A program made the translations under genes and the position numbers. 64,000 bases of DNA, taken from assembly GCA_951804945.1 (NCBI GenBank), contig OX638149.1, forward strand, positions 71,486,001-71,550,000. The letters are read 5' to 3'. The notes under the pieces were generated by a model. It worked only from the letters and a program-made list of their open reading frames with translations, was not told the origin of the DNA and ran no database searches. Source of the DNA: Podarcis cretensis (lineage: Eukaryota). Positions 1-64,000 of this stretch are shown here, one piece after another. Position 1 is the first letter of the stretch, and every line of letters begins with the position of its first letter.

Positions 1-1388
1 ATCACAGTCTTCTGTTACAAATACTAGTAGGACTTGTAGGTTTTTGGCCAGACATTATGACCCAAAATTAATAGAAAAATGCATGTTTGTCATATTTTGG
101 GATGAGTGACAAAAGAGGTTTATTATTTTAACAAAGATCTTGATGGTTCAAAAATTGGCTGTAGAGTTGAACAAAATAGTTGGTTTTAAAGATATGTGCT
201 GAAAGTAGGCAGTATGCCAATCTGTGCTAGCTTTTTTTTATTAAAAAAACCCCCATTCAGCTAAAATAGGGGTTCACCAACCTCTTTGGGCTCATGGGCC
301 CATTTGAAAACTGGAGAGACTGTCATGAACACCACATGTGTGCATGGCAGCTAAGCACATGCAAGCATGCTGACTTTGCAGGGGAAAGTGTGATCTTCAC
401 TGAGAGAGAAGCTTGGGAGAAAAGCGTTAGCCTGCCCTCCTCAGCTACATCCTTCCAAGCCTAACTACAACTGGCAATTCATGGTGCGTATGTGTGTGTC
501 ACAGCTGGGAAGGGAAGGGTTAACCCTTACCCTCCCCTTTTGTAGCACCCACCCTCCATTGTATTGCACTTCAAAGAAGATAGCTATTGGCTACAAGAGA
601 AGGCCCCTTTCAATTCTAATTTTAGCAGGCGTACAAGAGAAGGCCTCTGTGGCATCAAGTGTCCTTCTGGGTACTGTGTTGGTGATCTGTGAACTAGAAT
701 TCATATGCAAATAGGATGCATATAGAGATACAAAAACAAGAGCCAGCACACTTCTCTCTCTTTTTGTCCTACTTTTGTTGTGCTGTAGCTCTTCTGTGCA
801 ACAGTAGAGTGGTAACATTGGGGAAGCATTGCAGAACAACTAAAAAAAGCAGAAGAAACCCATCACTATTGCACTATTATTATGTCAATAATATGTTGAA
901 GATTACACCCCCAATAAAATACAATTCTGCAAGGGCACTGTGTGCCATAGCTGTCAATTTTTTTCCTTTTTTAAGGGAAGTTCCCTTATTCAGAATAGGA
1001 TTTCCCTTTAAAAAGGGAAAAGTTGACAGGTATGCTGTGTGCTTCCCGAGACTGTTAAACAGTTCAATGTACATCTGTGTGTATTTCAGTGGGTATCAGA
1101 AGAATAAGCCCATACCTGTAACTGGGCACGCATGCTCAGGAGAAGATTTGAGTGATCTTAGTTCTAGTCACCTACATGGAAGATTACAGCCTGCATCTTC
1201 TTGATGATGTTGTGGACAGGGATCACACATTACTCATGAAAACCAATGAGAGGGAAAAGGTTTGAGATTAAATATTGAGTTAGGAAGGTTCAAATATCAT
1301 TGAACCTGGGGTGCAAATATCATTCCATTTCAAATACACCATAGTAAAACCACATGTATGTTTAATATTGAAGAGCTTCATCGATGTA

Positions 1389-1583
1389 CAGGTGACTCTC
1401 AACTTGTGTGGGGTTTACGTTCCAGGGAAAACGTGCTAAGCCAGTCACGCATACATTGGGTTCAGTGACAGGTGGAATTTCTAATGTCTTTTTTAGTGGA
1501 TGTCCGCCCCCTTTTTATTATTTTTTTCCCCAAGCTGAATGCTCACAAGTTACCTTAAATGTTTGTAAGACTCTAGTTACCTG
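1389..1583. mobile_element. Decayed Tc1/mariner (Tigger-like) MITE
   Basis: Starts TA|CAGGTGAC and ends GTTACCTG, forming a short imperfect TIR. Confidence 0.4.
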
Positions 1584-1598
1584 TCTTGTAGGCAAGCT

Positions 1599-1660
1599 TT
1601 CCTTCCTTCCTTCCTTCCTTCCTTCCTTCCTTCCTTCCTTCCTTCCTTCCTTCCTTCCTT
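1599..1660. repeat. (TTCC)n microsatellite
   Basis: About 15 tandem TTCC units read directly. Confidence 0.95.
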
Positions 1661-2843
1661 TTTACTAGAAGACTCATTTACTGACAAAAGAGACTTGAGC
1701 AATTGCTTCATACTTTCTGAGATAAGGTTTTCAGCACAACCCTGCCACTGCTTTGTCATAACTATCTGTGACCTACACTGACTGGCTTCGAAGACACTGA
1801 CTGGCTTGGAAACAAATGAGAAGTAGCAGAAGACAGGAGAGAAACCTGTTTGACTACTGCCACTAGCCTCACCTCCCCAGGCAATTTCTTAGCCACTTCC
1901 TTTCCAGAAGCAAAAACAAATTTGTGAGGATAATCTGGTCATGTTCTGCGCAGAGGGAAACATGAGGAGGCAGGCACAGGAAATAGTTATTGCATCATTC
2001 ATTATTTTATGTGGTTAGTTTTCTCCCTCAAGCTGGTCTACCATGACTTGACTCATAACATGGAGGAGACTTTCCTGGAGAATCAGCTGTTCTTTGGTAA
2101 AGAAGATGAGGGCAGATGGAGATGACTAACTCTCCTCTTTCGTCATCAGCATTCACAGGTACAACAGGAGCTAGGCACTTCTTTGCATCCATTTGCATGA
2201 AGGTTGTCTGGGTTTTCTTTGTATGTGTTTCTTTTTTAAATGCAGGCAGAAAAAGAAGTGTCTCTACTAGAAAAATGAGTTGTTTCCTTAGATATTCACA
2301 AAACTTAGCAAAGATAATCAAATCAGCTTAGGCTGAATTAGGTATTATGAGAGCCATGTGGCTACCACTGAAAGCAGAAGCCTCATTTCTCATTCTCCCA
2401 CTCCTGATTCAAGTTTTGTGACGTAATGTCTCTTTTTGTCTGACCATTTCCTAACTGTTATTTCTGGATTCTACTGCTCAGTAATTTGATATTTGTGGAT
2501 TAATTTTGTCTTACTATATTGGTTTCCTATTTTAAATTGCTTCATTGTTTTTTATATTAAGTGGTAGGTTGGTAGGTAGGTAATTTCAGTGTGCTAAGTT
2601 TTCCTACCTTCATAAGTAGCAGCAGCCTTCTCCATGTGGACTACTAAAAGTGTGGAAAGGAAAAGTGCAAGTGACTCTTTCTTCAATTTATGCCCACTTC
2701 TGTGTAATATATGAGCAAGTATGTTAGCATAACTAGATAGTTCTGGGTATGCTACAACTACTCCTAACTTCTGACAACTGTGCCATTCTCAGAAGCAGTT
2801 AATCCACAATGCTTGTAGTACTCCAGCCTGACCTGCAGTCAGT

Positions 2844-3155
2844 TGGCATCCGTTTGTCTCAGGAGACACTGCAGTAATATGCCTTTGAGGGAGAGTTCAA
2901 ACTGCTGGAAGGTTACAGAGCCTGCTGTGGCTGTAGAGACCGATACCAAAGTGACATGTTTTGTTGTAGCTGGGGCAGCAGATGAAAGTGTCCAGTTGTG
3001 CTGCTGCAGATGCACTATGGCATTTCTTCTCTCTGCGCTCTGCCCAGAAGTCATTTCTCCTCTGGTCACTGCTATGGATACATTGACTGCCTGTCTCCAA
3101 GCACTGCGGTCATCTGCATGGGATTCCCATAGGGCAGGGTTGAATTGTCAGGTGT
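2844..3155 (-). mobile_element. RTE-clade LINE, 5'-truncated 3' end
   Basis: Minus-strand peptides FNPALWESHADDRSAWRQAV and CPSYNKTCHFGIGLYSHSRLC resemble the RTE ORF2 C-terminal Cys/His motif. Flanked by ~40-bp imperfect direct repeats. Confidence 0.7.
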
Positions 3156-5149
3156 AGTTGGTCCACAGTGCTTGTAGTACAGTACTCCAGCCAGATTTGC
3201 AATAGTGGAATGGGCACTGCACTTGAAATATGCTGTTGCCTGGCCTGCTTCTGTTTTGCTTAAGAATGTGTTCTATGGGATATGTATTTTGAGTTTTAAA
3301 GGTTTCTTCTTTTCCTGCTGTTGGCCTATGTTCTCTGGGGAGCCCATAACTGAGGTCAACTTTTGGTCTTCATCTCATTACTCCAAACCTACTGCACAAT
3401 GTTCTATTTTTGGTTCTCTTAAATGATGGTTTTTTTCTTTGGTTTGTTTGTAGAAGGCAAGATCCTCTGTATTTTAAGATGCTTGGCAGGCTGTACAACT
3501 AAATGTTTCTGCTAGCGTTTATCCTTAAAATTATTAGCACATTTTATTGTTTCCCCATTACTGCTAGTACACATTTTCTGTTACTGGAGTCTCCTTGACA
3601 GCCATATTGCAGAGGCTTTTGTATATAAGGGAACTACATCAGTCTTCTTCCTATTATAGCACTTGGAAGAGCACTCAGAAGGACCTCAAGAACTCTGGGC
3701 AAAATCTATCAAAGACATCTTCTGAACTCAAGCTAGGACCTCTGTGCTGAATTCACACATGCATTGAGGAGCACAAGTAGTTGTTATGCAGGCCTGCTAG
3801 TCCACTCTATGTTTTGTTATAACTACAGCATCCTCAGCAACATGTCATGACTGAAGGGGGCATGTAGAGTGGCGTTAGGAGAATTACTTTGACAAGAACA
3901 GCCTTCTCCATGTGGACTACTAACTCCTGCCATCCACAGCACTATAGCTAATAGTCATGGATGAAGGTATTGGGCTGTGGAAGGCTTGTCTAGAACCAGG
4001 CATGTGTGGAGGGATGTCTGTTCTACTTACCTGATGCTAAGCCAGTTGGGTTAGCAAAGTGAAAACTTCTAAGGAATTTGGTGTTTTTCCAGACTCCAGG
4101 GTGACTTCTCCTGAGCAGGTATCAGCTAGAAAATCTGCCAGATCTAGCTTCAGCTTTGGCTGGGCAACAGCTAGAATTCATTTTGTTTGCCTGCTTACTA
4201 CACCTGGGGAGGGCTTCATCCTCTCTCCCTGCTGCTTGTGTTTCCTGTACCCCACACTTTTAGTTATTTGGCTGCTTATGACTTAGCATCACAACAGGTA
4301 GACATGTGAAGCATATATTTTTGGTGTCTTCTCTCTCTCCACACCTTGCCATCCCACTTTCCAAGCAAGAAAACTCACAGCTACTTATAATGGCTTGGTG
4401 ACAAATACCAGCCCTGTATAGCATCGACTGGGTAGCTGCTTAGTGTGGATGCCTCTCTCTGTGCTGTCTTTGTTTGGAAATAGGGAACATGTGAACAGCT
4501 CTTCTCTTTGTCTCTTCACAGCTGGTGAACAGAGTAGGACACATCACCCTGCTGTACATTCTTGACATTCGAAGAAATTTTTCCTCAGTACATTCCCTGC
4601 ATCCTCCCCCTCCTCCATCTGTATTCATTCTCTACACATTTGAATCCCACACAGCCCTTGCAAAACATTAATATTATTATTATTATTGATGCAAGTCTTT
4701 TCCTTTGCCTGTTTTTCAGGTGTATGTAAACAATTGGGCTCTTTCTTTTATTGATGTGTATATATATATATTGAGTCATATATATGGAATGTTAGTTTCT
4801 CAAATTAACCACTTCATTTTCTTCCTAACAATGACAACAATTTTGTTTGTAAAGAGTTGTGGCATTTGCTAAAAGGATCCTTTCTCATCCTGGGAATGAA
4901 AGAGAATTGTATGGGACAATTACTAGCTTGGAGATTAAAGCAGTGTGGGAAATACTGTATTGGACTTTGGAGTTAAAGAAAAGAGTGGAAGTTAACAAAA
5001 AGTTCAAGAGCAAGCTGGAAAGGTATTTTTTCATGAGCCACAGAATAGGGGTAAGTGAAGCAATACTGTTTTGTGATGAACCTGAACAGCTTATGCTGTA
5101 GAGTTAAACTTTTCTTAAACCATGCAACTTTGCATAATAGAACTGGACT

Positions 5150-5230
5150 AATAATAATAATAATAATAATAAATTTTATTTATATTCCGCCCTCCCCAGC
5201 CGAAGCCGGGCTCAGGGCGGCTAACAACAA
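5150..5230 (-). mobile_element. L2-type LINE 3' terminus with (TTA)n tail
   Basis: (AAT)n followed by tttatttatattccgccctcccc...gggctcagggcggctaac, the reverse complement of a typical squamate LINE end. Confidence 0.6.
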
Positions 5231-5277
5231 TCAAATACCTTCCAGTAGCACCTTAAAGACCAACTAAGTTAGTACTT

Positions 5278-5317
5278 GGTATGAGCTTTCGTGTGCATGC
5301 ACACTTCTTCAGATACC
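5278..5317 (-). ncRNA. Minimal type I hammerhead ribozyme motif (Penelope-associated)
   Basis: Minus strand reads GGUAU-CUGAAGA-A-GUGUG(CAUG)CACAC-GAAA-GC-UC-AUACC. This gives stem I, the CUGANGA core, stem II, GAAA, a palindromic AGCU stem III and an NUH site. Confidence 0.75.
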
Positions 5318-5320
5318 TAT

Positions 5321-5356
5321 TATCTGAAGAAGTGTGCATGCACACGAAAGCTCATA
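5321..5356 (+). ncRNA. Second hammerhead core, sense to the DENND2B pre-mRNA, with stem I cut to 3 bp
   Basis: UAU-CUGAAGA-AGUGUGCAUGCACAC-GAAA-GCUC-AUA. Confidence 0.6.
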
Positions 5357-7544
5357 CCAAGTACTAACTTAGTTGGTCTTTAAGGTGCTACTGGAAGGAA
5401 TTTTTTTATTTTGTTTTGACTATGGCAGACCAACACGGCTACCTATCTGTAACTGGAACAATCAAATAATCAAACAATCAAATAATCAAACATTTTAAAA
5501 GGGGAAAGCACTTCCTTGTACGTGTCCATTGTTTAAGAGTTCTTTGAGAGAACAAAGTTAAGCTTTGAGCTGTTGTTTTTCTTTGGTGTCTGCTGAAAAG
5601 GTGATGTTGAGACAGAATCAGATGATTCAGTGTTGAAATCTATGTCTAGCCACAATAATGTTATAAAGTCATTTTGCTATTTCAGCACTACCACTTTCAA
5701 CTACCTGTGACTGTCCTTCAAGTTTATTGCAATCACACAGTGAGTGAGAGGGTTGTTGTTGTTTTTTACACTTTTATTCACTAATTTTCATGCCTGCTAG
5801 GTTTTCAGATTCTCATTGTATATAACACTTTAAACAGATTTTAATAAGCCAAATGTGATGGTAAAGCCTAATGTTCAGAATCAGGATACTACATTAATAA
5901 GGTGCTTTCGTTTCTTTTGAGCCAATGTACTGTATATATTTCTCTCCTTACCAGGAAAGAAATCACAAAATAACAGTACTTGCAATGACAACAACAATAA
6001 TTCAGAACTGATAGCCAGAAATAGTCTCTTTTGGTAAATAGAAACCATTTTAATACAATCTGTGGGTTTACTCCTTTCTATTGTGTTATCTAACTTTTAA
6101 AGTTGTGGCTGCAATTAGGTGAGTAATATGGGTTTTCTAGGACTTGTTTTATTGTTTTGGAAGGCTGTGTGCCTAGAGGTTGGGATCACACTCTCCTACC
6201 ATGTTGAACAAATAGGGCTTTGTTGGCTAGAAATCAATCTTTTTCTGATGCTTACAGGACAAAGAATGGGATCTTGATTTACCTTTCTCAGAGTCTTGCA
6301 CAAAATCCTTTTACCTCTTGATCATCTTAGTAATTGGTTCACAAACCTAGGTAGATGTAGGTTTATCTCTATACAAAGGCTACAGGAAATTGACTAGAAT
6401 AAAAGGTTAACTGCACCTTTATTTTTAATCTAGTCTAATATGTCTAACAAATGACCACAGTCTGACTTGCTTCTGAGAAAATATGTTTAGGACTGTGCAG
6501 GTTGTCTCTATTTTGCTGTCTCAGTTGCATGCCTTCAAATTCAGGTTCTACAATGGAAGTGGATTTGGTGTTTTTGTGCAACAAACCCTCTTTCTACGCC
6601 CACCTCCATCTTGTTAATTCCTTTTGGTAGTGCATGTGTGTTTCACAGGTGGTTCTCAAACACATGTACTTGGTAAAACCCGCTTGCAAAATTTATTACT
6701 GTGTACACACTTCTGCTTATTCTGCATCCTGTGCACTCCCAACTGCTGGCTTTGGAAGGGTTGTAAACACAACATCCATATCTATCCTATATCTATCCTG
6801 TCATTTCTTAGGGAATACTGCATTTTGATGCATTCTTCCCCAAATCAGCTTCGATCTAAACTGAGAATAATAATGGCAAAGCTGCAGTTTAAGCCAGCAA
6901 TGTATGAGTAGAATAGTACCTTTATTAGGACTAACTTTAACCCCACTAAGTAACGAAGCTTATAAAATTGTAGGCAGCCATGTTACTCCATGAGGAAAAA
7001 CCCTAAATTCACAGTAGATACCTGTATTAGGATAAGCTAAAACAAAGATGTTCCTGGACACCAACTCCCATCAACCCGATTCATATGGCTTGGATTGGGG
7101 ATGATGGGAGTTGGAGTTGAGCAGCAGCTGGATAATAACAGGTTCCCCATCCTGGAATTAAAACATCACAAAGTAAGTGACGTTTGGATAAGTTGCTTTG
7201 GGTTGCCTTGGGCATGATAAAGTGACTGACAAATGTAATAAATAAATGAATGAATAAATAATAAATGCATTTGTTTTTATAACATACACTCTGGCTTTTG
7301 ATTCTCCTGCCACAAATATGAAATTATGATGACTTGGGAATTACTTTTGGATTTTGTGAGGCAAGCGAGAAGCAAAATGAGAAATAAGAGGTTTCAAATA
7401 TCTGTGTTAAATGCAGAAGACAAAAAAGATCTCTGATTGTAAATATTACTGTAAATATGACTTGGAGAGAAATATTCTTCCTGTTCATTGTGTCAGGAGG
7501 AAAAGTTCAATGTTACTAGTTGATACAAATTTAAAATGTTTGTT

Positions 7545-7735
7545 TGAGCAGAGTGGAAGGTTCGACTTTTACCTCAGCCGTGAACTCACTTGGTGGCCTT
7601 AGGCAAGACACTATCCTTCATACGAAGTACAGACATAATACTGCCCTGCTTTACAGGATTGTTGTAAGGATTACTGAGATTATGAATGTGAAGTGGATTG
7701 AACACTCAAAAGCATTAAGTATGTGCTAAGTTGTT
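7545..7735 (+). mobile_element. Old CORE/MIR-like SINE fragment
   Basis: ggtggccttaggcaag...ttacaggattgttgtaaggatt...tgtgaagt...tgctaagt resembles the CORE domain and L2-derived tail. Confidence 0.55.
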
Positions 7736-8314
7736 GTCCTCCAGAGCTCTGTTCAACTGCCAACTCTATAAAATGGCCACTGGTTTTGTCCAATCATCCA
7801 ACTATGTCAGAGCAAAGAATATAACAATTGATATTGATAGTACACAAAGAGTGTGTAAATAGGGGAATAAGGACTAACCGGTCCATGCATATAGGAAGGA
7901 GTAATACCTAAAAGTGTACCATCAGTGTTATGTAATGCAGCCTACCTTGTGCCCCCTAAGCTGCCTTGCTGCCCTTAGGCATGAGGGAGGCACAGTCTCA
8001 TCACAAGTCTTGAAGTCAGGTTCAGCTGCCAGTATGGTGGGCTTCTGTGCATAGACTAGGGTGGCGTAGGGACCATCTTGTCTTTTGCTCCAGGCAGCAA
8101 AATGTCTTTGCCAGTGCTGTCTGTGGACCATGTATTTAAAAAAAAAGGGGGGGGGAATAAAAAGTATTCTAGTATCAAATGTGTGCACTTTCAGAAACCA
8201 TTTTAGAAAAGTCTACTAAGTTGGGCCTACTCCAAACGTTTGGCCTTAGAAACAAGAGCTGAGTAAAATCTAGGTAGCCAGGTAGCTGATTAGTATTTTT
8301 CTTCTTACTTCCAG

Positions 8315-9535
8315 GTGTCAATCAGTCTCTCCACCGCCTCTTCTATACCAACCAAGAAGCCCAACATATCCCCTCAGCGACAGTGAGGATTCCTGCCGCT
8401 CCAGTAGTTTGACCAAAGTTTCCGGCTCCAGGGTGCTCCTCAAGGACCGGACTAACTGTGGAGTTACCTTGAGAAGCGCCTCGAGTTCCCCCTCAGACAC
8501 TGAATCTCCAAATCACCCCCTCAAAACTGTCAGCATTGGCTGCTTGGACAAAAGGCTCTCTCATTTCCAGACTGAAGACCAAAAGGAAGCCTCCAAGGAG
8601 ACTCAGGATGGAGAAGCTGTAGGCAGCCGCCAGCTTACGCGGAGCACTCTCTCCTTGGGGTCTGCAGTGAACCTCCGGAACCTCTCCCTCAGCAGGGTCA
8701 GCGTCCATTCCCAAGCACTTGATATCAGGCAGAAGATATCAGAATGGGAATGTCGGAAAGAACCTTCCCCTAGGATGAGTGTATGCTTGGACAAGAGGGA
8801 TGTTGGGGACAGGTCAGGCAGTGAGACTTGCCCTAGTATGTTGCCTTCTCCCTGCAGCGAGAAGACATTTGACTACAAAGGGTTCCGGAGGATGAGCAGA
8901 ACGTTTTCCGAATGCTCCTACCCAGAAACAGAGGAGGAGGAATTCCTGGACAGAGATTCCTGCCACAGGTTTGAAAAGAGGCCGAGCAGGAGTGAGTCGG
9001 CAAATGCTTTCTTCAAGGGGAACGCAAGAAAGGAGAGTTCTGCCGTGCTGAACAGAATACAGAAGATTGAGCAGGCTTTAAAAGAACAGCCAGGCAGGGG
9101 TCTTCCTCAGTTGCCCAGTAGCTGCTATAGTGTTGACAGAGGAAGAAAAAAGTCTGTGACTTCGGGTATTGTGGAGGACTTGAATGAGAACACAAATGAT
9201 AGTAAAGCAGGGAGTGTTATTTGTGGGAGTAGTCCAGAGACACCCACAGAGACTGATAAAACTAGTAAAATGCCACAAGGACTCAATGCCACAGTTAGTC
9301 CTGTTGGTCCTAAGCTGCTTCCTGAGAACTTGGCGAACACAGCGGTAAACCCTGTGCCCAAGCCCAAACGCACCTTCGAGTATGAAGCTGACAAGAACCA
9401 TAAAAGTAAACCAAGCAATGGCCTACCTCCTTCACCTCTGGCTGCTGTTCCTCCCCCTCTTCCGTCAACTCCTGCTCCCCCTGTCACCCGGAGGCAGAAA
9501 AAAGAGTCACGCTTCCACAGAAAATCCCAAAATAG
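8315..9535 (+). CDS. DENND2B: DENND2B large N-terminal exon (1221 nt, phase 2-2): (R)CQSVSPPPLLY...PPPLPSTPAPPVTRRQKKESRFHRKSQN(R)
   Basis: Acceptor ttcttacttccag|G and donor AG|gtaaag. Contains ORF 8409-9539 with the proline-rich SH3-ligand region. Confidence 0.95.
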
Positions 9536-10028
9536 GTAAAGATGGAAAGCTGCTTGTCATATATTCTCAAGATGCATCTCCTTTTAAGGTCACAATCTCA
9601 GCAGATAAGAATGAAAGACAGTCTTAATTAGACTACAGCTTTTGTGTTGTAGAATCATTGCCTCTTGTATCCTGCTAATCAGGGTTTTGCCATTTGCAGC
9701 AAAAAAAGGGACATGAATCTTCTAACAGATTCAGCTGCCAGAAGAACTTTTATTTTACCAACAACCACCATGACTAAAAGGAAAAATACAAGTTGTAGTC
9801 TCCCATCTGTGGAATTGGAGAGTTCTTAAATAAGGAGCAATTTTGAATGTACATTGTAGGAAGTGCTTTACTGCTTTTATTTTTCTTCACAGTGATCCCA
9901 TGAAGTAGGCTAAGGCCTTCCAGTGTGTTTCATGGCTGAGGGGATTTGAACCTGGGTCTTCCACCTGCAAACCTAACAATAGTCCCTTGCTGCTATTTAC
10001 ACATCATTTGTGTGATGATGCTGATGCT

Positions 10029-10092
10029 AATAATAATAATAATAATAATTTTTATTATTATTTATACCCCGCCCATCTGGCTAGCTTTCCCC
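10029..10092 (-). mobile_element. Short L2-type LINE 3' end with (TTA)n tail
   Basis: Shares ataccccgcccatctggct...ccccagccactctg...gcggctt with the copy at 11441. Confidence 0.7.
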
Positions 10093-11202
10093 AGCCACTC
10101 TGGGCGGCTTATAGCATATATATGTAAATATAATGTTAGACTTTAAAATTACGGCTAACCACTTTCCTCAATAGCCCTTGGTGTCTGTCTCCAGTGGATC
10201 AGCCATACTGGAATCAATTTATACTGACTGACTCTGGCCCAAATGTGCCTTTTTCTTGAGCAGAGAGGATACAGATTCTCTTGGTGTTATGTCTAGGCTG
10301 TATGTATTCTGCACTAGAAAAAATAGACAAAACAACAAACTGCAGTAATGTAACCCATGTTCTGCAATCTGTACAAATTACACAAATTAGCTTATTTTGA
10401 ACAACTTGTTCTGCTTATCCTTATTCTAGTAGAATTTTAGAGATGCCCTCTAGCTACTGATAAGGACACCCAACTTCTTATGAAGAAAACTACCGGTAAC
10501 AGTATTTAGGATGCTAACACTATAGAGGCCCAGACCCTCAAACTGCAGTAACTCCAGCAGCCATAGAACAAGCCCTCTCAGAGTGCTTCCTTGCACACCA
10601 CCATAGGATGGAGATGGATCTTCCGCCAAATATTTAATCTCTTATTTCCCAGCAGTGCTGTTACATATTATTCTTTGCCACAGTGTTATTCGCAATGAAG
10701 GGCAATGAGCTATGTATCGTGCTAAAACACTTTAGACCACTGGCAATCCTACTTTAGCATTTCCCTCAATGGATTCTGAGATAGACATGAATGTGCATAA
10801 ACTATTTTCAAAGCCATATGGATTGGAAACATGTATTTTATTTTTTAGAAAGATGATTTGTGATTCTCAGGATGCTGAATTGTAAACCCATTGATGATCT
10901 CAGTGCTTGCACAACAGAGCCACATGCAAGTGCTGTCTTGAAGCAATAATCTCTCATGGCCTTATATATGTTGCCTTTGCATAATGTCTCTTTGGTATAG
11001 AAAGGAAATGGACACTGATGTGTGTTCCATACTGCTATGGCTGAGAAGTGCAAAAATGTTGAATGAAGCCTGGAATGATGAGCTGCAAGCAGGAAGTTCC
11101 GAATAAATCACAGGATGTGGCCAGCAGCTAACAAGTGCCCAGAGGAGAAAGGCAGGATTCACAGGACTTTGGAGAGGTCCAAGGAAACCACAGCTGTTAA
11201 GT

Positions 11203-11331
11203 CAGGAATGGGGAACTTGTGGCCCTTCAGATATTGTTGGACTACAGCTCTGATCATTGACCATGCTGGCTGGGGCTGATAGAAATTGGGAGTCCAACAA
11301 CATCTGGAGGACCACAAGTTTCTTATCCCTG
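11203..11331. mobile_element. Palindromic hAT-type MITE (related copies near 7050, 22090, 24123, 33593, 61810)
   Basis: CAGG...ggaacttgtggccct-cagat...atctggagg-ccacaagtt...CCTG is self-complementary. Flanks TGTTAAGT / CCTTAAGT look like a decayed 8-bp TSD. Confidence 0.7.
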
Positions 11332-11438
11332 CCTTAAGTTAAGCGCTATCTGTATGTATAGTATGTATGTATTTTTGTCAATGTATGTTCAGCTCATGGG
11401 CTAGCACAAAATATGCAAAACAAGAATGAAAATGTAGT

Positions 11439-11440
<2 letters not shown>

Positions 11441-11482
<42 letters not shown>

Positions 11483-11678
11483 TTATTATTTATACCCCGC
11501 CCATCTGGCTGGGTTTCCCCAGCCACTCTGAGCGGCTTCCAACAAAATATTAAAATACAATAGTCCGCCAAACATTAAAAGCTTCCCTAAACAGGGCTGC
11601 CTTCAGATGTCTTCTAAAAGTCTGGTAGTTGTTTTTTCTCTTTGGCATCTGGTTGGAGGGCGTTCCACGGGGCAGGTA
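11441..11678 (-). mobile_element. L2-type LINE 3' fragment with (TTA)14 tail
   Basis: (AAT)n array followed by the LINE 3' UTR and gagggcgttccac (the WNAL codons on the minus strand). Confidence 0.75.
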
Positions 11679-12237
11679 CTGAATCCGTGTTGAAAATCTC
11701 ATCATGTTGGCTGAAAACCTCAAAAAACTTGTCTTTAATGTTTAACTACCACCAGCTTGGGGTTATGGCAAAATCACAATCTGACAAATCACATGGTTTG
11801 TACTTCACAGGTCTGATACATAAGTAATTCAGTATTTTGTGTATTTTCTAAGTGTGGCAAGATAATGTGGATGTATGTTTTTAGATTTGATACAGAGCTA
11901 ACTTTAACCAACAGTCCAGTCACCAATTTGTTCTTTATGTTTAACCAAACAATTTCATCATAGAATCAGATGCGGTGTGTGTGTGTGTGGGATGGGGGAG
12001 ACTCAGGAAGGAAGAGTATACCTTAACCCTTGCTAGCATTATGGGTAGCATTCAGCTAAGCTTTACTCAGAACAAGCCCATTAAAATTAATGAACAAGGA
12101 CTTAGTTAGGTCCATTAATTGTGGTGGGTCTGCCTGAGTAAAACTTAGTTGAATGCCATCCAATATCTGCACTGAGCTTTAAAGCACTGTTAATTAGGCA
12201 ATCAGAAAATTATCCCTTTACATTTTCTCCACTCTAG

Positions 12238-12374
12238 AAAATCCTTTGAGTTTGAAGATGCTTCAAGCCTCCAGTCCTTGTACCCTCCCTCCCCAAGTGA
12301 GAATGGAACTGAAAGCCAGCACAAGTTTGGATCTAAGAGCACTTTAGAAGAGAATGCCTACGAAGACATTGTAG
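12238..12374 (+). CDS. DENND2B: DENND2B exon (137 nt): KSFEFEDASSLQSLYPPSPSENG...TLEENAYEDIV(G)
   Basis: Acceptor ttttctccactctag| and donor G|gtaagg; phase 2 to 1. Confidence 0.95.
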
Positions 12375-12930
12375 GTAAGGACCTGTTGCGGCACACAAAA
12401 TAGCTGCTTGACGTTGAGCAATTGTGGTCAGGCAGTGACTTGTTGAATATGTGTCCTGCTGTACAACAGCAAGAAGCCGTTAAGTGAAGGGTAAATGGGC
12501 TGAAACGTCAGAGCAAGCACATTATACGCAGACTGCAGGCAGGAGGTCTTGATTCCTTTAAACCTCACTGAGCAGTCTTATTGGAAACAGATTACTTGGT
12601 TAGCCATCACCATGTTTTTCATGGCGTAAATCATTGTTTGTGAAGACTTTGGCTGGGGACCCACTGTGGGCTTAGAGAATATAGAAGGAAAAATAGATGC
12701 AGAGCTTGCAGAACTATTAAACAGCAGGGTGGTTCCTGTAGGAGGTGGCTTTTGGCTTATGTTTAGAGGATGTCTGTGTAAACTCATCTGCAGCAGCTAC
12801 CTTCCTCAGCGCTCATCTGCCAGCTATATTGTTTTTTTGTGACTAAAAGTTCATCCCCGCTGTCCACTTCTAACACCTACAGAGAACAGCAGATTAATAT
12901 TGCCACCCAAAGAAAATGTCTAACACTTTC

Positions 12931-12949
12931 ATATCTATCTATCTATCTG

Positions 12950-12989
<40 letters not shown>

Positions 12990-13305
12990 CATCCATCCAG
13001 AGGTGCCAGCTTTGAGAGGGCAGTTGAGGATGCCAACGTCATGTGTGTGATGTCATGCAAGCGATAGCAGGAGGTTGGGACAAACATGGCAGCCACGTGG
13101 CTTCAATGGCAGGCGACTCCTCCTTTGTTCCTCCTGGTGCCGCCACGGGTGGGAGGCTGCTTTGGCCCTCCTTCCCCTCCGCTGTAGGAGGAGGAGGAGA
13201 TGGCCGCTGGAGCTGCAATGTGCTTTGCAGACATGGGAGGGGCGGCCTCTACCCCCCAAATATATGGGGGTCCCTAAAGGGCTCAGCCCCAGGAGCTTGC
13301 ACCCC

Positions 13306-13345
<40 letters not shown>
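12931..13345. repeat. (ATCT)n microsatellite split by a ~310-bp GC-rich TIR element
   Basis: ATCT arrays at 12931-12997 and 13307-13345. The insert begins cagaggtgccagct and ends agcttgcacccct. Confidence 0.7.
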
Positions 13346-13346
<1 letters not shown>

Positions 13347-13588
13347 GCACACAAACACTCTTAAGTTTTATATTCTGGATGTGTATACCTATCCTTGTTA
13401 TTGGTATAAATCATATGAAATATAGGCTAGGAGTGAAGTTTTTAAGAGGATATATAAATGGAAACTGGTGCTTTTAAAATACTGATTAATTGGCACTGGC
13501 AGCGACACCTTTCTTTATCTTCCATGCCTTTTTTTCCTTTATGATTTCGTGACTTTTCTGAAGCAGCAATTCCCAAATGCACAAATTT

Positions 13589-13778
13589 GGGGAATGGCTT
13601 TATCTCAGTGGTACAGCACATGTTTTTGCATGTACAAGGTTCTGGGTTAAATTTTTGACATCTCTAGGAAGGGCTGGGAAAGACTCTGCTCTGAAACCTT
13701 GGAGAGCCTTCCAGTCAGTGTCAACAATACTAGGCTTGATGGGCCAATGATCTGAACTCATATCAGGAAGTTTCCTAT
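13589..13778 (+). mobile_element. tRNA-derived SINE with CR1-like tail (Squam3-like; decayed copies near 18760-18960, 32170-32325, 51430, 61575)
   Basis: tRNA-like head (ctcagtggtacagcac...ggttctgggttaaat), then ctgaaaccttggagagcc...cagtcagtgt...gatgggccaat...tttcctat. Confidence 0.6.
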
Positions 13779-13842
13779 TATCCCAAAACACTGAGTTGAA
13801 GCCTCAATTATAAAGAACTATTTATCATTTATAAGTGATACA

Positions 13843-14092
13843 CAGTCCTACCTTGGATTTTGAATGCCATGGCTCCTGAACAAATCGGCTCCTGAACAAT
13901 TGAAACCTGGAAGTGAGTGTTCCAGTTTTCCAATGATTTTCGGAAGCTAAATGTCTGGCGCGGCTTCCACGGCTTCCAGTTGGCTGCAGGAGCTTTCTGC
14001 AGCCAATCAGAAGCCACACTTTGGTTTCTGAACGTTTTGGAAGTCGAACGGACTTCCAGAACGGATTCTGTTCAACTTTCAAGGTACAACTG
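13843..14092. mobile_element. Tc1/mariner MITE
   Basis: TIRs cagtcctaccttgga... / ...tcaaggtacaactg followed by TA. Confidence 0.65.
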
Positions 14093-16044
14093 TATAACTA
14101 GAAGTTCTAGACAGAAAGAACTGTTTGAGTGTTATTTGAGCATTAGTTTCTAGCATATTTTATCTTGCCTTGCCATGCCACTCTAAGATGTTTCTAATAT
14201 AATTGGCTTAAATAGCCAGCTGAGTTACTATATGTAAAAAGTTCCCCTCCCCCAGTTATCAAGACGTGTCCAAGAGTTGTGGAGGCTCTTATTTTTAGGT
14301 GATTTCCTATGTCTTCTTTTATTTATTTATAAGATTTCTCACCCACCCTTTACTACAAGATCAAAGAAGGACAAGTAAACTGAATATGCTGCAAGTCTGC
14401 CTTCTTTTTAAATGTTACTAATTTAGAATATAAAACTCTGAAAACTTTTCAATCTATCTTCTCACAAGCTGTCTAGAGGGTTGCAGGTGGAATAGTGAGA
14501 CATGATTTTGTTTAGTTATGCTGTGTGTTTTGGTGCGCTGTGAAGCTTATGCATAGACTTGGGCAGGTCAGTATCTCACAAATAGTTGAGAGAAAACAGA
14601 CATAAGAGTTATGCTGAATTGGGTAGAGGGTACATTTTAGCCAGCATCCTATTCTCAGCAGTGGCCAAACAACACTTCTGGGGAAGCCAACAACCCCAGC
14701 TCCTTGGAGGAAGAGTTGCAGTCCAAAATTACAGATAAATAAATCCACTTTGAATCACTATGTGACTACCAACAGAGCATGAAAGTGCCTGCCACCTTTT
14801 TCCCACAATGCCATTGATCACAGTAATTTGGGTGCATGCCTGTTCACAGCATTGTGATTCTTCAAACTGGATTGACAAAGTTTTATTTCTCTTTATTCCA
14901 ACTTCAAAACCTCTCTTCAGTGTACCAGTATTTTACTAAGAATGTCTGCATGTAAGTGGAGATTCCACCCCTACTTTAACAACCGTCTTACACACAGTGT
15001 GAACAATAATCCTTGATCTTTTTCCTAACAAACAAACAAAAAATGACAGTACCATTTGCCAAAATGCTAATAATGATGAATTGATTTATAATGGAATCAT
15101 TCCCTTTAGTTTTGACTGTGTGACTGTCATTCTTTATGTAGCCAAAACAGCAACAGCAGCACGCAACAGGGAGAAATGATGATTTCTCCCTGTTGTGTGC
15201 TGCTGTTGCTGATGATACAGAGTTTGTAGAAGAACACAAATATTTAGAAAACAAATTCTAAGGCTGTGAACCTCAGTAACAGTTGAATACGAGCTGAGCA
15301 TGTTCAATGGCCGCAGAATGCTGCAATCCTGAACAGCAGCACTCCACAGCAACATTTTATTGCAGCTCCCACTTCTATTTAGTGATAAAACTAGGATCCA
15401 TAGTAATACATTCATCTTCAATACTGGTATCCTTCCCATTCATGCAAACTTGAAGCCCAAAAAGTTATATTCTAGTATATTTCTTTGAGAGGAATGTGTT
15501 TGATTAAAATTCCTTGTTTTTCCTCAGAGGTCTATTAATACTAGGTCTGTAATTAGAAACTCAATGATTTCTTGTTGATATATAACTTATGAAACCATTG
15601 AGTCCCATTAAACACACAGTGCATGCACATATATCAGATTGTTCTTCTCGCAGGTATGGAGTTTAAGACTGGGTTTATTATAGCTCTGTGCATTGGTGCA
15701 CAGATGTCTTATTTCTTTTTTTTTAAAAAAGTAGCAATATATCGTGACTAACTCAGATATGAGAATTGTTCTACTTTGCTTTATTGCAGTATTTAAGGAC
15801 TGGTTATCTTTTCAGATTATATGGCTGTAACTAGTTAGAATTAATATTATGACAACACCCCTACTGTGGCATGGGAGTGTTGTTTGACTGCGTTTTGAAA
15901 TTACTTTCCACAGAAATACACAAGGTAACTTACAGTTGTGAAATAAAGTCAATCAAAATTCATTATAAATATAGAAACTTTTAAAATAGTACAAAGCATT
16001 AAGAAGATCAAAGTAGCAGACTTACAGTTTAAAAGCACCACATA

Positions 16045-16270
16045 CAGTGGTACTTCGGGATACAAACTTAATTCGTTCTGGAGGTCCATTCTTAACCTGA
16101 AACCGTTCTTAACCTGAAGTACCACTTTAGTTAATGGGGCCTTCCGCTGTCACTGTGCCACCAGAGCACAATTTCTGTCCTCATCCTGAGGCAAAGTTCT
16201 TAACCTGAGGTACTACTTCCAGGTTAGTGGAGTCTGTAACCTGAAGTGTTTGTAACGTGAGGTACCACTG
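16045..16270. mobile_element. Tc1/mariner (Tigger/pogo-like) MITE
   Basis: TA|CAGTGGTAC...GTACCACTG|TA with ~23-bp imperfect TIRs and TA TSD. Internal ttcttaacctga repeats. Confidence 0.85.
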
Positions 16271-16972
16271 TAATGGCATGTCTTGTTTTACAAAGGAAAA
16301 ACTTTTTGAAATGTTTTCACCTGCCTCTGAAAGACAGTGAAGGGATGAAAATGCCGAAGGAGCTGGTCTGGTGATACATTCTGAGGCTCCGCTCTGCATA
16401 GTATTTGTTCTAACTGTAAGAGAATTGTCAAATGTGCTAAAACGCTAGCTGCCTTTTATTTTGCTGTCAAACTTTTATTTCTACTGCGATAGTAGCTGAT
16501 CCTGTGCCTCATTTCCTCTCAGATCAGGGTACCCATGGCCTTGATAACTCACATTATAGCTGGTGAATGTCTTTGATGAGGTGGCAGCTTGACATTTGCC
16601 TGACTCTGACCCACACTTTAGCACTGGAATGGTTTGGCATAATTGTGTCAGCGTGTTCTGTCTCAGCCTCCTGAGTTCTTCAGGGAGTCCTGTGAATACA
16701 GCTATGACAGAGTTCAGAGAATTAGAGAATTGTAGAGTTGGAAGGGACCAAACCCCCCTTCAATGCAGGAATTAGTTGAAGGTTTTCTTTCTCTTTATTC
16801 CCCCTTTGCTCATCGTCCACTCCTACAGCACTTTGTGGCTCCTTTAGATGTGTTTGCCTGGTTCTTGCTGTGTGAGTATTTAGTTCTACCCTATTACTAT
16901 ATTTGAAAATAATGCTGTGTAACTAAGGCACATATTCTTGTCAACTACTATCCACACCTTCATTGTTACTAC

Positions 16973-17140
16973 CAGCGGCGGAGCTAGCCGCTCAGGCACC
17001 CGGAGCAGTGCTGTGCACCCAGGGGCGGGGCGGGCAATCTGCCCAGGGGTAGGGTGATCCACACAGTGGTGATTGCGCCCGGCCGGGGGGGGCGGGGGTG
17101 ATCCGGTGTGGCGGCGTGGCTGGGGGGTGCGATCCCGCAG
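16973..17140. mobile_element. GC/CpG-rich DNA-transposon end fragment
   Basis: Begins CAGCGGCGGAGCTAG (hAT-like terminus) and is CpG rich. No partner TIR seen. Confidence 0.45.
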
Positions 17141-17171
17141 TATGTATTCTAATTAGAATTACTGTGGGAGG

Positions 17172-17796
17172 GCAGAATTCATCATGCGAAAGGCTGGGCT
17201 GGATGAATCCCAAGCCGGAATTAAGAGTGCCGGAAGAAATATCAACAACCTCAGATATGCAGATGACGCAACCTTGATGGCAGAAGGCGAGGAGGAATTA
17301 AAGAACCTTTTAATGAGGGTGAAAGAGGAGAGTGCAAAATATGGTCTGAAGCTCAACATCAAAAAAACTAACATCAAAAAGACTCCTGCTTCTTGGGAGA
17401 AAAGCAATGACAAACCTAGACAGCATCTTAAAAAGCAGAGACATCACCTTGCCAACAAAGGTCCGTATAGTTAAAGCTATGGTTTTCCCAGTAGTGATAT
17501 ATGGAAGTGAGAGCTGGACCATAAAGGCTGATCGCCGAAGAATTGATGCTTTTGAATTATGGTGCTGGAGGAGACTCTTCAGAGTCCCTTGGACTGCAAG
17601 AAGATTCAAACTATCAATTCTGAAGGAAATCAGCCCTGAGTGCTCACTGGAAGGACAGATCCTAAAGCTGAGGCTCCAATACTTTGGCCACCTCATGAGA
17701 AGAGAAGGCTCCCTGGAAAAGACCCTGGTGTTGGGAAAGATGGAGGGCACAAGGAGAAGGGGACAACAGAGGACGAGATGGTTAGACAGTGTTCTC
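17172..17796 (+). mobile_element. Bov-B (RTE) LINE fragment, RT domain and C-terminal region, internally deleted
   Basis: ORFs 17184 (GRNINNLRYADDATLMAE) and 17407 (KAMVFPVVIYGSESWTIK...DAFELWCWRR...YFGHLMRR) are characteristic Bov-B ORF2 peptides. Confidence 0.92.
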
Positions 17797-19974
17797 TAGT
17801 AGGGATTTTGGATCCAGATCAGACCCTTACAATTCCTGTGGGACTTTACAATAAAACAATCTTTTTAAAAATCCCCACTAGCAATGTTGCATATGAAAAT
17901 GTGAGTGGAGTAAAACCAATTGTTTCATTTTTTTTGTTTTATATTTGGCCCCATAGTACATGCTAGAGTCAGTCACAAATGCTTGAGCAGAGTCCAGAAG
18001 TCTGAGAAGAGCTCGAATTATATACTAAATTAATTGAGAACTTCTTATTGTTTTAAGATTAGCTTGAAATAAAAGGTGATAGCTGCATATGATGACTTTC
18101 TGGAAACTCAGCAAGTGAACAGAATAAACGAGCAGCATTCAAAACCCACCATCATTCAACTGATGTCTGAAAGCAAGTTTAAAAGAAGAAGAAAGAATGC
18201 TTCTTTCTACCTCAGTAGTATTGCTTTACTGACATTCAAATTTCTGCAAATTCAATCAATTGATTAATAAACTAAAACTCATACGATTAATCAATTAAAA
18301 TTTCTTTAATAGGGTGACAGCTCTATACACAGTACAAGGAGAGCTTTCCTAAATGACTCTTCTGGAAGTTACTGAACCCAACCATAGTATTCAATTCTTA
18401 TGAATGCCATCTTGAAAACTGCTCAATAACAATAAAGCAGACCTTCACTGACCTATAATAATTTTGCCACATTTTAAAAATAAATCCTATATTATTATAA
18501 ATATGGGCTGAAAGTATTTTACTTTCATATTTTTAAATCCTTGATTATCATGATTGAATTTTCAAAGTTTTACTATGGACATGCATCTGCAAATACTGAA
18601 TTATTCTAGAGAAAATGCTAAAACCCATTGTTTGTAGCCCAGTTCACACAGCACATTCATGTTCAGGGAATATATGTATCGGGAACAGGTGAGACCATGT
18701 CTGCTTGCCCTGCCCCTGAGTTCCTTGTGGGGTGGTAACAGATGACTGAGTTTGTCCTTAGGAATATAGGAAGTTCCCTTATACTGAGTCAGACTATTGA
18801 TCCATCCAGCTCCTTGTGGTTTCTGCTGCTTGGCAGCAGCTGCCCACAGTTTCAGGGAGGAGCCTTTTCTTGCCCTCTCCAGACATGCAGTGAACTTAAC
18901 CTGGGTGCATGCAAAGCGAGTGCTTTTCTACTAACCTATGGCCATTCCCAAGGCAGCTCCTGTGGCCTTGAGACTGGCAGGACTTTGAACCTGCAATCAT
19001 TCTTATACAGAGTCCTTGACACTCTTCAAAATACAAAGTTCTCCGGAAATCTGTAACCTGTCTTTTAAGGTGAAGCAGGTTCTTCCCCGTCGCTAAGAAT
19101 GCAATCTCTTGAACCTAGGGAATTGAAAGTCGCCACTGTTGTCTGCTCACTAGCTTCAACAATGATTCATCTCCCCTGTTTCCAGTCTGCTTGCCAGTGT
19201 CAGTCCCAAATCAGCCAGGATTGTGGTTTTGAAGGAGCAGCAGATTGTTCAAGCCTGTCTGCAAGCTCACACCTGCTTGAGAATCGCTATTTGTGTTGCC
19301 TAGAAAATGCCTCTAAAGACAGATTTTTTTGAGTTGCAAATCTGTTCTCTTAGTTATAGACTAACGGGCAGAAATGCTTTATGTGCTACATGAAATTCCC
19401 TTTGATAAATCCCTGCTTTCAGAGTGCAAAGGAAACATGCTGCTCCAGATAATTATATGAGGAATTCAGTTTTTCTTTTTCTTGGTGCCATTTTTCATTC
19501 TTGCCTCACTTCATTCTTGGCTTGCTTAGCTTTGCCTAGACTTGGCTTCCCATCTGCCACGCTTGACAGCCAGTGTGGCAAGACATTTGCTGCACTGAGG
19601 GGCTGGCTGCATTCCTCGGAGCTGCACATTGAAGGAGTGCAACCATCACAAACAACTCATCAGTGCTTCAACTCCCCAGCACATTATTCTTTATTTCCCC
19701 CAAAGTGTGTTGATTATTTTACCATGGCTTTCATTTGCTCTTACTTTGGACAAAATGTTGCACCATGTTGCCAACAAAACTATTCTGCAGATAAATGCAC
19801 TGGAAGCGGTAGATTCAGGAATCTAGGAAAGAAAAAAAATTTTTTTTAAAGACAGTTGACCTCCATTAAGGACCTGTGGTTAGAATTCTCATATTGCAAA
19901 ATGCTGGATTTAAGAGATGTGGTCTTAAACTGAAGTAAAGTCTATACTTTTCCTTCAACACCTGTGGGAGAGTG

Positions 19975-20460
19975 ATTCAAGCCTTGAGACTTCAGTACTT
20001 GAAGGATAGCCTCTTCTCATCTGTCCCTACCCAGGCCATGAGGCTATTAGTTGAGGCCCTCTTCCAAGTGCTCCCACAATCTGAGCAGCAGGGAATGGCC
20101 TTGAAGGAGAGGACATTTTTGATGGCATCTCTCCAGTTGTGGAATGCCCTCCCTGGAGAGGCTCACCTGGTGCCACCTTTAATATCCTTTTGGCACCCTT
20201 CTTTCCCCAGGCCTTTAAAATCTGCTTGTAAACGGCTCAAAAGCTTTTGCAATGATGTCATGATATGGTTTAGCCCTGTTAAGATGATTTTCTGGCTCTC
20301 CTCATTTTGATTTTATGATTATGACTGGATTTCTTTTAATCTCTGCTATGTTGTTTGTGGTGGTTTCATAGTGTGCTGTTATGTGACTTTTTCTGCAGGG
20401 GACTTCTGTGTTTTTAACTTGTTTGTAACCCATTTGTTAAGGGGAAGATAAATAAATGCA
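19975..20460 (+). mobile_element. Decayed L2 LINE 3' fragment
   Basis: ORF 19972 contains RTFLMASLQLWNALP, similar to the L2 RAFSxxAPxLWNxLP motif. Confidence 0.6.
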
Positions 20461-20905
20461 ATAGATAAATAATGTGATAAAATGATTCGTCATAGAAGGG
20501 GAGGCTCATTTAATTATATTAAAGAATGGATCTTGAATGTTAACTCAAAAAAAATCCCTACAAAAGTTTTCAGTGTCAATGAAATGTCTGCTTGGCATCA
20601 GTATAGCAGAATGGGTTTTACCTTTCCAACAGTTTAGAATTTTATTTTCTTACGTTATTTATTTATATACTATTCCTAAGTCTTCAGGTGTCAAACTTAT
20701 AGGTTTTAATGCTTGCACCCACAGCACTGAACAGTGTAAACCAATCTTCAGTCTTTACTGCATTTAACCCCTTTCCCCCTTGCTGTGTTCCGAGAAAAAT
20801 CTGCCATCTTAAGCTGCTATTTGTATTAGGAGAAAATACTGTATTGGTGCCATCTCCCCAAAGCAGATAACGGTTTCAGATGAGGGATTTCCTTTAGCAC
20901 CTTAG

Positions 20906-21243
20906 TGTGGGTTAAACCACAAAGCCTAAGACTTGCCGATCAGAAGGTTGGCGGTTCGAATCCTCACGACGGGGTGAGCTCCCGTTGCTTGGTCCCTGCT
21001 CCTGCCAACCTAGCAGTTTGAAAGCCTGTCAAAGTGCAAGTAGATAAATAGGTGCTGCTCCAGCAGGAAGGGAAACGGCATTTCCATGCGCTGCTCTGGT
21101 TTGCCAGAAGCGGCTTTTTCATGCTGGCCACATGACCCGGATGCTGTACACCGGCTCCCTTGGCCAATAAAGCGAGATGAGTGCCACAACCCCAGAGTCG
21201 GCCACGACTAGACCTGATGGTCAGGGGTCCCTTTACCTTTACC
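20906..21243 (+). mobile_element. Sauria SINE (near full length)
   Basis: B box ggttcgaatcc, tgccaacctagcagtt, gctggccacatgacccgg and an (ACCTTT)n tail. Confidence 0.9.
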
Positions 21244-22799
21244 AGTCAAGGAGAGGGTTACCGGTACATTTCCTTCCTTCTATTTCCAGCTGATGCTGTT
21301 TTAAAACCCGCTTGTTAAATGCAAATCACAGCTAATGTCCTGAGCTGACTTCAGTCTCCTGACTTTGTGTCAGTTAGAGTAACTGACATCTGCCGATATT
21401 TCCAAATTCCTTTGATCTTCTTTAAGTTACTTTTTTTTTTTTTTTGCACTTGTTACGTTTTGAATTTCTCATTTTTCAGAACTGATTGTGAAACACTAGC
21501 TTGTTGTCCTTATTTTTTCTCTGGGTAGTCTCTTCAAGGTATCACCGTAGAATTTATGGCTTCATATTTATACTCCACAAAGGCTGAAATTCCATTAAAA
21601 TTTATTTGCTGAAAATAGCCAACTAAGTTTCTAAATTATTCTTCATCTGAGCTGGGAGGTATCTTGTCTCCAGAGTTTGTGAGTTCCAGTGCATTCTATA
21701 CATTTGCATTCCATGCTACTGAGATAATGATCAAGGGCTGCCAATTGAACCATTTTCTATTGCAGCAGCTGCTCAAGGTTTGTCATTAAAACAATCCAAA
21801 AATATTGGTTTGTGTGCAGTGCCCTTTAAGGCACTGCCTACACTTTAGATAGTGAAAGTAGCATACCTTAATTAAAAAATAATAATATCTGTAGGTTAGT
21901 TTATTCTAAATGAATAAACACTGAGGAAGATCTGTAATTATTTCATTTCTCTGCCACTGACCAGAATTTTTCATTTAAATTCCATTCTTTAGCCCTCTCT
22001 GTTAATTTATCAGTCTGGCTAGACTTGCACACAAAGGCATTGCACCTTTCTTTCTCTTGTATTAATTCACACCTGCACACGAGCCAGTATGTCCTCCAGA
22101 TGTTATTGGACTGCAGCTCCCATCATACCTGACCATTGGCCATGCCAGCTGTGGCTGATGGGAGTTGGAGTCCCTCAAACATGTGGGGGGCACCAAATTG
22201 GCTACGGGGTGGGGTGGGGAATCATCCAGTTGCACCAATAGATAGTCGATTCAGGACAGGCAAAAGGAAGAACTTCCCCACGCAACACTTACTTGGAATT
22301 TCCTGCCACAAAAGGTAGTTAGATGACTTTAGAAAATGATTAGCAGGGGCAGCCTGTCCTGCTTTGCTGGTGGAGGTGCCTCTGTTCTTCCCCTGCACAT
22401 GGCTGCAGTGGTTTCTTCCAAGATATTGCCAGAAGAAGCTGCTGCAGCAGGACCCAGTTGGCTGCAGGGGTAGGCAGAGCACCCCCGCAGCTGTCTGCCA
22501 CCCAAGGTGGCTGCTTCAGCCCACCTCATGATTAGACAAATTAATGGAGGGGGGTTGTTTTTAAAAATTGCCATGATAGCTAAGTGAAACGTGTAGTTTC
22601 AGCAGTAACTTGGTGAAAGCAACAGAGGCAGGTGGTTGCCACCGGGCCCTTATTTGTGAACTGCTGGAAACGTTTGGCTGGCTGCTGTTGGGAACAGGAT
22701 TGTGGACCCTTGATTTGGCCTAGAAGGACTTCTGTGTTCATATAGTTGCTGGTACCAACACATCTCCTGTGTAGTTGAGCCTGGAACAATTATTTAAAC

Positions 22800-23608
22800 C
22801 AGGGTGGTCCAGCACCTGGCCTGAGGGCCACATGAAGCCCTCAATGCCTTTTTGGTGGCCCTTGGCAGCAGCATTTGACTCCCACCCCCACAGCCCTCGC
22901 ACTGCCTTTCCAAAGCTGGGTAAGCAAGGCGCTGGCTTTGGGCAGAAGGAGTGAGAGTTCTGACAGGGTCCTAGAGTCCTCCATTCTCCTACACAAAGCC
23001 TAGTTAATGGGTAGGCAAAATAAGACCCGGGGGCCGGATCTGGCCCAATTGCCTTCTATATCCGGCCCGCGGACGGTCCAGAAATCAGCATGTTTTTACA
23101 TGAGTAGAATGTGTCCTTTTATTTAAAATGCATCTCTGGGTTATTTGTGGGGCCTGCCTGGAGTTTTTACATGAGTAGAATGTGTCCTTTTATTTAAAAT
23201 GCATCTCTGGGTTATTTGTGGGGCCTGCCTGGAGTTTTTACATGAGTAGAATGTGTGCTTTTATTTAAAATGCATCTCTGGGTTATTTGTGGGACATAGG
23301 AATTCGTTCATTATTTTTTTTCATAATATAGTCCAGCCCACCACAAGGTCTGAGGGACAGCGAACCAGCCCCCTGCTGAAAAAGTTTGCTGACCCCTGGC
23401 CTAGTTAGTGCTTTCCCAACTTTGGGAATAATGTGAGCCTTCCAGAGCCTCACACCTCCTTTCCAAAGCCCAACCCCTCGCATATCCAACTTTAGGAAGT
23501 TAGCATGAGGGCTGAGGGGGCATCACATTTTGGCCTCGCTCTTCTCCACCCCCGCGCATCAAGGCAGTGTGTAGCCTGCATGTTCTGTGTCAAAGTTGGA
23601 CTGCCCTG
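22800..23608. mobile_element. Older hAT-type non-autonomous element hosting a nested MITE
   Basis: Imperfect TIRs cagggtggtccagc / gttggactgccctg. Confidence 0.55.
23006..23398 (-). mobile_element. hAT (Charlie-like) MITE with 8-bp TSD and an internal 71-bp triplication
   Basis: Perfect TSD GCCTAGTT at 22998-23005 and 23399-23406. Reverse complement of the copies at 33001 and 51164. Confidence 0.9.
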
Positions 23609-25573
23609 ATTGGCTAAAAGCCATTGACTAAAGCCTAACTTTCAAAATTATTGAATTCATTACAAAAAAATAAAAATGGGCATGCCTGCAATCAGGCCTA
23701 AGGTCAATTTTCTTTATGGGTATGTTTTTATTGACCCATCAAGCTTTCAGATATTTCTTACCTAGTTGAGTGGCCTGCTTTGTGTTTCATATGGAGGTTA
23801 CCCAATATTTATTTTTATGTAGGAGTAGCATTTCCTTTAGATATTGTAAACGTTTGTAGAAATTGGAAGTGAGAATGTTACATGAATGTTAGTGTGAGGT
23901 AACAGCTTCTGCTTGAGTTCATCATGACTATACCTATGCATTTCCCCCTATTTTGCAAAAAGATAATTTGCTCCTTTAACACCTGCGCTATAAGGTGACA
24001 GATGATAGATTTACTAAAGCATGTGATAGGGCAATGACATTATTATTTTTACCATTCATTTATTACAATAATCTGTATCCTGCCTTTCTATGCACATGCC
24101 CGGTTCACATGATGCTTTAAACCAGGGACGTGGAACCGTTGGCCCTCCAGATATTTTTTTGAACTTCAACTCCCATCAGTCCTAGCAAGCATGGCCAATG
24201 GCCTGGGATGATGGGGGTTGTAGTCCAGCGACATCTGGAGGGCTCTGCACCTGGTTTAAAGCCTACTTAAACCAAACTATGGTTTAAAAGGTGATCATGC
24301 AGTATGCTGGTGCCTGCTGCTCAAATTGTGGGTGCTCTTGACTCCTTCCTCACTTCTCCTTAGCTGCTGTATCTAAACTGGGGCTTGTGGTTTCTCCAAA
24401 CTATGAGTGATAACAATAGTAACCAAGATCTGTTCTTGGCTTACTGCTCATGGTTTGTTTGGGCAGGGGGAAAACAAATCAGAAGCCTCGGTTTAAATGT
24501 AACCCTAAGGCTTACAATGGCTTAGCTCCTAGCAGCATGACAGGAGCAGGAGTGGGAGAATAACAAAGCACCCATAATTTCAGCAGTGCACACCAAAATG
24601 CTCCACATTCACCTTTAAAACTCAGACACTATTCAGCTTTCCAGCTTAAACTGCAGCTAGGCCATTCTTTTTATTAATTCAGATTGAAGCAGATTTTGGG
24701 GAAAGCGTGTCAAAATGTAGTATTTCCTAAGAAACAAAAGGATATAGATGGATTTGGGTTGTGGCTGACGTGTGTACATTGCTTCCTAAACCAACAGTGG
24801 GAGCGCACTGGATTCAGAGTAAATGGGAGTGTGTTCATAGCCATTGTTTAGTGTAACAATAATTAAACTGACATGCAAACCAAGCCTGAGTGTGCTTAAG
24901 GCAGTTGCAAAACAAAACAAAAACCTCTTCCATTATTTTTATTATGACACTCAGTTGTAACTCTCTGATTTGCAATTCTACAAACACATTTCACAAGCGA
25001 CATTGTCTCATTGAACTCAGTAGGATTTCTGAGCAGTGGTGCAGTTAGGTAATTTTTGACTCTGGATTTAATAATCTTAACACACACACACTCCCACGGT
25101 AAATAGCAACGTGTGTTCCTTCATTTCAAAATGTGGTGAGCCAGCCTGCTGTGTTTGGGGCCATTTTGCTCATTCTGCTGAGTTGGGGCCCTGGACACAT
25201 CCCCCAAAGCCCTGCCCTGATGGCATCCCTACTCCTGAGTAAACACACAGAGGATTGAACTGTTAGTAATCTGCCTGGTTCTCCTGAAAGTAGCTGTGTG
25301 TTTAACGCTTTCTTTTACATTCATGAATAAAGCTTGACAGAGCTGTAGGGACTCAGAAAGCAGTCTTGTGAAATCGCTACAGGGAAGAAAAAAAAACACA
25401 CCACACAGTCTTTCGTAGCCAGAATTTCCTCCAAGTACTTCCAGCTGTACTTGGAAGGATGAGTCACGCTGGAAGCGAAGGAGGTTTTCTACGAGCCTTT
25501 TGCTTAGTTCACATGATTATTTTTTTATTTTACATTCCTATCTGTTTTTCTTTCCTTAAAAAAAATTGTTAAG

Positions 25574-25722
25574 GAGATTCACCCAAGGAAAATCCGTACG
25601 AGGATGTGGAACTAAAAGCCCGTAATGCAGGCCGAAAATCCCAGCAGTTCTCAGAAAGTTCCCTAGATACTTTGCACAGGATGTGGACTCCGCAGGACAG
25701 GAAGTACACAACACCTCCACAG
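25574..25722 (+). CDS. DENND2B: DENND2B exon (149 nt): DSPKENPYEDVELK...MWTPQDRKYTTPPQ
   Basis: Acceptor ttgttaag| and donor CAG|gtaata; phase 1 to 0. Overlaps ORF 25606. Confidence 0.92.
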
Positions 25723-28057
25723 GTAATACAGCATGTCCTAAAGAGGGCTGGGCTATGCTCAGACCTTGTGTTTAGATGTGAATGTGTTTTATTTGTTTGT
25801 TTGCAAAAGAACTAGCCACAGGAGCAGAGCTAGGAAAAGGGATACTAATTGTAAATGAACTTGATGAAACCAAAAAAGGTTATTAGAAAGGAAGTAGAAT
25901 CCTTTTAGATGTTTGCTGTAGAAAAAAGGAAGCTTTAAGTTTATATACATTTGCTGTAAACATGCACTTAAATTCTGTGATGCTATTTGATACTTTATAC
26001 AGTTATAAAGTTTGTTACCCTTTGCTAAAGTTAGTAAGTCGCAGAATGAGTCACTGTATGTTCTGTCAGTTTCAATAGAAGATAGGCAAAGCTCTGGGTG
26101 TTGTTGTTTTTTTAACCTGAATTATTATGACTTGTCAACTCAGGCTTTATATCTAATCTACTAAAAATAGTGTTAAAACAATGAATGGGGAAATGGCAAG
26201 GCACAGCAAGATTTTCCTTAGACAGATAACTGCTTTAGCTCCTCATCTCCCAAACCAATGTTGCCTCTTATATGACAGTCATGCTGGTCCTGTATGGATG
26301 TATGTTAAATGCCTCATTGGGTTTAGTGTACTTTACTTCTTGAAAAAAAATAACTGAAAACAGAGGACATTATTTCCAAATGCCTTTGATAAAATTATGT
26401 AAGGGTTTGTAATGTTTATGACATAATAGCCTACAGTAAAAACCTTGACGTATGTGGAATGTCAAATTAATTTTGAATCAGTGGGCTTTAGTTCTGAATT
26501 CACTTATTGATTATAAATGGGCTTGTGTATTTGTTTTGTTCAAAATAGATTTTTAAATGTCTGATTTTGTTTTATAAAAATGAACACTATCTTTCATGAA
26601 TTTGGATTACTGTTGTTAAAGATATTCTGTGTGTGAGTGTCTGAGTGCTGATTGGATTACATGATCAACTAGTTCTTTCCAATACTGTATTAGGAATTTA
26701 GAACTTGTGTTTGTGCTGAAGCAAATGAATCGAGTGGGTTATTATTAAACAACTACATAAACTTATTATTTGTATCTCACACAAAAGAGCAGAAGACATA
26801 AGACCTTTTTACACAGATTCTCTTTTGTATGACAAATGGGCGTTTGAAAATTTCCATCTACCTGCTAGCCCATAGTTCCTCCCTTGGCGCTTACAGATTA
26901 TTAGAATGCAATATATAATGTACAATACAATAAAAACAATCAGAGACAGAAACAAACTTCACCACTGGAGAGAATAAAATCAGTAACTTTTAGCAAATTG
27001 CAAATGCTTTCCTAAAAAGAAACTTGTTACCAGCTTCCCCCAAAGTGATTGTGTTAAGCAAGTAGACTTCCTACAGTAACTATCTTCCTAACCTCAGATG
27101 ACAGGGACATGTGGAACATATTTTTGCATCAGTCTGAGTGCAGTCCCCAGATCTTTCCTCAAGGAAACATTTTAATGGAATGATATTGCAGTTCCTGACC
27201 ACTCAAAAGCGCAGTATCTCCCCTGATGATAATCACTGCTATTACGGTTGTGTGGAATATCCCCTTGCATTCACGTGCCATTTTCTGATTTTGTTTATTA
27301 AATTTGCTGTAAACATTGGGGGGGGGGGTTCAATTTTTATTTATTGATTTGGGAGGCTCACTGGGACAAAGTCTGAGCCAGACAAGTAAAAAAGAGAAAC
27401 ACCTGCATTGATGTGTATATACATAGCTGAGGCACAGAGCCAAAATGCTTTCCTAGCAACAAATTAGAATCCCATAGCATGGCCTGAGTTCCATAGTGTT
27501 ACATGGGGCATACTTAACTCCAGTTATTCGAGCAGATACCTTCCCCTGTGGTGTGTCGGCGTCTTGGAGATAGGTGAAAATGCTTAGGCTCATTTCAATG
27601 GTTTATTCCAGACCTTAACTCTGAGGCCATAAAGCTCAGGTTTTTTTTTTTTTATCTTGGGTCTTAAACAGAGAAATGTGGGGAGAAAGGAACTCTCTTC
27701 AGAAGTTACCTGCCATGCATTCTGAGAATATGCAGAGGCCACATATGCTTGCTTTGCCCCAACATAATAACATAATGATGTCATGCAAGAGTCTATGAAT
27801 GTTTCACTGAATGCATGTAGCTTTCCCATCAGATCTTCTGCTCAGTTAGCCAAGATTTGGGGTAGAAGTGGCAGGGATAGAGGCATTTGGGGTGGGGCTG
27901 GAATGACCTGCTCTTCCCTCTATGCATTCTTGGAATGCATGAAGAGCAACTTCTGAGTGGACTAGAGTCTCTATTAGCGTGAGAAAGGTGAATTTCATCC
28001 TATTAAGAAAGGGATTGCAAATAAAACTGTCAATATTGTGGCTTTTATACGTATCTA

Positions 28058-28327
28058 TGCCAACCTAGCAGTTCGAAAGCACGTCAAAGTGCTTAAATAG
28101 GTAGATAGGCACGTCAAAGTAGATAAATAGGTACCACTCTGGTGGGAAGGTAAATGGTGTTTCTGTGCGCTGCTCTGGTTTCACCAGAAGCGGCTTAGTC
28201 ATGCTGGCCACATGACCCGGAAAAACTGTCTGTGGAAAAACGTTGGTTCCCTCAGCCAGTAAAGCGAGATGACCACCACAACCCCAGAGGCATTTGTGAC
28301 TTAACTGTCAGGGGTCCTTTACCTTTT
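28058..28327 (+). mobile_element. 5'-truncated Sauria SINE
   Basis: tgccaacctagcagttcgaaagcacgtc...ggggtcctttaccttt, with a small internal duplication. Confidence 0.85.
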
Positions 28328-28379
28328 TTATGGCGCAACCACACTGTGTAGGATTCTAGTCACTGGACCTAAAAAAAAT

Positions 28380-28640
28380 GGCATAGAAAAGGGCAAATGA
28401 TCAGGAGTGTAGGGTAACTCCACTCTAAGTAAATGTTTTGTTTACAGCCAGTTTAGGATAAAGATGAGTAAAGTGGGGGCACGATACAGGTTTATAAAAT
28501 TATGCATGGTGTGACAAAAGTTGATAGAGAGAGGTTTCTCTTCCTCTTCCTCTTCCTCTTATAACACAACCTGGGCTCATGAATAGTGGGAGATTATGAT
28601 ATACAAAAGGAAGTACTCTTCAGACAGAATTATTAATATA
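28380..28640 (+). mobile_element. Highly decayed CR1 fragment
   Basis: tttataaaattatgcatggtgtg...aaagttgatagaga resembles the CR1 copy at 29120. Confidence 0.5.
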
Positions 28641-29119
28641 TGTTTAGTGGGAGGGAAGAAAGACTCTGTATTGTCATATCTAAAAAGGAAGAGATGAAAA
28701 ATTATTCTAGCTGTGCAATCCTGACCATATTTACTGTGAAGTAAGCCCCACTGTGTTCAGTGGGATTTGTTTCCATGCAGGTGTTCATAGAATTGCAGCC
28801 TAGAGCAGTCAATTGCCAAGTACTGAGAGTTCTGTGGAAGACATCCCCAGTTAAAGATTACAAGCCAAGAGAGTGATGGGACTAGAAGGGCTAATGTTCT
28901 GAGCTGGTATAAGGCAGCTCATTATACTAATGGCAGAATGTAGTCTTTTTCAATGAAAAGGGCAATTTTGTCTCTCTGACCAACAATCTCTCCTTATTTA
29001 CTGTTCACTGAAGCTCATTTGAGATCTTTCTGCTAATTATATTAAAAATTCAGTCAAGGCCCGGCATGGCTGGACTTTGCCGGAATAACTGTGTTTGTAT
29101 GGGTGGAATTTGTTTTTCC

Positions 29120-29706
29120 TCCAAAATGATATTGTAGAGCTGGAAAAGGCAGCCAAAATGATCAGGGGGATAGAGTAACTCAAAACAAATGAAGCTTACA
29201 ATATTTGGAGGCTACTGAATTTTTTAAAAAAGGGGGGGGTAAGGGGGAGCATAAAAAAGTGTGTAAAATTATGCATGGAGTAGATAAAGTGGACAGACGG
29301 AAGTATTTCTCCATCAGTCAAAATTCTGGAGCCCAGAGTCATCCAGTTAAGCGAAATGGTAGGCAATTCAAGACTGACAAAAGTAAGTACTTCTTCATAA
29401 AGCACATAGTTAAACTATGGAAATCACTTCAACAGGATGTGGTGATGGCCACCTACGGATGGCTCCAAAAAGGAACATAAGGCTATCATTGGGTACTAGA
29501 CAAAATGGCTACACACCATTTCCAAGATCAGAGGCAGGGTGCCCCTGAATACCTGTGCCTGCAGATTATGAGCAGGCGAGTACTACTGCTGTCATGTCCT
29601 GCTTATGGTCTTCTCATGGGCACCTGGTTGGCCAATGTGTGAAACACAATGCTGGATTAGATAAGCCTGTGGTCTGATCCCACAGGGCTCTTCTTACTTT
29701 CTTATG
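29120..29706 (+). mobile_element. CR1 LINE 3' end including terminal (TTCTTATG)-type repeats
   Basis: ORF 29205 (KIMHGVDKVDR...FKTDKSKYFF...KLWKSLQQDVV) matches the CR1 ORF2 C-terminus. The 3' UTR ends gctggattagat...ggtctgatcc...gggctcttcttactttcttatg. Confidence 0.85.
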
Positions 29707-29718
29707 CCTACTTCTTAG

Positions 29719-29934
29719 CTACCTTCAAAGCCCAGCAGCCAGTCACTAAGAATCGGAAACTGGTCAGAAAGGAGAAGCCATCGTGTACCACGGTTACCCA
29801 AGAGACACAGTCATGATGACATGCTGCTGCTGGCCCAGCTTGGCATTCCCTCCTCTCCATCCAGCCTGAATGAAGACAGTTTGAGTACTACCAGCGAACT
29901 TCTTTCCACACGCAGAGCCCGGAGGGTGCCAAAG
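29719..29934 (+). CDS. DENND2B: DENND2B exon (216 nt): LPSKPSSQSLRIGNWSERRSHR...SELLSTRRARRVPK
   Basis: Acceptor cttcttag| and donor AAG|gtaact; phase 0-0. Confidence 0.94.
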
Positions 29935-30129
29935 GTAACTACTACAAATCGGTCATGATGTTGCTTTTTCTTACCCTTGGTGTAATATCCCAAATTTAGT
30001 ACAAAATTAAGTATTGTTGCTGGAGGCAGTGTGCCCTTGAATGCCAGTTGCTGAGATTCACAACTGGACAAAGTGCTATTGCTCTCAGGTTGTGTTTTTC
30101 GTTTCCCCATAGTCCTGATCTAGCAGGGC

Positions 30130-30501
30130 NNNNNNNNNNNNNNNNNNNNNNNNNNNNNNNNNNNNNNNNNNNNNNNNNNNNNNNNNNNNNNNNNNNNNNN
30201 NNNNNNNNNNNNNNNNNNNNNNNNNNNNNNNNNNNNNNNNNNNNNNNNNNNNNNNNNNNNNNNNNNNNNNNNNNNNNNNNNNNNNNNNNNNNNNNNNNNN
30301 NNNNNNNNNNNNNNNNNNNNNNNNNNNNNNNNNNNNNNNNNNNNNNNNNNNNNNNNNNNNNNNNNNNNNNNNNNNNNNNNNNNNNNNNNNNNNNNNNNNN
30401 NNNNNNNNNNNNNNNNNNNNNNNNNNNNNNNNNNNNNNNNNNNNNNNNNNNNNNNNNNNNNNNNNNNNNNNNNNNNNNNNNNNNNNNNNNNNNNNNNNNN
30501 N
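30130..30501. other. Assembly gap (372 N)
   Basis: Run of N read directly. Confidence 0.99.
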
Positions 30502-31443
30502 ATGGGAATACCTGGGTTGTGGGGTGGGGTGGGGTGGGAAAATCCCTGAGTTGTTTTTTTTGTGCTGCAGCAACCAACTTCAGACTGAAAGGTAAAAGCA
30601 CTAAAACAGGCATTGCTTACACATGTGGTGTAAAGCACATGTATATCCATGTAACACCTGCCGTGGCCATGTGGCCTTCTAGCTCTCAATAAAGGGAAAA
30701 CAACTGCATGAAATATCCACAAAGACATCTGAGCCACAAGTTATGTTGTTGGCACAGTGGGTGTCTGCCTTCACCACTCCATTTCTGGAAAAGATTTTTT
30801 AGGTGCATGTGTGAAAAAGGGCAATTACACGTTTTCCCTTAATCTCTGCAAACTGGTGCATTGCTCTGTTTTGCTTAAATTATAATGTGAGTAGCAGTTG
30901 ACCTGCTGCTATTTATAATCCATGGTTTGTGCCTAAAGTTTTTTGTTTTTGTTTGTCATGGTGGTTCCCAAGGAAATCGCAACTGATCCAACATGGGTCC
31001 TATTGTTTATATCTGGGCAATTCAGATAGCTGCGTCATGGCAGATTTGAAACAAGCCTCAATTAAAGTTAAGCTCTTGCAACTTGGTAAAAAACTTACAA
31101 ATCTAAGAAGGAGATGGAATAATTATCTGGTAGTATGAGCAGTTAGAATGAACAACAGCATATTTATTTATAATGATAAATGTAGCATTTTCCTTATATG
31201 TTTAACTCTTTCCTGTGCAGTTGTGTTTAGTAAATTCTTAACAGAACTTCCCCTCCCTCTCTTCTCCCTGTTCTGGGTTTCTCCCAAACCATTTGGAGCA
31301 GATTTGGAGAGGGCAGAGGGTTTGCTAACATATCCTGTGCATTGCATACTGCCCTCACCCACACACTTTTTTTAATTCTCCATCCTTATTAGAGTTCAAG
31401 TGCTGATTTGACAGAGGCTAATGGTTCTCCTCTTCTTTTACAG

Positions 31444-31540
31444 CTTGTACAAAGGATCAATTCTATCTATAGTGCAAAGAGAGGGAAAAAAAGATTGAAG
31501 AAGCTTTCAATGTCCAATATTGAAACAGCATCACTGAGAG
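31444..31540 (+). CDS. DENND2B: DENND2B exon (97 nt): LVQRINSIYSAKRGKKRLKKLSMSNIETASLR
   Basis: Acceptor tcttctttacag| and donor G|gtatat; phase 0 to 1. Confidence 0.94.
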
Positions 31541-32801
31541 GTATATCATGAAATCCGTTTTAGCACCCATCTTTCATTACAGAAGTCACTTTTACACTGA
31601 TATACTGTATAATAAATAAACAGATAAAGCTGCATGGTGAGGTGCTTGTTCCTAAGCACAAACTAGGGAATTGCAGCCAATTAGGGGTCCCTGGTGTGCA
31701 TCCTTCAGCATTTAGGAATGCCCATTTGCTTTTCACATTTCCACATTTAGTGCAAGAGATACTAGGGAAACGTGGCCATAGCTGCAACAAACCTGATTGC
31801 TATATAAAGTGTGAAACGGCTCTCAATGTTTCCTGGAAGGTGCCAGCTAATTTCTGCAGAACTGAAGTGCACAAATGTGCTCATGGTGAAGCCACATTGG
31901 CCACTGATTTATTCCTGTCAACTTGTTGCATATGCAACAATGTGAAAGTAAAACCAATTAATAAAACTGGATCCTGTGTGCATATTCTTTCCAAATAAAT
32001 GTTTTTAATATTTGCTATGGTCTGTGCATCTCATGTGCATCTTTGTATGTGCATGTGATCATGTATGCCAGTGTGTGTGTGCCAGGGTAGCAGAAGTAAT
32101 GAGAGTTCCTAATGGTTCTGCCCTATGAGATGTACCACTCCAACACCAAGACATGAAAACATAGAGGGCTTAGGAAGATGTCTTGTACTAAGTGAAGCCA
32201 TTGGTCCACTCACTTTGACTGGCAGCAGCAGTCCAGGGTTTCAGACAGGGTGCAATGTGGGAGACTGAACCTAGGACCTTCTGCATATAACGCAGATGCC
32301 TATCTGCTGACCTAAGGCCCTTCCCTTATATCTAGATCTGAACTTAGCCTTGCTACTGCTTGCTGCTGGCTCCCTGCCCTTGACACATAGCTGTTGGCCT
32401 GCTTAAGTGCAGCCACATGCTGTGAATGTGTCGCCAGCCTAGCTACCAGTATGCCCACTTACCCAAGTGGGCATTCATCACAGAATTAATTCATGTTATT
32501 CATACAGATTTCTGACTACTTAAGCTTTTAAAGTGTCCCCCTTGACTTCTCTGAGGTGTTACAATCTCTTTTCAGTAAAAAGAATTTGAATGGGAAAGTG
32601 TCAAACTAGTTGAATGGGAAAGTGTCAAGCAGCCTGGAAATTACTTTTTTCTTAAAGATTTCCATAATCATGAAACACCGCTTGACCATGTATTTTCATT
32701 GCAGGACATAAGGACACACATTATTTTTATTATTATTTTGCTAACTTTAAGAGCAAACCTGAATTTTCCTTCTGATAATAGAATCATTCTCTCTATTTCA
32801 G

Positions 32802-32846
32802 ATGAAAATAGTGAGAGTGAGAGTGATTCGGATGACAGGTTTAAAG
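32802..32846 (+). CDS. DENND2B: DENND2B small exon (45 nt): DENSESESDSDDRFK
   Basis: Acceptor ctctatttcag| and donor G|gtgaga; phase 1-1. Confidence 0.93.
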
Positions 32847-33000
32847 GTGAGAGGCTCAGCATTCCTTATCTTTTAGTTGCTATACAATCCAATGAAATTA
32901 AATGGGAGACAAGGTGTACATCTCCCCCTTACCACATCCCATTCCATCTCTGACAGCAGATGCACGTGAGAGTGGCGATGGAGCAGCAGTGGCATGCGAT

Positions 33001-33260
33001 CAGGGGTCAGCAAACTTTTTCATCAGGGGGCTGGTCCACTGTCCCTCAGACCTTGTGGGGGGGCCGGACTATTTTTTTTTTTTTTGGGGGGGGGGAATGA
33101 ACGAATTTCTATGCCCCACAAATAAGCCAGAGATGCATTTTAAATAAAAGGACACATTCTACTCATGTAAAAACACGCTGATTCCCGGACCGTCCGCAGG
33201 CTGGATTTAGAAGGCGATTGGGCCGGATCTGGCCCCCGGGCCTTAATTTGCCTACCCATG
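33001..33260 (+). mobile_element. hAT (Charlie-like) MITE
   Basis: CAGGGGTCAGCAAA...TTTGCCTACCCATG; homologous to the copies at 23006 and 51164. Confidence 0.88.
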
Positions 33261-35081
33261 CCACTAGGTGCTGGCAGCACTGTGTTCACTTGGATGGGAC
33301 AGGGTGGCAGCAAGGTCAGGGAATGGCAGCAGCATTCTATAGGTGCATCCTGGCTGCTACTGCCAACTTGGAGCTCTCCGGACTTTGCTATTGCCCTAGT
33401 GCTCCTGTCGCTGCTGGCTGAGCATCATTACAAACGATGCTGCTCGTCTCTGAGGGTCCCCTGAGCCTAAGAATCGGCCTTTGGAGAGGTGGTACATTGG
33501 GGGTGCAGTAAGGAAGAAGCAGGGAAGCCGTTTCATTGTCTTTAGGATGTTTGCATTTGACTAAAGTAATTATTCTCATGCAAGGCCTTGTATCAAGGAT
33601 TGGTAACCCCCAGCCTTCCATGATAGTCTTGAACTGCAACTCCTGCCATTCCTGACCATTGGCCATGCTAGCTGAGGATGATGGGAGTTCGAGCCCAACG
33701 GCATCTGTAGGGCCACAGGTTTCCCAATCCCTGCATGTAGCCAATAAGAATATAATAAGTGGTGGTCATTGTGATGGACAATTGTAACACTACGTTTCCT
33801 AAATGCTTAAAGCACTTTGTAGATATGTTATATCAGTAATCATTATCTATAGCAAGCCTATATAATATGCCAGTACTGTCATCACCCTATTATAGATTGG
33901 CGGCAGTAGGCATTTAAGGTGAAAGCTACCCAATACAGTTCTTCCCAGCTTGGAGCACCTGCTCAGAACCAGCATTTTCTGCAGCTTATCTTCTTTTTAC
34001 AGTTTTTTTTGAGCATGGAGAAAATTAATTAAGGTGCACTAAATGCAAAGCTTCATATAAAGGAATGGGTTTTTTAAAAAATAAGAAGAAATATGGTGGA
34101 TATGACTATCACTTAAAAATCCTTTAAAGACAGTAATAATAATGATGATGAAATGATTGTGAAATTGCTGGGCACAGTTTCTCTTCTCCTTAGCCGTCTT
34201 TGCTGCTTTTGCTTTCTAGCAGTCTGGTGCATCTCAGTCTTTGTCTGGCCAGTAAATCTGTTTTTATGGACTTATTTCCCAGCTAGTGCCAGAATCTGCT
34301 TTTATTCCATTGAATTTCCTGGCTTTAGGTTGATACAGATTACTGTGGTAATCTGAGGTGCAGCAGAAACGGATGGGTGAAACTGCAGCTTGTTGCTGCT
34401 CCTTCTGTGGGGCCTTAAAATTAGTATTATATATTTGTTATTGTATTTTTCCCAGAAGGCAATGCTCTTATATTACCTGGGGGAGGGGGCATTCACTCCA
34501 AGAGGAGCTTCCTTTCTTCTGCTTTTTAAAAAACAATGCTATCATCAGTCTAGTCCCTGATCTAGCTTGGGACCACAGTACAGGGGGCAAAGGGTTAAAT
34601 CTCTCCCTAATGCACACCCTCATTCAAATCAGCCCCCCCTCCCCATATCTACATGGGAGGAGAAAAGAGAAGGGAAAGTTTTGTTGTGCAAGCAGAAGTC
34701 CTTGTGTAGGGCTTCTGCTGCCAGAAATCCTTAGTTGAATCCCACCCAGAGGACTTTATCACATCAAGGTTGAAACATATTTGGCAACACAGACCTGATT
34801 CTAAAGTGATGCGAGAAGCTATTTTATGTTTGCTAATAAAGTACAGGGATCCTTACGGTTTACAGCCTGTTGCATTTGATGCTGTGCAGTCAGCTGACTT
34901 CGTAAAGCTTGAGTAGGTTGTATTCCTCAAGTTTCTTTTCAAGAACTTTTATCGCTTCTGTATTTGAAAAGGCTTTCATTTATGTAGGAAATAAAGACAT
35001 GCAGAATTAAAAGTGAACATGCTTGGGCTTAGCATCTCAGAAGCTGCCAAGTAATACTTCTTGCTTCTTTTCTAATATTAG

Positions 35082-35266
35082 CTCACACCCAGCGCCTTGT
35101 CCACATCCAGTCAATGCTGAAGAGAGCTCCTAGTTACCGGACTTTGGAACTGGAGCTGATTGAATGGCAGGAACGTGAATTGTTTGAGTATTTTGTGGTA
35201 GTTTCTCTTAAGAAGAAGCCCTCTAAAAATACTTACCTCCCTGAAGTCACATATCAGTTTCCAAAG
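35082..35266 (+). CDS. DENND2B: DENND2B exon (185 nt): AHTQRLVHIQSMLKRAPSYRTLE...LFEYFVVV...YQFPK (start of uDENN)
   Basis: Acceptor tctaatattag| and donor AAG|gtaaaa; phase 1 to 0. Overlaps ORF 35114. Confidence 0.96.
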
Positions 35267-35649
35267 GTAAAACAACAACTTTATTGCATTGCCGTCATTA
35301 TTGTTATTGTAGCTGTTGACTGCTATTGTAGCATATAGGGGACAGTGTTAGGCACATGCATAACTTAAAAATAGACACATGTCCAATTTTAAGAAATATT
35401 ACTATAGATGGGTGGACATTATTATTTTATATTTCACATTAAATTTATATAGTCATCCATCAATAAATATTCTCTAGGTGGTTTACAAACAAAATTTAAA
35501 ATGATGCCAGTTTTTATTGCCCTTGTTTATGTTGTGGATGTTTTGATGAGACTTTTTATTGGAATGCTACCACTGCTGTGTTATTTTATTTTTTTCTAAA
35601 CTGCTGTGAGGTCATATTTTCAAACAAAGGGCAGCCTAGAAATGATTTT

Positions 35650-35703
35650 AAGTAAGTAGGTAGGTAAGTAAGTAAGTAAGTGAGTAAGTAAGTAGTAAGT
35701 AAA
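35650..35703. repeat. (AAGT/AGGT)n microsatellite, probably the tail of an old LINE
   Basis: Tandem units read directly. Confidence 0.8.
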
Positions 35704-36710
35704 TAGGATGGCTGCATTCACACAGTGTGGCAAACTATAGTAAATGGTTTTTCTGTGAACATGGGAGATCGCTTCACTCCTCTCTTAGCACAAGCTGAAA
35801 CAACGAATTGCAATCCCTGGCTCAATGTTATGGGAGAATGTAACACACTGTAGATGGTACAGATGTGTTCACGGTGATGGTATTACAGCTTGATCTAGGG
35901 AAGAAGGAATTGCCACAGTTCCTTTCTATTCTGTAGAAATCGTTCTGCCCTCAGGATAGGATTTTGGGAGGGTGTGGAGCACCATGGTAGAGAGGCAGCA
36001 GCGTGGAACTCCTTTGCAATAGGCATCACTTTCACTTGTCCTTTCATTGGATACAACCCACTGACTTTTTTTTTCAAAATTGGCCTATTGAAATGAATAG
36101 CCTTGATAAACTTAGGTTTATTAATATCACTGGGTTTACTCTAAGTTAGTTGAATACGACCCATAAAGTCAGTCTTCTCAGTGTTTGTAGTTTTCTTTGC
36201 CTAGAGTCAAGATCTCATAAGGCTAATGGAATCAGGCAAAGGCAATAATGGAACAGCAGCAACAAAAGCAGGATCCTGAGTGGGTTTCTATGATTGTGTG
36301 GAGGAGAAAGATATCAATGAGGCTCTGATATCAATAATAATAATACCCAGCTTATCTATTTTGTCATTTGTCTTCTCTTGAACCAAAAAGGCAGTAGTTT
36401 AAATTCAAAAGGCACATTTTTGCCTTTCTGCGTATGTTTCTGTACTAAGTAATATATATATATGGCTTTGGGGGATAAAATATAGTTTTCTCATTTAGTT
36501 ACTTGGTTGAGTCACAGTTCAATCCTTAACCATGTCTACTTAGAAGTAAGCCCTATTGGGTTCAATGGGGCTTTTCCTCCCAGGTAAGTAGGGTTTAGGA
36601 TTGCAGCCTTAAGAGATGTTTGTAAAAGGATAGCTATTCCCTGTATTGATTTAAAAAGCCTGATTTGAGTCTGTTCTAGACTCTGCTGATGTTGACTTAT
36701 TCAACCACAG

Positions 36711-36820
36711 CTAGAAAGACCCACAAAGCAAGTTCGCGAAGCAGAAGAACGTCTCAAGGCCATCCCACAGTTCTGCTTCCCAGATGCCAAGGACTGGAAC
36801 CCAGTGTCAGAATACAACAG
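36711..36820 (+). CDS. DENND2B: DENND2B exon (110 nt): LERPTKQVREAEERLKAIPQFCFPDAKDWNPVSEYN(S)
   Basis: Acceptor accacag| and donor AG|gtaaac. Contains the uDENN FCFP motif. Confidence 0.95.
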
Positions 36821-38510
36821 GTAAACTATCCTGCTGATAGTTACAAGACTGGATTCATGGATTGACAAAACACACATAAATCTGTGCCCTTTGCTTGTTG
36901 GTGAATGTAGATGACATTTTTTTCTCCTTTGGAACTCTAGTTATGTTCTGCTGGTGCACCACACCTAGTTCTTGCCTCTTTTTGCTGCTCCTGCTAACGC
37001 CCTTTGCACAGCATTGAAGAAGATAATCAGTGAAATTGCTCATAGGAGTTTGATTACTGGCCTTTCTGGGCTCCCTGGGCTTAGAGAAGGGAGAGCTCAC
37101 TTCTGAGTATCACAAAAGCCCTGTTTAGGTTTTCTGTTACCAAGTAGAGCAGGGGTGGCTAACCCACAGCTCAGGGGGTGTTATCTGGCTACTCAATCTC
37201 TCTCTCTTTCTCTCTTTCTCTCCCTCTCTCCACCCTAATACCCAATGAGTTTAGCAATGGCACCATTGAGAAAAACGATCAAGCGGACATAGCATTGGGT
37301 TGGGCACAGCCTTGCACTCTAATGGAGATGCAAATTGCCACGCTCCAACACATCAAATGGATAATTTTGTGAGCAGAGGGCTATAACTTATGGCCTTGGA
37401 GTGCTGCATAACAACTTCCTAGGAGGAAGGGCATGGTAGGCCTTGGAAAAGAAGGGCTGCCATGACAGAGAAGGGGAAGCGAATGGCCTCCAGCTACCCT
37501 GCACCCTGCTGTGGCTGCTCCCACTACCACTGCTGATGTCTGGGCAATGAGTGGCAGGCAGGGATGGGTGGCTAGAGGGATAGAGCTCTTTGCTCCCTTC
37601 TCCCTGGTGCTATTACCACTGGCCAGACAAGTAACAACAGAAAGCGGGGAGGTGGCAGAGAGGAGGGAGCAGTTTCACAGTATGTGTTTTGGGGGAGGGA
37701 TGGTGGAGAGGAAAGCCAGGGTTCCTTCTCCTTCTTCAGATCAGATTTTAATTTGAGCCGGAGTAGAGTTTAGGCCTTTTAAAGCTTGCCTCTCCTTTGA
37801 GGTGAGCTTTTGCAAGCTCCCAAAGACATTCTCTGAGCCTGGCTTGAGGGAGCTTTGCAACCATCTCTTGTTAAGTTTTGTATAGTTCTGATAGCAGTCA
37901 AGAACAAGAGATGTCAGTCTTTGGGGAGATTTTTCTGCTTACCTCAAAGTCTCCAACTTAAAGAAATAGCTCTCAGCCTAACCTACCAAACAAGCTTGTG
38001 AGGATAAAATGGGATGGAGGGAACTATGTATGCTGACATGAAGTCCTTGGAGGAAAAGTGGGATATGAATGAAATAAATGGAAAGGGAGGCTCCAGCTTG
38101 AAATAGCTGAATTGGAATTCATTGCTTAATTTGAATATATTCCATTCAGACTTAATTGGATCGGTGTGTTTCTTTCCTCCTACAGCATAAGCTACTGCAT
38201 AATCCACATGCTAGCTGACCACTGTAAGTGGAGTACTCTATCTTACAACTGTGAGGCAAAAGAAGCCAACCAATTTCACAATAGAATATCTGGTTCTCTG
38301 TTGCTTCTTGTGTTATGTAATCATTTACACATGGATAGAATGAGTACAAATCCTTTGGTTAGTCACAAAGCCTCACCAAGACTATGAGATAAAACCACAA
38401 GATTTATCTGTCTGGAAGATATCTCAAAACATGTCAAAATATTAATCGAAAGGAATCTTAACACCTGCTTTTTGGCAGCACAATAACATATGTGGTAATC
38501 TTTGTTACAG

Positions 38511-38580
38511 TGAAACATTCTCTTTTATGCTGACGGGAGAAGATGGCAGCAGAAGGTTTGGTTACTGCAGAAGATTACTA
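38511..38580 (+). CDS. DENND2B: DENND2B exon (70 nt): ETFSFMLTGEDGSRRFGYCRRLL
   Basis: Acceptor tttgttacag| and donor |gtaagt. Contains the uDENN F-x-F-x-LT-x-x-DG-x-R-x-x-GYC motif. Confidence 0.96.
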
Positions 38581-39037
38581 GTAAGTACATCAACTTTTTT
38601 CAACGTACACTATGCTAAGAATGTGAAATATTATGAGAGCTGAATGTGTCACTTTTGGGGCTGCGGACAAATGCAAGAAGAAAATTAATCTCTTGTGGTC
38701 TTAAGGGAAATACAGCTTTTTCTACAGAAAATCAAATCAAATCCATATTCATATTCCAGGGAATCTAGGAGTTACTGTATTTTACATGTTTCAGTGTTTA
38801 TGGCAGGGAATTCCATTTTTTAAAACCAAGCCCACTCTCAATTGTTTATTCTACTTGGAAAATTCATACCTACCTACTCCCAAATTGGGCATTTCCAGAG
38901 AAGAGCTTACTAGAAGTAAAACAGGATGTATCTGATAGAAATGTTACCTATTATGAAGAGGATACAGAGCTACTGGCACTCATGACAGTTGATTCTTTCC
39001 CCATGGTGATCCCATGAGTACATTTGGACTAGAAGTA

Positions 39038-39401
39038 AAGGTAAAGGTAAAGGTACCCCTGCCCGTATGGGCCAGTCTTGACAGACTCTGGGGTTGTGCG
39101 CCCATCTCACTTAAGAGGCCAGGGGCCAGCGCTGTCCGGAGACACTTCCGGGTCACGTGGCCAGCGTGACATCGCTGCTCTGGCGAGCCAGAGCCGCACA
39201 CAGAAACGCCGTTTACCTTCCCGCTGGTAAGCGGTCCCTATTTATCAACTTGCACCCGGAGGTGCTTTCGAACTGCTAGGTTGGCAGGCGCTGGGACCGA
39301 GCAGCGGGAGCGCACCCCGCCGCAGGGATTCGAACCGCCGACCTTTCGATCGGCAAGTCTTAGGCGCTGAGGCTTTAACCCACAGCGCCACCTGCGTCCC
39401 G
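39038..39401 (-). mobile_element. Full-length young Sauria SINE with 14-bp TSD
   Basis: TSD TTGGACTAGAAGTA at 39024-39037 and 39402-39415. Minus strand starts GGGACGCAGGTGGCGCTGTGG (A box), has GGTTCGAATCC (B box) and ends in an (ACCTTT)3 tail. Confidence 0.93.
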
Positions 39402-40888
39402 TTGGACTAGAAGTAGTAGCTAGTATTAGCGGCATAGTGCATACTGGACTACAGATGCCTAGCACACCAGCAAACTAATGTACAGGTCACTAGAACTGCT
39501 AAAGGGTTTATGCACACTTACCTATTGCCTCACTCTTTCCAGGCACAGGTCCGCACTTAAATGTTCCCTGTCCAAGTGTTTTTTTGTTTTTGTTTTGCCC
39601 CATAGCTTTCCCTGGAAAAAACTGCTTTTTAATGCTCAGTTGCAGCAAATGTCATTTCAATGTCAATTAAGGGTTTCTGTGGATTGCTGTTTGTTCCAAT
39701 TGAAGTTTAAAGAGCAGATTTTTCTGGGGGAAGCTCTGGAGAGAGAGAAAAGGGCACATAGAAACAGAGATTTAAAGCACAGGCTGTCCCTGGAAGGAGC
39801 GGAGGAAAGCTAAGTGTGGATAAGCCCAAAGCTAACATTGGGGAACTTCTTTTTCTACCTACATTTTATTGCTTCCTATCCCACTTAATGAGAATGTGTT
39901 GTAGTACCAAACAGAGGCCAGTAAGCTGCATTTTCTCATGCTCTGCCCATCTTCCCTTGTGTAGACATTACGTTATTGGGAAACTGGGTCGAGGTCATTC
40001 TTTGATTTCCACTCAGGGCCAATTTAGATGTGGTGGTAGATGATCTATGTGCTTAAACACAGGTCTGCTCACAGACACACAGAAATGGGTTGTGCAGGCT
40101 CTAGTTTTAACAGCAAGAAGATGCATACAGGAAAGGAGTGCTGAACACCCCTGTCCCTGGTTGTCACTTACCTTTCTGCATCCCATCTCCCAACCACCTT
40201 TCTAGCAGTTAAGGATGCTTCTACTATTAGAGTTTCACTAGGGAGTAAAACACATGTGGGAATAAGATGTAGGGTGGTAATATTGAAGCAAGGGAAGATA
40301 CAGTACCCCTCATCTGTAGTCTCCTTTTGCACTCACTCCCCTCTTTGATGATCGGAGCAGATCCATGATTAGGCACCTAGTATTTCTGCTATCATGTCTC
40401 CTCAGGCTATTGCTAGCAGTAGTAATATTATCCTACAGCAGTCTCTGGCATGTACAGTATAGGGAGGCAATCCATGCATGAGAATATGTTCCTGAATGTG
40501 GATTACACCTTGCTGAATTGAGGATGATCAAATGCAACCATTCATATAATGAAAGCCTCTGCCCACTTTATGTTTTCTCCACGAGATTGATGCTCATGAC
40601 AGAAACAGCATGTATTTTTGAAATAGTTTAATAGATGTGGCAAGTTGTCTTACTTGGGGAGTTTTTTAATTGCAGGGACACGAATCAGGGAGCCAATATG
40701 GCAATTCCCCTATCTGTGAGACAATGATAGTAAATAATCAACAGTAACAGAATATTAGGAATAACAGGAGGCATGTGACCAGAAATAGGAAAAATATGAT
40801 ATATGACAACCAAAGGTCAACATCATCGTTGACCGCTTACACTGTGCTGACACTGCAACACTGACCTTGGCTTTGGTTCAAACAAGTA

Positions 40889-41420
40889 CAGTGGTACCTT
40901 GGTTCTCAAATGCATTGGTACACAAAAAACTTGGAACCCAAACACTGCAAACCCGGAAGTAAGTGCTCTGGTTTGCTTTGCAACTTTTTTCGGAAGCCGA
41001 ATGAGCTCTGTTTTGAGTGTTTATTTATTGATTTGAGTGCCACACTTCTGATTTGAGTGCTACACTTCTGTTTTGAGTGTTACACTGAGGTCTGTCTGTT
41101 TTTGCTATTTATTTTGCGTTTTTGTTTCTGCGGCTTTTTCTTTTTGTTTTTGTGACTGTGTGGAACCCAGTTCAGCTACTGTTTGATTGATTGTGTGACT
41201 CCAGTACACTGTTTATTGCTTTCATTTTATGGATCAATGGTCTCGTTGGATAGTAAAATTAATGTTAAATTGCTGTTTTAGGGGTTGTTTTTAAAAGTCT
41301 GGAATGGATTAATCCATTTTTGCATTACTTTCTATGGGAAAGTGCGCCTTGGTTTTGGAACGCTTTGGTTTTGAAACAGACTTCCGGAATGGATTAAGTT
41401 TGAGAGCCAAGGTACCACTG
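40889..41420. mobile_element. Tc1/mariner (Tigger/pogo-like) non-autonomous element
   Basis: TA|CAGTGGTACCTTGGTTCTCAAA...TTTGAGAGCCAAGGTACCACTG|TA (21 of 22 TIR positions match). Internal ~20-bp tandem tttgagtg..acacttctg. Confidence 0.9.
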
Positions 41421-42713
41421 TAATTTGTAAGGGAGCAGCACATTAATATGGAACCTTGTTTTGGAAAAGCAGATACTCCCACTTCTGAAGGGACTACCTG
41501 CTGTTAGATTTTTCTTTTCTTTTTTAGAAAGCTTAACTTTTCAGCAGCAGGTGCTGCTAATGGCCTGGGTTGGATGGTGGAGAGGAAGATACCAAAGAAT
41601 ATTCCTGGCAGGATAGCTGGTACTTCTGTTTGATTGCGGATGGAAAAGGGTTGGGTGTGCAAAACTGCAGACCTTGTAAATCATCTGCATAGCACATGCA
41701 ACACAACCCTGACTTACAGAACACAGACTTTACTGTTCAGAAAAACCTATTCAAAAGCTGTAATCTAAAGTAATGTTGATAGTGTGGGACAGGATCTCCT
41801 GGCACTGTCAGATGCTGCTTCCAGTCCAGTTTTGGCTTAAATGTTTTGATTGTTTCATTTTCAAAACAATAAAGTTGGACAAGTACAGTTGTCAGGCTTC
41901 CACGACTATTAATATGTACAGTATGTTCATATTACATTGCTACATCCACAGTTTCTTTCACTTGAATAAGCATTATATTATAAGTGCATTTTGATCACTG
42001 GCATTAATGTCTTCCATAAACTGAAGTTTGAATTCTAGATGTCACCCTTTGGGATTATTAGAAATTACATTCAAATGCCCTTATATGTGGCTAAATCTGA
42101 AACTCTTTTATCAGAATTCCTATGTTGATATTCAAAAGAAGTGGGAAATAATTCACTGATGCTTGAAAATTGAAAACAGTGGCAAACACCACCTAAGAGC
42201 TATTCCTAAGTGTTTTGAGGCCCAAATAAGCCTTTTGTTCTCTTTTCAGAGTTCTGTATTATAGATGTGTATGCTAGGCTGACAACCTTTAGTCTTCTTG
42301 AATACTTGGGGAGATTTGTTTTTTAAGACTGCCTTCAGACTCACAAATCTGCAGTGAGGTTGCAGTTCACAGGGACATGAAACTGGCTTTGATGATAGGT
42401 AATTTCTGATCTTTACAATTTTGCCTAACAGCCCTTAGCACTGAGACAACCTGCTCCTGGGGCATTTAGTCAATGGTGGACCTTGGGGCCTCAAATTTCA
42501 GCGATGCCCTGTGTAACACCAAAAAATCGGAACTTTCCTCACTTCGCATCTTCCATTCTACATCATAGCTGCAGTGCCCCCGAGGCTCTGCGCTGAGTGC
42601 AACCAAGCCAGTGGTGCTCCCCTAAATCCACCTCTGATTTACCCATTCATATAGACCAAAGTTGGACAACCTGTGGCCCTCCCGGTATTGCTTGATTCCA
42701 TCTTCAACTAATC

Positions 42714-42714
<1 letters not shown>

Positions 42715-42753
<39 letters not shown>
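42715..42753. repeat. (AC)n microsatellite
   Basis: Tandem units read directly. Confidence 0.95.
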
Positions 42754-42755
<2 letters not shown>

Positions 42756-45133
42756 CTAATGGAAAATAAACAGGAATCTTTAACATTCGAGCTATTACTT
42801 AAAATTGCACGCTACAGTATATTAGAAAACAATTTCAAAATTCAATGATTTTTATTTCAAACGTGAATACTACCACAAATGTAAAAAGCTTTGTACTAAC
42901 ACTGGGGCTTTTTTTTTCATAATTAGAGGTTTGAAGGAAATTGAAAGGTTATGCATGCGCACACCAGTGAAAGAGTTAAGAAGAGTTCCAGCCACTTAAA
43001 AACTTTCCACCTCTGAGGGGCTCCATTTTTATTGCTGCGATCTGTTAGCACAAAGGAAGTCGCTGCGGCTGGTAAAAAGAAAAGGGAAATCTGAAATAAA
43101 GGACATGAAGCAAGAGAGGTTTGGAAAGTGAAGATGCTCAATGGTTTTTTTTTAAAACTTGGTGACACTGTAGCCTTTAAGGGTTATTTAAAAAGCAGCA
43201 AAAAACCCCAGGAGTAATATTTCACAAGGCCGGAGCTTTTGACTAAACTGTGAGCCGTTATTGTTCCTGCTATTATATATGACCCAGGAATGCAGTGTTT
43301 TTACTGGCAGCCAGCAAGACAGCTTTTAGCTGGTAGCTGTCCAGGATGCCTGGCATGGCTACAGCATTCCTGCAGATTTGACACAATGATTTTAACCCAA
43401 ATCCCACATGCTAGATATAATCACTTGATGCTTTTAGAAGGCGTTTTTATACCTAATATGGACAAAGAAGGATTCTGCCTTTTCAGAAATGTGACGTCTG
43501 CTGAGCAGCAGGTTTTGATCCAGAAATAGACTCATCTGTGTTAACTTAACTTCACTGCATCTTCACGATTTTAACTGCAGAAGCACACGCACCTGCTGAC
43601 CAGCCCAGTCATTCTCTGATTAGAACATTAATCTGCAGTTTCCTGTGACTTGTACACAAACAGCTCAACAGCAAAGCGTTAACTGCAGAAAATATTTTGA
43701 AAGCCTCATAAAAATAGGGTTAACAACCAGGATTTTTAAATGTTGCCATCTCCTTTGGTTCGATAGGAAATGGAAGGAGCTAGCGTACCTTAGGTACACA
43801 GAACTGGCAGTGCTGTTTTGTCCTTAATATGGAGCATGTGCTCACACCATCAGCACAACTGCAAATTAACTGCCTTTTAACACTCATAATGAAGGAATGT
43901 CTACATGATTATGGAGGACACTGTCAAACCACCTAGGTCATGGCTAGTTTCCTGATTGCTTTCTATTTGCAAGGCACCCGATGGATGTAGTAAGCAAACT
44001 CATGTGGGAAGATTTGTGGTGGCCAAGGCCAGTCCTACTATTTGACAGAGTGAGGTGTAACCACCTCAGGCCCTAGGTACTGACAGCACTTTCTTCAACC
44101 ATGAAGTTGTTACAGTAAGTGCCACACTTAAAATTTTTTAAAAAAAAATTAAAAGTTTTCTTGGTTTACAACAGTTACGTGCATTGTCTCTTTTTTTCAG
44201 ATTGTGAAGTCCTTTCTACAAATCAGTTACATTTGATATGGGACATTAGTATTGTATACAGCATAGGGTTGGGGAAGAAAGGGGGGGAGAGGTGTGATGA
44301 AACTTATGTTCCTTTATATAGTGTGCATGTGGGTTGTTTTTTTTGTCAGCATGAACTGGGTAGGTTCTCTTTCTATTCACTTATTACATTTCCTTTGTAG
44401 TGAGAGGGATTGGGGGCGGGCAGAGTGTGAAGTGCCACACTTTTTAACAACAACAAAAAGATGTGCCGGTACTGCGTACCCTTGAGTACTCCCTGGAAAA
44501 AGGCACTGGGTACTGGAATGGGAGCAGCAGCAACATTGCTTGATTGTCTGTATACTGACGCCTGCTCCAGCCAATCATTCATCTTTGTTGCCACATAGCC
44601 TTACCTTGGCCCCATAATCTAGTCTGAGGCCTTGGGTGCTGTGGAAAACACTATCCTGTTGACAGGATTCAACTGCCAGTCAACTTGGCTTCAGTACATG
44701 GAATACGGTACCATCTTGTCCTTCATCTCAGGCAGCAAAATGTATTGGGCTGGCCCTAGTGGTCACAGTCTCAATGGTCCTCACCCCCAACTTTTCTCAT
44801 AAGTGATCTTGGTGGCTTCAGTTCATATACGATAGAAAAACGACACCAATGGCAGAAATTCTAAATGTGCTGGAGGTTTCTTTAAAATAAAACAAAACTT
44901 TGATTTGGTATGATGATGGGGAAGTGTGTCCATTGCACAGCAGTTTCCAGAATGGATAAATGTATCTTGAGGTTCCAGCCTTCGGGAAAATAAGGTGATT
45001 TCCTAACAGTTTGACCACTTTGGTGGTGAAAGGAAAGATTCATGTTTAGAATAGTGGCCAATGGTACAATCATATCAGTGGCTTAAAATGCAATTAAACC
45101 TGCTTTCTTTCTTTCTTTTACTATTGTTGTCAG

Positions 45134-45211
45134 CCAAGTGGAAAAGGTCCACGCTTACCTGAAGTATATTGTGTGATCAGCCGCCTGGGTTGCTTTGACT
45201 TATTTTCCAAG
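45134..45211 (+). CDS. DENND2B: DENND2B exon (78 nt): PSGKGPRLPEVYCVISRLGCFDLFSK
   Basis: Acceptor ttgttgtcag| and donor AAG|gtaagc; phase 0-0. Confidence 0.95.
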
Positions 45212-46569
45212 GTAAGCTGGAGGTTTTTTTAAGCACTGCTGTTGCATTAGCTGCTCACAGAAAACTTTCACACTTAATGAGTCAAGAAGAGGAATTTTTT
45301 GTTTGATTGGTGATAACAGTATTTTAGAATTACTGTGCTGGACAGTTCATCTGTTATTGACTTTATTAAAGAATGCTTTATTACTTCTGTGCCTGAAGTG
45401 CATCTCAATTTGAAAAACATCTGTGTCTGTCGGTATTGGCACTCTCCCTCTCAGTCCATTGTATTCTAAAGCCACTTTTGGCCAAGCTGTAATTCTTGGC
45501 ACACTTATCTGAAATGATGAGCCAGTATAACACTAACCCAGTATCTGTTTATTGCCAAATACAGGGAATACCTCCAGAACCTCTTTTTTTTTAAAAAAAA
45601 AAATGTGGTTGGATGTGCATCCAATGGATATCTAATCCTCATGGCCCACATGCCCCTGTATTCAGTCTGCATTAATCCCCCTGCACACCCAAAATACTGA
45701 TGCCAGGCTTGATAATCTCCCAGTTCATATTATACCTCCTTTCCGCTTCCCATCCCCAACGCCTGTTTCACCAAAAGTTGCTTAAACTTGGAAGTTCAGG
45801 ATGCATATGCACCTGTAGATAAAAGATAACTTCATATCAAGATCATTGCATGGGTGAATTCTGTTAGGCTATGCTGTTTTCTGTCATCAAAGAAAGTTTA
45901 AAATGTGTTAATGGGAGTTATCTAAATAGCAGTGTCAAAGGCATGCAGAAGGCATTGCATTCATGCCCTGGTATCTCCAATAAAATAATCTCAGGAAGCA
46001 AGGCTAAAAAAGACTTATGCTGCAGAGCAGCTGCCAGTAGGACAGTAGACAGTAGTGGTCTGACTACTGCAGCATTATACATCAACATCAAATTGCCTCA
46101 GAAATGGATAAGTTTTGCAAAAAAAGCTTCCCGTTTGCAGTTCAGCTATTAATGGAAACTGTAAATGACTTACCTGAGCTATTTAAATGCCAGAAGGTAA
46201 AGCCGGAACTTTTTGATAGAAGCCCAGCAAACTGGTTCTTCATTTATATTATCACAAGCATCATTCTCCTTTCTATAAGGATTCTCAGATATACAAAGCT
46301 TTCAAACTTTGATGATGGTTACTCAAAGGGAATTTGAACTCTCTTGTGCTGTTACTGTCTGCTCCTGAAAGACTATGGCTTAATGTGAATGTGCAAAGTG
46401 CTGGAGAGAAATTTGTGACTGCTTTTCTCCTCCTCTGGCCCTGCATTTTCACACTGTTTTGTTTTTTTTTTTTTTTTGCCATGGTTCTGCTCAGTGTTGC
46501 ACCTGAACCTGGGCACATGGTTTATTTCTGCCAGACAATGAACAATGCACTTCCCTTCCACGAATTCCC

Positions 46570-47983
46570 CTATTTTCAAACAACAAACATGAAAAAAGAA
46601 AAGAAAGAAATAATATATAATTTTACAGCCTTTGGATTCCAAATCTCCCCCCCCCCCATTCCCCGGTTCCAATCCCCAAAGTTCATCCATTGTCTACTGC
46701 CAGCCTGGTGTATCCACGTCTATATCTCAACTCCACTTTGCCGTCTTTTGATAGCTTTTAATTTCAGAAAGTCCAATCTCGAAAAAACTCTCAGAAAAAG
46801 TCATTGTTCTTCCATCCAGACCTCTATGTTTAAGAGTCTAACTTAAATTCTATTTCTTGGTCCTTTTAAAGTCTGGATGTTCCAAATACTCCGGCTTCAA
46901 ATTTGGTCCAGCTCTTATTCCTCAGGTTGCTTTTTCCTGTTCTGCTGCAGAAACCTTCTAATTCAGAAACTTCTTGTTCTCCACAGAGGCTTTTGTTATT
47001 CAGGAACATAACTTGCGTCAAGTCCCTTCCTTTCTTCAATAGATAAATCCATTGTCTCCTTTAGTATAGAAACCTCTGTAGACAAAATAATGCTTCGTTT
47101 TTGCAGCTTTCCCAAGAGATAACAGATCCTGCTCAAATTCATAGTATTTTTCCACTTGCTGCTACTGTTGCAATGTCCCAGCCTCCCTCTAGAGGGAATA
47201 TGGTAACTTAATTTCTTTCAAAATCAGACCCAAAAGTCAAATAACTTGTTGCCTTTATTTCCAATAATTTATGTCCAAATTGTAACAAATCTAACCAGCA
47301 AAGCCATCGTAACAAAGTTCTCTTTTATTTTCCTGCTTTGACAGCTACTTTGACAGCTGTCAAAGTTTCTGTGTCTCTTCACCAGTCTCTCATAGTGGAT
47401 CGTTCCCGGTTCCCGGGGGGGTTGCATTTTAGTTCCCACAAATCAGTCTTCTCCTCCAGCACAATTATTGTAATTTCCCTTCGTGAAGTTAAAATTTTTT
47501 TTCAGGTAAACAAGTTCATCTCTCGATCTTAGTTGTCAAATCCTTGCGTTGAGCCATCTACAACAGGGGGGGGGGGCGAACTTCCTTTTTGCACTCCCCC
47601 CGCTCGCTCCAAATTCAAAGATCAAATTTCCCTTTTAAGTCCAATCAATTTACTCACGGGTTGTTCCTTTTAGTCCAAATCCGAAATTTTCAAAGAAGAA
47701 GTCGTTGCTCTTCGCCGAATGGCATGTGGCTTCGCTGGGCAGGGGAAGCATTGGACTCACAGCACCACACCCCCCCCGTCACCCGCTCCGCAGCCTTTAA
47801 AAAGGCTCCTTCGCGGGTCGGGGGGGCGCAAACGGTGCCCGCCGAGTCACCAAGTCCATGGGCATCTCCGCCCATGGGTTTTGAGGGTCCCCGCGTCGCC
47901 GGCACGGCAGGACCCAACCCCTACCCAGCCGACTCCCTCCGGAGCTCGGAGGGAGTCCGCCATTCGGCGATGGCGCCGACCCG
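46570..47983 (-). mobile_element. L1-like non-autonomous retroelement (CpG-rich 5' UTR plus degenerate ORF1-like sequence; no ORF2 seen)
   Basis: Minus strand starts ...ttccgggtcggcgccatcgccgaatggcgg, then has an A-rich body with a coiled-coil-like peptide (LGKLQKRSIILSTEVSILKETMDLSIEERK) and a 3' G tract. GAATTCCC occurs at both ends. Confidence 0.6.
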
Positions 47984-48411
47984 GAATTCCCTGTCTCCCC
48001 ACATTACTTGGTCCAGCTGTGCTGATTAGCTACAGTCCCTCTGTTTGACCATTATCTGTGTGGTGCTGCAAAGCAGCCAAGGTCCTGTAATTCCAGGTTA
48101 TCTTTCAAGCATTGGTGTCATTGAGAGATTCCTTGTTTAGATGGAATGTTAGTGACAGTCCTTCTCAAAGAAGTACGTTTAGATCGAGTCGATACTCAAC
48201 TGGAAGGCTTCAGTCCGAGAAATGATATTTCTGGAAAAAGAAAGTTGGATATTGCTTGTTTGTTTTGTGTTTTTTTTTAAATAAATGGACAAAACACAAA
48301 ATTTCTGATTTACTGGCACTTTGGTTGAGTAGAGTCAATATAGCATACATGTGTAAGTTGTCATTAAGGCACAGCTTCTCTTTTATTCTGCATTTGACTG
48401 TGATGGATCAG

Positions 48412-48552
48412 ATACTGGATGAAGTTGAAAGGAGAAGAGGAATATCTGCTGCCCTGGTTTATCCATTTATGAGAAGTCTCATGGAGTCTCCTTTTCCTGC
48501 ACCTGGAAAGACAATCAAAGTCAAGACTTTCCTGCCTGGAGCTGGAAATGAG
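48412..48552 (+). CDS. DENND2B: DENND2B exon (141 nt): ILDEVERRRGISAALVYPFMRSLMESPFPAPGKTIKVKTFLPGAGNE
   Basis: Acceptor ggatcag| and donor GAG|gtaaaa. Lies inside ORF 48256. Confidence 0.95.
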
Positions 48553-49602
48553 GTAAAAAGAAACCTTAAACTTTCAAGTAAAACCCTAACACACATATTC
48601 TCTCTCTCTCTCTCTCTGAAACAGTAAAATAGTGAGAAAGAAAGTAGAACACAGAGAGCTATCACAGCTCTGGAAGTTACATGTATTGTGGATTTATTTT
48701 TTAAAATAAGTTTCTTTTGGGAAGCTGCTTCATTAGGCAATTTACTTTGGTGTGTGTATATGTGTAACTGCTTCAGGAATCTAATTTATATTTGTTTAAC
48801 AGATTCTATGCTATAGGGCGTCTTGGTTTTATCTATGAAAATTATGACATCAGCAGGCTTTATCACAAGGTCAGCAAGCTAGCCATCAGAGTAGTCTCAA
48901 GGTGTTTTCGCTTGTTGACTAATCCCTAGTGGTTAAGTCAGGAAGCTACAAGTCACCACAGGCAAGGATTGAAAATTATAACCAACATGTTGCAACAGTT
49001 TAGTACCGTATATAAGTATGTCACAATTTTGTCTATATTTGGTCATTAAAAGGCTACATAGTTCAGCCTACAAATTAGTGTCATTGCACTTTTGTCATAG
49101 TCATGAAGCTAGCCAAGCAAGAAATAATTCCTGCATTCATAACATACTGTATGTGAGCTAATTCTTTTTACGTTGTAGTGTATGAATGATGGAATGGTGT
49201 CAGTTTCACTCTGTGTACTTGGCTTTTTGTGCTTTTATATTGTAAACCACCCTGTGATCTTTGGATGAAGGACAGTACAGGGATCTAATAAGTAATAAAA
49301 TAAATTTTAATAAATTATAGTAAACCAATACCAACATCAGCTTCATGTCAAGCACACATTAGGCAAAATACGCACTTTCTCCTTCTCTGCATATTGCGGA
49401 AAGTAACATTTCCTGGGAAAAATACCATAAAAGGTGACATGAATTCTCAAGGCTACCAAACCGGGCAGACAATCCAAGAAATGTTTTGTTACTTTCAAAT
49501 TCCACATAATAATTAACCAAAGTCAGGATGCAAGATTGGCATAATGTCCATATTATAATCAAGCCAGTTAGAACATGACTTGTGTTTGTGGAATGCATTC
49601 AG

Positions 49603-49751
49603 GTGATAGAACTCCGAAGGCCAATGGACTCTCGCCTGGAACATGTGGACTTTGAGTGTCTTTTCAAGTGTCTGAGTATACGACAAATCATCAGAATCTT
49701 TGCCTCCCTCCTGTTGGAACGTCGAGTGATCTTCATAGCAGATAAACTCAG
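49603..49751 (+). CDS. DENND2B: DENND2B exon (149 nt): VIELRRPMDSRLEHVDFECLF...LLLERRVIFIADKL(S) (cDENN)
   Basis: Acceptor gcattcag| and donor AG|gtaagt; phase 0 to 2. Confidence 0.95.
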
Positions 49752-51163
49752 GTAAGTCACACAAGAACTTCCCTGATGAAAATCAAATATAAGGCTGAAA
49801 ATTAAATATAATGCTATAAGCATAGTGCTGCTCACTGTACAACCATTCATTAAAGCTAGTTGGGGATACTTCCAGTCATCCTGTCTCCCTTCTCATAAAA
49901 AAATAAATAAAATGGAATTGACTTCAGGTTACACTTTTACTGAGTGCTTTCACATCATTTTATAAAGTAATAAACCTGTAACACTATGCTACGTGTTATG
50001 TGTTACCCAAAGCTAGGGATTCCCAAATTGAGGTCTACAGACTGAGCTTCATTCAGGTGGTTCACAGTGTGTCTGTGAAAAACAGTTACAATTCTAATAC
50101 AGTAAAATACAATATAAAAAACAAAGCAAGCAATAAAAATACAAGTGGAAATTATACAGCCCATTCAATTGCTACAGCAGGCAGAAAAAAATATATTAAA
50201 TGGCATGCCAAGACCCCCAGCAATTTCCAAGTGGTCTGTGGGAGAAAAACTTTTGGGAAGCACTGGCCTAAGGTGTGAAACTTGCGGACTCAGCTACTCT
50301 AGTCAGTTATATCGTTGTAACGCCATTGCAAAGATGCAACACCAGTTGGTGCTGTACAGCACAAAATTTGTCTATGTGATTTTCATAGGGCTCCTCCCCC
50401 CTTTTGTTATAAAGATCTAATTTATGACTTATTTATAGCTATCCTCTGAAGTTGAAGAAGTGAAAAGGAATTGAATAGCTTCAGCACCACACATTTTTGC
50501 TTGCATGAACTGGTTCATTCTACGTAGAGGTGTGGTAATTGGGGGGGGGGACGGGGACAACTCTTATTGAGAGCACTTCCACAAGGCAGTTGTGGACTTG
50601 GTGCTGCTTACACATGCAAGTTTTGTCCAGTGTTCACGTGTCATTCTCATCAAAACATTATCCCATTTTTTTTCTATTTAATATGGATTTACTGGTTCTA
50701 CAAAAATTCTGATGTTAAAGAAAACAGGGCAAGATAGTCAATCCAGATTAAAAGAGGAAAAAATATGGAATAGCATTTGGGTGAGGACAACGTCATGAGG
50801 ATGTTGTGAAACATGTGTGCGCATGAGCTGCATTGAGCTCACAATAAATTGCCCTGTGGAAGTGCTCTGTGTCCCATTAGTGCTTTTCCAAGGGTGTTTG
50901 AATTAGATTCACCAAGAGGAAAGCAGTATGCTCTCCCAGTGTAATAGATAGATGTATTGGTCAGGGAGAAATGCACATGCTTCTCTTTTCACTTTATGTC
51001 AGTGATGTGCACTCTAGTACTATACTGGAAAGCAAAAGTGCAGAGAGCTAAATGAAACAGGGAGGAAAAGATAAATCATCGCAAAACGTATGTATGGGCA
51101 TGAGGGCACTAATGCAGTGCAAGAAGAGGGAAAATGCCACCAGGCTATTTTAAAGGATTAGAG

Positions 51164-51420
51164 CAGGGGTCAGCAACCTTTTTCAGTCGTGGGCTGGTCC
51201 ACTGTCCCTCAGACCTTGTGGGGGGCTGGACTATATTTTTTTTGGGGGGGGGGGGAAATGAATGAATTCCTGTGCCCCACAAATAACCCAGAGATGCTTT
51301 TAAAATAAAAGGACACATTCTACTCATGAAAAACACACTGATTCCTGGACCATCCGCTGGCCGGATTGAGAAGGCAATTGGGCTGCATCCAGCCCCCGGG
51401 TCTTAGGTTGCCTACCCCTG
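51164..51420 (+). mobile_element. hAT (Charlie-like) MITE
   Basis: CAGGGGTCAGCAACC...GGTTGCCTACCCCTG. Flanks GATTAGAG / GACTAGGG look like a decayed 8-bp TSD. Confidence 0.88.
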
Positions 51421-52829
51421 GACTAGGGTAATGCTCTCTGCTACAGTGGTCTGAAACCTTGCGGAGATACCACCAGTTAGCGTAGACAGTACTGAGCTAG
51501 ACGGCTCAAGAGATAAGTCATGTATTTACCAGCTGCTACTGCTGAATGGTGATGAGAATGCTGCAATGTTCTACCTTCACAAAGGCAATTAAGATTCCAT
51601 GCAGGCTGGTGACATCATTGGTTCACACCTGTGCAGCCACTGTGTTGGATTCTGGTCCCCTCATTTGTCATTACCTGGTTGCTGTTTGTGTGGGAATGCT
51701 TCACAAAATTCTTTTTGTTATACTTGTGTATTCTTCACAATACACTCTAGGTTGCAAAGAGCCAACAATTGTTTCATAAATTCCTCATAAATAATCTCAT
51801 TATTGCTGGTGTCTTTGCAGATCAGTGATGAAAGTCTATACAGGACATTGTTAATAGCATATTTAACCCAGTAGAGAAGCTCTGTTACATGATGACAGAG
51901 AACCATAACAGAAATTTCAGAGATCATTATTATTATAGTGTGAAGTCTACAATTCCCACCAAGCATGACAGCACATTTGATTTTGCTAAATCCTTTGTGC
52001 ACAATGCCCAACAAGATAAATCCTTATACATGACTCATGTCTTTTCAACGTGAAGTTTATGTTGGCTTACATTCATGGGGGGGAAATACTTAGTAGCAGG
52101 ATGAAGGAGCTGAGAGTTTATTCTTTACATTGTAGCCATAGTTAAAACCGTTTTGTACAAGGGGATAGTTGATAATTGGCTGATGTGATGCGGAAAGTAT
52201 GTACTTCCTCCTCACTCCATGCCCCCTACCCCAGCTTTATCATCCAGACCTTTGTGCTCTGCAGTTTGTCACATGAAGCTCACTCCCTGCAATCAAGCCA
52301 GCATACCAATTCATGTGAGACCACTTCAGCCTGCCCTGCAAGCATTCAGTTTTGCTCAAAATCATTTACTGAGGGAATCTTAGCATAGGGCTGGTTAAAC
52401 TCCAGCAATGTTTCCGCTGGTGGTTGTATCAGGGCTTGTCCTCACTGGACTTTATCATGAGTTTGAGGCTGTTTGAGTCCAGAATTTATAGGTGTTGTTC
52501 ACATGACGTTGCCCTCAACTGGAACCCATCCCGCATATTTTGTTGAGTGAATTTGGATGCCCCCAATCCCCAGGCCATCCAAAAAGCAAAGCAAAATGCA
52601 GAGCAAATCTGCTGCTGTCTGACTGCCAGATGGGCTGCTGCTGTTTGCATTCTGTTTGGTTAAGGTGGCATGGAATGGGTGTGTGAACGCAGATGTTTCC
52701 TTGTTTGCAGAATGGAAGGAGGACTTTTTTCTACTTCCCCGCTTCCAGCCACTCAGTGAAGATTGGGGAAAAGACCTGATTAAGAATATTAAGGCTGAGT
52801 GGGGATGAGGAGTTTTTGACAGCATAGAG

Positions 52830-53125
52830 CAGGGGTCAGCAACCTAAGGCCCATGGGCCACAAGCGGCCCGTGGGGGTCGTTTAACCGGCCCATGGACCC
52901 CCGCCACCTGCTCAGTTGGCTCCCGTGCGCCACACTAAACCGGCACGGAGCAGAGCGGGGACCGCCTTCTGTGATGCTGGCCAGCTTCCCATTGGCTGCA
53001 GGAAGTTCCTTCAGCCAATGGGAAGCTGTGCACGCCTCCTCCACGCCAGATGGAGCGCCGGAAATAGTGTTCGCGCGTGTGTGCACTCCAGCCCACCGCG
53101 GCGTCTGCGGGACCATGAACTAGCC
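52830..53125 (+). mobile_element. hAT-type element, left part (CpG rich)
   Basis: Starts CAGGGGTCAGCAACCTAAGGCCC and contains an internal palindrome cagcttcccattggctg...cagccaatgggaagctg. Confidence 0.65.
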
Positions 53126-53534
53126 CAAAAACTGGCATAGAGGTTTGTTTGTGGAGCCACCGTTGGAGCTCCAAATGCCCACACAAGCAGTTTGGGTCTC
53201 TTAGGACATCAAAATGGCTGTTCAGTTTGTGAAACAATGGATTGAATTTAGGATTATGACCTTTTTGTATAACTGCCCTAAGTCTCAGTATAATGTAGCC
53301 AGGATCTTCAAGACCTTGGCCCTGCCAACACCTGGTATCCATACCCAGTATACAGTGACAATGGCCATAGCTTCTCCCCTGCCTGTATTGCATTTTTCAT
53401 ATATTCCCTGTTTCGTAAAAATCAAATGAACAAAAATCCTTAGAAAAACATATTGGCAGGGGATGTGCAACTTTTTCAAAAAATTTTTTTTATTGTGCTA
53501 GCTGAAGTCCATGGCAACATCCAAAGAAGGAAGA

Positions 53535-53537
53535 TGA

Positions 53538-53571
<34 letters not shown>
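53535..53571. repeat. (GAAA)n microsatellite
   Basis: Tandem units read directly. Confidence 0.9.
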
Positions 53572-53573
<2 letters not shown>

Positions 53574-55759
53574 GCAGTTGTTACATACACTATATGCAGT
53601 AAAACCATGGTCAACTCCACCAAAATTTCTTATTACACAAAATAAAACATAATTCTCGGATAAAATATGCAAATTAGATCTTAGAGTCCCCTTTGCAATT
53701 CACTGCTGGATGCAAAATTTGTAATCCACCAAGTGGAATGCAGCCCACCAACCATGTTCATCAGGTCACCAGCAGCATGATAAAACTACCTGTTTTGCCC
53801 ATCTAGGGTTGTAGAAATAGTGAACTTGGTAAGCACTTAGGAGACCATGTGGCTGGCAGGCTGTAATGTGCAGATGTTGCCTGTCCAGATTATTGTGACT
53901 ATTCAGCAAGGGAATAATTTAACTGCAACAAAACTCAGAAGTAGAGCCCTAATCAACAACACCCAGGATGATGAAGTGGCCTACAACACGTGCTTGCATT
54001 ATATCCTGGGACATATCGCATGACAATTAGTTGCTCTTAAAAATCCTTTTGTGTTGTGAAATATTCAGCTTTTGTTTCCTCTCCCACCCCGTATCTGAAA
54101 CATTATCCATTAAATATCCCCCAGTATCCTAGTTTCCTGTAAATGCCGTTCCATCATCTTCTGCTGTGGTTTTCTCCTAATCTGTGCATTCAGTTCTTTG
54201 ACTTTGAATATCACCATTGTCCCTGAATGCATGTGTTAGCATATTCTGTAACTTGGGGACTTTTCTCACGGTTACAGCTATTCACTCAGCATTTTTTAAC
54301 TGACATTTTTTCTTTCATGGGTAGCAACAATGACTCATGCTCTTATTTTGATATTTTCAAGGGGAAGCATTTTTTTTAACAAAATATGTATGGCATGTCA
54401 TTTTTACAATTTGAGTACAGAAAGAAACAACAATGGGTCTCATGCTTCTAATCTGGTGTCCCATGGGACCAGAATTAGAAGTTAGACCTACAGTATGTCT
54501 GCCTTAAGTTGAAACTGGACATAACTTCAGGGCACTGAACTGATGCTGACCATCTTACCATGGTTTTAAGTGGCTTGCGGATTATAGATCGCCTGAGCTG
54601 GCATCCCCTTTGGACTACAGTTGTAAACAAATTCTTGCTCATTGCAAGGCCTTGAATTTTCATGTGAAAGACCCATACTTGAAGACCAATTGCATCCCTG
54701 GTGAGCCTACTTGGAAACCGCTTGTTTTCAACTGCAGTTCAAAATGTACTTGTGGTGAAGAAGCAGTGGGAGCAGTTCATCATAACCATAGACCATGATT
54801 TTATATCCCATCATTCAGCCCACTTTAGGAAGGCCTTTGGTGGTTTGCAAAATGGCAATTGGCATATAATGACCTGCTGAGAAGAGCCCTAGTTCAGCTT
54901 TTGGTGAGGACCCAAATTGAAAAAGTGGCCTGACAGTGAGTTGTAATGCACGCTGGCAGTTCAGGCTCCAACCACATCTCAGTTTGCGCATATAAATTGC
55001 ACCACATCTGGGCTAGATGTTTATTCCATGACTATGCCAGCATGAGGCACCTGTAACACACACACACACACACACCCTTCTTAACTGCCCCATGACTTCT
55101 ATGCTTACAATATAAACAACCAAGTATAGCTAAGTATCATGATAAGTTAAATTGTCCAAGTTAATGGAGTTTCAAATGTCTCCAGTTTTATACACTACAA
55201 AAAGATCTTTGTTCTCCATTCAAAAAGACATTCAGTCCAGGTACTCACTACGAGATATGCTAAAGAGGCATACAAGCATACAAAGTTACAATTCAGCCTA
55301 CCAGCCCTGTTTTTTTAATGATATGTGTAAAAGATGCTAATGCAGCAAGGTTATTTCCATAATCAACCAATAAGTAAAAGGAGAGGACTCTGCAGTTGAT
55401 GACAATATTGGCTGGAGAACTGTTGCCAGGCTGTCTGTCTGGGTGGCACAATCAACATAAAGGAATGTGCAAAACCTGTACAACAGAGTACCCTTTTCTT
55501 TTCTTGCTACTTTTTGGTTTAGTACTAAGTACTAGGCTAACCAGTTTGGAAGGCTCCCAGGCAGATGTGCCCAAAAAGCACAAATCTTGGATCTGTACAA
55601 AACCATCTGCAAAGCTACTCAGATCTGAATATTCAAATCTAGCTAACCTCTTTTCTTATCAAACCAAAAACAAAGAAAGCAACAGCATATCTTCTGGCAA
55701 ATTAAAGGCTCTCATATCTATTGTGTCAAACCTTTCATGAACCAAAATCCATTTCTCCA

Positions 55760-55870
55760 TTCATAAGCTCCAGCCTACAACAATTGATGCTGCAATAAAT
55801 CGGTTGATCTTTAAGATGTAAATCTTTGTTCATTTTGTTGCAGTCGACTAATGCAACTACTCCTCTGGAA
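55760..55870 (+). mobile_element. Old decayed Penelope-like pseudo-LTR remnant
   Basis: atgctgcaataaat...tctttaagatg...ttttgttgcagtcgactaatgcaactactcctctggaa parallels the end of the element at 5360-5456. Confidence 0.45.
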
Positions 55871-56719
55871 GTAAAAAAAGAAAAGAAAAAAAGTTGTTAT
55901 GCATGTATAAAACTGCCTTTGATCACATGTTTGCTACCCAGTTGTCTCGCAGTGGCTCTGTGCATTGGACAATTCATGGGCGAGGGGCGGGGGGGAATCT
56001 AGTGAAGTGGCCCAAAGCAAAAAGTTCCCAAGCGTGGGAATTGCCCATGAGAGAGAGGATGTTGTTTCTGATTTACATCACAGCCCTGCCTTCAAGAGGA
56101 GGGCAGGTTACAAAAGGGCATTCTATAGAAAGCAAGGAGTATGTGCTGAACACTAAGGAATGTTTGTGTTCCTGCTTTTAGATTAACATGGTTCTCACTT
56201 TAGTTCCATTTGCTTATTGACTTGACCAGTTACACTTGAAACTTCCACAGTCATTAAAAGCTTAGTTAAAGGATTATGCCTGGAAGCCTGTGAGGCATGC
56301 TCCACATTTTCTTTTCCTGAATCAGATGGTGGTGTTTTGTTTGTTTTTAAATCAAATACACTATTCAGCAAGATAAGAGTCAAGGCTAGCACATCACATG
56401 TTGGATAACAGTACTAGGAGGGAAATGTTTGCTAAGAAGGCAGCATTAATCTTTGTGTAGGTAGGCAAGGTCATGAAAGTCAGTTGCCTTCACCCGGAGC
56501 CCTGTGTGGTACCAAATTCATTTCAGTAGAGACGGATCTGCCTTTTTTACTAAAGCATAGTAGGAAAATCCATTGGGCAAGGGTGTTCTCAGGTTATTGA
56601 GGGATTGCTAGATCTTACATTATATTTATTTGTTGTATTTATTTTCCCCAAGGGACTCAAAGTGGTGTGTATGGATTTCCCCCTCCCCATTCCATCCTCG
56701 CAACAAGACTGTTTTTGTT

Positions 56720-57245
56720 AAGAATATTCATCTACTACTTGTCAGTTCAAAACTGAACCACTCAGGGTGCTTAAAACATGTAACAAGGCTCAGAAGAACA
56801 AATTGAGAAGCTAACAAATGAGCAGGAGGAAAAAAAGAGCAAAACCAAAGGCTTGGGAAAGAAGAGGCCTGGCAAAATTAACAAAACGTGTAGGCCAAAG
56901 GCTGCCTAAACATAAATGTTTTCAGCAGGTGTTGAAATGCTACTGGAGAAGGAACCAAGTGGGTTCCCCAAAGCAGAGAATTCCAGAAAGTGGGTGTCAC
57001 TGCTGAGAAAGTCCTCACATGTGTCCCAGCCAGGTGTGCTTGGAATGGGAGTTGAGCACGCAAGAGCGCCTCTCCTGGTAACCTGATTCCAGGTTTAAAG
57101 GGCTTTAAAGCCAATAGCCGGCACTTTGGATTGTGTCTAGAAACAGACAGGCTGCCACTGCAGCTGAGGTAATAAAGGAGTCACATGCTCTACCAACTGC
57201 ACTTTGAGTTACCCGCAGATAGAGCGTCTTACAGTAGTGTAGTCA
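56720..57245 (-). mobile_element. Decayed L2 LINE 3' fragment
   Basis: ORF 56878 contains ALKPFKP...RTFSAVTPTFWNSL...FQHLLKTFMFRQ, similar to the L2 ORF2 C-terminus. Confidence 0.7.
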
Positions 57246-59725
57246 GGCCTGTGGAGAGACAGGCCCATGCCAGAGGGTGGGGGGAGACAGGTACACTTGC
57301 CCCAGGCCTTGGAGGGCTAAGCTGGCTGGGGGTCCCTGCCAGGGACTGGCTGCTTTTTTGTTTGAGTTTATAACGTTATTCTAACAAGACTTCCACCTCA
57401 GGCCTCACAGCGAGCTTGTGTACAGAGACCAAGTCTGTCTTCTCCCAAAACAAGAGCAGTTGATAAACCTGCCAGAGCTGGGCAAAAGCACTCTTGGACA
57501 ACACCTGGGAATGCAGGAACAGGAGTACCCTCAAACCATGTCCCTGCTCTGCCAAGAGAAGTGCAACCTCATTCTACCCAGGCTTAACCTCTACTACCAC
57601 TGAGCTAAGAGTCCACCCATCCTGACCAAGAGCTGGATCAAATGTCATTTTATCATTGCTAGATAACTAGTTGCTGGCATCTGTGCTGGAAACTGCACAA
57701 GATTCTGACAGGGCATTTCCCATCAGGAACTAGTAATAGTAGCTGTCTTCCCCACTACATTTCTCCACTGATTTCCCTTAAATACATTGGATCAGCACAG
57801 TTCTTATCTGGTTCATGAGCGCATGGCACACCAGTGCCTTTGTGGTCTGAAAAAGCACTATGGTTGCTGGAGAAATCTGACATATGTGCCCCTAAGAGTT
57901 CTACTGTGACATTGCATAGTTTACAACCTAGCACACAGAAGCTTCTCTCCTGTCGGCACATAGCTCCAGTTGCTATTGCTGAGCAAATGGTTTTGTGTGG
58001 TCTTTTAGATCGTTTTTTTGCTTAGAGAGTTGGCAAAGGAGTCTTCAAACAGAAGTTTGATGCCATCTAGGGTCTTGAAAAGGCCTTGCATGTCAATAAA
58101 TAAATGGTTAATTGACCACACAGCATTTTCATGTAAAAACTTGTTTAGTGAATTCATAACTCTCTGAAATGAAAAGTATTCTTGTGGAAGAAAGCTTTGT
58201 GAGGGACTTTCTTCACAAACCTAAGGTGACAACACACTTGGAATTCAATCCAGACCATGACATTTGAGCTAACCTTCATCACAGTTAAAACTTGTTCAAG
58301 CATATTTGCTTAAACAAGTTTTAACTGTGACTAAAAATTATCGTAAGTTGCTCAGATCTTGGCATGAGTGTTGCCGTCTTAACTTCGGGAAGAAAAAATC
58401 CCCACCCTCACCTCTGCACAAAGCACCACAAGTTAAAGTGGCGGTTCTTGAAATAAAAGCCCTTTCCTTTTTTTGTTATCCTAAAGCAGATTGGACAAAA
58501 AAAGCTATTTTATTGTAGCCTTCCAGAAGAAGACTGTACTGGGAAGGCACTCTGGGTAAAAGCATGTTGTTAGCAGGGGATTTCCAAAGAATGTGATAGC
58601 AAAGCATAGCAGCGAGGGCTTTTTTGAGTGCACAGAGGTTTCTGAAGTGCCTTTCATTGGAAAGTGCTCTGAAGATGGAGCATATCCTGCAGATGGAAGA
58701 ACTTGAGAACAAATGAAACTGCCCTCAAAGTCAAGGGCAGCAGGAACTGTGGCTTTCCAGTTCTCAGACTGTGCTGTGCTGGTCAAGGACAAGGCGTTCT
58801 TCCATTGCTTACAGATGGTGTGAAAAATGTAAGCAGGGATATACAGCATATGGGTTTGTATGAGGAGGAGGCTAGTTGGAGGATAGCAAACACTTCTTTG
58901 CACTTTTAGTTTAAGATCGACAGGCAATTCATGTATTAAGATGTATGGACTGCTCCACTTCTGGAAGCACACACATCTCATTCTGGGGAGATGTGCAATT
59001 TCTCCATCTACATGTTATACTGGAAGTGAGGTTCATGCTTCTTTCCCCCTCATTTATGGGTAACATGTCCAATGCTTTCTTCACTCCCAAACAACAACAA
59101 AATCCTATCAAGACTAGACAAAAAATCCTATCACGGCTATCAGCTTAGTGACTGATTTAACCTAGTCGGGATACTAATCAGTGTTAACTTTGAAAGCTTC
59201 AGACTATTTCCGTTAAACTCTGGCAAGGTTTATACCAGGTGGGCTTCCATAAACTGGTGACTGGTGATTACTTTTGACTAAGCAGGAAAGATTGGATTCG
59301 GATAATGTGCAAAGTCATCCTGAAGACCATTTTGTGGTGCGTGAATGTAGGGTGTTCTCTTTTCTTTGAGTGTGCTTCCAGACAACTGGTTTATTGAGTG
59401 TTCATCCAGACTTGTTTGCAGGGAGTTTCAGTTACACTAGCTATTTAATGAGCACTCATTCTGATTTGTTTGTGGGGAGGTTAGATGACATTGCACAAAA
59501 GCAAATGTTATCCCATATTTTCCAGTGCATTTTCTTGTCCCTTTCCTTATAGTAGAAAGTCACATCTTTTGGGGAAGTGTACAACCTGAATTTGCTGGTA
59601 TGTGATTTAACCCCGTCTGAATATAGTGACAAACTAGAAGTGTCCCGACTTTTATTAAGAAGCAAGCAGAAAGTTTTGTTTGTTTGTTAAAGCACATGCT
59701 AATGTCCATTCTGTTTTGTCCTCAG

Positions 59726-59903
59726 CACCTTGTCCAGCTGCTCTCATGCGGTGGTGGCTTTGCTGTACCCCTTCTCCTGGCAACACACATTCATTCCAGT
59801 CCTGCCTTCTTCCATGATTGACATTGTCTGCTGCCCTACTCCATTTCTGGTTGGATTGCTTTCCAACTCACTGCCTAAATTAAAGGAGCTACCAGTAGAA
59901 GAG
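59726..59903 (+). CDS. DENND2B: DENND2B exon (178 nt): TLSSCSHAVVALLYPFSWQHTFIPVLP...CPTPFLVGLL...LPVEE
   Basis: Acceptor ttttgtcctcag| and donor GAG|gtagga. Contains the cDENN YPF-x-WQH-x-FIPVLP and PTPF motifs. Confidence 0.96.
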
Positions 59904-62134
59904 GTAGGAATGGAGTCTATAGTTCATTGTAAGTGAAATTCCCAGGAAAGAACTCTGCAATAGATTTAACAAACCTTTGTGCTTCAATCCTTACTTGCAA
60001 CTGATGGGAGACAATGCCATTACCTTTCTGAAAGGTTTCCTCCTCATTGATGTGCAAGCTGTACTGCAGGGGTGGGGAACCATTTTCAGCCCATGGACCA
60101 TATTCCCTTCTGGACAACCTTCTGAGGGCCACATGCCAGGGCTATGTAGGGCCAGAGGCAAAAGTGTGCCAAGCAGTGAATCTCACTTTTTCTAGGTTTC
60201 CACATACACCACGCTATCCAGGTAAGCAAAAGACAAGATGACAAGATGAGAGTTCAAGGCTACATTCTAGGCAGGCAAAAACACTCATTGGGGTGCAAAG
60301 CAGGGCTGGTAGGGGGGATTGGCCTGGGAACAGGGTGGTGCTACAGAGGCCAGATAGAGAGGCATAGAGGACACATTTGGCTATTGAGCTTGAGGTTCCC
60401 CAATGCTGCTAGAGTGAGCATGACACTGAAATGCCAATTTTGGGATAGGTGATCTGAATTGCAACTCATTGATTTTGATAAGCTTATATTCTTACATCCT
60501 TATGAGGTGGATGCACTCATTTTTTAATTGTATTTCTGCCTGTAACACCTGCAAAAATGGACTATGGTAGAGAAACAGACCATTTTAAAAGAAGCAAGTT
60601 TGTCCAGGACAGATGTAGAATCTTAGTTCTATTTGGGCATTCTGCTCATATGCAAACCCTACAATTCAAGCAGTTGAGCATTCTAAGCTGTGCCATTGTG
60701 TCACTATTCCCGTCGTCTTCCAACTCATGAAGGATGGTCCTGTAGAGCAAGGGACCTCCTCTACTCATGGAAGCTCTTTGCACAATTCAGAATCTTCCAC
60801 TTCACATAGTTGTACTCCCTGAGTTGGAAAGCGATGGGTGTAGCCCTCTCATTTCTGCTCACCTTGCTCCCATGTGAGTTTTACATATGAGGAGCACGCC
60901 TGAATCGAACTCTTATGACATATCTGGGTATTTTCTACCAAATGCATGGGAGTGGAGAAGCAACTATCAATACATAGGCTCTTACCAATTACCATATCAT
61001 GATTATTAAAATTGAGTGGTAAGTTTACACAGACCATTCTAGGAAGGTATATTGGCAGCTTGTTGCTTAGGGAGCAATGTGGTCGAAGTGCTGTTGCCCA
61101 CAACTATTCTGTTCTGAGCTGAATTCTGAGTTTATTCATTCTCCTTTACATACTTTCATCCATCATGAAATTAGATCAATGTGAGAACTAATTTCCTGTG
61201 GTGCAAACATGAGAGCAGAGGATGAGGAAGATACTACATTGGTAATTGGGATCAGTCCAGAAAATATTAAGGACAACTGCATACCTGACGGTGTCATTGT
61301 TCTATTTCCATGGGTCGTGAAAGCAGGGGAAGAGGTGTTTTGATAGGGCTGATTCTGAGCCACTATTTGTGACATGTGCAAAGCAGGTTTCTTTGTTTCT
61401 TCTTCGTCGTCTTCTCCTCCTCTCAAATTTCTTATTATATTGCTGTTTATATATACAAGGGTAGCTTCATTCAGTATCAGAGAGTCATAAGAATTGCTTA
61501 TGAGTGTCTGGATCTGTTACTGTTCTGGTAATGTCTGAGTAAACGGAATGACATGGTGTCTTCCCATATAATAGGAACATAGGAAGGCCCATGTCATAGG
61601 AACTGAGGAAGCTGCCTTATACTGAGTCAGACCATTGGTCCATATAGCTCAAGAGTTGGCCCATCCACCTGTCAAAGTTGGCTCACAAGGCTGATTGATC
61701 CTAATAAGGATCTGGCATTTGGAGCCAAAAATGTTCCCCACCCCTGGTTTATATGAATACCTTCTCAGATACTAGTGGAACTGTGTCTTCTTGAATAAAG
61801 GAAGGATCAAACAATCCCCATCAGCCCCAGTCAGTGTGCCAAATCATCAGGGATCATGAGAGTTTTAGTCCATAGCATATGGAGGGCACAATGCTGATGT
61901 AAGACGCTCAGCTTAATTCTCATAGGAGTGGATGTTCAGTACACTACACACACCACAAGCTTGGGTTCCTGCTTTATACATTATTGGTGCATACCAAACA
62001 CTCTGAAGCCACTGGATGGCACTAGAAGTTCAATTTGGTGGTCAAACTTGTATTTAGATCTCCCCTTTCTTGTAAAGACAATAACATGTCTCCAGGCACC
62101 ATGATAAAACTTTTCTCTGTTGATTACCTTTTAG

Positions 62135-62176
62135 GCTTTGATGGTGAACCTTGGATCTGATCGTTTCATCAGACAG
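62135..62176 (+). CDS. DENND2B: DENND2B small exon (42 nt): ALMVNLGSDRFIRQ
   Basis: Acceptor ccttttag| and donor CAG|gtactg; phase 0-0. Confidence 0.94.
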
Positions 62177-62672
62177 GTACTGTGTGTTTTTTATGTGTGT
62201 TGAAATATGCAAAACAACTTCATAGCCCATTAGAAAAACATAAATAGAGTTAACAGGCCGAGTTGTGAGGTTGTCCCATCAGTTAAGAATGAGAAAACAT
62301 GGTGGGTGTGTCAACCTCACAATAAACAATAAACCTTCACCCAAAGGTCCCAGGGCAGAGATATACACAATCTAAGCCAAAATGAATCAATAACATTCAA
62401 ATAGCATAAAACAAAATAAAAACTTCAATTACAAATAGAACAACCAACAACATAAATTCACATGTTCAATACACCTCATCTCTCCTCAAAAACCTGGGCA
62501 AGGTGCTGCAACATCACTGCCAAATCTGGCTTTGCCCTGCTTTCTCTTCTCACAGTGTAAGAGTTTAATGCTTTATTTACAACATGGTGTGAAATATCAG
62601 ATATGTTTCTCAGTTCTAAATCTTGAAAAAGTTTGATTGGAAATAAGCCTGCTCATTGTTTTCCTCCTTCAG

Positions 62673-62784
62673 ATGGATGATGAAGACACACTTTTGCCTA
62701 GGAAATTGCAAGCAGCTCTGGAGCAGGCTCTAGAGAGGAAGAGTGATTTAATAAACCAAGATTCAGACAGCGAATCAGATGAGG
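62673..62784 (+). CDS. DENND2B: DENND2B exon (112 nt): MDDEDTLLPRKLQAALEQALERKSDLINQDSDSESDE
   Basis: Acceptor ttcctccttcag| and donor G|gtaaga; phase 0 to 1. Lies inside ORF 62637. Confidence 0.95.
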
Positions 62785-64000
62785 GTAAGAGAGGCTGGGA
62801 ACAAGTCCTGTTTACAGTCGAATCTTTGTGGGATGGGGAATAATATGTTCTTGGAAGCTAAAGAGGGAAACAAGAATGTTGTATGTAAACTGATCAGCGA
62901 ACTACAAAAATATATATTTTTCAACATTTAAAGGGTACTTCACAACACACCATTACATTCTCACGCTGAATGTAACTGACCTGTAGAAAGGACTCTATGA
63001 ATTGAAAACAGAGACGTTTTATGTACCACTGTTAACTATGAAAATCCTTTAAGAAAAACAACTTCAAAAAATGTACTTCACAACAGTAAACCATTCAGTA
63101 TTTAACGATGGCACACATTTTTTTCCACAACACTGTCACGCATTGCTAACCGTTTAATTGACTATAGCCAGCTATTCTGGAGAGTGACTTCCATGACTGT
63201 TTTTCCTTTCTTTTTTTTTGGTTCACTTATTGTGTTTGTAAGAATTTAATTACAAGCTTGGATGCTGTGCTATTCCCAATGGAAGCGAAACAGGAGCCAC
63301 AGTTGGTTCAGAGCAGCTTGCTGTGTTGATCTGAGTCATTGTGACTTCCCTCGGAAAACAACTGATGCATCTGTGTTGAAGTGTTTGGTAGCCCTTAAAG
63401 AGACTTTAGAACTATTTTAATATTTCTTAGGTTCTGAATGGCTGAGTTCCACATGCTTGGCTTTGCAGAGCTCGATACTCATTTTGATTTGTTACATGAA
63501 TGTCCGTGGGATTGTGCTACATGCATCCTTGCAAAAGTGCCCTGTCATTTAGCCTTTTTTTTTTTAAGGATACAAATGGCTTTTTAATCAATTTAATAAT
63601 ACTAGTTATCCTATGACTAGGGAAAGGGAAGAAAAGGTCTCTTACTTGTTTATTTACAAATTAAAGGGAGGAATTTAAATCAACTTAAAGTGTCCACGTT
63701 ACAAGACAAGAGACATTCCAGTCAATTGGCTGACCTAGCCACATGAGATGGGCAGATATTGATCTGAGCCTTTGGGGGGGGGATCAGTTTATAGAAACTT
63801 GGCAGGAGCCTCTTGGTGTGCTTTGTACTTACTGGAGTCTGAGAGTGGCAACAATTCTGCCTTTGCTGCTGGCTGCTCCTTTCATACTAATGTTTGACCA
63901 TTCCTTCACAGTTTCTTTCTTAGTTAAACAAAATAGTTTCTCCATGAGATTCAAAGGCATCCTCATTAAAGGGAAAAGGATCTTGCAAAGGCTGTTTGGA

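Follow-up and report, generated by a model that had tools for sequence, protein, structure and literature searches.

The locus raises the question of how two hammerhead ribozyme motifs came to lie head to head on opposite strands of a perfect inverted repeat, in what is likely a lizard intron, and whether the arrangement does anything for the host gene. Taken as a whole it is explained, with a probability that we put at roughly 0.8, by head-to-head insertion of the hammerhead end of a Penelope element, with both nicked target strands priming on the element RNA. Judged from the sequence, it is close to certain that the locus derives from a Penelope-like element, whose pseudo-LTR end and tail are joined here to a shorter copy in inverted orientation. 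In the analysed window (the whole stretch of 64,000 nucleotides from Podarcis cretensis), the insertion is 219 bp long, head to head and without ORF body. Its two 78-bp arms, 5238-5315 and 5321-5398, are reverse complements at 78/78 positions around the loop CCTAT, and the hairpin has a predicted folding energy of -156.3 kcal/mol (z of -21 against 200 shuffles). It is bounded by 12-bp copies of AACAATCAAATA at 5226-5237 and 5457-5468 (+ strand), 12 bp being the modal duplication length of the Penelope family here (26/77 ends). The exact inverted repeat, its 5-nt loop and the 12-bp target-site duplication are all present as given in the preliminary description. Because a third copy of AACAATCAAATA at 5473-5484 is part of a 16-bp tandem in the right flank (the right duplication copy opens this short tandem, 5457-5488), the target duplication by itself is weaker evidence.

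Positions in the element are counted from 0, the first base of TATCTGAAG. The short inverted arm (5238-5317, minus strand) is tail-less; its outer end, at about +77, is the start of a U-rich tract that we term site A, and at its inner end 5317 reads G on the minus strand, a base absent from the parent. A 3-nt junction filler, TAT (5318-5320, + strand), repeats the first bases of the right arm. The long arm (5321-5456, + strand) carries the hammerhead, a 5' leader and a one-sided tail (5399-5456, + strand), which from the ATG at 5422 corresponds to the start of the parent ORF (its first 11-12 codons). The outer end of the tail, on the 5456 side of the + strand at +135, is termed site B and overlaps the duplication by 3 nt (AAC). 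The long arm is the same as that at three other loci at 136/136 bases, which bears out the earlier claim of a recent insertion. Directly to the left lies an older, unrelated high-copy repeat (5149-5225, minus strand) with a simple-repeat (AAT)n tail and very high depth over 5170-5216 in four DNA runs; the Penelope insertion landed in its A-rich end. Contigs from four DNA runs break at repeats and none spans the locus, and no empty allele was seen. In one run, labelled as another organism, the right-flank contig has 6 letters ahead of 5457 that do not align; this hints weakly at absence of the insertion and was given no weight. The insertion is likely both recent and inert.

An intact parent was found in the same genome. 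Locus L196 (G000:C14:51054500-51064400, elements at L196:1795-7583) holds a tandem of two 910-aa Penelope ORFs, with a repeat length of 3,011 bp and units 99.97% identical. The single ORF matches RVT_1 (E 9e-12) and, at its C-terminus, GIY-YIG (E 1e-4, at its cut-off), and the C-x4-C-xx-C linker upstream of the GIY-YIG motif agrees with the CX2-5CxxC form of the Neptune clade; in the accessible text of PMC8557442, a CX4CxxC-type linker is given for Neptune and Nematis. A search for literature on Neptune in squamates, which covered few subscription journals, found nothing. The combination of an RT and GIY-YIG ORF, tandem pseudo-LTRs, and an inverted copy with a one-sided 30-40 bp tail and a duplication is that of an EN+ Penelope-like element, and the match of pseudo-LTR end and tail to this parent confirms the Penelope origin first proposed. 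Longer copies extend upstream into the GIY-YIG coding end, and one copy has RT-coding DNA in its inverted part. Since L196 is intact and a 251-bp RT stretch has 41 matches, 13 of them with the top score across its full length, the family is probably still active.

Exact 35-nt cores number 7,659 genome-wide (control 0), and at least 721 loci have a head-to-head junction with up to 30 nt between (counted once per locus; control 0). When 82 loci of the 35-nt core list were examined in genome order, 46 were head to head, so the inverted insertion described earlier is shared by much of the family. That description went too far in treating the arrangement as special: the locus is an ordinary one, one of hundreds of the same shape. 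Elsewhere in the genome, five identical variant hammerheads with stem II GTGTGT-ATT-ACACAC lie 39-50 kb apart (L216-L220, G000:C3:120.55-120.73 Mb), probably inside a segmental tandem array, and an open frame that we take to be SCAN-domain-like (L030:2208-3134) lies close to a long inverted Penelope insertion.

Both arms contain the core CUGAAGA-A-stem II-GAAA-GCUC, at 5284-5312 (-) and 5324-5352 (+), and these are the only core matches in the window (0.15 expected). Each belongs to a minimal type I hammerhead motif, with the core elements CUGANGA, GAAA and UH, stems I and II, and a palindromic 15.2-16.2. The motif antisense to the host gene (5278-5317, minus strand) has a 5-bp stem I, GGUAU:AUACC, and a predicted cut after 5283. 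In the sense motif (5321-5356, + strand), which is buried in the duplex, stem I is reduced to the 3 bp UAU:AUA and the predicted cut follows C5353. The preliminary description was correct as to the two cores, the cut nucleotide and both stem I pairings. It had also called the minus-strand stem I full; five pairs are indeed present, but the last of them is owed to the junction G that the parent lacks, the parent's own stem I having 4 bp. The core also occurs with other stems in further families of the genome (73 matches vs. 4 in the control), which argues that the motif is real. The covariance-model check proposed earlier gave no match: searches of Rfam with the region and with each arm alone, at E values up to 10, returned no hammerhead family, the motif being one without helix III. 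Rfam miRNA matches were all below gathering and hairpin-driven, and the locus does not qualify as a miRNA precursor. Stem II (5332-5345) is a perfect 14-nt palindrome and a frequent landing point for junction jumps. Co-folding two cores did not yield a helix III dimer, long duplexes through palindromic stem II forming instead.

Opening the hairpin to force the sense hammerhead would cost 62.9 kcal/mol by fold prediction, in agreement with the claim that the sense core is locked in a duplex, and a 78-bp duplex in the host pre-mRNA is predicted to exclude the ribozyme fold. The term self-neutralised ribozyme was nevertheless an overstatement. The sense arm is predicted to form no stem I even when folded alone, motifs of this type gave no monomer cleavage and low dimer cleavage according to the accessible part of PMC4209133, and the ribozyme of a lizard Penelope requires the element's protein (PMC11167929). 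Taken singly, the arms are predicted to be no more stable than shuffled sequences (z 0.4 to -1.9). Read ends did not pile up at the predicted cut site in four RNA runs, which is a weak test.

The large exon of the host gene (8315-9535, + strand, 1,221 nt) has its AG acceptor at 8315 and lies 2.86 kb downstream of the insertion, close to the 3 kb first estimated. Because this exon begins in phase 2, a strict scan of 1-8290 found no upstream ATG exon to match it, and DENN-domain exons follow on the + strand at 49600 and 59721, the insertion likely lies within an intron of a + strand DENN gene. From its translation we take the exon to be DENND2B. Pfam and Atlas searches gave no name for it, so that of the DENND2B intron originally described the DENN-gene intron is likely and the gene name lacks support from these searches. 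A LINE-like fragment at 17350-17799 presumably resembles the RT end of an RTE/Bov-B-type LINE.

Paired into a 78-bp duplex in the host pre-mRNA, the arms would likely be ADAR-edited as a by-product. Four RNA runs (two studies), labelled as another organism and with no matched DNA, were aligned to the parent; no RNA data set was listed as containing the locus itself. At +46, +50, +61 and +62, two bulk runs showed A>G in 8-41% of reads in one direction vs. 0-3% in the other, and genomic copies carry G at the same four sites in 0/246, 0/245, 1/245 and 1/245 cases. Sites of A>G (11-16) and T>C (17-20) in RNA compare with 3 and 3 in genomic copies, and G>A and C>T were alike in both. Against an editing reading, direction bias occurred elsewhere too (G>A at L196 1831, 9/333 vs. 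117/298), and single-cell runs showed A>G in both directions. A lizard Penelope is massively edited, at over 40,000 sites, in the accessible text of PMC5625713, which describes the same major A-to-I substrate and the same preference for U/A upstream and G downstream; there, species and family differ from ours and editing is not tied to self-contained inverted insertions. ADAR editing of Penelope RNA is thus quite probable for the family as a whole. For the earlier proposal that this locus is an ADAR substrate, the support lies at that level, in the A>G reads and in the published lizard data, and the reads are not assignable to the locus; adenosines 5367, 5371, 5382 and 5383 (5367-5383, + strand) correspond to the four positions at which RNA of the family shows G.

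How such insertions arise was approached through the ends of their arms. From 175 fetched loci, picked by several searches and hence non-random, 87 distinct inverted pairs were parsed; outer ends at or below +105, mostly in the U-rich tract, were scored as site A and those above +105, at the tail end, as site B. One end of each kind was found in 79/87 pairs, the others being AA (6) or BB (2). The rule was followed by 31/34 pairs in the least biased subset and by 59/59 pairs whose duplication measures at least 10 bp; the present locus, ending at about +77 and +135, conforms to it. Duplications measured 12-14 bp at 63/77 tail ends. Short overlaps with the duplication occurred at both outer ends; at site B the overlap between element and duplication averaged 1.56 nt vs. 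0.43 (2,000 permutations).

At the inner ends, 44/99 sampled cores start at -5 to +3, and the remainder are scattered over hundreds of bases. Genome-wide, 8,915 copies reach -1; the parent match ends at -1 in 2,483 of these (1,618 with G, 865 with A or C), at -3 in 1,544 (T in 81 of the first 100) and at -4 in 334, and 3,418 read through past -9, some of the counted departures being point mutations within longer copies. Pairs with one short and one tailed arm in 59/59 duplication-bounded cases, combined with about half of the copies starting within 4 nt of the 5' edge of the hammerhead, suggest concerted two-strand priming on RNA with a defined 5' end. Upstream of 0 the parent reads TTTCAGTG, with TATATAG at -34. 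In 41 of 41 sampled copies that lack the upstream bases of the parent, the junction base is G; T precedes GGTAT in 29 of them, and the third base upstream is not templated (TT 7, AT 13 of 29). A capped start, with copied cap and added base, may be the best account of the junction G, a question on which we find the balance even. Copies of the -3 class share no common upstream exon sequence, and no splice joint on the parent was found among the RNA rows listed. No RNA start pile-up at -1 to -4 was seen in four runs, where 87-91% of reads are host-embedded copies. Joints in two single-cell runs lead from L196 1932 to 1739 (+189 back to -4), and other RNA reads lead from +61 back to -1 with G between; such back-joining reads would reflect tandem copies that begin again at this boundary, or circular forms. 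The parent hairpin UUUCAG-UGUAU-CUGAAG (L196:1735-1751; -8 to +8) overlaps the hammerhead core, an Inr-like motif and an acceptor-like CAG. In the predicted centroid structure it pairs the CUGAAG of the core in read-through RNA, where it is predicted to compete with stem I and act as a switch.

The mechanism that we favour, at somewhat better than even odds as far as sequence can tell, is two-strand priming. The endonuclease would nick both target strands with a stagger of about 12-14 bp. One target 3' end would then prime in the U-rich tract of site A, around +80 to +100, and its partner at the tail end, around +127 to +139 (site B), aided by base pairing over 1-3 nt. The two cDNAs would extend to the 5' end of a short RNA starting 1-3 nt before the hammerhead, and would then be joined head to head. 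This RNA 5' end would likely be a transcription start that follows a TATA box by 30-33 nt, and the extra G a copied cap. As both arms span the cleavage site, the template would be uncut RNA. In L1 twin priming, two target 3' ends prime on RNA to give an inversion bounded by a duplication; there the cDNAs copy different parts, whereas here they overlap, both copying the hammerhead. A lizard Penelope protein nicked and extended both strands in vitro from internal RNA sites that bound the tail, and used uncut RNA (PMC11167929, the only literature since 2024 on the two-strand model found in a search that covered few subscription journals). In that system, which belongs to a different clade, the two strands showed no difference in where extension started and primer-template homology was not found, whereas the genomic record here has one site per arm and short target overlaps. 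A more specific version, which we hold tentatively and below even odds, is that one complex primes both strands at two fixed RNA sites, one each, and copies to the capped 5' end at the hammerhead boundary, the upstream hairpin that binds CUGAAG keeping the ribozyme off in read-through RNA and freeing it in RNA starting there.

Several observations count against two-strand priming: the four RNA runs show no start at -1 to -3, the 175 loci are non-random, no empty allele was seen, and several junctions are clean fold-backs at the parent hairpin, which fits self-priming. The latter is the main rival, although an unlikely one: a single cDNA would copy itself after folding back close to the pseudo-LTR boundary, either at a short palindrome or at stem I, the endonuclease trimming one end to leave a one-sided tail. 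It was proposed for a rotifer Penelope from palindromes at inverted junctions (PMC3846280, in its accessible text), and the hairpin at -8 to +8, the loci with fold-back junctions exactly there, and the complementarity of TGGTAT to the 3' strand of stem I, with its T before GGTAT in 29/41, would all suit it. Many junctions, however, are not clean palindromes, their arms starting at different points with filler or short jumps; the third upstream base is untemplated; and the duplication overlaps at both outer ends are as expected of two primers.

The remaining alternatives are far less probable than either. A mobile, retrozyme-like mini-element, in which the hairpin itself is transcribed, cut by the hammerhead and re-inserted, would account for the high copy number, and a derivation of animal retrozymes from Penelope pseudo-LTRs has been argued for (bioRxiv 10.64898/2026.07.22.740005, accessible text). 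It is very improbable, as junctions and arm lengths differ from locus to locus, so that each appears made afresh, the cores face outward rather than in tandem, and the ends lie away from the cleavage site. A non-LTR retrozyme was rejected, since it requires head-to-tail tandem units and the two cores here are head to head on opposite strands. Co-option as a host regulator, whether a ribozyme switch or a dsRNA signal tuning splicing or stability of the large exon, has an even slighter chance: the strong predicted duplex in the sense pre-mRNA and the family-level A>G speak for it, but the locus is indistinguishable from hundreds of copies, its lack of divergence leaves no time for visible selection, the acceptor is 2.86 kb away, and even on its own the sense core is not predicted to adopt the hammerhead fold. 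Least credible is an assembly artefact or chance hairpin. Perfect inverted repeats can come from library preparation, and no contig bridged the locus, but the family-typical duplication, asymmetric arms, junction filler, the 721 such loci with varied junctions and the similar joints in independent DNA runs all argue otherwise.

An inverted copy with a one-sided tail and a duplication is already known as the published Penelope pattern. In the accessible text of PMC3846280, PMC2377424 and PMC8557442, Adineta Pen2a, D. virilis Penelope and the general scheme have, as EN-bearing insertions, the same head-to-head copy and target duplication, the same one-end tail of first ORF codons and, in their pLTRs, the same short palindrome and TATA/Inr-like motifs. 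Compared with the inverted-pLTR insertions described there, the present one is only 219 bp with no ORF body, the duplications are 12-14 bp rather than 8-10, and the arm rule has been counted across 87 pairs. The motif itself shares with the min-HHR of metazoan Penelope-like elements (PMC4209133, accessible text) the core, the extra base before stem II, G10.1-C11.1, the palindromic 15.2-16.2 without helix III and the 4-bp native helix I. Such min-HHR are known from reptiles, with opposite-strand pairs 100-700 bp apart; here, a 5-bp helix II is self-complementary throughout, about 10 nt separate the cores, and N7 is A. With PAc, the Poseidon element of Anolis carolinensis (PMC11167929), our family shares two internal priming regions with the tail between, nicking and extension of both strands, and an uncut RNA template, the last two by the proposed mechanism. 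It differs in the parent's CX4CxxC linker (Neptune/Nematis type) and in an ORF that starts 100 nt after the hammerhead, the PAc ORF starting inside stem II.

The locus itself is thus of little importance. The family, in turn, is a young and abundant source of 40-100 bp hairpins in introns, which offer a simple reason for the heavy editing of lizard Penelope. In the accessible text of PMC8557442, how inverted ends and tails arise is called unresolved, and the arm rule and defined inner end are modest, testable leads on it. If the specific version with two fixed RNA sites and a capped 5' end is true, short inverted insertions would be a direct genomic record of Penelope-like integration. With an intact parent and hundreds of short insertions under a strict one-site-per-arm rule, the way in which inverted ends arise can be tested in an existing in vitro system.
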